Shown in pieces: positions 1-64,000 of a stretch of DNA of 64,000 bases. The notes under the pieces are model-generated. The model saw only the letters and a list, made by a program, of their open reading frames with translations. It had not been told where the DNA came from and did no database searches. The DNA lies in contig NC_087250.1 of the NCBI RefSeq assembly GCF_037042905.1, positions 15,874,001 through 15,938,000 of the forward strand, in the 5' to 3' direction. Source of the stretch: Lytechinus pictus. Lineage: Eukaryota. Within the stretch, counting starts at the first letter, position 1; every line of letters begins with the position of its first letter. A program made the position numbers and the translations under genes.

Positions 1-361
1 TTAGTCCGAAAACGAAATGATTAACGAACCTTATTTCGTTTTCGGATTAACGAACCTTCGGAACAACGAACCTTATTTCGTTTTCGGATTAACGAACCTT
101 CAGAATTACGAACCTCACTTCGTTTTCGGACTAACGAACCTTCGGAATTACGAACCTTCGGAAATATGAACCTTCGGAATAACGAACCTTCGGAATAACG
201 AACCTTCGGAATAACACCACAAATGTTCGGATTAACGAACCCTTTTACGTTTTCGGATTAACGAACATCGAGGTATAGGCAATTTACGGGTTTAGGAATT
301 ACGAACCTTCGGAATAAAGAACCTTCGGAATTACGAACCTTCGGAATTACGAAGTGTAACC
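1..361. mobile_element. Right arm of a foldback-type non-autonomous element built from ~15-16 bp AACGAACCTTCGGAAT subrepeats
   Basis: Collinear with 53717-54030; ends GAAGTGTAACC; abuts the LINE. Confidence 0.75.
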
Positions 362-2683
362 ATAAAAATCAAAGGTAAATTGGGATAATTTAAAACAAGA
401 GCTCGAAGAAATCAACTGGGATAATGTATTATTGTCCACTGATTGTCAAATTGCTTGTGATAACTTTTATCAAACCATTTTGAAATTAATAGACAAATAT
501 GCACCAGCTAAGAAACATCGAATCAAGAATAAAGTATCCCCCTGGATGACACCTGAATTGTTGAATTTAATAAGAGACAGAAATGAATTAAAACTAAAAG
601 CAAGGAAATCTCGGAATCATGAAGATTGGTCTGCGTATAAAGCACTCAGGAACAAAATAACAATGCATATTCGTCAACGCAAACGCGAATATATTGCATC
701 ATCCATTGATGAAAATAAGGGAGATCAGAGTTCAATGTGGGCTTCCCTTAAGTTTCTATTACCAAGTAAACACACAAACACTATTATAAACTCAGTTAAA
801 GTAAATAATAGTAATTATATAACAAATCCTAAAGAAATTGTAAACGCGTTTAATAATCAACGCAGGTAAGGAAGTACAGCATGAGATACCACATACTGAG
901 AAGTCTGCATTAGATTATTTGACAGGAATAAACACTTCTTTTGAATTTCATGAAGTAACAACCCAGAAGGTAAAAGATCTATTTAAAAAATTGCCGAAGG
1001 GAAAGGGATGTGGACCAGATAACATTACTGCTGAATTTATTCATGAAGTACTTCCTTACATAGTCTCACCAATGCACCATGTTGTAAATCTTTCTTTAAA
1101 AACTGGAAATGTGCCACAGCAATGGAAAGTTTCAAAAGTGACGCCTATCTTTAAAAAGGGAAATAAGGAAGAGATGGCAAATTATAGACCGATTTCTCTT
1201 ATGTCTGTGTTAGCAAAGGTTATCGAAAAAATAGCTTTTGAACAAATGTATAAATATGTAACTAGTAATAATATCTTAGTTGAGAATCAATCGGGTTTTC
1301 GGCCCCAAAATTCTACCCACACGACAGTCTTAAACCTCACAGAAGATGTTTTAAAGAATATTGATGAGGGATTACTTACTGGATTGATTATGTTAGACTT
1401 GAAAAAGGCGTTTGACAGTATTGTGCATAAGATTCTCCTTGATAAATTACACTATATTGGTATACGAGGTGTCAACCTCAATTGGTTTAAGTCATATTTA
1501 TCCTCCCGATCTCAATACGTTTATATGAATGGTGTCAACTCAGATTATGCTACCGTTGAATGTGGCATACCCCAAGGTTCAGTGCTTGGACCATTGCTAT
1601 TCTCTCTCTACATAAATGACATTGGTAAAGTAATTAAAAATTCTAAATTATCTCTTTATGCTGATGATACATGCAATTATTTCAGTTCCAAAAATGCTAC
1701 TGATATAAAATCTGAATTGGAGAGTGATCTCCAAGCAGTATCAGAGTGGCTTGCATGTAACAAATTAAAGTTGAATATAGCTAAATGCGAATTTGTTCTT
1801 ATTGGTACCCGAAATCGTATACACAAAGTTGATAATGATATAACTGTATCCTTGAATGGCGAATTGCTAAAAAGAGTTACTAAAACAAAATATCTTGGAG
1901 TTGTAATAGATGAATTCCTAGATTGGGGAGCTCATATCAGTCATATGAAATCCAAGATAGCTAAATGTATGTATCTTTTGAAAAGAATTAGACCTTATAT
2001 ATCGCAAAATGACAAAGTCACTGAAAGACTTAGAATGAGAAAGATAATGCTAATTCACAAAATTTTGTATGGAGCTGTTCCAGAATATATAAGTAGACGA
2101 TTTAACTATCAAATATATTACTATAGAACCCGCAAATCGGCTTATAGTCTTTGCATCCCCAAAGTAAAAACAAATTATGGGAAAAGGCGATTAGAATATA
2201 GAGGTGCAATTGCCTGGAATAATCTTACAAATGACTTGAAAGGAATAAGGTCCACCTTCAGCTTCAGATCACAACTAAGACTCCATTTAAATGAAGCTAC
2301 CATTACGAATGTGCTTTGATTAAAGCTTTAATCAGACATATTGATGAGATTTATATAATGATTTCACTTGGAAAGGGCGGGGAAACACAAGGGGAATAAG
2401 GAATACCGATATGTATATTTTTAGTTGTATACCTAAGTCCAAGATAACTGAATTTTGATAATTCATATCCAACTTGCACTCTGTAATGTTAATCTATCCA
2501 CTTTAGTTGTTTGTATCTGTGTATTATTGTTATTTTTTAATGAATTAGTTTGTTTGCTTAAAAAACTATGATCATTTTGTGTGTTGAATATTGTATATTG
2601 TATCACGGCCCCTTTGTAAAACAGCTATGCTGAATGGGCTTTTAACCGTGGTGAAATAAATAAATGAAATGTAATTAAATGAA
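362..2683 (+). mobile_element. CR1/L2-group LINE, decayed ORF2 (reverse transcriptase) with 3' UTR
   Basis: YRPISL, QSGFRP, DLKKAFD, GIPQGSVLGPLLF and YADD in ORF 919-2319; frameshift near 860; AATAAA/TGAAA-type tail at ~2656-2683. Confidence 0.93.
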
Positions 2684-3059
2684 GGGTTATTGATAAGGGA
2701 AGAGAGGGGCTGTTTTGGAGACCAACGTAGAGTTATAAGATAACAATCAATCGATTTTATTTTCAATTCATTAGGAATAATAAAAATGGATCGAAGAGAA
2801 TCAATAAACAACTTATGTAGGATTATGATATTGGCATCTTGATTCATTCACTTCAGCTATATGCCTATACAGATGCCAATGAAGTTATGAGCTGCAGTAA
2901 ACTTATCTCGTCACGTTTTATATGGCGACAGGGTGACACAACGTACCTCACTATCTCGACAAGTCGATGTCATTTTAAAGCTTCGGTAGAGATTAATATA
3001 TTCTAAAAGTTGAGTGAAATTATCTTCTCATTTTCAATGGAGAATAACCCTCAATTCTC

Positions 3060-3397
3060 TTCACCGCCCCCCCCCCCCCTTCGCTCTCTCTCTCTCTCTC
3101 CCCCTCCGTCTACCCCTCCATACGATCATTTCACTCTTCCTCGCTCACTCCCTTTCATACACACGCACTCCCTCACCCACAGGCCACTATCCATACATCT
3201 CTCTCTATCCCACACACACATCCTTATACACGCCTCTCTCATCCGCACAATTAAACACACTCCCTCACCCATCTCTTGCTCTCCCCCCCCCCCCCTCTCT
3301 CTCACACACATACTCCCTTACCCACATTCCCATATGATCTCTCTCTCTATCACTGTCTCTTTCACTCACACGCACTCTCTCACAACCTATACATACG

Positions 3398-3431
<34 letters not shown>

Positions 3432-3560
3432 TCTCTTCTCACACACACACACCCACCCTTCCGTACACCTCTTTTTCGCACACACACACTCTCTCACACT
3501 ACCTCACCCACCTTTCCATACATCTTTCTTTCTCACTCCCTCTCTCTCTCTCTCACATCA
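3060..3560. repeat. Compound (CT)n/(CA)n low-complexity tract
   Basis: Direct reading. Confidence 0.9.
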
Positions 3561-5178
3561 TTTTCATATCTGCTACCATGATCAGAAATATTATTGTCTA
3601 ATCAGTTCAGATTCAATGGGTATGATGATTGAAACGTTGATTGATTTGATATAAGTATCGATTTTTCGATAGCTAGGAGAGATATCTTAATAGATATCAA
3701 ATGCAATCGATTTTAGGTCCGTGATCCTGACCTCATTCATTGCTATACAATTGTTTCTCTGGCTTTGATCGTCCAGTCTCTTTTTCTCAGTGTTTGGCTT
3801 TCGGTTTTCTCTTTTTTCAATTCAATTCTTTTCTTTAATTCAACTCTTTCCTTTTCCATACGCAATATGCTTCATAGCTGAGACCTCTTTGTGTGACTTG
3901 CCCTGCATCTGGTCAGTGATTTAAAATATGTTTGCATCAATCTGATTTCCACCTTATCGTTTCTTCTATTTTTGTTTCCTGTATACGCATTTATGATTAA
4001 GTCGACAATTCACTATTTTTTTTTTCATTTCCAAGACGGATCCACACTTCACAAGCATTGCTTTTAGTAGACCCTCTCATTTCCATTTATGCTCAATTTT
4101 ATAAAACTGTTTTTTACGAGATAAGAATTTTCATCTGTGAAATTGTATCAGATTTATATTACTTTGTATTATGTTTGAATGGAAATGTAATGAAGAATTT
4201 ATTTGCATTATTTTCTCTTTTGATATGTATTTCTCCTTAATCATACATCAAAATGAATGAAAAATGAAATTGACGTTATTGATTCCAACGTATATAATAG
4301 TCGCTAATAATAGTTGTAAATATTATCTTAAGAATATAAAAGGCAAATTACGAAACTTATAAAATGACTGCTGCAGTATATCATAGAAGCTGCAGCGGCT
4401 TTATCCAGAGTAGAAATTGTACTAGTACTAGAAACCGTGGAAGTAATACCGTAAAATTGCGGTTTAAATTTGTTAGCACGGCACGTTGTTTAAACCTGTC
4501 ACTCTTTCAACTGTTGCTTAAACTTTTAAACCTGTCCAGTTTTTGTTTACTTTTTGTTCAAACCTTTGAAATTCGGGACATTTCGAGCACTGTTTGAATC
4601 ACTGAGGAACAGGGTATGTATATTACTAAACGAATAATGCGAGCGCGAAGCGCGAGCTGGACTTTTTTTCTGACCTGCAACATTTCATAAATTGATATAT
4701 GAATCAATGAATAAACATATAAATAAATAAATGAATAAATAAATAGATAGATAAATAAATAATTGAAATAATCTTACCTTCGATCTTAGGTAAAAGTTTC
4801 GTATTCCGACCCCTTTCAGTAGTAGATTAAATGGTGCTTAGGATCCGTCTGAACTTAGGCAAACATTCTGAATCATATATGGCATAATGCTTTAGGAAAA
4901 GGGTGAAAAATCTCACCTTTAATCGGTGGAAAGTCCAGGATTCCGACCCCTTGTCAAAACTAGATTAAATCCATCCATCCAGTTTATCATCAATGGTCAT
5001 CAGATATGTGGTACATGTGTACCTGAAGCGTGAAACAACTTGAATGAATGAACAGGCATGAGGGGGATAGATATCATCAAAATCTTTGTCAAAACGTCAG
5101 ATAATAATCAATAAACGTGATACTGTGAATCTAATATAAATTGGGAGTCAACAACAACGAATAAAATGCATTGCTAAT

Positions 5179-5315
5179 CAGTGGCGTACCTAGGATTTTC
5201 CACAGGGGGGAGGGGGCAAAATCGGCCGCCAAAAAATTTGACAAGCAAAAAAAAAAAAAAAAAAGGTCTTCAATTTAAAAAATATAGGTTTTCGTACCAG
5301 AAAATAGTTGACAAG

Positions 5316-5354
<39 letters not shown>

Positions 5355-5516
5355 TCTTCAAGCTCATCAGGGGGCAGTAAAGGTCTTCAAGCTCGTCAGG
5401 GGGGGGCAAAAAAGGTCTTTTAAGCTTGTCAGGGGGGGCAGGTATATGTCTTTTGTATGGGTTGTTGCTCGTCAGGGGGGGGCAGAGTGCCCCCCCGCCC
5501 CGTAGGTACGCTAGTG
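5179..5516 (+). mobile_element. hAT-like MITE
   Basis: TIR CAGTGGCGTACCTA / TAGGTACGCTAGTG; exact 8-bp TSD TTGCTAAT at 5171-5178 and 5517-5524. Confidence 0.9.
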
Positions 5517-6849
5517 TTGCTAATGGCTCTTCGATCACTTCGCTTGTCTTTTGATTAATATCATCAACTGTGAACTTAACTCATACCAAGCCACATACAA
5601 ACCTTCGTGCACCTGTACTCGTACTTTTTATTCAATCATAATAAATAATTTGATCTTAAATGCTTCCAGAACAGGCGTTGCAAAGCATGACACTCATCCT
5701 GTTTCCTTGTATTGTGTCGGTGGATACAGTTAAAATAATTCAATTTAATTCAATTCAAAATGGTTTATTAAAAATACTTTCTTTGCGGTAAAAGCCGAAT
5801 TGCAACAGTTTACATTTCAAACAGAATCATCAATAACAAGGTAAAAATAACTTAGTACTACGAACAAATTTCAATATAGACATATTTGTAACAAAGTATA
5901 TCATAAATAAATTTAAATCGATACTCATTGAATAAATAGGAAAATATGAAAAATACATGTAAATATACCAAATGTGTTACCATGCTCATTTTAGATTTTC
6001 TCATTTGTAAGAAATATGTCAATTTATACCTGATATTAGATTGTAAAAAATAATACAAGAACATGGGTTTCAGTGAGTGTGTTTGTAAAGAGAGACAGAT
6101 AGAGCTGATAGATGGAAAGTGAGATGTAGAAGAAAAAGAGAAAAGCAAGAAAAGGCATGGAGAGTGAGATAGAAGAAAAAAGCGAAAGAGAATAGGGAGA
6201 AGGAGAGAGAGAGGGGGATCACAACCGGATATGCTGAACAATGTCCTAATAATTTGTGTGACAAATGGCAAGGCATGATAACTTAGAATTATAAAAATTA
6301 CATGCATAATGTTCACATTTATTTGATAAGAATAAACTTATCCGAACTGAGATGAGTGGATACAGGAAATGAATTGGAAAGCAGATAGGAATAGAAATAG
6401 TGGAAGAGAGAAGAGAGGCAAAGAGAGAGAGAGAGAGAGAAGAAAATAAATTGATGGTGGAAGGGAAACAGAGAGAAAAGGGCAAAGAAGCAATTAGGTC
6501 AAAAATTTTCATGCATACTGCAATATTACATATTTTGGCAATTGTGATTTCAATTAAAATTTTAAGTTTATGGCTAGATATCAGTGAATAATTGCTCATA
6601 TGAAAGAAAAACATTTTGATTAACAAAGTAAAATCAAATGAAATTCGAATTCGCCAACATAAAAAGAACTCAACATCAGAACTATTATGTAATCTGCATT
6701 TTACAAAAAACAACAACAACCTTTTAATGATATCACATTTAAAGAGTCCAATGAATGATGAGTTCTTGAATTCTCAGCCATCCTCATTTTTATGTTATTA
6801 TTCATATAACGATAGGGGAAGATATTTAAGAAAACTACTCCTTGTAATC

Positions 6850-7075
6850 AATTCTTTTAGAGTTATGGTGCCGAATCAACGAGGGCAAGGGGCTATTTCT
6901 ATATCGTGAAGTTCGACATCGCATCTTTACTATTCCGGTCGAGCTTCTAGTCTGATATTGACAAGTCCTATTTTGAGGTAGAAGATGATACAGTTTAGGC
7001 GTGGGGATTTGCATAGACTTCGCAAACGCAAGACAGAGTTTGACCCGTCTATCTTCAAGGGACATCAGTTTTGAC
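6850..7075 (-). mobile_element. LINE ORF2 C-terminal fragment (CR1/L2 group)
   Basis: LEDRRVKLC..FAKS...RCRTSRYRNSPLP resembles a LINE RT C-terminus. Confidence 0.7.
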
Positions 7076-7168
7076 TGGAATAAAGTAATTCACACTGGAC
7101 AAGGCATTTTCATATTATTTTATAAATTAAACATACACACACACGCACCCTCACAGGCAACCCTCCCC

Positions 7169-7230
<62 letters not shown>

Positions 7231-7495
7231 ATATATTAACGTGGCGTGAATTTAAAATGCATTGAGACTTTACACATGGTAGATGATGACACTTACATAT
7301 AACAATAAATATTATTATTGAGTATATTAAACCAAACAAAATCATCCTTATTTAGAGGGTCACTATTCAAGAATGACAAAATATTAATGTTCATATTTCA
7401 TATTTACCACAATATGAGAGAAGCTCGTCAACTTTTCATTGGTACGTTGACAGCATGTACAACCCGACTACTAACACAGGAAGCCCCCCCCCCCC

Positions 7496-7528
<33 letters not shown>

Positions 7529-8074
7529 GATGAATAAAAAGTTCAACTTGTATCTCAAGTAAGTGATTTCTTTTTGACTGGACATAAACACTGAACAGTT
7601 TGCATTCCCCCTTTTTCCGAAAATTGTGAAGAAAAAAAAAATTAAAATTAATACATACTGTATTTACCTTTTGCCTTTTGGATTAGTAGTGAATTAGTCG
7701 CCCATGTGAGCTGTTTCAGCGATACGTGTAAAGATACAATACAACAACCAGAAGTTTAAAATTGCGATATTCAATGATCTTGCACCTTTCTGCCTTGGAT
7801 AACTTTACTGATGATACTGACGTTCGTCAGAGCTTCGACACGGTTTCGCATTTACGACTCTTTTTTCGCGTCGGAGATAACTTTAAGGTAATCGCAGACA
7901 ATGTGTTTGCCTTGACATCAGCACGCTTTGCGATTTTATGACTTTCGTTCTCTGCGATGATAATTGCTGTCTGTGTCTTAAAGAATCAATTCGCATTTCC
8001 TACTAGATGGAGAATGGCGCCTCGCCCCAGTAGCAATGCAGTTTCTCGTTATCAAAACTCTCCCTATTGGCCTA

Positions 8075-8423
8075 CACTGTTAAACCGATGTAATGTTCAC
8101 ATATATTTGATTAAAAGTTTAAAAGTCATGTTCAATATTTGAGAATGAAATATTATACTTTATTGTTAATAACTGAAACACTTGTCTAAACAATTTAAAC
8201 TATTTAACAACTGCTGTAGGGTTGATATAGTAAACAGGTTGCATTGTATAAAATTCGAACATCGGTTTAAACAAGTTTAACAAGATTAAACAGTTTAAAC
8301 AGGTGTTTAAAATCTCAAACAGCAAAGTTTGATATTTAAATCTAAAAAAATTAAACATGGTTGTCTAAACTATTAGTAAACTAAACAGCGTTGTATATGA
8401 TTTTAAACAGTTTTTTTACTGTG
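8075..8423. mobile_element. CACTG-ended (EnSpm-like) MITE with TTTAAAC subrepeats
   Basis: TA|CACTGT ... ACTGTG|TA, degenerate right end. Confidence 0.55.
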
Positions 8424-9092
8424 TATAGGCTTCAGTCTGTGGCGAAATAATGAGCCAACAATAAGCCTGTTCACGGTTGTAAACTGCACACGAGCAGAAA
8501 AAGGTCATTGGAGACAACCATGAAGGTGGCTTTCAAATTCACTGACATAGGCATTTGTGATTTGATGATTATTCATGTTTCCTTTCAAAATATTTATCAA
8601 TTCCAAGCTGAAGAGTAATGAATAGAGCCTTCATAATCACTGGTATTTGACAGTAGCCTAAACAATAGTCAAATGTGCCAAAGGCAGACAATAAAACAGA
8701 TTTCCAAACTTTATCCCTGATGTACTATTCTAGTCACCTGGTCTATACAATGCATTTTGTTCTTAGAATTTGAATACTCTACCGGTAAAGCTTACGCAAC
8801 ATCTAGATTTGAAAATGATACTTGATAGTGCTTATCCTAATGAAAAATCACAAAGGTCATTTGAGAAAAGTTGATCATGAGCTAACCGTGAACTGGCTTA
8901 TTCTTGAGGGGCACACAACAGGGAGTAGATTTTTATTTTTTATTTTTTTATTTGCGGAGAGCAAATATTTTGGCATTTGTTAAGTAATAATAACTAGCTT
9001 TATATTAGTTTTCAAATCATTCTTGAAGAAATATTGTTTCGTATTTCACTTTTTTTCTAAAATCAGGCAATTATGTATATATGTATATATAT

Positions 9093-10571
9093 CACTGGCG
9101 TAAATCCGTGTTGATGGGTGGGGGGGATGACTGAAATATTTTGGCATTTTTTGCAATCATGTTTTTAGATATGCAAGGAATTGTCATTGATATATCCACA
9201 GTGGCGTACCGTGGGTCACGGCATTGGGGGGGGGGGGGGGCACCAGCAAAATTTTTGAATGACTGAGTGAGTGACCTAATAGAGACATTTTAAGGACAAT
9301 GTCATTAAACGGATATGTATCTCACTGATCAAATAAAGCGAGCGCGAAGCGCGAGCTGAAATTTTTTTATATTCACACCTAAAAAGGGACATTATAATCA
9401 AATTTGTGTAATCATGATAGGTACCTGTCTCGCTTAACAATGCGAGCGCGAAGTGCAAGCTGAAAACTTAAATAATTCAGACCTGAAGTGGGGCATTCTA
9501 AGGTTTCTTTGTAGGAATTAACTAGGAGCATACGTATTTCATTAACCAAATGATGCGAGCGCGAAGCGCGAGCTGAAATTTTTTGATATTCAGATCAGAA
9601 GAAGGGACATTTTAAGGACTGATTTTAGGAAATCATGAAGAGCAGACATATCTCACCAATCCACTAATGCGAACGTAATCACGGAGAGGAAATGTTTCAT
9701 ATATACGAAGACCTTAACATGGTGCAATCACTTTTGAGTCATGAAAAAGAAGCATATGTCACTACATAAAACAATGATAACTCAAGTGCTAGGAAATATA
9801 TTTGGTTCATATCGACTTGAAAAGGGGGTGTTTTAGTACAACAGGATTATATATATCTCGTTAAACAGACAATGCGAGCACCAGGAACAATGAAGACGTA
9901 GGCCCTGGGCAAATTATGTTTCATAAAGTTATGATAAAAATCTTTCTTATGTAATGTAACTTAACATAATTATAATATAATATAACATTATAATGAATAA
10001 TATTTTCTTCTTTCCCACTACGTTTCTCTTCCTTTCTCCCTCTTTTCTCCTCCCCCCCCCCCTTTCCCCGTTTTTTTTTTTTTTGGTCAACCGATGGGGG
10101 GGGGGGGTGTGCCCCCCATGTCCCCCGTAGTTACGCCACTGTATGTACATATGGAAAATACCCCTCCAATATTATTATCTTTTTTACCCAATGATGGTTT
10201 AATGGTTTTATTAGCGATTACATTCAACATTTTTTGACATTCCATCTTAATCCCTTCCCAAAGACCCCAACATTGATGAATTGGAAGAAACGGGGGTTTC
10301 TCTTCGGTGTTATAATAAGGACATAAGTATTTCGTTTGGAAATGGTGAACTGGCTCTTTATTTGCATTTTATGATTCAATAATATTATTTTATTTGTCAA
10401 GCGGTATTTTTGGAAGAATTTTCACCAATAAAACAATTATCTCTTGTGATTTTTTTGTCATTTCTTTCGTAAAAAGTGGGGGGGGGGGATGTTTGTACAG
10501 GCCATCCCCCCCTCCTCGAAAATTGGGGGGATATATCCCCCCATCCCCCCCCCCCGGGATTTACGCCAGTG
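9093..10571. mobile_element. hAT-like element carrying a nested hAT-like element (9199-10141)
   Basis: Outer TIR CACTGGCGTAAATCC / GGATTTACGCCAGTG with ATATATAT flanks; inner TIR CAGTGGCGTA / TACGCCACTG with degenerate TSD TATATCCA/TATGTACA. Confidence 0.82.
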
Positions 10572-10647
10572 ATATATATATATATATATATATAGTGTGA
10601 TGATAAGTTTACTTCTACCAATCGCTGTTGAGTTGTGAATATTAAAC

Positions 10648-10857
10648 ATAATGAGATGAGGCGAAGCCAACTCAATAGATGACGCAGGACACCATTATTT
10701 GCTTTAGCTTTCGTCTTTTAATTGAGACTTCGTCAGAAGCGTCTGAAAAATATAAGGAGATACAACATCCAAGTTTGTTTTGCACATCAATGAATTATCA
10801 CCAATATATTCAACTTGGTGTCCTGCGTCGTCTATTGAGTTGGCCTCGCCTCATCTC

Positions 10858-10862
<5 letters not shown>
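10648..10862 (-). mobile_element. Penelope-like pseudo-LTR remnant with inverted terminal duplication, between (TA)n tracts
   Basis: 47-bp inverted repeat (10648-10694 vs 10816-10862) enclosing the hammerhead; (TA)n on both sides. Confidence 0.65.
10701..10740 (-). ncRNA. Minimal type I hammerhead ribozyme motif
   Basis: Minus strand reads GCUU-CUGACGA-A-GUCU(CAAUUAAA)AGAC-GAAA-GC-UA-AAGC: both core boxes, helix I GCUU/AAGC, helix II GUCU/AGAC, palindromic AGCU in place of helix III. Confidence 0.78.
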
Positions 10863-10934
<72 letters not shown>

Positions 10935-13399
10935 TTATGTTTTATTGATTTTCATGATTACAAAGAAAACAGATCACCTAATTATATATTTACTTTCCTC
11001 CTCATACTCTAGAGCGGGCGCTGATTTTTTTTCTTTTCAAAATTTTTTCTCCAAGGTATTTTTACAGTAAAACGGATGAGAAGTTTAAATAACAATAAAA
11101 CAATAGATATTTTATTATTATCTGCAAATTCAGCTTTCAGCTATCGTCAACAGGTATATGATAAAAACAGTTCTGGCTTGTCTAAACCATAGGCTGGTCA
11201 AGATGTTGTTAGAGTGAGAGGAAGGGGGGAGGGCAAAATTACGAAATTCACTGTCTATTTGTTTCATGAAATGCTGCCCGGGATTTTAACTGAGTCTGCA
11301 TTATTTTTCCAAGGCCAAAGGAACGGGCCTGGGAAGCGGGGGTGCCGGGGATGCATCCCAAAGATTTTTCTTGGGGGTGCTGCGAGTATTCTCCATATGG
11401 AGCACCACACTCTAAAAAACGAAGAGCTACGAAGAGCTAATTTAGCTCTTAAAGTGAGCGTGTATAGTGACTGCACCTCGGAGTGCTGATTCGTCTTTTT
11501 AAGTTCAAATTTGAACGAGAAAAATCAGCACTCCGAGACAGTGCAGCTGGAATTCTGGTAGGTGTTTAAAAATGAAGAAATGTACCGAAACGACGAATAT
11601 TTTGTGGTGAAATCCCTTTTTCCGGGGGTGTCAAATTTACATCAGCACCAACAGTCAGGGCCCTGGCCCAAGGCCAGGAAATTGGGGCAAGGCGGGGTTC
11701 ATCGTGCGCAAGGTGAACTAAAACTCACATTGCTCTTTCCTCAAAGAGAAAATGATTTCCGCATTAAGGTTCTACCAATTACACGTCAAGCACAAAATAC
11801 CCCGCTTTCTTCCTCTCCCTGTTATTTAACTTCCAAATGGAGCTCACTTCATAATTCCTAGAGACTGATGCACACATGCCAGCCACATTGTCATGATTGT
11901 GGCCCATCTTTTTTAACGTAAGATGGAAATGCGATATACTAAATTATCGTGAACCGGTAAACTTATTATATTTGTTAGGGGATAATAATTGGTAGAGGCA
12001 TATTGGTCAACAGAAGTTGAATTTGTATTTTCAAAACGTAACAGTTTTTACTTTAAACCAATTCAAGGTTTTAATAAAGGTCAACAATGTAAATTATACA
12101 CGAGTCACATCCATCATAGGCATAGCAATCTTACACAAAATGTAGTTGTAGGCCTAATTGTTTTTAGCCGTTTGTCAGCTGTGGAAACTTTGAATTTATC
12201 TATCGTTTTTATTTCAGATGCCTCTAAAAATGTATGAAGAAAAAAAAAATCAAAACTGCAAAATAATTTCACATTGATTTAAGTGAATATTTGTCCTCCC
12301 ATTCAGAATTGAACAGTTATGATGAAATTCCCTTTCAAAAGAAAAAAAATTCACAAGACGAACTATTTTGTGTTCCCTGCCATTATTTCCTTGTTCTCTT
12401 CAAGTTCGTGGTTGTGTTTTTTTTTTCTAGGAATTTCATCATTGTGTTAAAGTGAAAGGATATGGCTTTATTATTCGTGGAAATAAGACAATATAAATCT
12501 AACTGACAAACTTTTCTTGCAGGTTCGTTTCATTACTTTCTCTAGCAGTCATTCACCTATAGATTTCCCACGTTTCTTACCCCCCCCCCCCATATAATAA
12601 GGAAGGAATGCTACCGGGACAGAAACGGAATCTCTTGACTCTGGATTACAACATTATTTGCAATCGTTCCTCCGGTGCAAATCTTCGGATGATCTGCAGT
12701 CCCAGTAGTCCACCAACTTTCGACGATAGCCTCTCAGCTCTCCATTGTCATGATTTGCATTTTCAAAGGAATCGATGGGTTTTAGAGAGTTTCCCCGTAG
12801 TCAAATGCGAAAACTCTCTAGTGTTTTGTGGTCTACAAATGTATACCCACATCTGCAGTGTGTGTACCACAGCTGATTCAAGGAGTCTGCATAGCAGACT
12901 AGGTCTAATGTGGCTCGCTTCGCTCGCCCTTTCGGCAATGTTCGGGCTGTTCGCAACAGCGCGCTTTGCGCGCTGAAATCGCTCACGTCATACCTCACGA
13001 GCCATTGGCTGCATATAACAGACTAAGTGTTTTGTTAGTTAGTTTTTTTCTTGGGGGGGGGGTAGAAATATTGGGTCATAGCCGCGGTTGCACGACAGTT
13101 TGCTCCTGTGACACTTGCTCCGGTCTTAATATATCAGAGGGCATAGGGTAATTAGAGTTGGGAATGTAACAGAGTTTTCGATTCAGAGTAATGCCAAAAT
13201 AATTATTAGGGTTTATTTACTTTTGGAGGTTAGAATCTATGGTTGGCTTAACCTGCATATTTTCTGTCGGAGCAATTGTCATAGAACCCCTAGCCGCTAA
13301 GCCGAACATACTCATATACTCCCTTATACTGCAGCTATTTATGTGATGCCCCCAACCCCTCGGAAGGAGATGTGCACCTAGCCTGCCACTGCCTTTTTT

Positions 13400-13756
13400 A
13401 TTTGGTCCAATGCTAATTCGTCCAATTGCCAACTCGTCCACCATATCAGTTCGTCCAATAACCACATGGTCTAATTGCGATTTCGTCCACTCACCATTTC
13501 GTCTAATAACCAGTTGGTCAAATAGCCATTAGAAATGTTAATTTGGCAAAATGAATGAAAATAAAATATTAAACCAACTGGTTATGAGACGAAATGGTCA
13601 TAGACGAACTGATAGGGATTAGACGAAGTGATGATTGGACCAAATGGTTGGTATACGTAATGTTGATGGACGGAATGGCATTAGACTAAATGAAGGTAGA
13701 CCATGTGGTGAGTGGACAAGTTGGCAGGGCTAGTGGACGAATCGGCAAATTGCCCC
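13400..13756. mobile_element. Palindromic MITE with TCGTCCA / TGGACGA subrepeats
   Basis: Left half repeats ttcgtcca, right half tggacgaa; aattgccaactcgtccac is inverted to gtggacgaatcggcaaatt. Confidence 0.65.
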
Positions 13757-13829
13757 CACTGACTCCAAGTAGGAGAATCGAAACGCCCAGGTAAGGTTTT
13801 TAGGCCAAATGTTTTTTCGATCACTTTTC

Positions 13830-13841
13830 GGGGATTTCCCC
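13830..13841. promoter_or_regulatory. Consensus NF-kB site GGGGATTTCCCC, ~2.3 kb upstream of the C3 ATG
   Basis: Exact match to GGGRNWYYCC; function not shown. Confidence 0.4.
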
Positions 13842-16120
13842 CTCTTTTCACAGAGTGTATAAGCCCATTACCCGGTAACATAAAGCGCAGGGATTGAACG
13901 TAGGGCTGTTCTTCGCAATTGATCATACACAATAACCAATGCGATCAATTGTAGAAATCAACCCTACAATCAATGGCTAACGCTTGTGCTATGGGGCCCG
14001 GGTCATTAGGAACACAGCGTATCCTGTTATGTCGACCTCGATATCACCTTCATTTCCTGATCATCCTGATTCTGGAGTATAGGAAGGACATCCTAAATTG
14101 ATAACATACTTTATTGTAATCTTATTGTTGTGTTTGAAATGAAATATTTAACAGAAAACCTACTTTATTCCATTAAAAAAAAATCGTTTTTTAGATCGAC
14201 CCAGCTTTTGGAGTCATCTTCCAAACGAAACAATTAGCTGTTTATCCTGAAATACGTTTGAATGTAAATTAAATTATTTTTCTGTCCAGCTCTGGGCTCA
14301 GTTGAAGGGGAGTGAACTGTGTGTGGTCTCTCATTGGCTGTGTGTTATAAATACATAGTCTTAGAACATACATTTTTAGATATCTACTTATAGTACAGAG
14401 AATAAATTGGCCTATTGTATTGAATGTTTTGAGAAGAAAAGTAATTGTATTGCTACTTGGTAACATAATTATTGCGGTATAAATATGTTGAGTAGTAGTT
14501 GAGCAGGTTATCATTCAAGTGGGTCTATATTACTAGACTGCACTAGCATTATGGGTCAGGAAACTGGCCAGGTATGAGTAGTTGAGGACTCGAGATGGCG
14601 CTATTGGTTCGCATCTGCTTTAAGATGCACTGGCTGAACAAATATAAGTTATGTATTTGCTTTGTTTTCGACCACCCTTCTTCTTTTCAAAAGGTACTGC
14701 GTTAGTTTTTATTTTTTCGCTCTCTCTTTTCTTATCTCACCCATTCCTTCTCTTATTTTGATTATTTCTCCACTTTCCATGTCATTATAATCAAAATGTA
14801 TCGTGTTGAGATTGTATGTTATCTATAATTGTGAAATATGAGAATGAAATTGTTGTTAATGCTTAGTTCCCACTATGTATCATATAGATGTAACACTATA
14901 TTCTGTCAATTTATTTTTGGGATGCATGGTGAAAAACAAACAAAGCAAATCGAATCAATATCAGAATATAGATCAAAGGTTAACCAATTTAATGGTTTTT
15001 TTAAAAGGGGATAGGGCCTATTATGATTTTCCATTACAGGTTAATGGTTTAATTAGGATATTTATGAGAGAAAAAATAACAAACAAAAAACAACAGTATG
15101 TGGGATGAGGAATAAAGAAAGTAAAATATGAAATGGAAACTTTTTTTTATTCTTCCACTGCTCTCACCCCCCCCCCCCCCCTCTCTCTCTTGAAAGACAT
15201 GTGTAGTATTTCTATATAACATTGTTCATGCTAGTAATTCGGGATTTCATACCGATTATTTTTTATCAGGAATTGTTAGTCGCTGACAATTCCCTGCTTC
15301 TGTTTATGTCGATTTCGTCATTTTATTTGGAAATTTGCCATAAATTAAGTCAACGTGCCTGGAGAGATGTAGGAAGTATTTTAATCGAATTTGCGCATGC
15401 GTAGAACTAACCAATCACTTCGAAGCGTTCTCAACTTTCCACCTGTCTGAAACTACAGAAGAGAGAGAGAGAGGGGGGGGGGGTGCACTCGAATAGACCT
15501 ACAAGAGTGGTGCACAACTATGAATTTTTACAAAGAAGGAATATATTCTCATGATTATTTTGTATAGCAATAGTTGGAAAAGGGTTGCCTTGTTACCCCC
15601 CCCCCCTCCGGTGGTTAAAACAAATCTTTCTATCAAGTAATCGTTTGGGGATCGATGGCATCTCTTGGTCTTAAGAAATATGATTGAATCGAATAAAAAT
15701 CCAACCAATTAATTTATCAATGATAAGTTGTGTAAATATGATTTTGTTGATTTGTTGATTGCAACTGCCTGTCCAACTCATTGGCCTCGGGTTTGACCTC
15801 CTTTTCTCTGGGGGTATTTCAAAAAGATCTGGCCCGGACAATCCATGTAATAAAAGATATATATATCTTGGGTAAAAGAGAAAGTGGTTGTTATTTCCTG
15901 TTCAGACCTAATTAGGTGTATTCGAAATCCCGGATCCTGAAAGGGCTTGATATTGAGGCAAATAAAAACAGTTTGCAACCTGGTACAAGCGTCAGTCGAG
16001 GCGTTTGAAATACTTTTACCAAGTTCGCTAACATACACTGGTTGATTTAAAAAAGCGTCTCCTCTTGGTTGACTGAAGATTGGACTGCTTCAGCCCTGAT
16101 TGGTGTCTTAATCAGCCATC

Positions 16121-16194
16121 ATGGGGTTGGTTGCATTGTTCTTCGTCCTTTCCATTAGTGCATCGCTGATACCTGGAGGAATAACGAATTCTGC
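16121..16194 (+). CDS. C3: C3 exon 1 (MGLVALFFVLSISASLIPGGITNSA, signal peptide)
   Basis: gccatcATGG start context, hydrophobic leader, donor GTAAGT at 16195; phase 2 matches exon 2. Confidence 0.85.
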
Positions 16195-19100
16195 GTAAGT
16201 ATAACACACAGGGAGTGGATTATGTGCTCCCGTTTTGTCCAGTGTTGTGTGCGCCTCAATGACGACTTGCTTGCTTGAATACTCCCCAGGGAGTGGATGA
16301 TGTACATATTGGTGTATATATCCAGTGTTGTGTGTGCATCAATGACGACTTGCTTGCTTGAATACTCTCCAGGGAGTGGATGATGTACATACTGGTGTAT
16401 ATATCCAGTGTTGTGTGCGCATTAATGACGACTTGCTTGCTTGAATACTCCCCAGGGAGTGGATGATGTACATACTGGTGTATATATCCAGTGTTGTGTG
16501 TGCATTAATGACGACTTGCTTGCTTGAATACTCTCCAGGGAGTGGATGATGTACATACTGGTGTATCCAGTGTTGTGTGCGCCTCAATGACGAATACTCC
16601 CCATGAGTGGATGATGTACATACGTTGTGTGCGGGAATGACTGATTGGATTCAAAGACCGGGGTAATAAATGATTTGTAAGCGCTTAGGTAGGCGTACGC
16701 CATTATAAATAATGAAACTATTGATAGGCCTATTATAAATCAAATTGGTTCAGTCCCCGTTTTGGTATCATTGTAAATAGTCTATTCATTTTCCGCTTCC
16801 GAGGTTTAAGTTGCCTCCCTTGAATCTCTTGTCCGTTATCCTCATTTGTTTCCCTCATATTGTATTTCTTAAACACTTGTAGGCTTATATACATGGACAG
16901 CAATATCAAATGAGCCTATATTTTTAAATGATAATTGAGGGGACGTATCAAAAGACATTTGCTTAACCCTTTCCACGCGTAGGCCTACTTCCCACAAATG
17001 CACGCTCGGTGCCGTGCGAGCATTCCACGTTCAAACAAATAATCCATTTTATTTATCCTTCGGTTCCATAATAATACCATCTGTGAAATTAGATTTTACC
17101 CATTTCTGAAAAAGCTTGTGATATCCTCTACAACTTTACTTGAATCATTTCCCCCTCAAAATGTTGCAGTGAAAGGTTATAGGGAGTTGAATTGAGCAAG
17201 TCCACTTTGTTTAAAGCTCCTTATACCTCACTGAAATTCAGCAGAGAGGGCGCATCAGTAGGTCGAATACTTTAGCCGACGTATCGAGTCTGGCTCATTT
17301 TGGGCTCTTAACTATTTCAAGTGTTGAGAGTCGGATATGAACCCAGGATCCACTCAATTACTAGTACCTAGTACCCACTGGTCGTGTAGTCTAGTGGTTA
17401 GAGCATACTCGTAATCGCAAGGTTGTGAGTTCGAATCCCAAACTCTTCCAGTGTCTCCACTTTAATAAAAAGAACCGAGAATAATTGAAATATCTGTCGT
17501 TTACAAGGTCATCGTGGAGCAATCGCAGTGATCTTTTCAGATCGTATAACAGATCATATCGGATCAGTCGTGGCAAAGGGAAAAGGGATACCAGGTACTT
17601 CACTCAGTTAATGGAATCCAACAAAAAGAAAGCAAATATACGTAAATTATCAATAAGAGATAGAATAACTTTTGATCAAAATGATATAAAAAATGAAATG
17701 AGGAACTTTTATAGCATGTTATATGCAAAGAGAGACGATAAGATCCTTGATGATGACTTTTTCTCCGATGTAACCAATTTATCAGACGAATCGATGAAAT
17801 CATGTGAAGGGAAAATTACGGAAGGTGAATGTTTAGCTCCCTTAAAAGGAATGAAGTTAAATAAATCACCGGGTAATGACGGGCATATAAATAATAACGT
17901 AGAATTTTATTTAGTGTTCTGGCCGCTGATTGGGGATGTTTTAGTTGATGCTTTAAATAATGCTTTTATAAGAGGAGAACTTTCGCCATCACAAAGACAA
18001 GCAATTATTACTTTAATTCATAAAGAAGGAAAGGATCCATTATATATTAAAAATTATCGGCCCATCTCACTGTTAAATGTAGACTACAAGATTTTGGCGA
18101 AGGTACTTTCAACAAGAATAAAGGAGGTGTTGCATGAAATAATCAATGTCGACCAAGTAGGATATTTAAAAGGAAGGAATATTGGGGAAGCTATTAGACT
18201 TATAGATGACATAATCTTTCACTCGGTAAAAAATGATATATCGGCATATCTATTGGCCATTGATTTTGAAAAGGCATTTTATTCGGTTTCACATTGTTTT
18301 TTATTTAAAGTAATTGCAAAGTTTTGGTTTTGGACCCTCATTTTGTAAATGGATAAGTACTTTGTATAAAAAAGCTGAAAGTTGTGTTTTTAATGGCAGT
18401 ATTTCAACAGGTTACTTTGATATAGGGAGAGGGGTAAGACAAGGAGATCCGTTATCCCCCTATCTTTTTATTTTATATATTGAAATTTTGGCTAACAGAA
18501 TAAGACTTGATCCAGAAATTCACGGAATTAAGTTTGGGAATACAGAAGTTAAGCAAATTTTATACGCAGATGATATGACAATTTTTGTAAAAGACACTTA
18601 GTCGATTGAAAAGTTAGATATGCTGTTTGAATGTTTTTCCGAAACGTCAGGGTTGAGGATGAATAAAGATAAAACCTTTATTATGTTACTGGGACACCAT
18701 GGAAAAATAGATCAAATTTTACCTTTTGGTAAAGTGGAGCAGATGGTTAGGATCTTAGGTGTATATTTTTCATTAGATAGAGAAAGTCAAGTAAGAATAA
18801 ATTAAAAAGAAATACTTAGTAGAATAAAGAAAATTTTGATGTGGTGGAAGCAAAGGGATTTGACATTAATGGACAAAATTCAGCTAATTAAAACATTCCT
18901 ACTATACTATCTAAATTGATAAACGTTTCTTCTCTTACCCTTGTCCCTACATGGGTAATAGAGGATGTTAATACATTGATCTTTGGATTTTTATGGGGTG
19001 GTAAAGATAAAATTAAAAGAGACATTGTTTATTTAGATTATGAGAATGCTGGTCTAAAAATGACAGATTTTCAGTTATTTATTAAGACACAAAGAATTAT

Positions 19101-22100
19101 GTGGATTAAAAGACTTATAATGGGAGAGCCAAAAATGAAATGGAAACAATATTTCAGATACTTAGCACACGGTATGGGAGGATTGCTAATTTGTTATAGT
19201 AACCTCACAATGAATTTGATAGGATTTGAACTGCCTGAATTTTATACAGAAATGTTAGATGTATGGTTTAATAAGAAATTCTTTTTACTTAAAGACGAGA
19301 AGAATAAAAGAAATGAGATCATTTCAATAATAGGTTCATCCGTTTCAAAGGACAAACATATTTTAATGAAAAGCTGTTTTTGAAGAATATTTATAAACTC
19401 TATCATATTGTAGATAAAGATGGGAAGATGAAGTCTATCTCGACCTTTCAAAAAATGGGTTTGAATCGTTTTGAAAAAGAAAAGATATACTCAAAATTTT
19501 TAACATTCCATACTTTTGGAAGGACTCGCTAAAAAAAGAGGGTCAAAGTTCCATAGATAGTGAGTTAATTTTGGATTTTCAATTGAAGGGCAGGATTTTT
19601 GACTTGCAAGACATCACATCATAAAGAATATATGATACTCTTGTAAGTATGAAAACTGATATACCCCAAGCATTTAAAAGGCTTGAGGAAAAATATAATA
19701 TAACAAAAATACATATTTCTGATATTTTTCTAAGACCACGAAAATCCACTCTGAACAGTAGACTCAGATAATTTCAATATAAAATATTACAGAATATACT
19801 GTACACAAAAAAATATTTATATTTATTTAAAATGACAACAGATGATTTATGTTCATTCTGCAGTAAAGAAGAAGAAACATATGATCATATATTTTTTCAT
19901 GTGATAAGATAAAAACTATATGGAAAGAATGTGGGAACATGCTTCAACTCCCTATTATCATGATTATTACAAATATAGATCAAAAAGGTGTTCACGTAGG
20001 CGTGGAAGGTTCAACTAGAGGAGAGGCTCAATTATTAAATCACATAATAATCCTAATAAAGTATATGATTTTAAAAAATAGTAGAAACACAAAATTTCCA
20101 CCGACTCTTAACCATATTAAGGAAAAAATACAAGAAGATAGACTAGAAGAAAGAAAACTAGCTGAACAGAGAGGTCTATTAACAAACCATTTCAGAAAAT
20201 GGGACAAGTTTATTTTCTAGAGATGCTGGGGGCAAAGAAAGTTCAAGCATACAGTTATCATGGTTATTAAACACTCAAAATGCGAGGGAGATGGTCTGGT
20301 CCGTATTGTCGCACCCCTCCTGGAGCGGGTCGGAGCAGTCATTTTGGGGTGGTCTTTGTGTCTTTGGTTCCTTCTGAAGTGAACATAGAAAAATAATAAT
20401 ATGTATAAAAAATAACAATACGCTGTTTCGCTCCAGAGGGAGCTAGAGCGCGCTCTCGGGGATATGGATCCCGCTTCTGAAGAGACTAGTCTCTTATCTC
20501 TCTCTGGGGGGGGGGGGGGGGGGTGATTGGGGGCCGGAGTGGCTCTTTTGCATTTGGAGTGAAGATTCAGGTGCGCAAGTTAGATCTTGGTTGCGGCACA
20601 GCACAGAATGCAGATTGAAATGGTGGGTAGTTGGGGTTTAGGGGAGGGAAGCAGGCCGCGCTTCCTGGGCTTGGATGGGATGGGGGGGGGGGGGGCAGTT
20701 GGGATGGGAGGGTGTTTTACTTCTGTTACTCATTCAGTTCAATTGCGTCGCTATAAATTCTTTTTTTGTCATATTTGTATTTTTTTCCTACAGACTAAAG
20801 TATCTACTTTGTTCTAAATGATTTGAATGTTATATTCTCTATTTTTTTGTACAATTTTTTTGTATTATGAATTATTATTTATTTGACTTTGTGAACAGTG
20901 TTACTTGTATGATTTTGAACTGAATGAGTTTAATAAATACTATTACAAAAAAAAATCGTATTGATCGTAGAGAAAATTTTGAATGGTTCAACCTTCAGTT
21001 ATGAAATCGTAGCTTTCGTAAAGGATCGCGCACAGTGGGAACGAGGTGTAGGATCCAACCCGTGGCTTGATGGAAAAATTATGGTTCCTCATTCAAGGGG
21101 AGTCCGACTCGCCTAAAAAAAAAAAAAAAAATCAAATACCGAAAAAAAAAACAGATATGGGTGAAAGAGCCTTAAAGGCATGGTCCGGGCTAAAAATATT
21201 TAAATGTAAATAAATAGAATAAAATTCACAGAGCAAAATGCTGAAAATATCATCAAAGTCGGATGACAAATAACGAAATTATTGAAATTTTAAGTTTACC
21301 AATATTTTGTGAAACAGTAAATGTGCACATCGTCATGAATATTCATTTGGTGGGCTGATGATTTCACGTCCCCACTTTCCCTTTTCTTATCTTATTACAT
21401 GATATCATAAATATTTTATTTTGTTTCATACATAATTATGTAAATGATGTGTCTCCATTATGATGAAATAAGTTGCGGAAACTTAATCAGTTGTCAATCC
21501 AATTGTTTTAGTTATTGGTATAAAATTTTTGAATACACCTAATTTAATATAATAAAATACAAAAGAACAAGTGGGGATATGACATTATCAGCCCACCTAA
21601 TGAATATTCATAAAGACATGCATAGAACTGTTTCACCGGAATAATGCAAATGTTTAAAATTCAATGAACTTCGTTATTTGTTATCCGATTTTGATCAAAT
21701 TTTCAGCATTTTGCTTTGTGAATTTTACTCTATTTATTGAGATATAAATATCTCCAGCCTGGACCATCCCTTTACATTTCAATATTATAAGCAGAGTATG
21801 GCCAGGCCGCTTTTCTCCAGCAATTTTATGCCTTGAACCTAACTATTTTCATGGAAAAATTTGATTATTTTTTTTATTTTGAGAACCGATAGATGCACTG
21901 AATATTGTTGAAGTGGATAGGAATATCAAACCAAGCTACAATACGATGTTGATGGCTGGATGACAAAATTATTTCCCTCCCAATTTCATCAATGTCGTAT
22001 AATTATTGTTCAATTGTTATTATTTTTAGCATTATTATGAGCAGTACGCGATTTTTTATTGCAATATTTTTTTTCGGTTTATAACCCGCCCTTTTACCAA

Positions 22101-24570
22101 TTAATTTGGAAGTATATACTAAATGGAAAATACTATTATAGGTTTTAGGTCTTCAATCAACTGGCGCAAATCTAAGCGGTGAAACTATACATTGTTGAGG
22201 GGTGTCAATCTATTGTTACATCCTCCCACTTGATAAGCATGACGTCACGGATTTGCACCTATGCTTTAACCATTTCATAAGGAAAGTGAATTACATTTTT
22301 TTAGAAAGTCATATATTGACTAGTTTTTTATAATAATCTAATCAATTTAAGGATGGATGGGAACATCCGGATAAAAATAACTTGTTGAATCTGTCGTGCA
22401 TCGTGGAGCAAAAAAACTCTCGGATATCTTCTCTTTCTTTCTTTCTTTCATTTCTTTCTTCCTTCCTCCCTCCCTCCCTCCCTCCCTTCCTTCCTGTCTC
22501 TCTTTCTTTCTTTCTTCCTAATTCCTTCCTTCCTTTCTTTTTTTCTTTCTTTTTTTCTTTCTTTCTTCCTTCCTTTCTTTCTTTCTTTCTTCCTTCCTTC
22601 CTTCATTCCTTTCTTTCTTTCTTTCTCTCGCTAATTCTCTCTCCCTTTCTCTCTCTCTCTCCCTCTCTCTGTCACTCCTTTACAGCTTCTTTATGGTGAC
22701 ATCCCCCAATGTTTTCCGAGTTGGAGTGCCTGAGAAGGTGTTGGTTACCCGGGTTAGAGGCGGTGGCAACAACGACATTTCCGTAAAGGTCTCCCTCTCT
22801 AAACCAGGATCTACAGATGAGCCGTTTTCCCATGAAACGAGATCTGTTGGTGAAGGTATGTGCGGATTCTACAGGCTGAAAACATCATGATTTGACAACA
22901 CAAAAAATAGCCAAAAACAAATAATGAAAACTTGATCAAAATCGAAAAAGGAATAACAAAGTTGTGGCATTTTGAAGGTTTGTATTATTTCGGTGAAACA
23001 GTTCCAGGCATGTCTTCATGACAATTCAATGAACTAACCGATGATGTCATATCCCGACTTGTTATTTTGTATTTTATTACATGAAATTATGTTTATTCAA
23101 TATTTTTCCTCCTTAAACTAACAAATTTGGGTTGATAACTGATTTAATGCATTATATATTCACTGCTGCAACTTATTTTCCTGAAGGGGACACAGTGTTA
23201 ACGCATGAGGTCTACATTGATGGCATATGGGTGAAGTAAACCTTTTTGGGGGGCATTTGAAGCATTTTTCAAATGTTTCATTATTTTTCTTTCGTTGTTA
23301 TATTGCTTTAAATCAGGGATTGATGCCTATTGTCAGGGTTTAGATCTATACTTTGAAACATTATTGCATTTGCTGACGTACAGTAGATAAAAGGACAAAC
23401 AGTTCAGGGTTCCATTTCACAAAAAAGTTAACATGATAACAACTCTTGCTTGTCAACACCATGACAGCAGTGAAAATTTGTTTCCTGGTTGGCTCTTCTA
23501 AACAAAGTTGACATTTTAGCAAGAGTTGCTATCTTATCAACTTCTTTTTAATAACATGGGACCCATGTTGTGCGAGCCTCAACAAACATGACAAAGTTGC
23601 CCCCTTTATAATGCTACGGATAAATGGTTGAGTAGCTGTTCTTCTCCTTGCACCAAACTGTAGCTTCTTCTGTCGAGTTTGAGGTGGTAGTTCGACCCGA
23701 GGACCTTGTGAACAATGAGGGAGAATTCCAGCACATGGTGTTAAAGGCGGAATGTCCTGATGACATCAGCATACTCAATAAGGAAACAGAAGTTCTTGTA
23801 ACGCTCCAATCTGGATACGTGTTCGTCCAAACCGACAAGCCAATCTACACCCCAAATCAAAACGGTAAAAAAAAATTTGTTAATCTTTTTTATTTCTTTT
23901 TTATATTTCTTTCTTTCTTTCTTTATTTATTATTATTATTATCATTTTTTTTTTTTTTTTTTTTTTGGGGGGCGCCTTTGTTTCCATCAATAATAATAGC
24001 AATGATAATATTATCCACTAGCGTACCTATGGGGGGCAGGGGGGCAGACTGCCCCCCCCCTGACGAGTCACAACCCATGCAAGGGACGTATCCCTGCCCC
24101 CCTGGCGAGTCACAACTGATCCCTGACGAGCCACAAGTAGCCCCCTCCTTTGAAGTTGAAGACCTTTTTTTTTTTTTTTTTTTTTTGCTTGTCAATTTTT
24201 TTTCTAGTATGAAATCCTTTATTTCGGGTTAAAGACCTTTTTTTCTTTTTATTTGCTTGTCAATTTTTTTGGCGGACGATTTTGCCCCCCCCCCCCCTGT
24301 GGAAAATCCTAGGTACGCTACTGATATTATCTTAGTCTTGCATAGCGCTCTTCATGAGATCCATTTGTATCAGGAGAGGAGAGACCCAATCAACTTTCGA
24401 TCGAGTCTTACCTGAAGACCTTTCTTTTCCCCCACTCCAACATCATCGCAAGAATAACTTAATAAATTTTAGCACTACTTAGAGAGTATTTGAACTGAAT
24501 GATGATTCTATTGAATACTGTTTAAATATACTTGTGAGGAAGATACTGGCCTATATAATAACCCATCATC

Positions 24571-24602
<32 letters not shown>

Positions 24603-24634
24603 CATCACCATAATCACTTCATCATCACCACCAC

Positions 24635-24702
<68 letters not shown>

Positions 24703-27700
24703 CCACCATCATCATCATCATCATCATCACCACCATCATCATCATCGTCATCATCGTCACCATCATCACCATCATTACCATCATCATCATCATCACCATC
24801 ATCACCATCATCATCACCATCATCACTTCATCATCACCATCATCATCATCACCACCATCATCATCGTCATCATTTTCAGAACATGGAAAATACTTGTTTA
24901 GGGTACTTTTCGAGACCCCATGGTCGCGCATGGTATCCACTCGTCAATGGAAGTCCCCGGGGGGGGGGGGGGCAAAACTTTAAAAGGACCTAAAAATGTT
25001 TTGACAGTCAAGAAATTTTGTTTAACAGTACGGACAGCCGGAGGGCAGCAACACCGATGGGAATTAAGTGTTGACACCCTGTACGTTCGATATTAATCAT
25101 ATATATGTCTTATTGAGTCATCATTAGGTCTAATTTTTTTTTTTCATTTACCAGCGTATGTTCAATTCGGTATTGTTTCTTGCTATCCGGGCTTGTTATG
25201 GACTTAAAAAAACAGAAAAAAGTTAGGGAGCAACAAGCTTAAGAGCATGTAATGATTCTGATATGCCGGGCTGATATGCAACACTCGGTTTGTAGATTCA
25301 ATGAGCGAGTGAACGAAAATCACATTGGCGGTCATTCAAAAGAAGACAATAATTCAACTCCAAATTCCCCCCCCACCCCCTGCCCCCATCCTGTACGCCA
25401 TGCACACATATAGGCGTAGAATAATTTAAAATTCTTTCATATGTTTCTATTCACTCTAGTGATGATAAAGGTGATGTCTTTGGATCAAGATATGCGTCCA
25501 TCTGATCGAGAGGTATGTTCGTAGTTACCTCATGGGAAAGTTTGTGACCGTTCATTTCTTCCATTTAAGATGGGGCAAGTACACTGTAAAAACTCCGGTG
25601 TTGATTTAACGCCAGCCCGGAGTCTATATGTCAACACCAGAGAAGTATTGAAAAACACCAGTTTGGAATAAAATCGATGCTATTTTAATACTAAATGGTG
25701 TTGTACAAACACTTATCTGGTGTTATAGACCAAAACGAAATTAGTTTGTTGTTGTTCTCTGGTGTGGACATATATATACACTCCGGGCTGGTGTTAAATC
25801 AACACCAGAGTTTTGGCAGTGTAGCATGCCTGACACTGCAAGATTCACAACTTGCTTTGACCAGGGGAGAGTTTTATTAACATTTATAATTATGTTCGAC
25901 AGGTTGTCATATTTGACAACTTTCCTTGATTTTGATTGACTAAAGAACCAGTTCCTATGAAACTGTCGGATAAGTACTTGTCAGACGTTTTATCCAACAA
26001 GACCTTGGTGCTCTCCTGGGGCCCGTTTCTCAACACCTGGACAAGTTAGTCATATCTTTATCCACCAACCACGGAGTTAGTTCCAATCTTACTAAACCCG
26101 TTTCACGAAGGGCTTCCTAACTAGAATCCCTTGATATCGATACTATCGGTAGAAAGAGCAGACGAGACGTAGCCTTAGTCACAAAATAGCATAATTTTTG
26201 AAAAGCAAAAATGTGATAAAACTGCAATTATTGTGATTAATTTGGAAATACATCTAATAAAAATAATAGCAGAGGCAAAATATGAACCATGCATACTTAA
26301 ACCATGAAGACTTGAGCATCTAATTGCTGAGAAAATCAAATTATGAATATATCATTTCATGACTAAAAAATCACATGGGGACAATGAGATGGGTATCCCC
26401 GGGATAGTAAATTTTGATAGTTTACGAAAGTAAACCACAATTGTTATCTTTGTAAAATAATGATAATTATACGTTTATTTATGGTTCCAAACATCATCAA
26501 AATATAGTTTAAATTAATTTTTTTTTTTTTACATACCGAAACACACGATTTGACAAATTCTTTGCATAAATTAGAGATAGAATTTATCAAAAATGTTGAT
26601 AAGTGTTTGAAAACGACGAATACGAGTCCAGTTATGGATGACCTGCCGTGGTAGAATCTTTATCGATTCAATTACTTTACTATTTTAAAATGAGTGGTTT
26701 TGTTGCGTTTTACCAACAGTTTTGATAGTTTCTGTGCATAACAATTATTATTGAATGATCTATCACACCTGTTTTGCAATGTAATTTCAACTTCTATGAA
26801 TGATTACGTAAGATTACAATTGTCAAATTTCGAGGCAATTTTGCATGTCATAGTCTACCCACGTGATGCCACTACGTCATTAAAGGACAAGTCCACCCCA
26901 ACAAAAACTTGATTTGAATAAAAAGAGAAAAATTCAACAAGCATAACACTGACAATTTCATCAAAATCGGATGTAAAATAAGAAAGTTATGACATTTTGA
27001 AGTTTCGCTTCATTTCACAAAACAGTTATATGCACATCTCGGTCGGTATGCAAATGAGGGAACTGATGACATCACTCACTCACTATTTCTTTTGTATTTT
27101 ATTCTATGAAATATGAAATATTTTGATTTTCTTGTCATTGTCATGTGAAATGAAGTTCATTCCTCCCTGAACACGTGGAATTCCATTATTTTAACATTTT
27201 GTGCTTCAGGAAAGGAGGTCCTAATCATCAAATTTGTAAAAATTGAAATATTGTATTATTAAAACAATAAAAAACAAAAGAAATAGTGAGTGAGTGACAT
27301 CATCGACTCTCTCATTTGGATGTAACTGGCTCGTTCATATAACTATTTTGTTAATAATAAGCGAAACTTTGAAATGTCATAACTATCTTATTTTAAATCC
27401 GATTTTGATGAAATTTTCAGCATTGTGCTTGTCTGATTTTTCTCTATTGATACAAATCAACATTTTTCTGAGGTGGACTTGACCTTTAAGAAAGAAGTTA
27501 TGACAGGTTCGGAGGTGTCATAAATATTTAGTGAGGTTGTTGTACCCGATCTTGGTAAAGAGGGCTTCGTGAAACGGTTAGCGGACAAGTAGCTCACTAT
27601 CTCCGATTTAGTCAAGAAGTTAGACTTATGACGGTGTTGAGAAACGGGCCCCAGGGCCCCGTTTCTCAACACCTGGACAAGTTAGTCATATCTTTATCCA

Positions 27701-30700
27701 CCAACCACGGAGTTAGTTCCAATCTTACTAAACCCGTTTCACGAAGGGCTTCCTAACTAGAATTCCTTGATATCGATACTATCGGTAGAAAGAGCAGACG
27801 AGACGTAGCCTTAGTCACAAAATAGCATAATTTTTGAAAAGCAAAAATGTGATAAAACTGCAATTATTGTGATTAATTTGGAAATAAATCTAATAAAAAT
27901 AATAGCAGAGGCAAAATATGAACCATGCATACTTAAACCATGAAGACTGGAGCATTCAATTGCTGAGAAAATCAAATTATGAATAATTCATTTCATGACT
28001 AAAAAATCACATGTGGACATTGAGATGGGTATCCCCGGGATAGTAAATTTTGATAGTTTACGAAAGTAAACCACAATTGTTTTCTTTGTAAAATAATGAT
28101 AATTATACGATCATCTATGGTTCCAAACATCATCAAAATATAGTTTAACATAAATGTTTAAATTCTTACATACCGTAACACACGATTTGACAAATTCTTT
28201 GCATAAATTAGAGATAGAATTTATCAAAAATGTTGATAGGTGTTTGAAAACGACGAATACGAGTCCAGTTATGGATGACCTGACGTGGTAGAATCTTTAT
28301 CGATTCAATTATTTTATTATTTCAATGAGTGGATTTGTTGCGTTTTACCAACAGTTTTTATAGTTTCTGTGTATTACAATTATTATTGAATGAGCTATCA
28401 CACCTGTTTTGTAATGTAATCTCAACTTCTATGAATGATTACGTAAGATTACAATTTTCAAATTTCGAGGCAATTTTGCATGTCATAGTCTACCCACGTG
28501 ATGCCACTACGTCATTAAGAAAGAAGTTATGACAGGTTCGGAGGTGTCATAAATATTTAGTGAGGTTGTTGTACCCGATCTTGGTAAAGAGGGCTTCGTG
28601 AAACGGTTAGCGGACAAGTAGCTCACTATCTCCGATTTAGTCAAGAAGTTATACTTATGACGGTGTTGAGAAACGGGCCCCTGGTGACTAGAATTACGTA
28701 CAGCTCATTCAATGAATGATTAATGAAGCTATTTCTTGAATTTCTATACTTGGAATGCATTCGCATGTTTCTATGTATAGGCCTATACTTTTTTTAGCCA
28801 ACTGTTATATAAATACCAGTTGCCAATGGACGAATGTTGCTACCCATTGGATTGAAATAGCACATTTCAAAATAATAGGCCTATATGAATAAACAGACAT
28901 CAAAGTTAGTGCTCATCTCAATATATTTAATCACCATGCAAAGTTTGAACAATAAAAAAATGAAGCAATTTCAAAAAAAAAAAATCAAGCCGCTTATTGT
29001 TAAAGTGATGGGCTTAACGAGCGCTAGTGCTCTTTATTAAGGAATAATAATCCCTGTTACCAGGCCTCTTCGGAGAGGACCTTAAGCCGTCAGTCATCTA
29101 GCTGTTTGCTTGCTTACAAGCATTCATGCTTTCTAAGGAATCAGGTAAAAAAAATCCCCACAACGTACTTGCTCATACGATTTTAAACAGTGGTTTAAAG
29201 TGTATGAACTTCGATCTCTTCCTTACAGTGTATGAACAAAGTAACAGATGTTGGATAACATCAAATAATGATGAGCTGTTGATTGTCAAAATCTTTTCTT
29301 GTCATATTGCAGATCCATGTTGAGATCATCAATCCGAATGGTATCAGTGTAAAACAACTTGGTAGGACTCATGCTGAAAGCAACGGCTTTCTGTCTGGAG
29401 AGTACACATTTCATGATCATCCAACTTTGGGCATATGGAATGTGACAGCCTTCTATGGTCCGGATGTAAGTATACACCATCGCGGCCCGTACGTATTCTG
29501 AAGTTGGGTTTAACTAATTAGACCACGGTCTAACTCTGTTCTATAATTAGGGAAAGCCAAAAATGTCAACATTTTATTTTTGTTGTATGTTTCTAATGTT
29601 TAATGCGCCCTTTCACAATTCTATACTATTGAAGAAATCTATCTTATTGCCAGACAGCTAGTGTATGACTTTGTGTGGGAATAACTTATTCATTGAACCT
29701 ATACCGTCAGAATTGGCTATTCATAGTTCAACCACGGCGTAGAACTGGAGTTTAAAAAATCATTGGTATATCATCCGGATATTTCAGTGGTTTATATTAA
29801 ATATAGACTTAAGAATATGGGATAGTACTCCGTTTCTGATCTTATAAGGGGGAAGTTCACCCCTACCAAAATTATATATTTTAAAAATAGCATAAACATA
29901 ATGAAAAAACGGGTGAAGGTTTGAGGAAAATCCAGTAAAGATTAAGTAATTGGAATCGTAAGTTAAGTCTTTGATTTGTGGCATGTCCTTTCACTAACGC
30001 TCCGATCCCCAGGGGGAAATTCCCTCTTTTTGTTGGGGGAATTTCCCTTTTTGTTACCAATGTCTTTTATTCCAGACGTCATTGACAAAGTTTATATTTC
30101 ATACTAAATTCAAAATGAAGAAACTCAGGATCTAGCAAAGTTTTGCAAAAAATCTGGTAAAAATTTATAAGATAAGAAGTAAAATAGACCCATTTGGCTT
30201 TTATACCTATTTCAAAGTTGGATTGACTTTGCAGTGGTAAAATTTGATATAGAGTCTAAGCATGGAGCTAAGGTTAGTCTTGTCGATTGAGCACGCTCGC
30301 TGTAGAATATACCCACAGTATTACCACACGTATTTCCAGTTCAGTGCCCGTACTGCACAACATTTTACACTCAGCTCAACGCTGTCAAATGAATTTGAAG
30401 CCGGAGTCGGATCGTGATTAGCTCGGTATTTTCCAGTCAACCTGAAAAGATAGATTACCATAGATCTATTATTAATTATATGTATGTACTCCTTCATTTT
30501 ACAACTGTGGTATTCATTATTTTTGTTTAAAGGGGAATCCAGCCTTTAAGTTTAAATTAAACAGAATGGTGAAAGTTTGAAAGAAATCGGTCAAGCAATA
30601 AGAAAGTTATAGCTGCTTTGAAATTGAGATCACTAATACTATGTAGATTTCAAATTGGCAACTGGGTAAGTAAATTATGACAAGGGGCAAGGACAACTTT

Positions 30701-33202
30701 CCCATAGGCCATGTACTTTATTATCAGGGATTTGTGGTTTTCTCCTAAGTACACATTCCCCTGGGGCATCTAAATATAACCCAGGTAGTATATTGTTTTA
30801 TGTCCTCATGAAAGAAAGATACCACCTTTTGGGAAAAATGACATTTTAGCCATAATATGTATTGGAGTACATGGGAGAGTAGTCCTTGCCTTACAAGTTA
30901 TATCACTATGCCATCCCATATGCGGCCAATTTGAAGTCTCCATGGCATGGGTATAGTGATTACCAATATTTACAACTTTAAAAAAATTATATCTTTCTTG
31001 TTGTTTGTCCAATATTGTTCAAACTTGTCTGATTTTTCTTTTCCTTACAAAAACAAGTTTTTATTTGGGTTGGATTCCCCTTTAATGAGTTGAGGACATT
31101 TTTAAAAGGCAAGATGGCTGTGTCCGCAGCACAATGGCAATGCACTCATGCCTAGCCTGGCCAGGCTCCTGGAGAGTAAAAATCAGTCTACTATACCATT
31201 GCTCTCAATATACCGTAGGTTTTCCCATGGTGAAACTAGACCTAAAATCTAAATCACACATTTTACTTATCGTTTTGAGCCCAAACTAACGAGGGCCAAA
31301 ACAATATTTACCCCCCTCATTTGATAACGGTGCGTCTATATTTATTTTAAAAATAGTAGTAAATTTGAAAAATAATTAATAGCACGAGCGTTTACTTACC
31401 CAGTCTGTTATCATCGCCATCTTGCCGTCTTTATCCTTACCTAGATACCACACGCATGTATAGAGGGCGACAATATCATGAGCAGTGCCAACTTAGATAA
31501 AAAAAAACTTGCATCGGCCCAAGTCTGCATCGGCCGATAAATATCATGAATCGTCAAATACATGTACTTGCATTGGTTGATAAATATAAAGATCGCTTTA
31601 TGATGTTTATCGACCGATGCAAGTATTTTATTAGTAGGCCTGCACTGTCCCACATGCTTATCTGTGTTAGTTATCATCAGAATTATCAGTTTTGAGCTAA
31701 GATTTCATGATTTCACAATAATAAGTTTGCATAAATGTACCAGTTCTAGATCAATTAACCTTGAATCTTAAGACTTTCTTATGAACGAAATAATTGTTTG
31801 CTGCAACTACTTTCTTATACCTTTAACAGCTCAATAATAGGGCACTTAAGTACCGTGTCAAGTCAAGTGTGACGTTTGAAGTGAAGGAATATGGTGAGTA
31901 AACATTTATTTGCTTGTATTTAAGGACAGCTCATTTCGGAATAACTTCCATATGCGACCAGCCACCCCAAAATCAACAATAATTCTGTAGTCACATTTCC
32001 TTTACTAGTAGACTTGTTAACTGCAAAAAAAGGGATGAACGCTGCATTTTTTAGTACAAATGTCCCACTTGGCACAAATGTTCCTTGAGTCAAAAGAAAA
32101 GGATTCATCCAAAGAGACACGCTGTATCTATGCAAATAAGCAAGTAATTTGTATAAATTTGCATATTATGTCGATATAGTAAAAACAAGTATTTCAGAAT
32201 ATATTTTTAACCAGAACTGCCCTAAAATTGGAAATAAAGACTTAGGGTAAGAAAGGGAAGAACATTGTCATAAAGTAATTGGGATATCCTTGTTTATTAT
32301 TACCTAATTTACATAAATTATGCAAATTATAATTTAAAACAGAGTATTTTTTCATGAATCCTGAACTGCTTTTAAAAAACAGCAACTAATACACAATGTC
32401 AACATTTTACATGAAAGAGAATATATTAGCGAAAACATCGATATGCTTCATGACAGTATTAGTGTCTTAATTTGCTTAGAAAGAGGGCAAATATGTCCAA
32501 ATGTATGACGTGATATTGCGCTAAAACGAGACCAAAACAATCTCTATGTCACAGTCACACTCACGAATCAGACAATAAAGCGATCAATGGTATGTCATTC
32601 GAGATAACACAATCTCAACACAATAGCTTCCATCGGCTTCTCGTATCACTTTTGTTGGTGTGTCTGCCACACCGTAATCTATGATACATACGGACAAAAT
32701 GCATTTCGGTATCGGTAAAACACTATTAATTTTGTTTTATTTGTTTCTCTTGGAAAATTTTCAGGAGACATTGCTTTGCAGGTTACTGCTTTAATGAAAC
32801 TCTGGCACATGAATCATGACGAATGTACCCTACCTCAATCCATATTTTAACTTTATTAATATATATATCTTTTTGGAGACCCCGAAGTGGCAAAACTGCA
32901 TTCCCCGCGGCATTCCCGCTACTTTACAAAACCAGTTTGACTTGTATTATCGACTTGGAAAAGACAGATGTATGAGACATCAGTTAACATGTTTCCAGAA
33001 GATAGTTTTTTTTATTTAAGCCTACGTCCATGGGAGCCCTTCGAATTTACCCCATCCCCTCTCTGTATTTCGACACTAAATAAAACAAAAAAATATCGTG
33101 TTTTAAAGCCACCGGCAAGGCAAATTGCGTTTTTGGTATAATAAAGCAACTTTTATATCTATATTTCATATTTATCTATATTATTATTATCATTATCATT
33201 AA

Positions 33203-33236
<34 letters not shown>

Positions 33237-34577
33237 GTTATTATTATTATTATTGTTGTTGTTTTGCAGTTTGTAATAATGCTCTAGCACAGTAAAGGCT
33301 ATAACCCAACAGGAGCATGCCTAGGATACCCTTTCCCCTTTTGGTTTTATGTATTCAAAAATAGTTTATTGTCTTTAGAACTCATATCTTGGAATAGATT
33401 GAGGTGAAAATACTCTACAATTGACATGTAGAAGAGCTGTGGTACATTGAAGAAAAGCCACACGTAAGCTCTAAAATACCCCTTTATTGATTCCACTCTA
33501 TGTTAAATTTAAATATTTTTAGAGTCCATTCGGAAGAAAGATACATTTCTACTACACACAGTAAAGCCTCTTTACTTTCTCCTCTTAAAAAAAAAAAACA
33601 TAGAAGTCATTGTTTTATATCGCATAAAATAAGTTCGTGTACATGACGGTGGCCTGTCGAAGTTGCCCAACCCTTTATTTTGTTTTGACAATATGTATTT
33701 TGAATATCGTCTAAATGAAGCCCTCATCTGGAAAAGGGCACTTATTAAAGGCAGCATCTACATTATATAGAGGAGGCCCTGGTACTTGGAAGCGGGGGCT
33801 GAAGCACCCGCAAGATTTTTCTGAAGGGGGGGGGGGGCTGTGCTGCGTGTGTTATTCTCCATAGACAGCACCCCCTGGAATTCCGGCAGATGTGACAAAA
33901 CGAAAAAAAGAAACGTTACCAAACAAAAAAACTTCATTTTGTAGTGCAATCCATTTTGTTTATTTGCTTGTTAAATTTCTTGATGTAAATTTGAAAAGCA
34001 AAAAAGTTTCAATGTAAAATTTTGGTCCGAAGAAATTTAACAAGCTTCAGCCCCCTCTTCCCAGTGCCAGGGCCTCCTCTGTATAATGTAGATGCTGCCT
34101 TTAATAAGTGCCCTTTTCCAGATGAGGGTTTCATTTAGACGATATTCTAAATATATATTGTCAAAACAAAATAAACGGTTGGGCATCTTCGACACGAACT
34201 TATTTTATGAGATATAAAACAATGCCTTCTATGTTTTTGTTTTTTTTCAAGAGGAGAATGCAAAGAGGCTTTACTTTGTGTAGTAGAAATGCATCTTTCT
34301 TCCGATTGGGCTCTAAAAATATTTAAATCTAACATAGAGTGGAATCAATAAAGGGCTATGTGGCTGTTCTTCAATGTACCACAGCTCCTCTACATGTCAG
34401 TTGTAGAGTATTTTCTCCTCAATCTATTCCAAGATATCAATACAAACAAAAGTAATCTTTTAAGAGTTCTAAAGACAATAAACTATTTTTTAATACATAA
34501 AACCAAAAAGGGAGAGGGTATCCTCCTGTTGGGTTATAGCCTTTACTGTGCTAGAGCACTATTACAAATGGCAGAAC

Positions 34578-34611
<34 letters not shown>

Positions 34612-37600
34612 GTAATAATAATAATAATAATAATAATATTAATAATAATTATAATAATATCAATAATGATGAATGTAAATATAAAAATATAGATATAAAA
34701 GTTGATTTATTATACCAAAAAACCCAATGTGCCTTGCCGATGGTTTTAAAACACGATATTTTTTTATCTAAAGTCGAAATACGGAGAGGGGATGGGGTAA
34801 ATTCGGAGGGCTCCCGTGGGCGTAGGCTTAAATAAACAAAAAAAACTTTCTTCATGAAACATGTTGACTGATGTCTCATACATCTGTCTTTTCCAAGTCG
34901 ATTATACAAGTCAAACTGGTTTTGTAAAGTGGCGGGAATGCAGGGGGATGCAGTTTTGCCACCTCGGGGTCTCCAAAAAGATATATATATTAATAAAGTT
35001 AAAATATGGATTGAGGTAGGGTACATTCGTCATGATTCATGTGCCAGAGTTTCATTAAAGCAGTAACCTGCAAAGCAATGTCTCCTGAAAATTTTCCAAG
35101 AGAAACAAATAAAACAAAATTAATAGTGTTTTACCGATACCAAAATGCATTTTGTCCGTATGTATCATAGATTACGGTGTGGCAGACACACCAACAAAAG
35201 TGATACGAGAAGCCGATGGAAGCTATTGTGTTGAGATTGTGTTATCTCGATTGACATACCATTGATCGCTTTATTGTCTGATTCGTGAGTGTGACTGTGA
35301 CATAGAGATTGTTTTGGTCTCGTTTTAGCGCAATATCACGTCATACATTTGGACATATTTGCCCTCTTTCTAAGCAAATTAAGACACTAATACTGTCATG
35401 AAGCATATCGATGTTTTCGCTAATATATTCTCTTTCATGTAAAATGTTGACATTGTGTATTAGTTGCTGTTTTTTAAAAGCAGTTCAGGATTCATGAAAA
35501 AATACTCTGTTTTAAATTATAATTTGCATAATTTATGTAAATTAGGTAATAATAAACAAGGATATCCCAATTAATTTATGACAATGTTCTTCCCTTTCTT
35601 ACCCTAAGTCTTTATTTCCAATTTTAGGGCAGTTCTGGTTAAATATATATTCTGAAATACTTGTTTTTACTATATCGACATAATATGCAAATTTATGCAA
35701 ATTACTTGCTTATTTGCATAGATACAGCGTGTCTCTTTGGATGAATCCTTTTCTTTTGACTCAAGGAACATTTGTGCCAAGTGGGACATTTGTACTAAAA
35801 AATGCAGCGTTCAACCTCTTAACAAGTCTACTATACGTTGGCCATACGGCGAGTCAAAATCAGCCGTTTTAACATTTTTGTACCAGTAGGAGTGGGCTAT
35901 ACATGGGTCAAAAATACTTTTTTTGTCATTTTAATATGGCAACAGTTTTTATTTATTCCTTGTAATGTATCTCAACATGAAATGACAATATTTTTTGTCT
36001 CGGGTCCGAGAAAAAAGTGTGCCGGGCCAAAATCCAAAATGGCCGCCAAAACCCCTCCCCAAATCACGGTTTTGGCCACAACTTCTTTATTTTTTTGTCT
36101 TTTTCTCTGGTTTTGGTGTCTATTAATATGTTTTTGGGGTAGGCAATTTTTTTTACCTAAAATTAGTACTTAAAAAAACCATTATTTGTAGAGTTAAAAG
36201 GTGATTTTACTTAAATTTACAAATTTTTAGACCCTTTTTCAGCCAAAAATTAGGTTTCATCGTTTTGTGGTTCTTGGGTATTGGACGATACGAGTTCCAC
36301 AATAGCAAGTAGTTTCATATAGCTATATTGCTCTTAATCCTCTACTTTGTGTTTTACGGATATTTGCGAAATATATCTTATTAAATAAAAAAAATGTCAT
36401 TTATCCATAGGGGCTATATACAGTATAGTACAATGTATTGTATACTGCACTGCATACACGTACATGTCCTTGCATTGACCACCGTCTGTAGGATATATAG
36501 TGTCATTGAAATGAGCTCTTGAATTAGATGCCTCAGAAATTGAAGATACTGTATTTTTTGTCCCAGAAATTGAAGACATGTTTTGTCAAATATGCTCATG
36601 CAGGGCGGAGAGAGAAAAATATCATTAACGATGGATTACGGTCAACCCCACATTATGGCATTTACACTGTGGCTATTCTGTTACCATTATGGTAACCTTG
36701 CCATCCCATATTGTAACTTGCATGGAATCTTGGATTCTGATTGGTCATTGATCAGCATTACTATGGTAGTTACCTAACCCCATAAACACAGGGTTAGCCA
36801 CCACAACCAGGTAAAAACAAGCCTCCAAATGAAGAAAGTATGGCTAAAAATGTGATGTACGTACTGTACATGATGTTTATGTGCAATTTATGTTTATCAT
36901 CAGGTTACATCATGTACATGTACATCAGCTAACAAGCAATCAAATTTACAAGTGACAATCTAATTCTAAACCTCAGGAGCTCACTTCTATGACACGATAG
37001 TTTATAATATATACAGGACTTGTTATATGCCATGGTGGTCAATGCATGGATATAGGTATGTACAAAACATTGTAGCCCCTATGGATAAATGACATTTTTT
37101 CATTTAATAATATATTTTTCGCAAATATCCGTGAAACACAATTTAGAGTAATAAAAGCAAGATAGCTATATGAAGCTGCATCATACTTCTCAACTGGTAT
37201 CGTTTAATATCCAAGAACCATGAGACAATGAAACCTAATTTTTGCTGAAAAAAAGGGTCTAATAATGGGTAAATTTAAGTAAAATCACCTTTTAACTCTA
37301 TTACAAATAATGGTTTAAAAGTACTAATTTTAGGAAAAACAAATTGCCTGCCCCCCAAAACATATGAATAGACACCAAAACCAGAGAAAAAGACCACTAA
37401 ATAAAGAAGTTGTGGCCAAAACTGTGATTTCGGGGGGTTCCTTCTTCTTCTTCAGGTTAAATCTGCCTCCTTCAGGATTGAAGATTCTTGCAGATGGTTT
37501 ATTTGGCATGTGTGTATGGCCAGGTTTAGGTGTGCAGTGCAAAATATATACAGGTGCAAGTAAAAAGTCCCATCTGATTTAGCTCTGGCCTTCCGCCAGT

Positions 37601-40600
37601 CTTGCAGGCGGAAGGCTTTTGGAGAAGAGGCATTGATTTCGTTGGGAGGAATAGTATTCCATGCCTTGATCGTCCTCGGAAAGAAGGATTGACAATGGTG
37701 CTCTGTCCTGCAGTGTGGTAGCTGGTAGCCGTTCCCTTGTTGCTGCGATCGAGTTCTTGTTGATCCAGTGAGTGGGGTGATGTATTCTTCCACTGGGAAG
37801 CTGACAAGATTGTGGTGCAGCTTGTACATAAGGACCAGTCTAGAATCCTCCCTTCGTTTCTGCAGTGAGGGCCATTCCAGTTCTTCAAGCATAGATGTAA
37901 CGCTAGAGGTGTTGTGGTATCTGTTAAGCACAAATCTAGCTGCCCGCCTTTGGATCATCTCAATCTGGTGGATAAGACGATTGGTTGATGGATCCCATAT
38001 CGAAGAACAGTATTCAACGAGAGGCCGTACTAGTACTTTGTTTTGGCGGCCATTTTGGATTTTGGCCTGGCACACTTTTTTCATGTTGAGATAAGGTAAA
38101 AGGAATGCAAAAAAACTGTTGCCACAGTAAAAACCAAAAATCACCAATTTATAGCCCACTCCTAGTACCAGCTACATAATAGGTGTTTTTAATAAAAAAT
38201 GAACAAAATGGCTGTTTTCGACTCGCTGTACGGCCATCGTATAGGGGAAACTGCAGTACGAGCCACCAGAATATGCTCTCTGTATTAAAGTCGTCAGAAT
38301 AATAATATGGCTTTCAAAACATTTTTTTTTAAATTTGCTTAAAGCTCTAAAAGTGAAAGAGTGATTCATCTTCATACTGCCAAAATTTCAAGTTCTAATG
38401 TGTGATAAGATACAAGATACGCATGCTTCTGTGACACTATGGCCCAAATTCACAAAGGTGGTTTTGAAAACCCACGGTTGAGTCCATGGTTTAGGCAGAT
38501 TTCCTGTATAAATTACGCTTAATTTAGCGCGTATCGGGCGCGTGTATAAAAAATGTCCAATGCTGATGCGCGCTTTTGTCACAGTGCGTCAAATTGACGC
38601 CTGTTACCATGGTTAGATACGCTTTTTTATTCACGAGTCCACTGTGTGAAGAATAGACTCATCAATTCAAAACAGTGGATTCATGAATAAAATAGCGTAG
38701 ATAACCACGGCAACAGGTGTCAATGTGGTGCAATGTAACAAAAGCGCGCATCAGCATTGGACATTTTTTTAAATATACGCGGTAAAAAAAGCGTAATTTT
38801 TACAGGAAATCTGCATAAACCATGGACTCAACCGTGGGTTTTCAAAACCACCTTTGTGAATTTGGGCCTAATTGTCTTGAAATTCAATGGTCGCCATTTT
38901 CCTTGCTCTTTTTCTACATTCAAGAGAGTGGAAAAAACAGTATGATTCTAATCCCTCACAATTTCTCCCTTTTTTTTCTTCATGTCTTGATTTCCTTGGC
39001 TACAGTTCTACCCACATTTTCAGTGAAGGTCGAAACACCTGCGTACATATTAGACGGGGCCGATTCAGTGGTTTCAACAATAAATGCTCAGTAAGTGACA
39101 GTTTTGCTGTGAGCCAGTCGGACGCAAGGATTTCAGGAGCTTATAAAAAATATCGGAAAAAAAATCAGTGATCATTTGTTTCATGATATTCTCCCCTAAT
39201 GTTTTTACAGATATCGGTATTTGTCTTTCTGAGTGATAGTGAATTTCATTGTAAATGATAAAATATAAATGTGGGGGACGATTTTGAGCAGAAAAAAATC
39301 CAAACAAATATCTTTACTGTCCTTGTGGTTTCATAAAGCTGTATGTAAGTTATGCGAACTTTATGAACGACTCACTGTTGATCCTTTAATAGTTCGCTAC
39401 GAAAACATCACCAGTCATTTTTATAGCCACTTGTACCCATCAGGTGGGTGTTTCATAAGGCTGTCAGTAAGAGCGACTTTAAGAACGACTGGTGATCCTT
39501 TCTTGTGGTTAATAGTAAGCACCAAAGCGTTCATTGGCGATGGTTTAGCGCATAAGAAAGGATCACCAGTCGCTCCTAACTTATGAAACAGCCCCCAAGA
39601 CGGTTTTATGAAAGATTTTAGATGCCTGAGGGTTTATACTGAGGGTTTGCAGTTATAGGCGGGTATCCAGCATCAGATCCTACAAAGCATTTCATGGGCC
39701 CTATTGTATGGGGACAATAGAGACTGTTATTATAATGAGCCCCATTGAAGTCAATGTATTATTGGCCTGGTTCTAAATGTTTATAGGAACCAGGCCAATA
39801 ACACATTTACTTCAGTGGGGCTAATTATCTATTCATGAGGTCATATCTCAGGCCCCAATGAACTAATTCTCACCAGATTTTGATCATTTTCATCATGCTC
39901 TACCAGAATATTGTATCCAAAATGCAAAAATTGAAAATTGATGACGTCACACTTCGGTACTCTATCAATTTTTCCTACAGGAAATTTGCACAATATCCCT
40001 TAAAATAAAGCTCTTTGTGATGTCATCACATTAGTTGGTACTCTAATGTTCAGGTTGATTGGATCAATCACAACTCTTTGGAAGACCAAACCCATTATAG
40101 GCCTAGTGTTGTGTGTACCATAATGAACAGCTTCATGAAAATACCGTCAAAGCCAGGCTCTATGAGGATGAGAAATCAAATAACGATCTCTTCATTATTT
40201 ACCCCCTTCCCCCCCCCCTCCATGCAGGTATGTGTTCGGTAAGCCTGTGATTGGACGTTATGTCTTCAAGTATGGTATCCTTCAAGATGATGGATCTGTG
40301 GAAGAACTAGGAGAGAGAAATGGACATGTGAGTCAATTACCGTGTTTACACGCTGCATCGGCTCGCAGTTCAGAACTTAGAGCCGATGCAGAATCGGCTT
40401 TTTTGTTGCGTGTAAACGCGATTAACTTGCATCGGCTCTCGGTTCAGAATCTGCAATTTTGCACCACCAAAGTAGTAGGTTCAGAACCGGGAGCCGATGC
40501 AGAATCGGCTCTTTTACTACGTGTATTAGCCGATTCTGCATCGGCAATTGGCACGCATTTCATTTACTTTACCATTATGACGTACTTCAAAGCGCACGTA

Positions 40601-43600
40601 TCCAGTGTTGTCTTTATCATGACGTATATTGTTGGTGCGCGTATCATTTCAGGTTTTTGCCACGCGAGCCGATTCTGCACCTCGAGCTGTAACAGCGTGT
40701 AAATGCGGTGCAAGATAAACAAAAAGCCGGTTCTGAACCAACTGAACCAAAAGCCGATCACATGTAAACACAATTGCAATTAAGGGTGGTATATACTGAT
40801 AGGATGGGCTATTTGAGATGGGGGGGGGGGGTGATGGACCCTCCCCCCGTGATCTCGACCGCCATTGGATCGCGGCGAAATTTGGCACTCATATAGGACT
40901 GTATCCGGAAGTCAATTTTAACTTAGACCATGGTCTAACTCTGTGCTCAAGTTATGGGAAGCCAAAAGTGTCAAAATTTCTATAAAGTTGTACGTTTCTT
41001 ATGTTTACTGTGCTCTTTCCTGATTCATCGATGGTGAAGACAATCGTCTTTTTATACTTCCTAGACAATTATGAATGATTTGAGAGCCAAATGAGCTGAA
41101 ATATGTTATCTCTACTGTTATTGATTTATGTAACAATTGGCTATCCATGCTTAAATTAAACCTGACGTCAGAATACGGGTCATATATTGTTTGCCACATA
41201 AACTACAAGCCAGTATAAAAAAAATTCTTAAAATATATGCAAATTTATTTGCAAAACAATGTTTTTTGCGTATTTAAACACCAAATTTCACTTCAATTTT
41301 TTATTATTTTTTCCAGATGTCATCTTCGTAATCTCATTTACAGGTTTCCACAAAGAAAAATTGCAAAAGCCAAATTTTTCCTTATAAATGTATTTATTTG
41401 TATTTAGAATATCTTATTTTTTTCTTTGTTTTTTCTGTTTCTCGTTGTTTTTTCAATTGAGGTTATTATAGACCATCTAACACCTAAATTAAACCCTAAA
41501 TTGATTATGCAGAACAAATTCTATTAACACTTTTGTGGCGTAATGACCCTTTATGGTGAAGATCACCTCATCAAAAGGTTGATTTGAATAAATAGAAAAA
41601 AAATAAAACAAGCAAATTCAAATTTCACCAAAATTGGATGTAAAATAAAAATTCCCCCCCTCCAAAAAAAAGTATACCTAGATAAAAAAGAATGATGTCA
41701 TTTTGAATTTTCACTTTAATTTTTCTTTCTAAAAAAAGGTGCAAAACAAAACGATATGCAAATGAGGGAGAGTTGACGATGTCACACACTCTGACAAAGA
41801 GTGTGTCTTTCAAATAAAAAGACACACTTCTTAAAAAGCGGATCAATGTAATCGCTTCCACTGATCCGCTTTATATTCTGCAATATCAGATTGACAGCTA
41901 CATATACAGACCATGGAAATATATTGTAGATGAACAGTACTTCCAAGGTCCTGTCTTAAAAAGAGTTGCAAATGATCAAATCAACCACAACTATGGAAAG
42001 TCAGCAATGTCAACATCTAAAATGCATGTTTCTTCAAAAGGGCTATTCCACGGTTACTCACGTTACATTTGGAGACACCTTGACTCATACTTGGAGCTGT
42101 AACTTCATTATTATTGATAGGAACTAAACATCTCTTTATTACAACATAGTATGCAGTCTGACTATCCTTTGTATAAAAACAAAACTTGGGAAATGTCATT
42201 ATGCTCCTGGCAAATCTTCGAAATGTGTCGGTTACTCATATTACATGATTTGGACATGCATAAAATGAAAAGTGGACATAAGTGAAAATTGTCCTCATAC
42301 AAGGCTTTTATGAAAGTTGATTATATCCATTTCAAAGAAGTATATTAGGGAGACAAATTTGTATAAAATTAAAAAAATAAAGAACACATGGTTTTTACTA
42401 GGGGTGCAGATAAAGTGGTTACTCACGTTACGGTTCAGATGGGCTATATGTACAAAGACACATTGAGCTCATGTCCACCAACCTATGGAATTGCCCAAAA
42501 TATGTTGTAGATTCCTGTGTATTAATACATACATTGTCTTTTTGTTGTTGAAAATTCAGTGTGCTTTTCTTTGCTTACAAAGGATATTGTGCAAATTCCC
42601 TTAAAAAAATTATGACATTTAGTGCTTTCCATACAGTTGAGGTTGATTGAATTGTATTGAATTGAAATTGGTATGGTTTATTGGGAAAAATATCAAACAG
42701 GCAGCTCGCAGGCTGAAAATGTTCAATTTACAAGCAATATAATTATACAATGGTGAGAGATAAAACATAAATAAACATTGATAAAATGCCAAATGCAATT
42801 GATAGAAATAATAATAAATTAATATTACGATCGATGAACAGGCACTCAACTCAAGCCTACAGCATCGTGGACTTAAAGTAAAAGTATTAATATTCTACTA
42901 TCATATTTTAAGTCAAAATACAGAAACAAACAAACAGGTCTAAATGAAAAACAATGAACAAAAGCAGAAAATGAGTGGTGTAGTTGAAACAAGGGTCAAG
43001 TGATTGAAATTGAAATAAAGTAATTCTGTTGTGTAGATAAAAACAGAATTACTTTGAGTTTAAATAATATCAAAAGAAACAGTAAATTTCAGTGTGCAGC
43101 AAAGTCCATGTTAAAGGAAATTTGATAAATAAACATTTCAACAATTTCGGAATATTGCAAATTGATTTACAGATTAACAGGATTGAATGCAGGATAATGA
43201 TTAACTTAAGTACAGTATAATTAAACACAATAATAAAATGAAAAAAAGGATAAAGAATAACTCTTTGTAAGATTGGGCGCGGATGTTCAGTCAGCTCTTA
43301 TGTTATTGTGATTGTTATTGTGACGTCAACACATAGCTCCTTTCTGCCTTTATTATGTAAATTTTCATCATGATACACGACAATGTCTCCAAATTAGACA
43401 GATTTCATTGACTGGAAATAAAAAAAATGACCCTGTTTGTAGTAGTTGAATATGATGGCACTTTTCAATCTCTCCAGATTATATGCGCCAGTCGCTTTCG
43501 TAAGTAGGACCTCGGCAAAGGAAAGCCCATGTGACATCAAACCATTTAGCGACAATTATGCAAAAATACAATATAGATTAGTCACCCATCCACCTATTAG

Positions 43601-46600
43601 TAGGTCCTACAGAATTTTGTAATATCTTTGCCAAATAACAATTCAATATATAATTGACAAAGTAAATAAAGCTATTTCCTTAGAAGGAGCCTCAAGATGG
43701 CGCTATTTAACCAATCTGAACTGATCCACATAGATTAATCAATGGAACACACTGTAGGCTTCACGGGCCTAATCACTAGAGGCAGGCCATAGATATTCAT
43801 TCGACCCAACCCATTGCTATCTTTTTTATTTTGATATGGCTGATTAACAAAGTGTATGCATATGATTGTCCATCTAACACTGATTCTATTTTTGGTAATT
43901 ATTGAACTTCCTTTTCCCAAATTGGGAAGAAATATCACCAATTTTGGACTATATTTTGACTGGCGGAAGGATTAGGGCTATTTTGCTGTTTGAGGTGATG
44001 AATCTGCTCCCCCCGACGGTGTCTTCAAACACGCCAATTTATTTTTAAAATGAGCCGGTCGAGGGACCCTTTTCTGGTCAGATATGGATTGCCAGACATA
44101 TATCCTATCCACTGGTAGTAAACATTCGACCCCCGAATTTCATCCTTATTTTTTATGAATTTTTTAAAGTGCCAATTTAACACACGAGTCTATGGGGAAT
44201 GAATTAGGCCTGTGTTACCTATAATCCTTGACCATAGCCTATTAGTAGGGAAATTCTCTGGTTGATGAAATACCTGCCCAAAAGGGGCCCAAACTCTTCA
44301 GTAGCAGATTGCTTTCACTAGTATACATGTTTCAATCATCAAGAGGTCCAAAACTGAACTTCATGGCTATATACAAGGCTACATAGGGGGTATAACAGGT
44401 AACAAATTGTGATTAGTAACTCTGTGTTTGTGTACCTAGGCTAGGCTGTGTAGGCTGTGTGTTTGTCTCTGCGTTGCACGTTGTCGTGTGTTTTCGTATA
44501 CCGACGAGCGCTGTTGTAAATCGTGTATAGCACCCATCACAAGATATAGTACACATTAGATAGGCCTTGCATTAATTGCACTTGTGAAATTGGTTCATGG
44601 GGAAGGGAAGGAGAAGAGAAAACTTTAGAATTTGGCTGAAGAGTGGTGGATTCAATAGGGAGGGGGGGGGGGGGTATAGAGAAAAAGCATAGTTAGTATG
44701 TTGGGGGGGGGGGGGCTGAGAATGAGTGCTACTGCTATCTTGTTCAACTTTTACTGACTTCTAGCCAGACTAGCCCCCATCCATTTAGAATACAAGCCAT
44801 CTAACCCCCCTCTCTCCCTGTCTCTCTCTCTTACATCCCTTGGCTGGGCCCTTGTCATAGGAAGATGTGAATGTATAGTATGCTTGTATGTTGATTCTCA
44901 TTTCTTTTTATTGTTATCTAATTTAACTCATGTGAATCTGGTATTTATATTGTGGGCAGATCTTGAATCCAGATATGCACACTATTCATATCTACAATTT
45001 GCATTATAGGATTTGGGCCCTACATTGCATCCATTGTTGAGCTACATATAGGCAGGTAGGATGTGTGTAAATCCATAGGGCACTAGACATTAGGAGTAAC
45101 ATTAAAATTGGTCATTACATAACACATCTGTATATTTCATGCATTTCTTTGTGATAAAGTGAGTGTACAGATGTTAAAGAAAAGCCAGGAAGGTAAATTA
45201 AAAAGAAACCTTCATGTGCCATACAATACAGGCTTCACGGGCCTAATCACTAGAGGCAGGCCATAGATATTCATTCGACCCAACCCATTGCTATTTTTTT
45301 TATTTTGATATGGCTGATTAACAAAGTGTATGCATATGATTGTCCATCTAACACTGATTCTATTTTTGGTAATTATTGAACTTCCTTTTCCCAAATTGGG
45401 AAGAAATATCACCAATTTTGGACTATATTTTGACTGGCGGAAGGATTAGGGCTATTTTGCTGTTTGAGGTGATGAATCTGCTCCCCCCGACGGTGTCTTC
45501 AAACACGCCAATTTATTTTTAAAATGAGCCGGTCGAGGGACCCTTTTCTGGTCAGATATGGATTGCCAGACATATATCCTATCCACTGGTAGTAAACATT
45601 CGACCCCCGAATTTCATCCTTATTTTTTATGAATTTTTTAAAGTGCCAATTTAACACACGAGTCTATGGGGAATGAATTAGGCCTGTGTTACCTGTATGA
45701 AACATGCAGATAAGGATGCCTACTGTAGCCTATAACCTAGGCACAAGCTGCAGATATTGGAATTTGCTTTATGAGTCTGGTTGATTCAATTAAGTTCATT
45801 TCAATTTACTCAATCATTTAAAAATCAATATGAAACTGTACATGAATAACAATCATTGTAGATAAAGTTTAGATGAATAGGGTGCTCTTAGAAAAGCAGA
45901 AGCTTGAGGAATAGGACACCCAAAGAATAGCCTAGTGGTTAAGTTGCTGCCCGGAAAGCAGTCGATGGCAGGTGCAAATCCCACTGGTTCCAATTTTTTT
46001 CTGATTACTATGATTTTGATTACAGATCGAGCATGTGATCACTGTTCAACATGGAAATACCATCAAAATAAGATTGTTAATTGATATAGGTCACCTAAGA
46101 TATCATTCATGTTTTACACCTACAAAGTTGTCTTTTGTATTTATGTTTTTAAGAATAATGTTTCAACTTCCACTACATACAACCAATGAAATGATAAATC
46201 ATATCTTTTATTCCTACCACGGTTGTGTTGGTCGCAGCAGGCCAAAAGATGGGAGTGGCTGCTAACCTGTTTGGCATTCAACAATTAAAGGGATAGAGCT
46301 ACGTCGATCTGGCGCTACTCAGTGCCAGTGGTGGGGGCCCACGATCCCGCACGATTACTTGGGCAAATTGAATTTTCAGAGGATTGCTATTTCTGATTTC
46401 TGTTCGGATCAATAAATATGGATTTTCATTTTGTTTTTCATCAGCTAAACGAAGAGGGAAGTTCTCAAATCACGTTGCACAATCTTGCTACTGATTTTGG
46501 TACTGCGTCTTGGTTTGACCAGTATAAAGGTCGTCGCTTCCATGCTAAAGCCATTGTACGTGAGACGGCAACCCAGTTCACAGAGGCAGGAATCAGCACA

Positions 46601-49600
46601 AGTACCGTCTTTGAAAGCTCACCTTACCGATTTAGTACGGAACGAACAGTCCAGTACTTCAAAGCTGGCCTCAATTTGCAAATCAAGGTAGGATAGACTC
46701 GTGTGTATGTAAACTCTACGATGGGAAGCACATTTGTACATTAGTCTAGCTGCAATAAAAAAACTTATATTGTTTAATAATAATGATGTTGGTCTTCAAA
46801 AAGTAAAAGTAAGGAGATTAGCTTATATCTGAAAGAATAGTATTTTTTTCTTTCTTTGCCCCCAATTCTGGATTTCTTGGAAATGCGCATAACTCATGTT
46901 TGAGTGAACCCCAAATATTTAACTGTGTTTTCTCATTGTGTGTAAACCTCTGAATTTTTTTTCACATTCCTAACAAGTAATTGCATTTTGACAAGTTCTA
47001 TCTAAATTCAAAGCTCAGAATGTGCGTTTTCTAGCTCAATAAAAGTCTAGGAATTAATTCACTTCTGCAAAATGTGTTTATCAGTGTCCCTAAACTCATG
47101 AGATCTTGTTTATTATTCACCCAGGCAACGATTCAAAATCCAGTTATAAATTTCTTAGTAATGACAGATTTCCCAATATGACTTTATTCCCAGCCATGGT
47201 TTTTCCTTCAGCAAGAAATTTACCCACGTTCTGCTGCACTCAACCCAAGTGAGGTGAACGGGTAACCGTTAGGAAATAATTTCTCAAAAGCTGTGAGCAC
47301 TGGGATTGGTAGACTAGCTTAGACTAGCTTAGCCGAGGTAATATAGGAGCGCGTTGAGCACCTGCGAGGTGGATACATGTGCTATACAAATCCGATATTA
47401 TTCATTTATTTATTTCATTTTTTTATATATTTATTTGTTGATTGCTTTATTTATTTATTAATAATTATCCTTGTTCACAGCTGGATTTAACCTTTGTAAA
47501 TGGAGATGTCGCCCCAGATGTACCTGTGCAAATCCAAGCGTATGGTACCGATACCAATGGCGATGAGAGCGAACTTCCTGTGGTAAACCAGGGGGCAAAC
47601 GCGGTGATACCAAACACAGATGAACATGGAGGCATTCAAACCTCTCGTGACATCCAGTCAAATGTGGTCAGCGTTCGGGTAGTAGTGAGTATTATTTTTG
47701 CCAGCTCCCAACCCCCGATCTATCGCCATTAATTGTGTTGTTTATGTTATAGCGCCACCTTGTGTCGCTTTGACTTGTAGAAGCGTCTTACTGTCTTTTG
47801 CTTGCGTTGCATTGCTCTGTCTTCGGTAGTGTCTCCTACCTGCTGCGGTTGTGTTTAATAAAGGGTCAATAAGTACACCTTGTCTGTTGACTCGTTTGTT
47901 CCTTCATGGTGGCAGCGGTGGGATACAAACCCATGTCATCGAAATGAATGGTGACTCAGTTCTTTCGTATGAATTATTTTCCAAAAGGGGTACACTAGGC
48001 TGAAATTCTTATGATTTGAACAGAAAAAGTAAAATCAGACAAACAAGACACTGAAAATTTCCTCAAAATCGGACACGGAATAACATTGTACGACATTGCA
48101 TGTTTCTGGTGAAACAGTTCTGTGCATGTTTTCATGAATATGTAATGAGCAACCAGATGATGTCATGCCCCCACTTATTCTTTTGTATTTTATCATATGA
48201 AATCATATTTGTTCAAATTTTGTCCACCAAGAATAAACAAGTGGATTGACAACTGATTTAATGCGTAAGATATTCATTTCTTCTACTCACATGACTGTAT
48301 TTGTTACAAGGGAGACATGTATTTTTTACACACACGTAGAAAAATATCAAATAATCAGCATGTACATGTAGTAACATAAGAAAGAGGACAATGGAGACCT
48401 GTGGCCCATCTTACAAAGATTTGCGATTGATCCGATCAATCGCATCTGGAAAGCCATCAAAGTCAACATATAAAATGCATGTTTTGTAAAAATTTTCTCT
48501 AGATATGAATGTATCCATAAATTGATTGATTTCTTGACAATTTGGTGTGTTCTCCTTTGTTTACAAAAGACATCTTGTAAATTTCCTGTAGAAAAAAATT
48601 ATGACACAAAATGGATGACTGTGCATTTAAACATTTAAAACAAATATTGCTAAACTTTAATATTCAATAACTTTGTTATAACTCATCAGATTTTTAAAAA
48701 AACTTCCCAGTGTTCTGCTCGATGAATTTCACTTTGTTTATTAAGGTGTATTTGTTTTCAGCCTGGAGTACCCCTTTAAGGCCACCATACACCTTATGTT
48801 TGGTCTGCGAGCTGACTTGGGAAGAAATTTGATGCAAATATTGAGACAGACGCAATAAACATACACATAATTACAAAATACAGTTAACGTCACTGTCCAG
48901 TATATCATGCAGTAGATCTATGATGATATGCTAGTCATGACAACCTTTGTTTTACGGACTTTCTCATGAAATCACCATTTAATGCAACTACTTTGAAAAT
49001 TTAAGGGGGATCTAGACTACTTGAGGTAAATTTAGAACAACGGTAGAGAAAAAAATTATTACTGTCTCTTTTTTGATCGTTTTAATCTTCCTCAGACTTT
49101 CGATGGTCTGTTTCATTGATTTTCTCTTTTATATGAACTCATCCTGTTTCTTGATTGACATTCTACTTTAAATTGCAATGTTTAAGTGTACTTTTTTCTA
49201 AAAGAATATGCTGGTGTTTCTTTTCTTTAAGGTGTCTGTTGTGCAAAATGTGAAAAATTGGTATGTGCATTCTTATGTGAGTGAAGACAAAATGGAAATT
49301 ATTACATGAACGTTTTTTTGTGTCATTTTTTAACAGGCCTCCACTGTGAGCGGAGACTACAATCCCGAAAACCAAGCGTCCATTTCATTTGAAGTGACTG
49401 GTTCAGACCCCGAAAATGGAGAATTCATCCTAATCAGGCCACAGAATGCAGATGATCGCAAACTAGTTGTAAGTCATATGTGTGACCAGTCACCCCAAAT
49501 CACCAGGGCCCTATTGCATAAAAGTTACTATCATTACAGTAACTTTGCCATCCAGTGGTGACTTCCCTGAAATCCTTGATCCTGATTGGTTGCTTTTCAT

Positions 49601-52600
49601 TGTTACCATAATAGTAACTTTTGTGCAACTGTGTCCTGGAGGGTTTTTCACAAAGAGTTAAGTGTGACATAGGGCCTTTTTCACACGTGAGTCTTGAATC
49701 ATTGTAATGATGATTGTAATTCGTCTTTAGAATCATCGGGCCTCTCTCACGGAAAATTTGTACCGCAATTTGAGTGAAAATTAATTGGAATTCACCTCCG
49801 AACTGAGCAGAATTTGAATTTGTGATTGTGATTAGCATTTGTGATTCTAGTTTGGTTTCACACGTGCTACAAATTTGTCATTGTAACCTTACTTTTCTCT
49901 GGAATCATTATTCAAATTACCATTTTTTACCGTGTGAAAGGGCAGTTAGAGTCTCACTTAAATTCACAGTTGTTTGCAGAATAGAAGGCACCATAGAAAA
50001 TACAGAGTTATGTATAGAAATAAGTCAATGAGAATAGCAATAGCCATGTAATTTTATTTAAAAAAATTAAGAGTTGGCGAGGCTGCTTGTTGTTTAAGTA
50101 ATACTGTTATTGCCATGATTGAAAAATCATTGTATCATCTTTTTTACCCTTTGAATCATGAGGGTCCTGCAGCTTAATTTGGTCTTGCAATGGTTGAACC
50201 ATAGAGCTATTACAGAAGGAGATCCTTCTTCCAATTCCTCTGTGAATCCTTTGCTATCGCTTCCCTCTGGCGAAGGAACGATATCTAACATCAATCGGCG
50301 AGCCGCTAGGCAAAAGTAAGAGCCCGCTTACGTAATGCGATAAGCCCGCTCGTAAAATCTGAGGTCAGTTATTTTTTTGAAGGTCCCTGCGAGGCACCGC
50401 CGAAAACGACGTTCTTCCACATAACTTCCCTTCGAGCTCTGTTTTTTTCAAAATCGAAACACGACTTGCTGTACTTCCAACATCCATATCGCTTCGTACG
50501 GATTTCTGATGTACGTCTTTCATGTATGGCTGAACTTCTGAGATGATCCCCTTTGCATACATACCAAACACGTCACAATCTGATTTGACTCAACAAAATT
50601 ACAAACGGAGGAAGTTGGAGATTGGTCATGTTAGGTATGTCTGTCCTCCTTCCGTAGTTAAATCTTTCCCTGCCCGTAACTGTTTTAGAAATTATAACAA
50701 GGTGAAAAAGCATACTTTGACCTTAATTTTTATGCAAAGATCATTTGCGTGATTACAATGGCCTTGATAATATAACGATGAATCTACGGGGCATTTCTAC
50801 GTCGATTGATGCATCGTCGAGTATCTTCCGGTGCCCCATGTACTCCTATTTGTGTAAGTTGAAGGTGAGTGTGATGCTTGATGCGCGAGCTCCGAGCTCG
50901 CGCGCCCTGCTCATTCACACAGTACAGGCCTCAGCTCCGGACCGTTTCGGAAAAACTTGAATTGACGCATTTGAAGAGATAGATCTAGACCTAACTTTTA
51001 TGATATTTTGTTGATTATGATCTGTAAATTTTATTTATATTAATATTACCCATTGGGTACGAATGACGGCGTTTTAGATTGCATTCGATCAACTTTTCCT
51101 ATCTTATTTATAGGGCTGATTTACGGGGGGGGGGGGGGGGGGGCTGCGCCTGTAAGTGTGAAAGTGCCGTGATGGACCACCCTGCTTTGAGGGGATTAGT
51201 GGTGCCGCGCATGGGGCAAAGCGTTCGAGAGAGTCAGTCCTCTTTCTGTAATAGCTCTATGGTTGAACATATCTCACTGGGAACTGAAGACCAGCACGGG
51301 ATGAGCGTGTCTTTGCCTTGGTTTGGGATGTGAAGCAGAATCATGTTCCAATCCATGTCTCTTGAATAAAAAATACACACAAAAAGACAGAAATGTTAGC
51401 AATTCCAGCCGTCACTGGAAATGAAAAAAAATACTTAATATAAATAAAAGTTTAATGAAAGCACAGCTGAATGAGTCAATTTTACAAAATCTGGAGTGGA
51501 TGAGTAGTGAACAGATGAACTGTTTTGATAAGATTTGCGTCCTAGATTATTATAAACAAATATTTTCATTCCCCAAAATATGCTATTAACTTACCCTAAT
51601 TTAACTGGGCTATTTCAGACCAGGATATATGGGGGTGGGGGTCACACGTCAGATCCTGGCAGCTGATTGCACGTGTAGAGCCGGATGTAAACTACAAGAC
51701 TATGTAGTACAATTTTTAAGAAAATTAATTGTTTATATTTTTTATCAATTAATTATGGGAATTAGAGTATGAAATTTGCCCTGAATTTTGTTTTTTTGTA
51801 TGTTTTTGCCTGTAACTCACTTGATATAGCTTGTAGAATTGTGATTTTTGGTATTAATTTTACATTTCTAACAGATATCTAAAAAAATTACCAAAATATC
51901 TTTAATTACCACTGTATTTTATTGTTATTTTCATTTTTATGTAATTCCTTCATTTTTTTAAACCTTTGTTTTTTGTCTCACCTGCATAGCAGTGTGAGAC
52001 TATAGGTGCCGCTTTTCCGGCGGCGGTGGTGGCGTCAACACCAAATCTTAACCTAAGGTTAAGTTTTTGAAATCACAGCATAACTTAGAAAGTATATGGA
52101 CCTAGTTCATGAAACTTGGCCATACGGTTAATCAAGTATTACTAAACATCCTGCCTGAGTTTCATGTCACATGACCAAGGTCAAAGGTCATTTAGGGTCA
52201 AGACCATGTTGGGGGAATCAACATCAAAATCTTAACCTAAGGTTAAGTTTTTGTAATGTCATCATAACTTAGAAAATATATGGGCCTAGTTCATGAAACT
52301 TGGACATAAGGTTAATCAAGTATCACTGAACATCCTGTGCGCATTTCAGGTCACATGACCAAGGTCAAAGGTCAATGAACTTTGGCCGAATTGGGGGTAT
52401 CTGTTGAATTACCATCATAACTTTGAAATTTTATGGATCTGATTCATGAAACTTGGACATAATAGTAATCAAGTATCACTGAACATCCTGTGCAAGTTTC
52501 AGGTCACATGATTAAGGTCAAAGGTCATTTATAGTCAATGAACTTTGGCCAAATCGGGGGTATTTGTTGAATTACCTTCATAACTCTGTACGTGTATTGG

Positions 52601-55600
52601 TCTAGTTCATAAAACATAGACATAAGAGTAACCAAGTATCACTGAACATCTTGTGCAAGTTATAGTAGTTTCAAAGTCGGCCTTGCTGGTATATTGAATC
52701 GCGTGATGCAGGTGAGACCCCCAGAGGCATTCCACTTGTTTATTTTTTTTATTGAACTTTTGCAGTTATGAATAGCATAAAGTAAATCAATGTAGATTCC
52801 CCTACAGGCAGGATGGTTGCAGTGAGCAAGTGCCTTTATTTATGGTTTTTCGTGGCGTGTTCTGATCATTTTTTTCATTGGTGATTTAGGTTGGTAGGAA
52901 TACTGAATTCCTGATCCAGAGGGTTGGTTCATCAGGAGTGCCTCCAAACACAAATCTTCATTATTTGGTAAGTTACTATATTCAGTTCCTTTTCATTTTT
53001 TTTTTCCATTCAAAATTAATAAAAAACAGTAAGTAACTTCGAAGAACAAAGTCTTATGGAATGCTGCCCTCGAAATATAAAAATAAAAGTAACCCCCCAA
53101 AAAAAAATATGAAAAGAGTGCATATTTCAAGTAAGTCCAGGTAAGTAAGTAAATCCAGGATTTTCTAAGGGGGGGGGGGCACATTTTCTCAAGGAAAAAT
53201 TTTACCAAAAAAAATAAGTAGATCTAGGCCTATCTACATTTCATCCACAAAAAAATTGACAAGCAAAAAAAAATGTCCTCACTTTAAAAAAGGGTGCACA
53301 CTTGTGTTTTAACGGCATTTTTATATTACAAATTTTAATTGTGCCTCTCAAAAGGATCGCCCGAGGATCCGCCAGTGATATACAAATAAGATAAATTGAA
53401 CATTCATAACATATCATGCAAAACTATATATACATGATTAATACAAGACTGGGATGGAGAGATTTCCCTATGTGTAATCAACCGCATATATTCGTAATTC
53501 GAAGCTTCGTTATTATGAAGGTTCGGATATTCCGAAGGTTTTTTATTCCGATGGTTCGTGTTTCCAAAGGTTTGTAATTCCGAAGGTTCGTTAGTCCGAA
53601 AACGAAATGAGGTTCGTAATTCCGAAGGTTCGTTAGTCCGAAAACGAAGTGAGGCTCGTAATTCCGAAGGTTCTTTAATCTGAAAACAAGATGACGTTCG
53701 TAATTCCGAAGGTTCGTTAGTCCGAAAACGAAATGATTAACGAACCTTATTTCGTTTTCGGACCAAGGAACCTTCAGAATAACGAACATCATTTTGTTTT
53801 CGGATTAACGAAGCTGCGGAACATTGAGCCTTATTTCGTTTTCGGATTATCGTACCTTCGGAATAACGAACCTTCGGGATAACGCCACAAATGTTCGGAT
53901 TAACGAACCCTTTTACGTTTTCGGATTAACGAAAATCAAGGTATAGGCAATTTACGTGTTTCGGAATTACGAACCTTCGGAGCAAAGAACCTTTGGAATT
54001 ACGAACCTTCGGAATTACGAAGTGTAGCCGTAAGCAATAATAATAATTGATTATTGGACTATATTACATAAAATTGCATCTACTTGTAGAAAAGGAATAG
54101 CATTTTACGTGTGTGAAGATATAAATAATATGATGTTGTAATTTCAATATTTTACCAATCTAGAGTGCCATTAACATTTTTTTTGTGGGAAACGCTGTAT
54201 TACATATATATTTTTTCTGTATTGTCCTTTGTAATTATTTAGGAGATTCTTACGATCAAAGTATTTATTTTGTACTATGCTTTATATTCTGATGTATAGT
54301 AACTTTCTACTGAAATGATGTCATTAACATTTTTTATGTATGAATGTGGATATTAAAGTCCCAAGCTACATTATGATTAATATTGGCAGTGCAATGTGCT
54401 GGGCCATTCCTTTGAAACTTCCAAAAGACATCCGCAATATTTCTTGTCTTACTACCTTCAAAAATTTACTAAAAACCTGGTTACTCACACAAGTTTTCTA
54501 GTGCTACTCTTTTCTCTCTTTAGTAAATTTTTATTCTTTACTGCACCATGAACAGCTCATTATGGATACTGCCATATTACACATTACCATATCATTATTA
54601 TCATTATAAATTATAAATATTATCATTATAATTATTATTGTTATTTTTACTGTTATTATTATTATTATTATGAATATTATTATTATCATTGTTATGAATA
54701 TAATTATTAGCATTATTATTATCGTTGTTATGAATATTATTATGAATATTTTTATTATCATTATTGTGAATATTGTTATTATAATAATTGTTATCATTGT
54801 TATCATTATTATCATTATTATGAATATTATGAATATTATTATCATCATCATTGTTATTATTGCTATTATTATTATTTTACTTGAACAGTGCATTACAGGG
54901 GGAAGGATTGTCGAAAGCAATTTTCAACCTGGCATGCCTGATGTAGGCACATCCCTTCAAATAACGATCACGTCCGACATGGCGCCACAAATGAGATTAA
55001 TCGTCTACTACATGACTGCCACCGGCAGAGTCATCGCCGACTCCCTTCGACTTGGTGTAGAAGAAAAGTGCAGGCAAAATCCTCCGGTGAGTATGTACCC
55101 TAGATGAATTTACTTTCACTCCTTAAAAGCATTCAGCTATCTACTGTACCTCGTCATCTCTCGCCTTGTAATCAGAGGGGTGTTGATTCAAATCCCCGCC
55201 AAAAATCAGATGAGGTTTTCAATCAGGGGCGCGCTCCATAAAGAATTACAACTGTTGTAACTTTGCCATTATGGCAAATACCATGGAAAGAGGGCTCAGC
55301 AGCCAATCAAAATCAAGGTTGCCATGGTAGTTGCCATAATGGCAAAGTTAAAGAGTTGCAACTCTTTGGCCCAAATTCACAAAGGTGGTTTTGAAAACCC
55401 ACTGTTGAGTACATGGTTTATGCAGATTTCCTGTATAAATTACGCTTATTCTAGCACGTATACAAAAAAGTCCAATGCTGATGCGCACTTTTGTCACAGT
55501 GCGCCAAATTGACACCTGTTACCATGGTTAGATACGCTATTTTATTCATGAGTCCACTGTTTGAAGAGTGGACTCATGAATAAAATAGTGTGTATATATT

Positions 55601-58600
55601 GATCAATAAGATTACGCGTTACATACGCATTGGCAGTTAAGTGCGACTCTAAGTCATACTTAGCTCTACATGTATGTGAAACACCCCCCTGGTTTGATCT
55701 TTCTCATTGATTTTTTTAGGGTAACATTTTTCTGGGCTGGACCTTGCCTATAATACTGAAAATTCACTTTGTCTTTAAGCCAAATTATGTCTTATTATTT
55801 ATATTTTTGATTCCCTTTGTAGCTATCATTTAGAATGCTTTTTGAGCGACCTCTAATACTTTCACTTTCAGCCAAAATATATCTTGTTTGTTATTTATAT
55901 TTTTGATTCCCTTTGTAGCTAACATTGAGAATACTCCCTGAGCTAGCTAGCTACCTCCTATAATGATTTCACTTTCAGCCAAAGTATGTCTTGTTTGTTA
56001 TTTATATTTTTGATTCCCTTTGTAGCTAACATTGAGGATACTCCCTGAGCTAGCTACCTCATATAATGCTTTCACTTTTAGCCAAAGTATATCTTGTATG
56101 TTATTTATATTTTTGATTCCCTTTGTAGCTATCATTGAGAATACTTCATAAGCTAATTCCTATAATACTTTCAGGGTACATCTTTTTTGTTATTTATATT
56201 TTTGATTCCCTTTGTAGCTATCATTTCACTTTTAGCCAAAGTATATCTTGTTTGTTATGTATATTTTTGATTCACTTTGTAGCTCTCATTGAGAGAAGTT
56301 CTTGAGCTAGCTACCTCCTATAATGCTTTCACTTTTAGCCAAAGTATATCTCGTTATTTATATTTTTTATTCACTTTGTAGCTCTCATTGAGAATACTCC
56401 CTGAGCTAGCTACCTCCTATAATGCTTTCACTTTTAGCCAAAGTACATGTACATCTAGTTTGTTATTTATATTTTTGATTCCTTCTGTAGCTATCATTGA
56501 GAATACTACCCGAGCCACCCCCTCCTCTACTTTCTATCTATGACCCACATTCCATGATTGAGGTTGAAATCACAGCACCAAACGATTCCTCCATCGGTCT
56601 GCTAGCTGTCGATAAGGCTGTCTATCTGCTGAGAGATAAGGATAGAATGAACAATCGAAAAGTAAGTCAGTCGGTTACAGGGGCGGATCCAGGATTTTCC
56701 AAAGGGGGAGGGGGACAAATTTTGACAAGCCCCCCTCCCCCCCAAAAAAAGTTTTCAACCACAAATTAAGGATATTTCGGACCCGAAAAAAATTGACAAG
56801 CAAAAAAAATAAAATAAAATAAGGTCTTCAATTTCAACAGTGGGGGCACACCTCTGTTTTAATGGCATTTTTACATTACAAATTTTAATTTTGCTTCTCA
56901 AAAGGGGGACACGTGCCCCCTGGATCCGTGCCTGGTCGGTAGTTGGTAGTTGCCATAATGGCAAAGTTACAACAGTTGCAAGTCCTTTATGAAACGGGCC
57001 CCAGGTTTTCAGTAATTATTACGGAAAAATGAGAAAGAATACCGGTGGTCTCATGCAAAATACTGATTTTTAAAGTTTCATTTTATGTGTTGTCCTATGG
57101 TATTTCTGTGAAAGTACTGATTTTCTTACCAAAATACTGATTTTCAGCATTTACAATACTGAAATATATGATCTTGATCAGGTGACCCCTATAGAGAGTT
57201 ACGAAGTAGTACTGGTTTTCAGAAATTATTACGGAAAAATGAGAAAGAATACTGGTGTTTTCATGCAAATTACTGATTTTTAAAGTTTCAGTTTATGTGT
57301 TGTCCTATGGTATTTCTGCGAAAATTTTTGAGGGGAGGCTGAATCACCCCCTTCCCCCCTCTTAAGATTAAATACCGGACTACGGGGGTGGCCAGATTCA
57401 CCCTACAGACATCACCCTCACCCCTCCACTTTACTGTGTTCATCAGTGCATCTTCCTCCATCAACCCACCCTCCTACCCTCCACCACCACTTGGTTCATC
57501 CTGGGTGGCGTTTCATGAAAGGACTTGTCAGACGTTTAATCCGACAAGTCCCATTTTATCCGACAGTTACTATAGGAACAGTACCTCTCAGCCAATCAGA
57601 ATCAAGGAAAGATGTCAGATCTGAAAACTTGTCTGACGAAAATGTTGATGAAACGCTCCCAGGAGCGTTTCATCAACATTTTCGTCCGATATGAAACGCC
57701 CCCCAGGTCTCCTTGGGTCGCCTGAAAGGTTTTTCTTTACGTTGGCCCGAGTAGCTATGATTTTTAAGAACAGGGGCTTGTTTCATCAAACTTTTTATCA
57801 TAAGAAAATTACAATAATAGTTAAGAAGCTACTGAAATCCTTCAATCTGATTGGCTTATAGTAAATTTGTTATAGAAATTGTGCATTTGTTACTATAACA
57901 AGTCTGTAACAAGTCTTTATGAACAGAGAGCTCGAGACTGAAACTTTCTTTTAACAGTCTATTGCAGATTTGCCTACAATCTCTTCATATTTTTGGTCTC
58001 ATCCGTTATATCCTTCGTCTACATTGATCGTGCACTAATCTTTTGGTCTAATTGTTTTCAATTTTGCTTGATTTCCAGTTGGCTAGCACCATTTCTTGCA
58101 ACATCTACTTTTAAAAGTCTCTATGCTTGGATAGGATGTTTTCTATATTTACTTAATTTTCATTTGACAATTAAAACATTACAAGTTGAAAAAGAGGAAA
58201 ATTGACAAACTGGGCTAGCTTACAAGTAAATGAGAAATAGTCCAAGTGGGTTAAGGCTAAGAGTACACTTAGACCAAAATGAGAGACCAAATGGGTTAAG
58301 CCCTGTTACAGCGACGCATAATGTTACAGTCAACGCACAATGTCGTAGGTTTTCTACTAACACATGACGTCGCAAGTCTCAACACATAATGTCGCAGTAT
58401 ATCTTGGTCTGAAATTCCTGAGTTAAATCATGGTTATAATGTATGTTGTTATTGTTGTTTTTCAGATGTATAATAGGATGAAGAGCTATGACACCGGTTG
58501 TGGACCAGGAGGCGGATTTGATACTTCTCAAATTTTTAAGGTAACATAAGAGTTACAAGTCATAAATCACAGTACACAGTTTCACATTCCACGGTTTTTG

Positions 58601-59927
58601 CTTTTTGTATCAAGAAACCCTGTGTTTTTTTGCATATATGTAACCAAAATATTCAAATTTTACTGTAAATGTTGAATGTTTCTTACCTCGCTTGATGCCC
58701 ATCTAATTTGGCAATTTGAAACCATGCTCAAATTACTGTCAAATGACTATGTTTAAAATCTGTTACTCTATTAATATGTCATATGACAACTTCTGTTACA
58801 TGCTACATTTATCACATCACTACTGTTGTCACATGACTACACTTGTCACATAAATTCTGTCATATGACTACTTTTAGTTTTGTGACATGACTACTCTTGT
58901 CACATAACTACTCCTGTCATTCAGAGAACAGAGAGCCATTCATATTGCATGGACAATGATCTGATCAACTTTTGGGGTCACCAAGTCCAAGGTCACAGAG
59001 GTCAATTTCCCAATAAAACATAAATGTTTAAAAGAGGGTCACAGAGGCCACTATAAAAACGTAAACTGTATTGTCATTTTAAAGAACTCCTTGATGGTTA
59101 AACTTCCAACTCGGTTCATGACTGCATACAGGAATGGCCAGTAAAATCATGGAGATCCTATAGGTCAAAGGTCAAAAAGATCATTATCTTCCTGAATATA
59201 CAGTACATTTCACAATAGCCTCAGAACCGTTTGAGGTTACAACATTTTTATGTACATATACATGTATGTGAATACAGTACTGAACAAAATTTGTCCTTGT
59301 ATGTTATTAGGACTCTGGAATGACAGTGCTTACTAATGGAAATTTGGAGGTCGGTGTAAGAGCAAGTAAGTTGTTAAGTCTGGGCCCAGTCTTACAGACA
59401 GTTGCGATCGATCCAATCAACCACTTTATGAAAAGCCAGCAATGTGCCAACAACTGAAATCCATTTTTCTTTAAAATGTTTTCTAGATTGATATACATTA
59501 AATTATTGTTTGACAATTTAGTTTTCTTCTTCCTGTATTTACAAAAAGGACATTGTGCAAATTTCCTGTTGGAAAATTTGATTTGTACATACAGTTGAGG
59601 TTGTGCAGGGCCACGTCTTACAAAGAGTTACGATTGATCCAATCAATCGTAACTCTATGGAAATCCATCAGTGTCATAATTTCTTCTACAGAAAATTTGC
59701 AAAATGTCCTTTGTACACAAAGGAGAGCACACCAAATTGTCAAGAAATCTATGAATTTATGGATATACATTCTTATCTATAATTTTTTTTTGGAACAAAC
59801 ATGCATTTTATATGCTGACTTTGCTGGCTTTCCATAGTTGCGATTGATTGGATCAATCGCAACTCTTTGTAAGAAGGGCCCCAGATCAATCATAGCTCTT
59901 TACGGTGAGACGGGATGCTAGAATTCA

Positions 59928-59968
<41 letters not shown>

Positions 59969-62585
59969 ACAGGAGAAAGGGGGGGGGTAGAGATATACAT
60001 GTAGAGAGAGAGAGGAAGATTGAACAATTTGTTGGCATCGATGTTGTGGTTCTTATCGGGGAGGGGGGGAGCATATTGCCATTTGAAGATGGACAATTTG
60101 CTTGCACATAATGAAAAAAAAGAGCTGTTATACATGTACATGACAAGGTGATATATACATGTACAATGGAAAGGGTGTCAATTGCTTTTGAACATTCACT
60201 TTTATAGGTAAAGGGTATATACAGTTGTGCTCGAAACTTTGAGAACCCCATCGCAAAATATTCATAAATAATTGCGGAGTGTTAAAATGTAGACAACAAC
60301 ACAAAACAATGTTCGGCGAGTCCAGAGAAACGTACTTTATTGAGTGTAATATTCTATCTCCTGACTTTACAGTGAAATATCTAAAATATGGCAGAATTTG
60401 AATGCTTTGAATATGTCCATTTTCTGGTGGGGTTCACCAACTTTTGAGCACCGCTGTATATCACGTGATCATGAAAATGAAATGTAGGAATTTGTTTAGG
60501 GTGTGGAAAAGGATGATTGCCCGTGTAGGGTCCAGTTTGATGATCTGTGTGTATACATGCTGTGCACCTTGTAATGACATTTCATCATCTTCTTTTTCTT
60601 TGTGTAGTTGCCCTCAGCGAGCTTGCACAAATACTAATGTAGAGAGCCTTTTACCGTTTTGTCAGAGTGGAATTAAAAAAACAGACAAACAAAATCAGAA
60701 GTGGTGTTGGATTTTCTGTTTCATCAAAATGAAAACAATAAAACAAAACAAAATCAGTAGCGGTGAACAATTTTCTGTTTCGTCAAAGCAATTATACTTG
60801 CAAATGAGTGTTTAATTTTTTAATTTTAACAAGTGCAAACATGAGAAGTCTAAAAGGTTCTTTAAGTTCCTTTATGAAGAGAAAAGTAGAAAAAATGTAG
60901 GAAATGGTAAAAAAAACCAGTTTGTTCTGTCAAATCTTTGATTACACAAAAATAATCCTTGATATTAATTGTTGATTATAAACCTTTTTTCTATGTAAAA
61001 CAAGTCAGAATCATTTTTTGCTCAATATTCTGTTTCCAAATAAGAAAAGCAAATAATCTGATTCCTACGATCAGTTTCAGTTTGGTTTATTTTTATATCT
61101 CACAATACAATGTAACATCCAACAAGAAAGAAGATATTAATGATGAAATAATAAACCCCTCGAAAAAAGTTTGGAAATCTGAGTTTGGCCATTAACTTCT
61201 CCCAACTCTCAATTTGACACAATACATGTTTGATATCATTCAAAAGATCATTTAATTCTCTTTAAAGTGATACCATGTTTGTTATGATTATGTCATCACT
61301 AAAAGAGCAGGATTCAAAAAGTCTTGGATGAGGTCTGAATTGAAAAGCTGCAAAATGAGCAGAAATAGTCACGAAGGGTCAATACAGAACATGATTGTTT
61401 TGTCTGTGTCAATAGAGATGAAAATCAATTCAAATGAAGCCCCTGCTTCTTCATTTTTGATGTTTTGATGTTTTGTTGTGGTTTATGAAACATCCAACAA
61501 GAAAGAAGAAATCATTAAAAATAAAATAATACAATAAATTACAATAATTCAATATAGATAGACAGTGGTAAGAACAGTCATTTAAATATTGTAGATTTGA
61601 GACAGATACGTCAAGATGAGTATATGAAGGGTAAACTATCAAAAAGCAGAGCTTCTTTTTTTTTTCAGTTTCCCTATTAGAGCATAACTTAAAAGTATTG
61701 CCAATTTGTTTTGATATCAATATGTTACAAAAAACAGAAAAGAAAAAATAAGTCGCCAGGTAAGGTTCTCTGTAAAAAGCGAAAATTGTAATTTAGTCTC
61801 CAAAAGCACAAAATGAAAAAATAGCTTATTTGATAGAGCAATTCTTCTTCTTTATACTGTAAAAATTTGAAGTCGTGAAGTTGAATAAAAGAAAAATACA
61901 AGAGTTTCTTGGACACTTTTTTTTCGGACTGCTTGGAAGTTTCAGTGAGATTACATAGAATGCACATCTCATTTTTGTCTGAGTGAACCGCAAACTTTAA
62001 AGAGAAATTCCAGTAGTTGCAGTAAACATTGATTTCATGAGAAAGTCTGTAAAACCAGGCTTAATTGTCAGTATATCATCGAGGATCTAGATCTGGTACA
62101 GTTACATAAACTGAACTTCGTGAAATCTTGAAATCTACGCTGAAAATTGTTCACACTGAAGATCACCAACACAGATAGGCACACGTGGGAGAGTGTATTA
62201 TTATTGCTGGAATAAAGACCCGACGGAAGTGACCGAATCCGCGCTTATTTTGCTTATTTCTCAGCAATTACACAATTTCTTCCAGAATCCTTTGGCACAT
62301 ATTTTTTATTCATACAAGTAGACACTTGGGTGGTCATTATATTAGATTCTGTAAAAAGTCATTTTGAGATCGTTACCAAAACTGGAATTTATCTTTAAAC
62401 CTTGTTTGCTCCATATATTTTAAAAGCATAGGAAGTGACTTTTCAAGCTCACGGTCGACTTATTGTTTTTTTTAATGGTGGCAGGTCACATATGCCATTT
62501 GATTTATTAATTCTTGTTGATCTTTGATTATTAGGTATTGGCTGTGAAGAAGAGGCTAACCGGAGAAGAAGGTCTATTGTTCCCG
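16121..62585 (+). CDS. C3: Complement C3-like gene, 5' part: 17 coding exons, signal peptide + beta chain + RRRR processing site; 3'-incomplete in window
   Basis: Manually spliced ORF of 2107 nt with no stops and compatible phases. Motifs include SPNVFRVG, GYVFVQTDKPIYTP, FEVKEYVLPTF, YVFGKPV, MAPQMRLIVYY, GLLAVDKAVYLL, YDTGCGPGGG and GC..NRRRRS. The DxGCxxGGG linker plus tetra-Arg site mark the C3/C4/C5 group rather than A2M. Confidence 0.93.
16209..16635. repeat. 83-bp minisatellite, ~5 units, at the start of intron 1
   Basis: CAGGGAGTGGAT recurs at 16287, 16370, 16453 and 16536. Confidence 0.92.
17380..17445 (+). mobile_element. tRNA-derived SINE head
   Basis: A-box TAGTCTAGTGG and B-box GTTCGAATC at tRNA-like spacing; no complete cloverleaf. 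Confidence 0.6.
17570..20955 (+). mobile_element. 5'-truncated Tx1/L1-clade LINE (pseudogenised ORF2), sense-oriented in C3 intron 1
   Basis: KSPGNDG, YRPISLLNVDYKILAK, DFEKAF, GVRQGDPLSPYLF, YADD and a C-terminal CSFC..EEETYDH knuckle (~19850); several stops and frameshifts; AATAAA at 20932 then an A-run. Confidence 0.93.
21176..21771. mobile_element. Kolobok-like (TTAA-target) MITE
   Basis: TTAA|AGGCATGGTCCGGGCT ... AGCCTGGACCATCCCT|TTAC; long internal palindrome. Confidence 0.75.
22428..22680. repeat. (CTTT/CCTT)n pyrimidine tract directly upstream of exon 2
   Basis: Direct reading. Confidence 0.9.
22686..22855 (+). CDS. C3: C3 exon 2 (FFMVTSPNVFRVGVPEKV...SVGE)
   Basis: Acceptor tacag after a long CT tract; donor gtatg; MG1 start motif. 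Confidence 0.92.
23664..23864 (+). CDS. C3: C3 exon 3 (ASSVEFEV...GYVFVQTDKPIYTPNQN)
   Basis: tgtag/gtaaa boundaries; conserved QTDKPIY motif. Confidence 0.95.
24016..24323 (-). mobile_element. hAT-like MITE, same family as 5179-5516
   Basis: TIR CACTAGCGTACCTA / TAGGTACGCTACTG; exact TSD ATATTATC. Confidence 0.9.
24564..24873. repeat. (CAT/CAC)n microsatellite
   Basis: Direct reading. Confidence 0.95.
25460..25512 (+). CDS. C3: C3 exon 4 (VMIKVMSLDQDMRPSDRE)
   Basis: tctag/gtatg; phase 1 to 0; MG2-type motif; absent from ORF track. Confidence 0.88.
25582..25821. mobile_element. CACTG-ended (EnSpm-like) MITE
   Basis: TA|CACTGTAAAAACTCCGGTGTTGATTT ... AAATCAACACCAGAGTTTTGGCAGTG|TA. Confidence 0.75.
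26019..28680. mobile_element. Two tandem copies of a ~1.03-kb PIF/Harbinger-like element (26019-27651 and 27655-28680)
   Basis: TIR GGGCCCGTTTCTCAACACC; layout CTG-copy1-CAG-copy2-CTG. Confidence 0.88.
26884..27485. mobile_element. Kolobok-like MITE inserted in Harbinger copy 1
   Basis: TTAA|AGGACAAGTCCACC ... GGTGGACTTGACCT|TTAA; empty TTAA site in copy 2 at 28515-28518; relative at 62828-63369. Confidence 0.9.
29313..29465 (+). CDS. C3: C3 exon 5 (IHVEIINPNG...LGIWNVTAFYGPD)
   Basis: tgcag/gtaag; NPxG and GxW motifs of MG2. Confidence 0.93.
30013..30047. promoter_or_regulatory. Pair of consensus NF-kB sites in intron 5 (GGGGAAATTCCC and GGGGAATTTCCC)
   Basis: Two exact GGGRNWYYCC matches 23 bp apart; function not shown. 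Confidence 0.4.
30531..31081. mobile_element. Kolobok-like MITE
   Basis: TTAA|AGGGGAATCCA ... TGGATTCCCCT|TTAA. Confidence 0.8.
31830..31893 (+). CDS. C3: C3 exon 6 (LNNRALKYRVKSSVTFEVKEY)
   Basis: aacag/gtgag; FEVKEY motif. Confidence 0.92.
32006..35833. mobile_element. 3.8-kb palindromic non-autonomous element, Academ-like
   Basis: Termini TAGTAGACTTGTTAA / TTAACAAGTCTACTA; 3-bp TAC on both flanks; ~1.8-kb inverted arms with a ~240-bp spacer. Confidence 0.8.
35837..38239. mobile_element. Older foldback element with ~700-bp diverged inverted arms
   Basis: GTTGGCCATACGGCGAGTC inverted to GACTCGCTGTACGGCCATC; arm homology traceable inward to ~36525/~36970. Confidence 0.75.
37440..38038 (-). 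mobile_element. LINE 3' fragment with (GAA)n tail, inserted in the right arm of the foldback
   Basis: LVRPLVEYCSSIWDP...IQRRAARFV...SFFPRTIKAWN; tail reads CTTCTTCTTCTTC on +; no counterpart in the left arm. Confidence 0.88.
38441..38868. mobile_element. Palindromic Harbinger-like MITE (partial second copy ~55368-55590)
   Basis: GGCCCAAATTCACAAAGGTGG ... CCACCTTTGTGAATTTGGGCC. Confidence 0.8.
39006..39090 (+). CDS. C3: C3 exon 7 (VLPTFSVKVETPAYILDGADSVVSTINAQ)
   Basis: tacag/gtaag; completes EYVLPTF. Confidence 0.93.
40228..40327 (+). CDS. C3: C3 exon 8 (YVFGKPVIGRYVFKYGI...GH)
   Basis: tgcag/gtgag; YxxGKPV motif. Confidence 0.93.
40341..40771. mobile_element. MITE with GCCGATGCAGAATCGGC subrepeats
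   Basis: GTGTTTACA ... TGTAAACAC ends and internal palindromes. Confidence 0.6.
43755..44221 (+). mobile_element. 467-bp MITE, copy A
   Basis: Imperfect TIR AGGCTTCACGGGCCTAAT / ATTAGGCCTGTGTTACCT; near-identical to 45229-45695. Confidence 0.85.
45229..45695 (+). mobile_element. 467-bp MITE, copy B (TA|CAGG...CCTG|TA, Tc1/mariner-pogo-like ends)
   Basis: TA on both flanks; direct repeat of copy A. Confidence 0.85.
46445..46687 (+). CDS. C3: C3 exon 9 (LNEEGSS...SSPYRFSTERTVQYFKAGLNLQIK)
   Basis: atcag/gtagg; SPY...YFKxG motif. Confidence 0.93.
47187..47405 (+). mobile_element. SINE body fragment
   Basis: CCTTCAGCAAG...TGCTGCACTCAACCCA.GTGAGGTGAA.GGGTA core and GCTATACAAAT/(TTA) tail typical of deuterostome tRNA-SINEs. 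Confidence 0.6.
47481..47684 (+). CDS. C3: C3 exon 10 (LDLTFVNGDVAPDVPV...VRVV)
   Basis: cacag/gtgag; phase 0-0; MG4-like NG..A..VPV and TD..G. Confidence 0.9.
47734..47924 (+). mobile_element. Short LTR (TG...CA, ~173 bp) followed by an 18-nt tRNA-Leu primer-binding site; internal region lost
   Basis: AATAAA at 47857; LTR ends TTCA at 47906; TGGTGGCAGCGGTGGGAT is the reverse complement of a tRNA-Leu 3' end plus CCA. Confidence 0.72.
47986..48775. mobile_element. Kolobok-like MITE containing a Harbinger-like fragment (~48402-48620)
   Basis: AGGGGTACACTAGGCTG ... CAGCCTGGAGTACCCCT|TTAA. Confidence 0.7.
49337..49468 (+). CDS. C3: C3 exon 11 (ASTVSGDYNPENQAS...RKLV)
   Basis: aacag/gtaag; phase 0-0; QAS motif. 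Confidence 0.88.
50200..51261. mobile_element. P-element-like non-autonomous element
   Basis: TIR CATAGAGCTATTACAGAA / TTCTGTAATAGCTCTATG; exact 7-bp TSD GTTGAAC. Confidence 0.8.
51969..52742 (+). mobile_element. Helentron-associated / DINE-1-like element with an internal tandem array
   Basis: T-run ends; subterminal IR GTCTCACCTGC (51975) / GCAGGTGAGAC (52708); ~4 internal units containing CATGAAACTTGG...AATCAAGTATCACTGAACATCC. Confidence 0.75.
52890..52967 (+). CDS. C3: C3 exon 12 (VGRNTEFLIQRVGSSGVPPNTNLHYL)
   Basis: tttag/gtaag; phase 0-0; VG...HYL pattern at MG5 start; absent from ORF track. Confidence 0.82.
53490..54030. mobile_element. Foldback element of TTCGTAATTCCGAAGG subrepeats (same family as 1-361)
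   Basis: Subrepeat orientation flips near 53735; right end GAAGTGTAGCCG. Confidence 0.8.
54590..54878. repeat. Degenerate (ATT)n microsatellite ending at the exon 13 acceptor
   Basis: Direct reading. Confidence 0.9.
54889..55086 (+). CDS. C3: C3 exon 13 (CITGGRIV...MAPQMRLIVYY...IADSLRLGVEEKCRQNPP)
   Basis: aacag/gtgag; conserved P..RL..YY, ADS and the Cys expected to bridge to the alpha chain. Confidence 0.95.
55764..56515 (+). repeat. ~100-bp minisatellite (8 units) whose last unit is the intron 13/exon 14 junction
   Basis: TTTTTGATTCCCTTTGTAG|CTATCATT-like unit; AG ends at 55822, 55918, 56025, 56128, 56217, 56282, 56381 and 56490. Confidence 0.92.
56491..56661 (+). CDS. C3: C3 exon 14 (LSLRILPE...GLLAVDKAVYLLRDKDRMNNRK)
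   Basis: tgtag/gtaag; AVDKAVY motif; only acceptor of the upstream array that keeps the frame open. Confidence 0.92.
56678..56934 (+). mobile_element. hAT-like MITE 16 bp downstream of the exon 14 donor (degenerate relative ~53150-53378)
   Basis: CAGGGGCGGATCCAGG ... CCTGGATCCGTGCCTG; flanks GTCGGTTA / GTCGGTAG. Confidence 0.8.
57004..57323. repeat. ~110-bp direct repeat, 210 bp apart
   Basis: GGTTTTCAG.AATTATTACGGAAAAATGAG...GGTATTTCTG at 57004 and 57214. Confidence 0.8.
58466..58540 (+). CDS. C3: C3 exon 15 (MYNRMKSYDTGCGPGGGFDTSQIFK)
   Basis: ttcag/gtaac; DxGCxxGGG linker motif. Confidence 0.95.
58735..58920. repeat. Degenerate TGTCACATGACTAC minisatellite
   Basis: Direct reading. Confidence 0.65.
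59311..59365 (+). CDS. C3: C3 exon 16 (DSGMTVLTNGNLEVGVRA)
   Basis: attag/gtaag; F.DxG..xTN motif continued from exon 15. Confidence 0.9.
59609..59881. mobile_element. Harbinger-like MITE
   Basis: CAG|GGCCACGTCTTACAAAGAGTT ... AACTCTTTGTAAGAAGGGCCC|CAG; relatives at ~41948, ~48402 and ~59383. Confidence 0.8.
60222..60456. mobile_element. Tc1/mariner-like MITE
   Basis: TA|CAGTTGTGCTCGAAA ... TTTTGAGCACCGCTG|TA. Confidence 0.75.
62001..62394. mobile_element. Kolobok-like MITE
   Basis: TTAA|AGAGAAATTCCAG ... CTGGAATTTATCT|TTAA. Confidence 0.8.
62535..62585 (+). CDS. C3: C3 exon 17 (SIGCEEEANRRRRSIVP; beta/alpha cleavage site)
   Basis: attag/gtagg; phase 1-1; Cys followed by RRRR furin-type site. 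Confidence 0.92.
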
Positions 62586-62827
62586 GTAGGACTATCATTC
62601 TTTAAATATGAATGTAATTGTGTTTTGTATTTGTTATGATATAAGTTACGTCAACAAATAACAAGTTAGATTAATTTCAAATTTGATCTTTCTTTTATTA
62701 CTACAAAGGTAAACATAGTAATAAATTATCTTGCATATCCATCATTGGGTTGAAGACATGTCAGTTGTGTAATATTCTGATTACACTTTATATCCAAACT
62801 TCTCAAAAACTGGTAAAAACTATTTAA

Positions 62828-63369
62828 AGGACAAGTCCACTCCAACAAAAAGTTGACTTGAATAAAAAGAAGAACATTCAACAAGCATAACACTGAAACT
62901 TTCATCAAAATCAGATGTAATATAAGAAATTTATAGCACCTTATTAAAGTTTTGCTTTAATTTCACAAACATTTATATGCACATCCTGGTCGGTATGTAA
63001 ATGAGGGGACTGCTGACATCACCCACTCATATTTCTTTGGTATTTCATTATATGAAATATAAAATATTTTAGTTTTCTCCTCACCTTTATGTGAAATAAA
63101 GTTTTATTCCTCCCTGAACATGTGGGATTATCATTGTTGTAACTTGTTGTGGTTTAGGCAAGGTGATACTTATCATAAAATCTGTAAAATTGAAAAAAAG
63201 AAGAAGAAATAATGAGTGATTAACATCACTGACTCTCTCATCTGCATACAACTGAGTTGTACATTTAAATGATTTGTAAAAAGGGAACTTTTTAAATGCC
63301 ATAATGCCATTATGTTCAATTCTTGTTTATTGAATGAAATCAGCATTTTTCTGAGGTGGAATTGACATC
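62828..63369. mobile_element. Kolobok-like MITE, diverged relative of 26884-27485
   Basis: TTAA|AGGACAAGTCCAC start and collinear body. Confidence 0.78.
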
Positions 63370-63377
63370 TAAGTTAA

Positions 63378-63758
63378 CCCTAAAAGGACTAGGCTATTTG
63401 AGATGTATTTAGGATGGGGGGGGGGGGTATGATGGCCCCCCTTCTGATCTCGGCGGCCGTTCGCGTGATCACGCCGAAATTTGGCACATTATTAAGCAGA
63501 CCAAATACAATGGAAAATAATCACTCTTTTATGAATTTCATCTCGCAAAGACTTTGTACACAAAGTATAAAAGTGAGCCACTTTCGGCATGACATTGTCT
63601 TGCAATAAGTCATGTGGCGTCGTGATGCTATACCCGTATGCTGTAAATTTGGTCTCAAAAGTTGCGTGAGAAATAGTCATAAAATTTTGTAGCGCTATCT
63701 TTTTGTGTTTTAGAATTATTGCGCAAAGCTATCATGGCCCCCCACAGTCCTTTTCGGG
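63378..63758. mobile_element. piggyBac-like MITE
   Basis: TTAA|CCCTAAAAGGACT ... AGTCCTTTTCGGG|TTAA. Confidence 0.8.
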
Positions 63759-64000
63759 TTAAAGTCCACAATGCTGGCGATGATGAGATGTTGAGACGCG
63801 ACGGATAATTAGAGTCACTGTAACGCACTGAAATGTCTGTGAAGACGAAATCGATGATGATAAACAGTCGATTTCAGCAACCCATGGGTTGAAAAGTGTT
63901 CCCTAGAACAGTTTGATGAGATCTGAGAATTCCTCTCTTAAAATAGTTGCAAACAATTCATTGATAACATGAAATAATTTCACAGAAGTTAAAGCAGTAT

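What the first reader, a model, noticed from the sequence alone, without database searches (positions are those of the whole stretch)
55764..56661. Minisatellite made from a live 3' splice site: seven decoy acceptors before C3 exon 14
Seen: the repeat unit carries the pyrimidine tract, TGTAG and the first ~25 nt of exon 14 (CTATCATTGAGAATACT..., LSLRILPE). The eighth unit is the real junction. By my translation, use of any upstream AG gives a frameshift (offsets 109, 208, 362, 572, 668 nt) or an early stop (offsets 273, 465 nt). Inference: the array grew out of the intron/exon boundary, so the spliceosome must skip seven near-equal acceptors. It could act as a copy-number-variable dial on unproductive splicing or yield truncated beta-chain products of an immune gene.
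Basis: partly seen in the sequence, partly recalled or inferred. Interest (0 to 1): 0.72.

Follow-up and report, generated by a model that had tools for sequence, protein, structure and literature searches.

The report
Repeated splice acceptor in urchin C3
An intron of a sea-urchin complement C3 gene holds seven tandem copies of the next exon's splice junction, but the RNA seen here uses only the last, real copy, so it is most likely a tolerated duplication of a kind already described in lancelets ("mirage"), not a shown immune dial.

Summary
Observation confirmed. Intron 13 of Lytechinus pictus C3-like ends in eight ~100-nt units, each about 55 nt of intron end plus up to ~44 nt of exon 14. 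Seven decoy AGs score like the real one, and each leads to a premature stop.

The dial reading is not supported. A spliced contig (depth 169) and 2 raw reads join exon 13 to the last AG. That run has no depth on the bases every decoy transcript must cross. These data are shallow and NMD was not blocked.

A related species (~91% identical) has the same array with four units. Its terminal acceptor ends in the same 12 nt as decoys 6 and 7 here. So the array is old and changes in copy number, and position rather than acceptor sequence probably picks the site (exon definition: 171 nt versus 280-839 nt). A derived hairpin buries the nearest decoy AG; its role is unproven.

This is a "mirage" minisatellite as described in amphioxus; human CBS 844ins68 and F7 intron 7 are parallels. 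The scan noted the same pattern before, at seven other loci of this genome and in two other genomes. New member of a known kind; low interest.

The parts
54889..55086 (+). C3-like coding exon 13 (198 nt; A2M_BRD domain); donor GT at 55087
   Evidence: spliced contig X1 record 1
55087..56490 (+). Intron 13 (1404 nt, GT..AG); 5' half holds dispersed repeats, 3' half the array
   Evidence: joint skipping 1404 nt in X22 and X1, and depth table
55767..55861 (+). Unit 1 (left boundary unit), decoy AG ends 55822
   Evidence: also in organism B contig
55862..55967 (+). Unit 2, decoy AG ends 55918; a donor-like GT at 55984 downstream could bound a 65-nt stop-containing pseudo-exon
55968..56070 (+). Unit 3, decoy AG ends 56025 (96% identical to unit 2); its AG falls in the stretch missing from the organism B contig
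56071..56167 (+). Unit 4, decoy AG ends 56128 (first 17 nt identical to exon 14); in the stretch missing from organism B
56168..56224 (+). Unit 5 (short; 8 nt of exon), decoy AG ends 56217; in the stretch missing from organism B
   Evidence: an identical 136-nt contig 56197-56332 in run X1
56225..56327 (+). Unit 6, decoy AG ends 56282; its AG falls in the stretch missing from organism B
56328..56426 (+). Unit 7, nearest decoy AG ends 56381 (would give a 280-nt exon); AG buried in a predicted local hairpin
56427..56490 (+). Intronic part of unit 8: the authentic 3' splice site
   Evidence: joints
56491..56661 (+). C3-like coding exon 14 (171 nt, phase 0/0); first ~44 nt are the source of the exon-like part of the units; donor GT at 56662
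   Evidence: X1 contig and 4 X23 reads join it to exon 15

Best explanation
A tolerated 'mirage' minisatellite. A local tandem duplication copied about 55 nt of intron end plus about 44 nt of exon 14 (shown by homology). Slippage or unequal exchange then expanded and contracted it (inferred; 8 units here, 4 in a relative). Only the last copy is followed by the complete exon and its donor. With 1.4- and 1.8-kb flanking introns the exon is probably recognised across its length, so the AG nearest the exon-14 donor wins: 171 nt, against 280-839 nt for decoys and 53-243 nt for the gene's internal exons (inferred, not tested). A derived hairpin over decoys 3 and 7 may help. Rare errors would carry premature stops and probably be removed by NMD (inferred). 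Arrays in which an upstream AG won would be null alleles and purged, so 'last copy used' is partly a survivorship pattern.
For: Exon 13 joins the last AG in a 551-nt exon 13-14-15 contig at depth 168.8 (X1) and in 2 raw reads (X22; up to 25 nt on the exon-14 side, enough to tell it from decoys). X1 depth is 0 at 56440, 56476, 56477, 56482, 56483 and 56485, and about 2 at most listed positions inside the array. Sense-strand raw depth is 0 in all five bins from 55755 to 56379 in X22 and X23. Acceptor score, branch-like motifs and AG-free zone do not single out the real site. In organism B the terminal acceptor, by the listed differences, ends in the same 12 nt as window decoys 6 and 7, so that sequence is probably competent when it stands last (table 3). 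Listed cross-species differences are no rarer in decoy cores (6 of 84 nt) than in the rest of the array (18 of 244 nt), p=1.0. The unit looks single-locus: organism-B DNA depth is 0-94 over the array against 10^4-10^6 on flanking dispersed repeats. Precedent: amphioxus mirages do not disturb splicing (PMC3087553; PMC3902484); in CBS 844ins68 the distal copy is strongly favoured (PMC2630376).
Against: RNA evidence is thin: 2 raw junction reads (0 in X23), contigs drop rare forms, 487 joints were hidden, no NMD block, tissue and challenge state unknown. X1 array depth is not zero (bin means 1.3-15.8). Decoy acceptor cores are more uniform within the species than the rest of the unit (3 of 28 versus 32 of 64 variable columns; scan-corrected p=0.007), though this falls to p=0.12 and 0.74 in two subsets. 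The array has lasted through ~9% sequence divergence. Exon definition was not tested. The F7 paper notes that gamma-globin splice-site duplications used only the proximal copy while another group found the opposite, so no simple rule is guaranteed. Splicing at the terminal acceptor of organism B was not observed; it is inferred.
Confidence: 0.76

Rival explanations
1. Constitutive leak: a few percent of transcripts use decoy 7 (280-nt exon) or the 65-nt unit-2 pseudo-exon and are destroyed by NMD; measurable, but unregulated and without function.
For: Decoys score as well as the real site, and a GT at 55984 scores 7.7, inside the 5.4-10.3 range of the 16 true donors. X1 has low depth in the array. 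All such products carry stops at least 120 nt before the next junction.
Against: X1 depth is 0 at 56440-56485. The listed array contig (56197-56332, depth 2) runs unspliced through decoy AGs 5 and 6, as pre-mRNA or DNA would. No joint at 55919 or 55983 is among the 15 listed.
Confidence: 0.11
2. Regulated, copy-number-dependent dial: array length or immune challenge shifts C3 pre-mRNA to decoys (NMD) or to in-frame skipping of the symmetric exon 14, tuning C3 output.
For: Copy number differs between species. Exon 14 skipping would be in frame. The human ABCA7 VNTR scales exon 19 skipping with length (PMC5954066). Decoy cores are uniform within the species.
Against: No decoy joint or exon 13-15 joint among the 15 listed. 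No cross-species conservation of decoy cores; core uniformity is not robust. Published mirages at several amphioxus genes are reported as silent. In ABCA7 the cryptic-site events themselves did not vary with VNTR size.
Confidence: 0.06
3. Structure-led silencing: decoys are silenced mainly by a derived hairpin in which a motif in the exon-like part pairs back over the decoy AG, selected to protect C3.
For: Local fold (-15..+40): decoys -4.4 to -13.3 kcal/mol, real site -3.1, the weakest of 8. Unit 7 z=-3.8, 0 of 200 shuffles. The AGs of units 3 and 7 are paired in all 6 settings.
Against: The real AG is also mostly predicted paired (G unpaired 0.01-0.31). Decoys 1, 2 and 6 open up in some settings. 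Random mutation of the real junction gives a buried AG at -8.4 or stronger in 8-12% and -12 or stronger in 1-4% of 1500 trials per setting. 4 of 15 true acceptors of the gene are as buried. The whole array folds no better than shuffles (z=0.08). Organism B lacks two of the bases that extend the unit-7 stem.
Confidence: 0.05
4. Assembly artefact: the array is a mis-assembled duplication of the junction.
For: Tandem arrays are error-prone in assembly; no single record spans all eight units.
Against: Units are 68-96% identical, not copies. A contig of run X1 matches 56197-56332 with 0 differences, and organism B carries the array.
Confidence: 0.02

Closest known systems
Amphioxus 'mirage' minisatellites (Adh3, globins BflGb6/BflGb9, troponin C, PGBD5). 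PMC3087553 and PMC3902484 read as passages; Canestro et al. 2002 known only through these citing papers (not held)
   Same: Tandem copies of the intron 3' end plus the start of the next exon (as in BflGb6); units 81-100% alike there and 68-96% here; splice signals kept; copy number varies (6 versus 3 between haplotypes there); boundary units partly excluded from homogenisation; mRNA spliced normally.
   Different: Echinoderm host and an immune gene; ~100-nt unit; copy-number difference seen between species, not yet between haplotypes; somatic instability not tested.
Human CBS c.844_845ins68 (PMC2630376, passages; Romano et al. 2002 known only as a citation there)
   Same: Duplication of an intron/exon acceptor junction; the distal copy is strongly favoured and the upstream partial exon is spliced out, giving normal mRNA.
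   Different: One extra copy of 68 bp, a human polymorphism that masks a mutation; here seven diverged copies shared with another species.
Human F7 intron 7 37-bp VNTR (PMC1557585, abstract and Discussion)
   Same: Minisatellite born from a splice junction; pseudo-sites are functional yet silent because of position; the copy adjoining the full exon is used.
   Different: Donor side; pseudo-sites identical; mechanism tested by mutation there, only inferred here.
Human ABCA7 intron 18 VNTR (PMC5954066, abstract and section 21)
   Same: Precedent for a length-dependent splicing effect of an intronic VNTR on a neighbouring in-frame exon.
   Different: There exon skipping was measured and scales with length; here no skipping or decoy use was seen and length variation among individuals is unmeasured.

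Membership tests
Mirage minisatellite | Head-to-tail tandem repeats whose unit spans an intron-exon boundary of the host gene | tested here: met
Mirage minisatellite | Terminal unit is the authentic junction; other units keep AG/GT signals | tested here: met
   8 of 8 units keep TGTAG; the last is the annotated and observed junction
Mirage minisatellite | Regular splicing is not disturbed | tested here: met
   dominant form only: contig at depth 168.8 and 2 raw reads; rare forms not excluded
Mirage minisatellite | Length instability (copy number varies) | tested here: inconclusive
   4 units in one short-read contig of organism B versus 8 here; collapse of units in that contig is possible; no data among individuals
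Mirage minisatellite | Local origin, unit not dispersed in the genome | tested here: inconclusive
   only 8 sites in the window and low depth over the array in 4 runs; no whole genome held
Mirage minisatellite | Somatic instability (reported for Adh3) | not testable with these tools
   needs single-molecule DNA from one animal
Splicing-regulatory VNTR (ABCA7 type) | Alternative junctions or exon skipping detectable in RNA | tested here: not met
   none among 15 listed joints, 487 hidden; X1 depth 0 at 56440-56485; low power
Splicing-regulatory VNTR (ABCA7 type) | Isoform or expression level scales with array length | not testable with these tools
   needs matched genotypes and RNA
Poison exon / regulated AS-NMD element | Alternative form carries a premature stop upstream of a later junction | tested here: met
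   7 of 7 decoys and 5 of 5 cassette options tried; potential only
Poison exon / regulated AS-NMD element | Above-background conservation across species | tested here: not met
   6 of 84 versus 18 of 244 listed differences; only 29 of 52 substitutions of that contig were shown, and unit orthology is uncertain
Complement C3 gene (host) | C3-like protein with macroglobulin domains, tetra-arginine site and GCGEQ thioester motif | tested here: met
   window exons equal P0001 1-703; Pfam hits; RRRR and GCGEQ are in P0001, the latter beyond the window

The most novel reading that the evidence does not exclude
The array has been kept across a species split as a tunable element of an innate-immune gene: in challenged coelomocytes, melting of the unit-7 hairpin or longer alleles divert C3 pre-mRNA to a decoy (NMD) or to in-frame loss of exon 14, so that copy number sets C3 output. 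It would be the first mirage with a function.
Probability: 0.06. Interest if true: 0.7.

Novelty: new member of a known kind. Interest (0 to 1): 0.24.

Why it matters
As it stands, it is one more mirage. Its use is as a natural experiment in 3' splice-site choice: seven equal-scoring acceptors are passed over, and a relative seems to use at the terminal position the 12 nt that are a decoy here, which points to position over sequence. The cross-species copy shows such arrays can last and turn over. My searches found no printed echinoderm case, so the class may be unreported in sea urchins, but that is a genome-wide point, not special to this locus. If the array tuned C3, it would link minisatellite turnover to immune dosage.

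Tried and rejected
Genome-wide search for the unit: no whole genome is held; replaced by depth. No indexed holder was on record as RNA; no inference drawn. Raw runs X22 and X23 (about 6% of each read) had too little C3 to bound leakage; 4 of the 24 listed runs were laid. Better intrinsic strength of the real acceptor: rejected (PWM from the gene's 15 other acceptors, branch-like motifs, AG-free zone; a small home-made matrix). Global structure of the array: z=0.08. Selection on decoy cores: not robust. Rfam: 0 matches in 54800-57000. Other mirages in this gene: 1 hit, this one, among the 32 junctions screened within 4 kb at up to 5 mismatches in 24 nt. The 83-bp repeat in intron 1 does not include the exon-1 donor (score 16 versus shuffle mean 16). 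Look-alike notes in other genomes: none. Papers: Canestro 2002 not held; the search for Reed and Maniatis duplication experiments gave 1 unrelated listing, so that work is recalled only and not used as evidence; two searches gave nothing relevant by title; one search listed 20 of 68 papers, none on C3 splicing by title. No supplements were read; the mirage alignments in those of PMC3087553 might refine the comparison.

Full report
Identity and gene model. The exon upstream of the array matches a 1725-aa protein at 100%, named complement C3-like of Lytechinus pictus (P0001). An exact spliced translation places 17 coding exons in the window, residues 1-703. Exon 13 is 54889-55086, intron 13 is 1404 nt, exon 14 is 56491-56661 (171 nt, phase 0 at both ends) and intron 14 is 1804 nt.

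The observation. The unit is about 55 nt of intron end plus about 44 nt of exon 14; unit 5 keeps only 8 exon bases. Units are 68-96% identical, with units 2 and 3 the closest pair. The 38-nt junction occurs at 8 sites in the window, all in the array, and no shuffle of 100 comes closer than 12 mismatches. A short shared stretch near the left array edge and near exon position +40 is compatible with a microhomology-guided first duplication (read by eye, not tested). On a matrix built from the gene's 15 other acceptors, decoys score 11.0-12.7 bits and the real site 11.1; at most 0.23% of 2207 other intronic AGs score as high. Branch-like motifs and AG-free zones (35-45 nt versus 30 nt) do not favour the real site. 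Each of the 7 decoys leads to a stop after 5-58 codons, at least 120 nt before the exon-14 donor, and so would be an NMD candidate if the vertebrate rule (recalled) holds in urchins. Such a product would end before the tetra-arginine site and lack the whole alpha chain.

What RNA shows. I laid 4 of 24 listed runs on 54880-58600. Run X1 holds a 551-nt contig at depth 168.8 that joins exon 13, exon 14 and exon 15 at the annotated GT..AG sites. Two raw reads of X22 make the same exon 13-14 joint, the longer with 25 nt on the short side; X23 has none there but 4 reads for exon 14-15. No joint to a decoy, to the possible unit-2 pseudo-exon or straight to exon 15 is among the 15 joints listed; 487 were hidden. 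Any decoy-extended transcript must cross 56440-56485, where X1 depth is 0 at the six positions listed. Inside the array X1 bin means are 1.3-15.8, and the one listed contig there (depth 2, 56197-56332, 0 differences) runs unspliced through decoys 5 and 6. Sense-strand raw depth is 0 in the five array bins of both raw runs. Limits: contigs drop rare forms, two reads bound nothing, and NMD was not blocked. The data show the dominant form, not the absence of leakage.

A relative has the array. In DNA run X6 (organism B, coded; about 91% identical over this stretch, so a close relative, possibly a congener, which I did not establish) one 839-nt contig aligns as 55721-55940 then 56309-56682 with consecutive record positions (table 8). 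The missing 368 nt hold the AGs of units 3-6, leaving three decoys and the terminal site. A short-read contig may have collapsed units, so '4' is provisional. None of the 29 listed substitutions (of 52) hits an AG. By the listed differences, the terminal acceptor of organism B ends in the same 12 nt as window decoys 6 and 7; at positions -8 and -6 it has the state of all seven decoys, so the window's real site carries two changes that did not spread into the array. This fits exclusion of boundary units from homogenisation, as reported for amphioxus, and suggests that the decoy sequence is competent when it stands last. Splicing in organism B was not observed. Depth over the array in X6 is 0-94 against 10^4-10^6 on flanking dispersed repeats, which argues against a dispersed element; no whole genome was held for a direct test.

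Is anything selected? Within the window the 28-nt acceptor core is more uniform among decoys than the rest of the unit (3 of 28 versus 32 of 64 variable columns). After correcting for window choice p=0.007 with all seven decoys, but 0.12 without units 3 and 5 and 0.74 for the five internal full-length units. Between species, decoy cores differ at 6 of 84 nt and the rest at 18 of 244. I read this as homogenisation, not conservation. A second lead: in units 2, 3, 6 and 7 a derived motif in the exon-like part can pair back over the AG. Local folds are -4.4 to -13.3 kcal/mol for decoys and -3.1 for the real site; unit 7, the nearest competitor, is strongest (0 of 200 shuffles). But the real AG is also mostly predicted paired, 4 of 15 true acceptors are as buried, and random mutation gives a comparable stem in 8-12% of trials (1-4% for the strongest). 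It may help; it is not shown to.

Mechanism. Shown: origin from the junction, equal-looking acceptors, dominant use of the last, presence of a shorter array in a relative. Inferred: turnover by slippage or unequal exchange; choice by exon definition, since introns are over 1.4 kb and decoys would make exons of 280-839 nt against 53-243 nt for the gene's 15 internal exons; clean-up of errors by NMD; survivorship of arrays in which the last copy wins. Confidence 0.76. Rivals: unregulated leak 0.11, regulated dial 0.06, hairpin as main silencer 0.05, artefact 0.02.

Comparison with what is known. Earlier scan notes gave me the term 'mirage' and the F7 paper; I checked the papers. PMC3087553 (passages) describes tandem duplications of the intron 3' end and exon start in amphioxus BflGb6, with 6 and 3 units in two haplotypes and no disturbance of splicing. 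PMC3902484 (passage) says the same for Adh, troponin C and PGBD5. PMC2630376 (passages) describes CBS 844ins68, a duplicated intron 7/exon 8 junction in which the distal site is favoured; its text says 'donor', while the paper it cites concerns 3' splice-site selection. PMC1557585 (abstract and Discussion) shows F7 pseudo-sites are functional but silenced by position. PMC5954066 (abstract and section 21) is the precedent for a real dial: exon skipping scales with VNTR length, while cryptic-site use did not. Searches listed no echinoderm mirage and no paper on urchin C3 splicing by title; the library lacks most subscription papers. Unchecked notes of this scan report the same pattern at seven other loci of this genome and in two other genomes.

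Verdict. Real, correctly described, and a new member of a known kind. The cross-species copy and the hairpin lead add modest value as a test bed for acceptor choice. Interest 0.24.

Noticed in passing
P0004 versus window 31894-39005 (intron 6): Another L. pictus C3 model (P0004) carries a 112-aa second copy of exons 2-3 after exon 6; the window has no second copy of those exons. Haplotype or assembly difference.
   Followed up: partly
window 56515-56526 (exon 14 start): P0004 reads Leu and Ala where the window and L. variegatus have Pro. The Leu would match the base carried by most decoy units, hinting at decoy-to-exon conversion or an old polymorphism. The X1 contig has 2 unlisted differences in this exon.
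   Followed up: no
P0001 residues about 932-941 (beyond the window): A 5-residue tandem duplication present in P0001 but not in P0004, P0003 or P0002; could be another small duplication, perhaps at a junction.
   Followed up: no
window 16238-16593: 83-bp minisatellite (4.3 copies) starting just inside intron 1; it shares sequence with 16209-16227 but does not include the exon-1 donor.
   Followed up: yes
window 55919-55983: Decoy 2 plus a donor-like GT at 55984 (score 7.7) outlines a 65-nt stop-containing pseudo-exon; no joint listed for it.
   Followed up: partly
window 55130-55750 and 56670-58000: Dispersed repeats with very high depth in DNA and RNA runs flank the array and exon 14; they inflate word shares.
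   Followed up: no
window 366-2319 (+), 17485-20220 (+), 37452-38171 (-): Open frames that look like broken non-LTR retrotransposon reverse-transcriptase pieces (resemblance recalled, not scanned).
   Followed up: no
window 54590-54876: A 287-nt degenerate TAT microsatellite ends 12 nt before the exon 13 acceptor.
   Followed up: no
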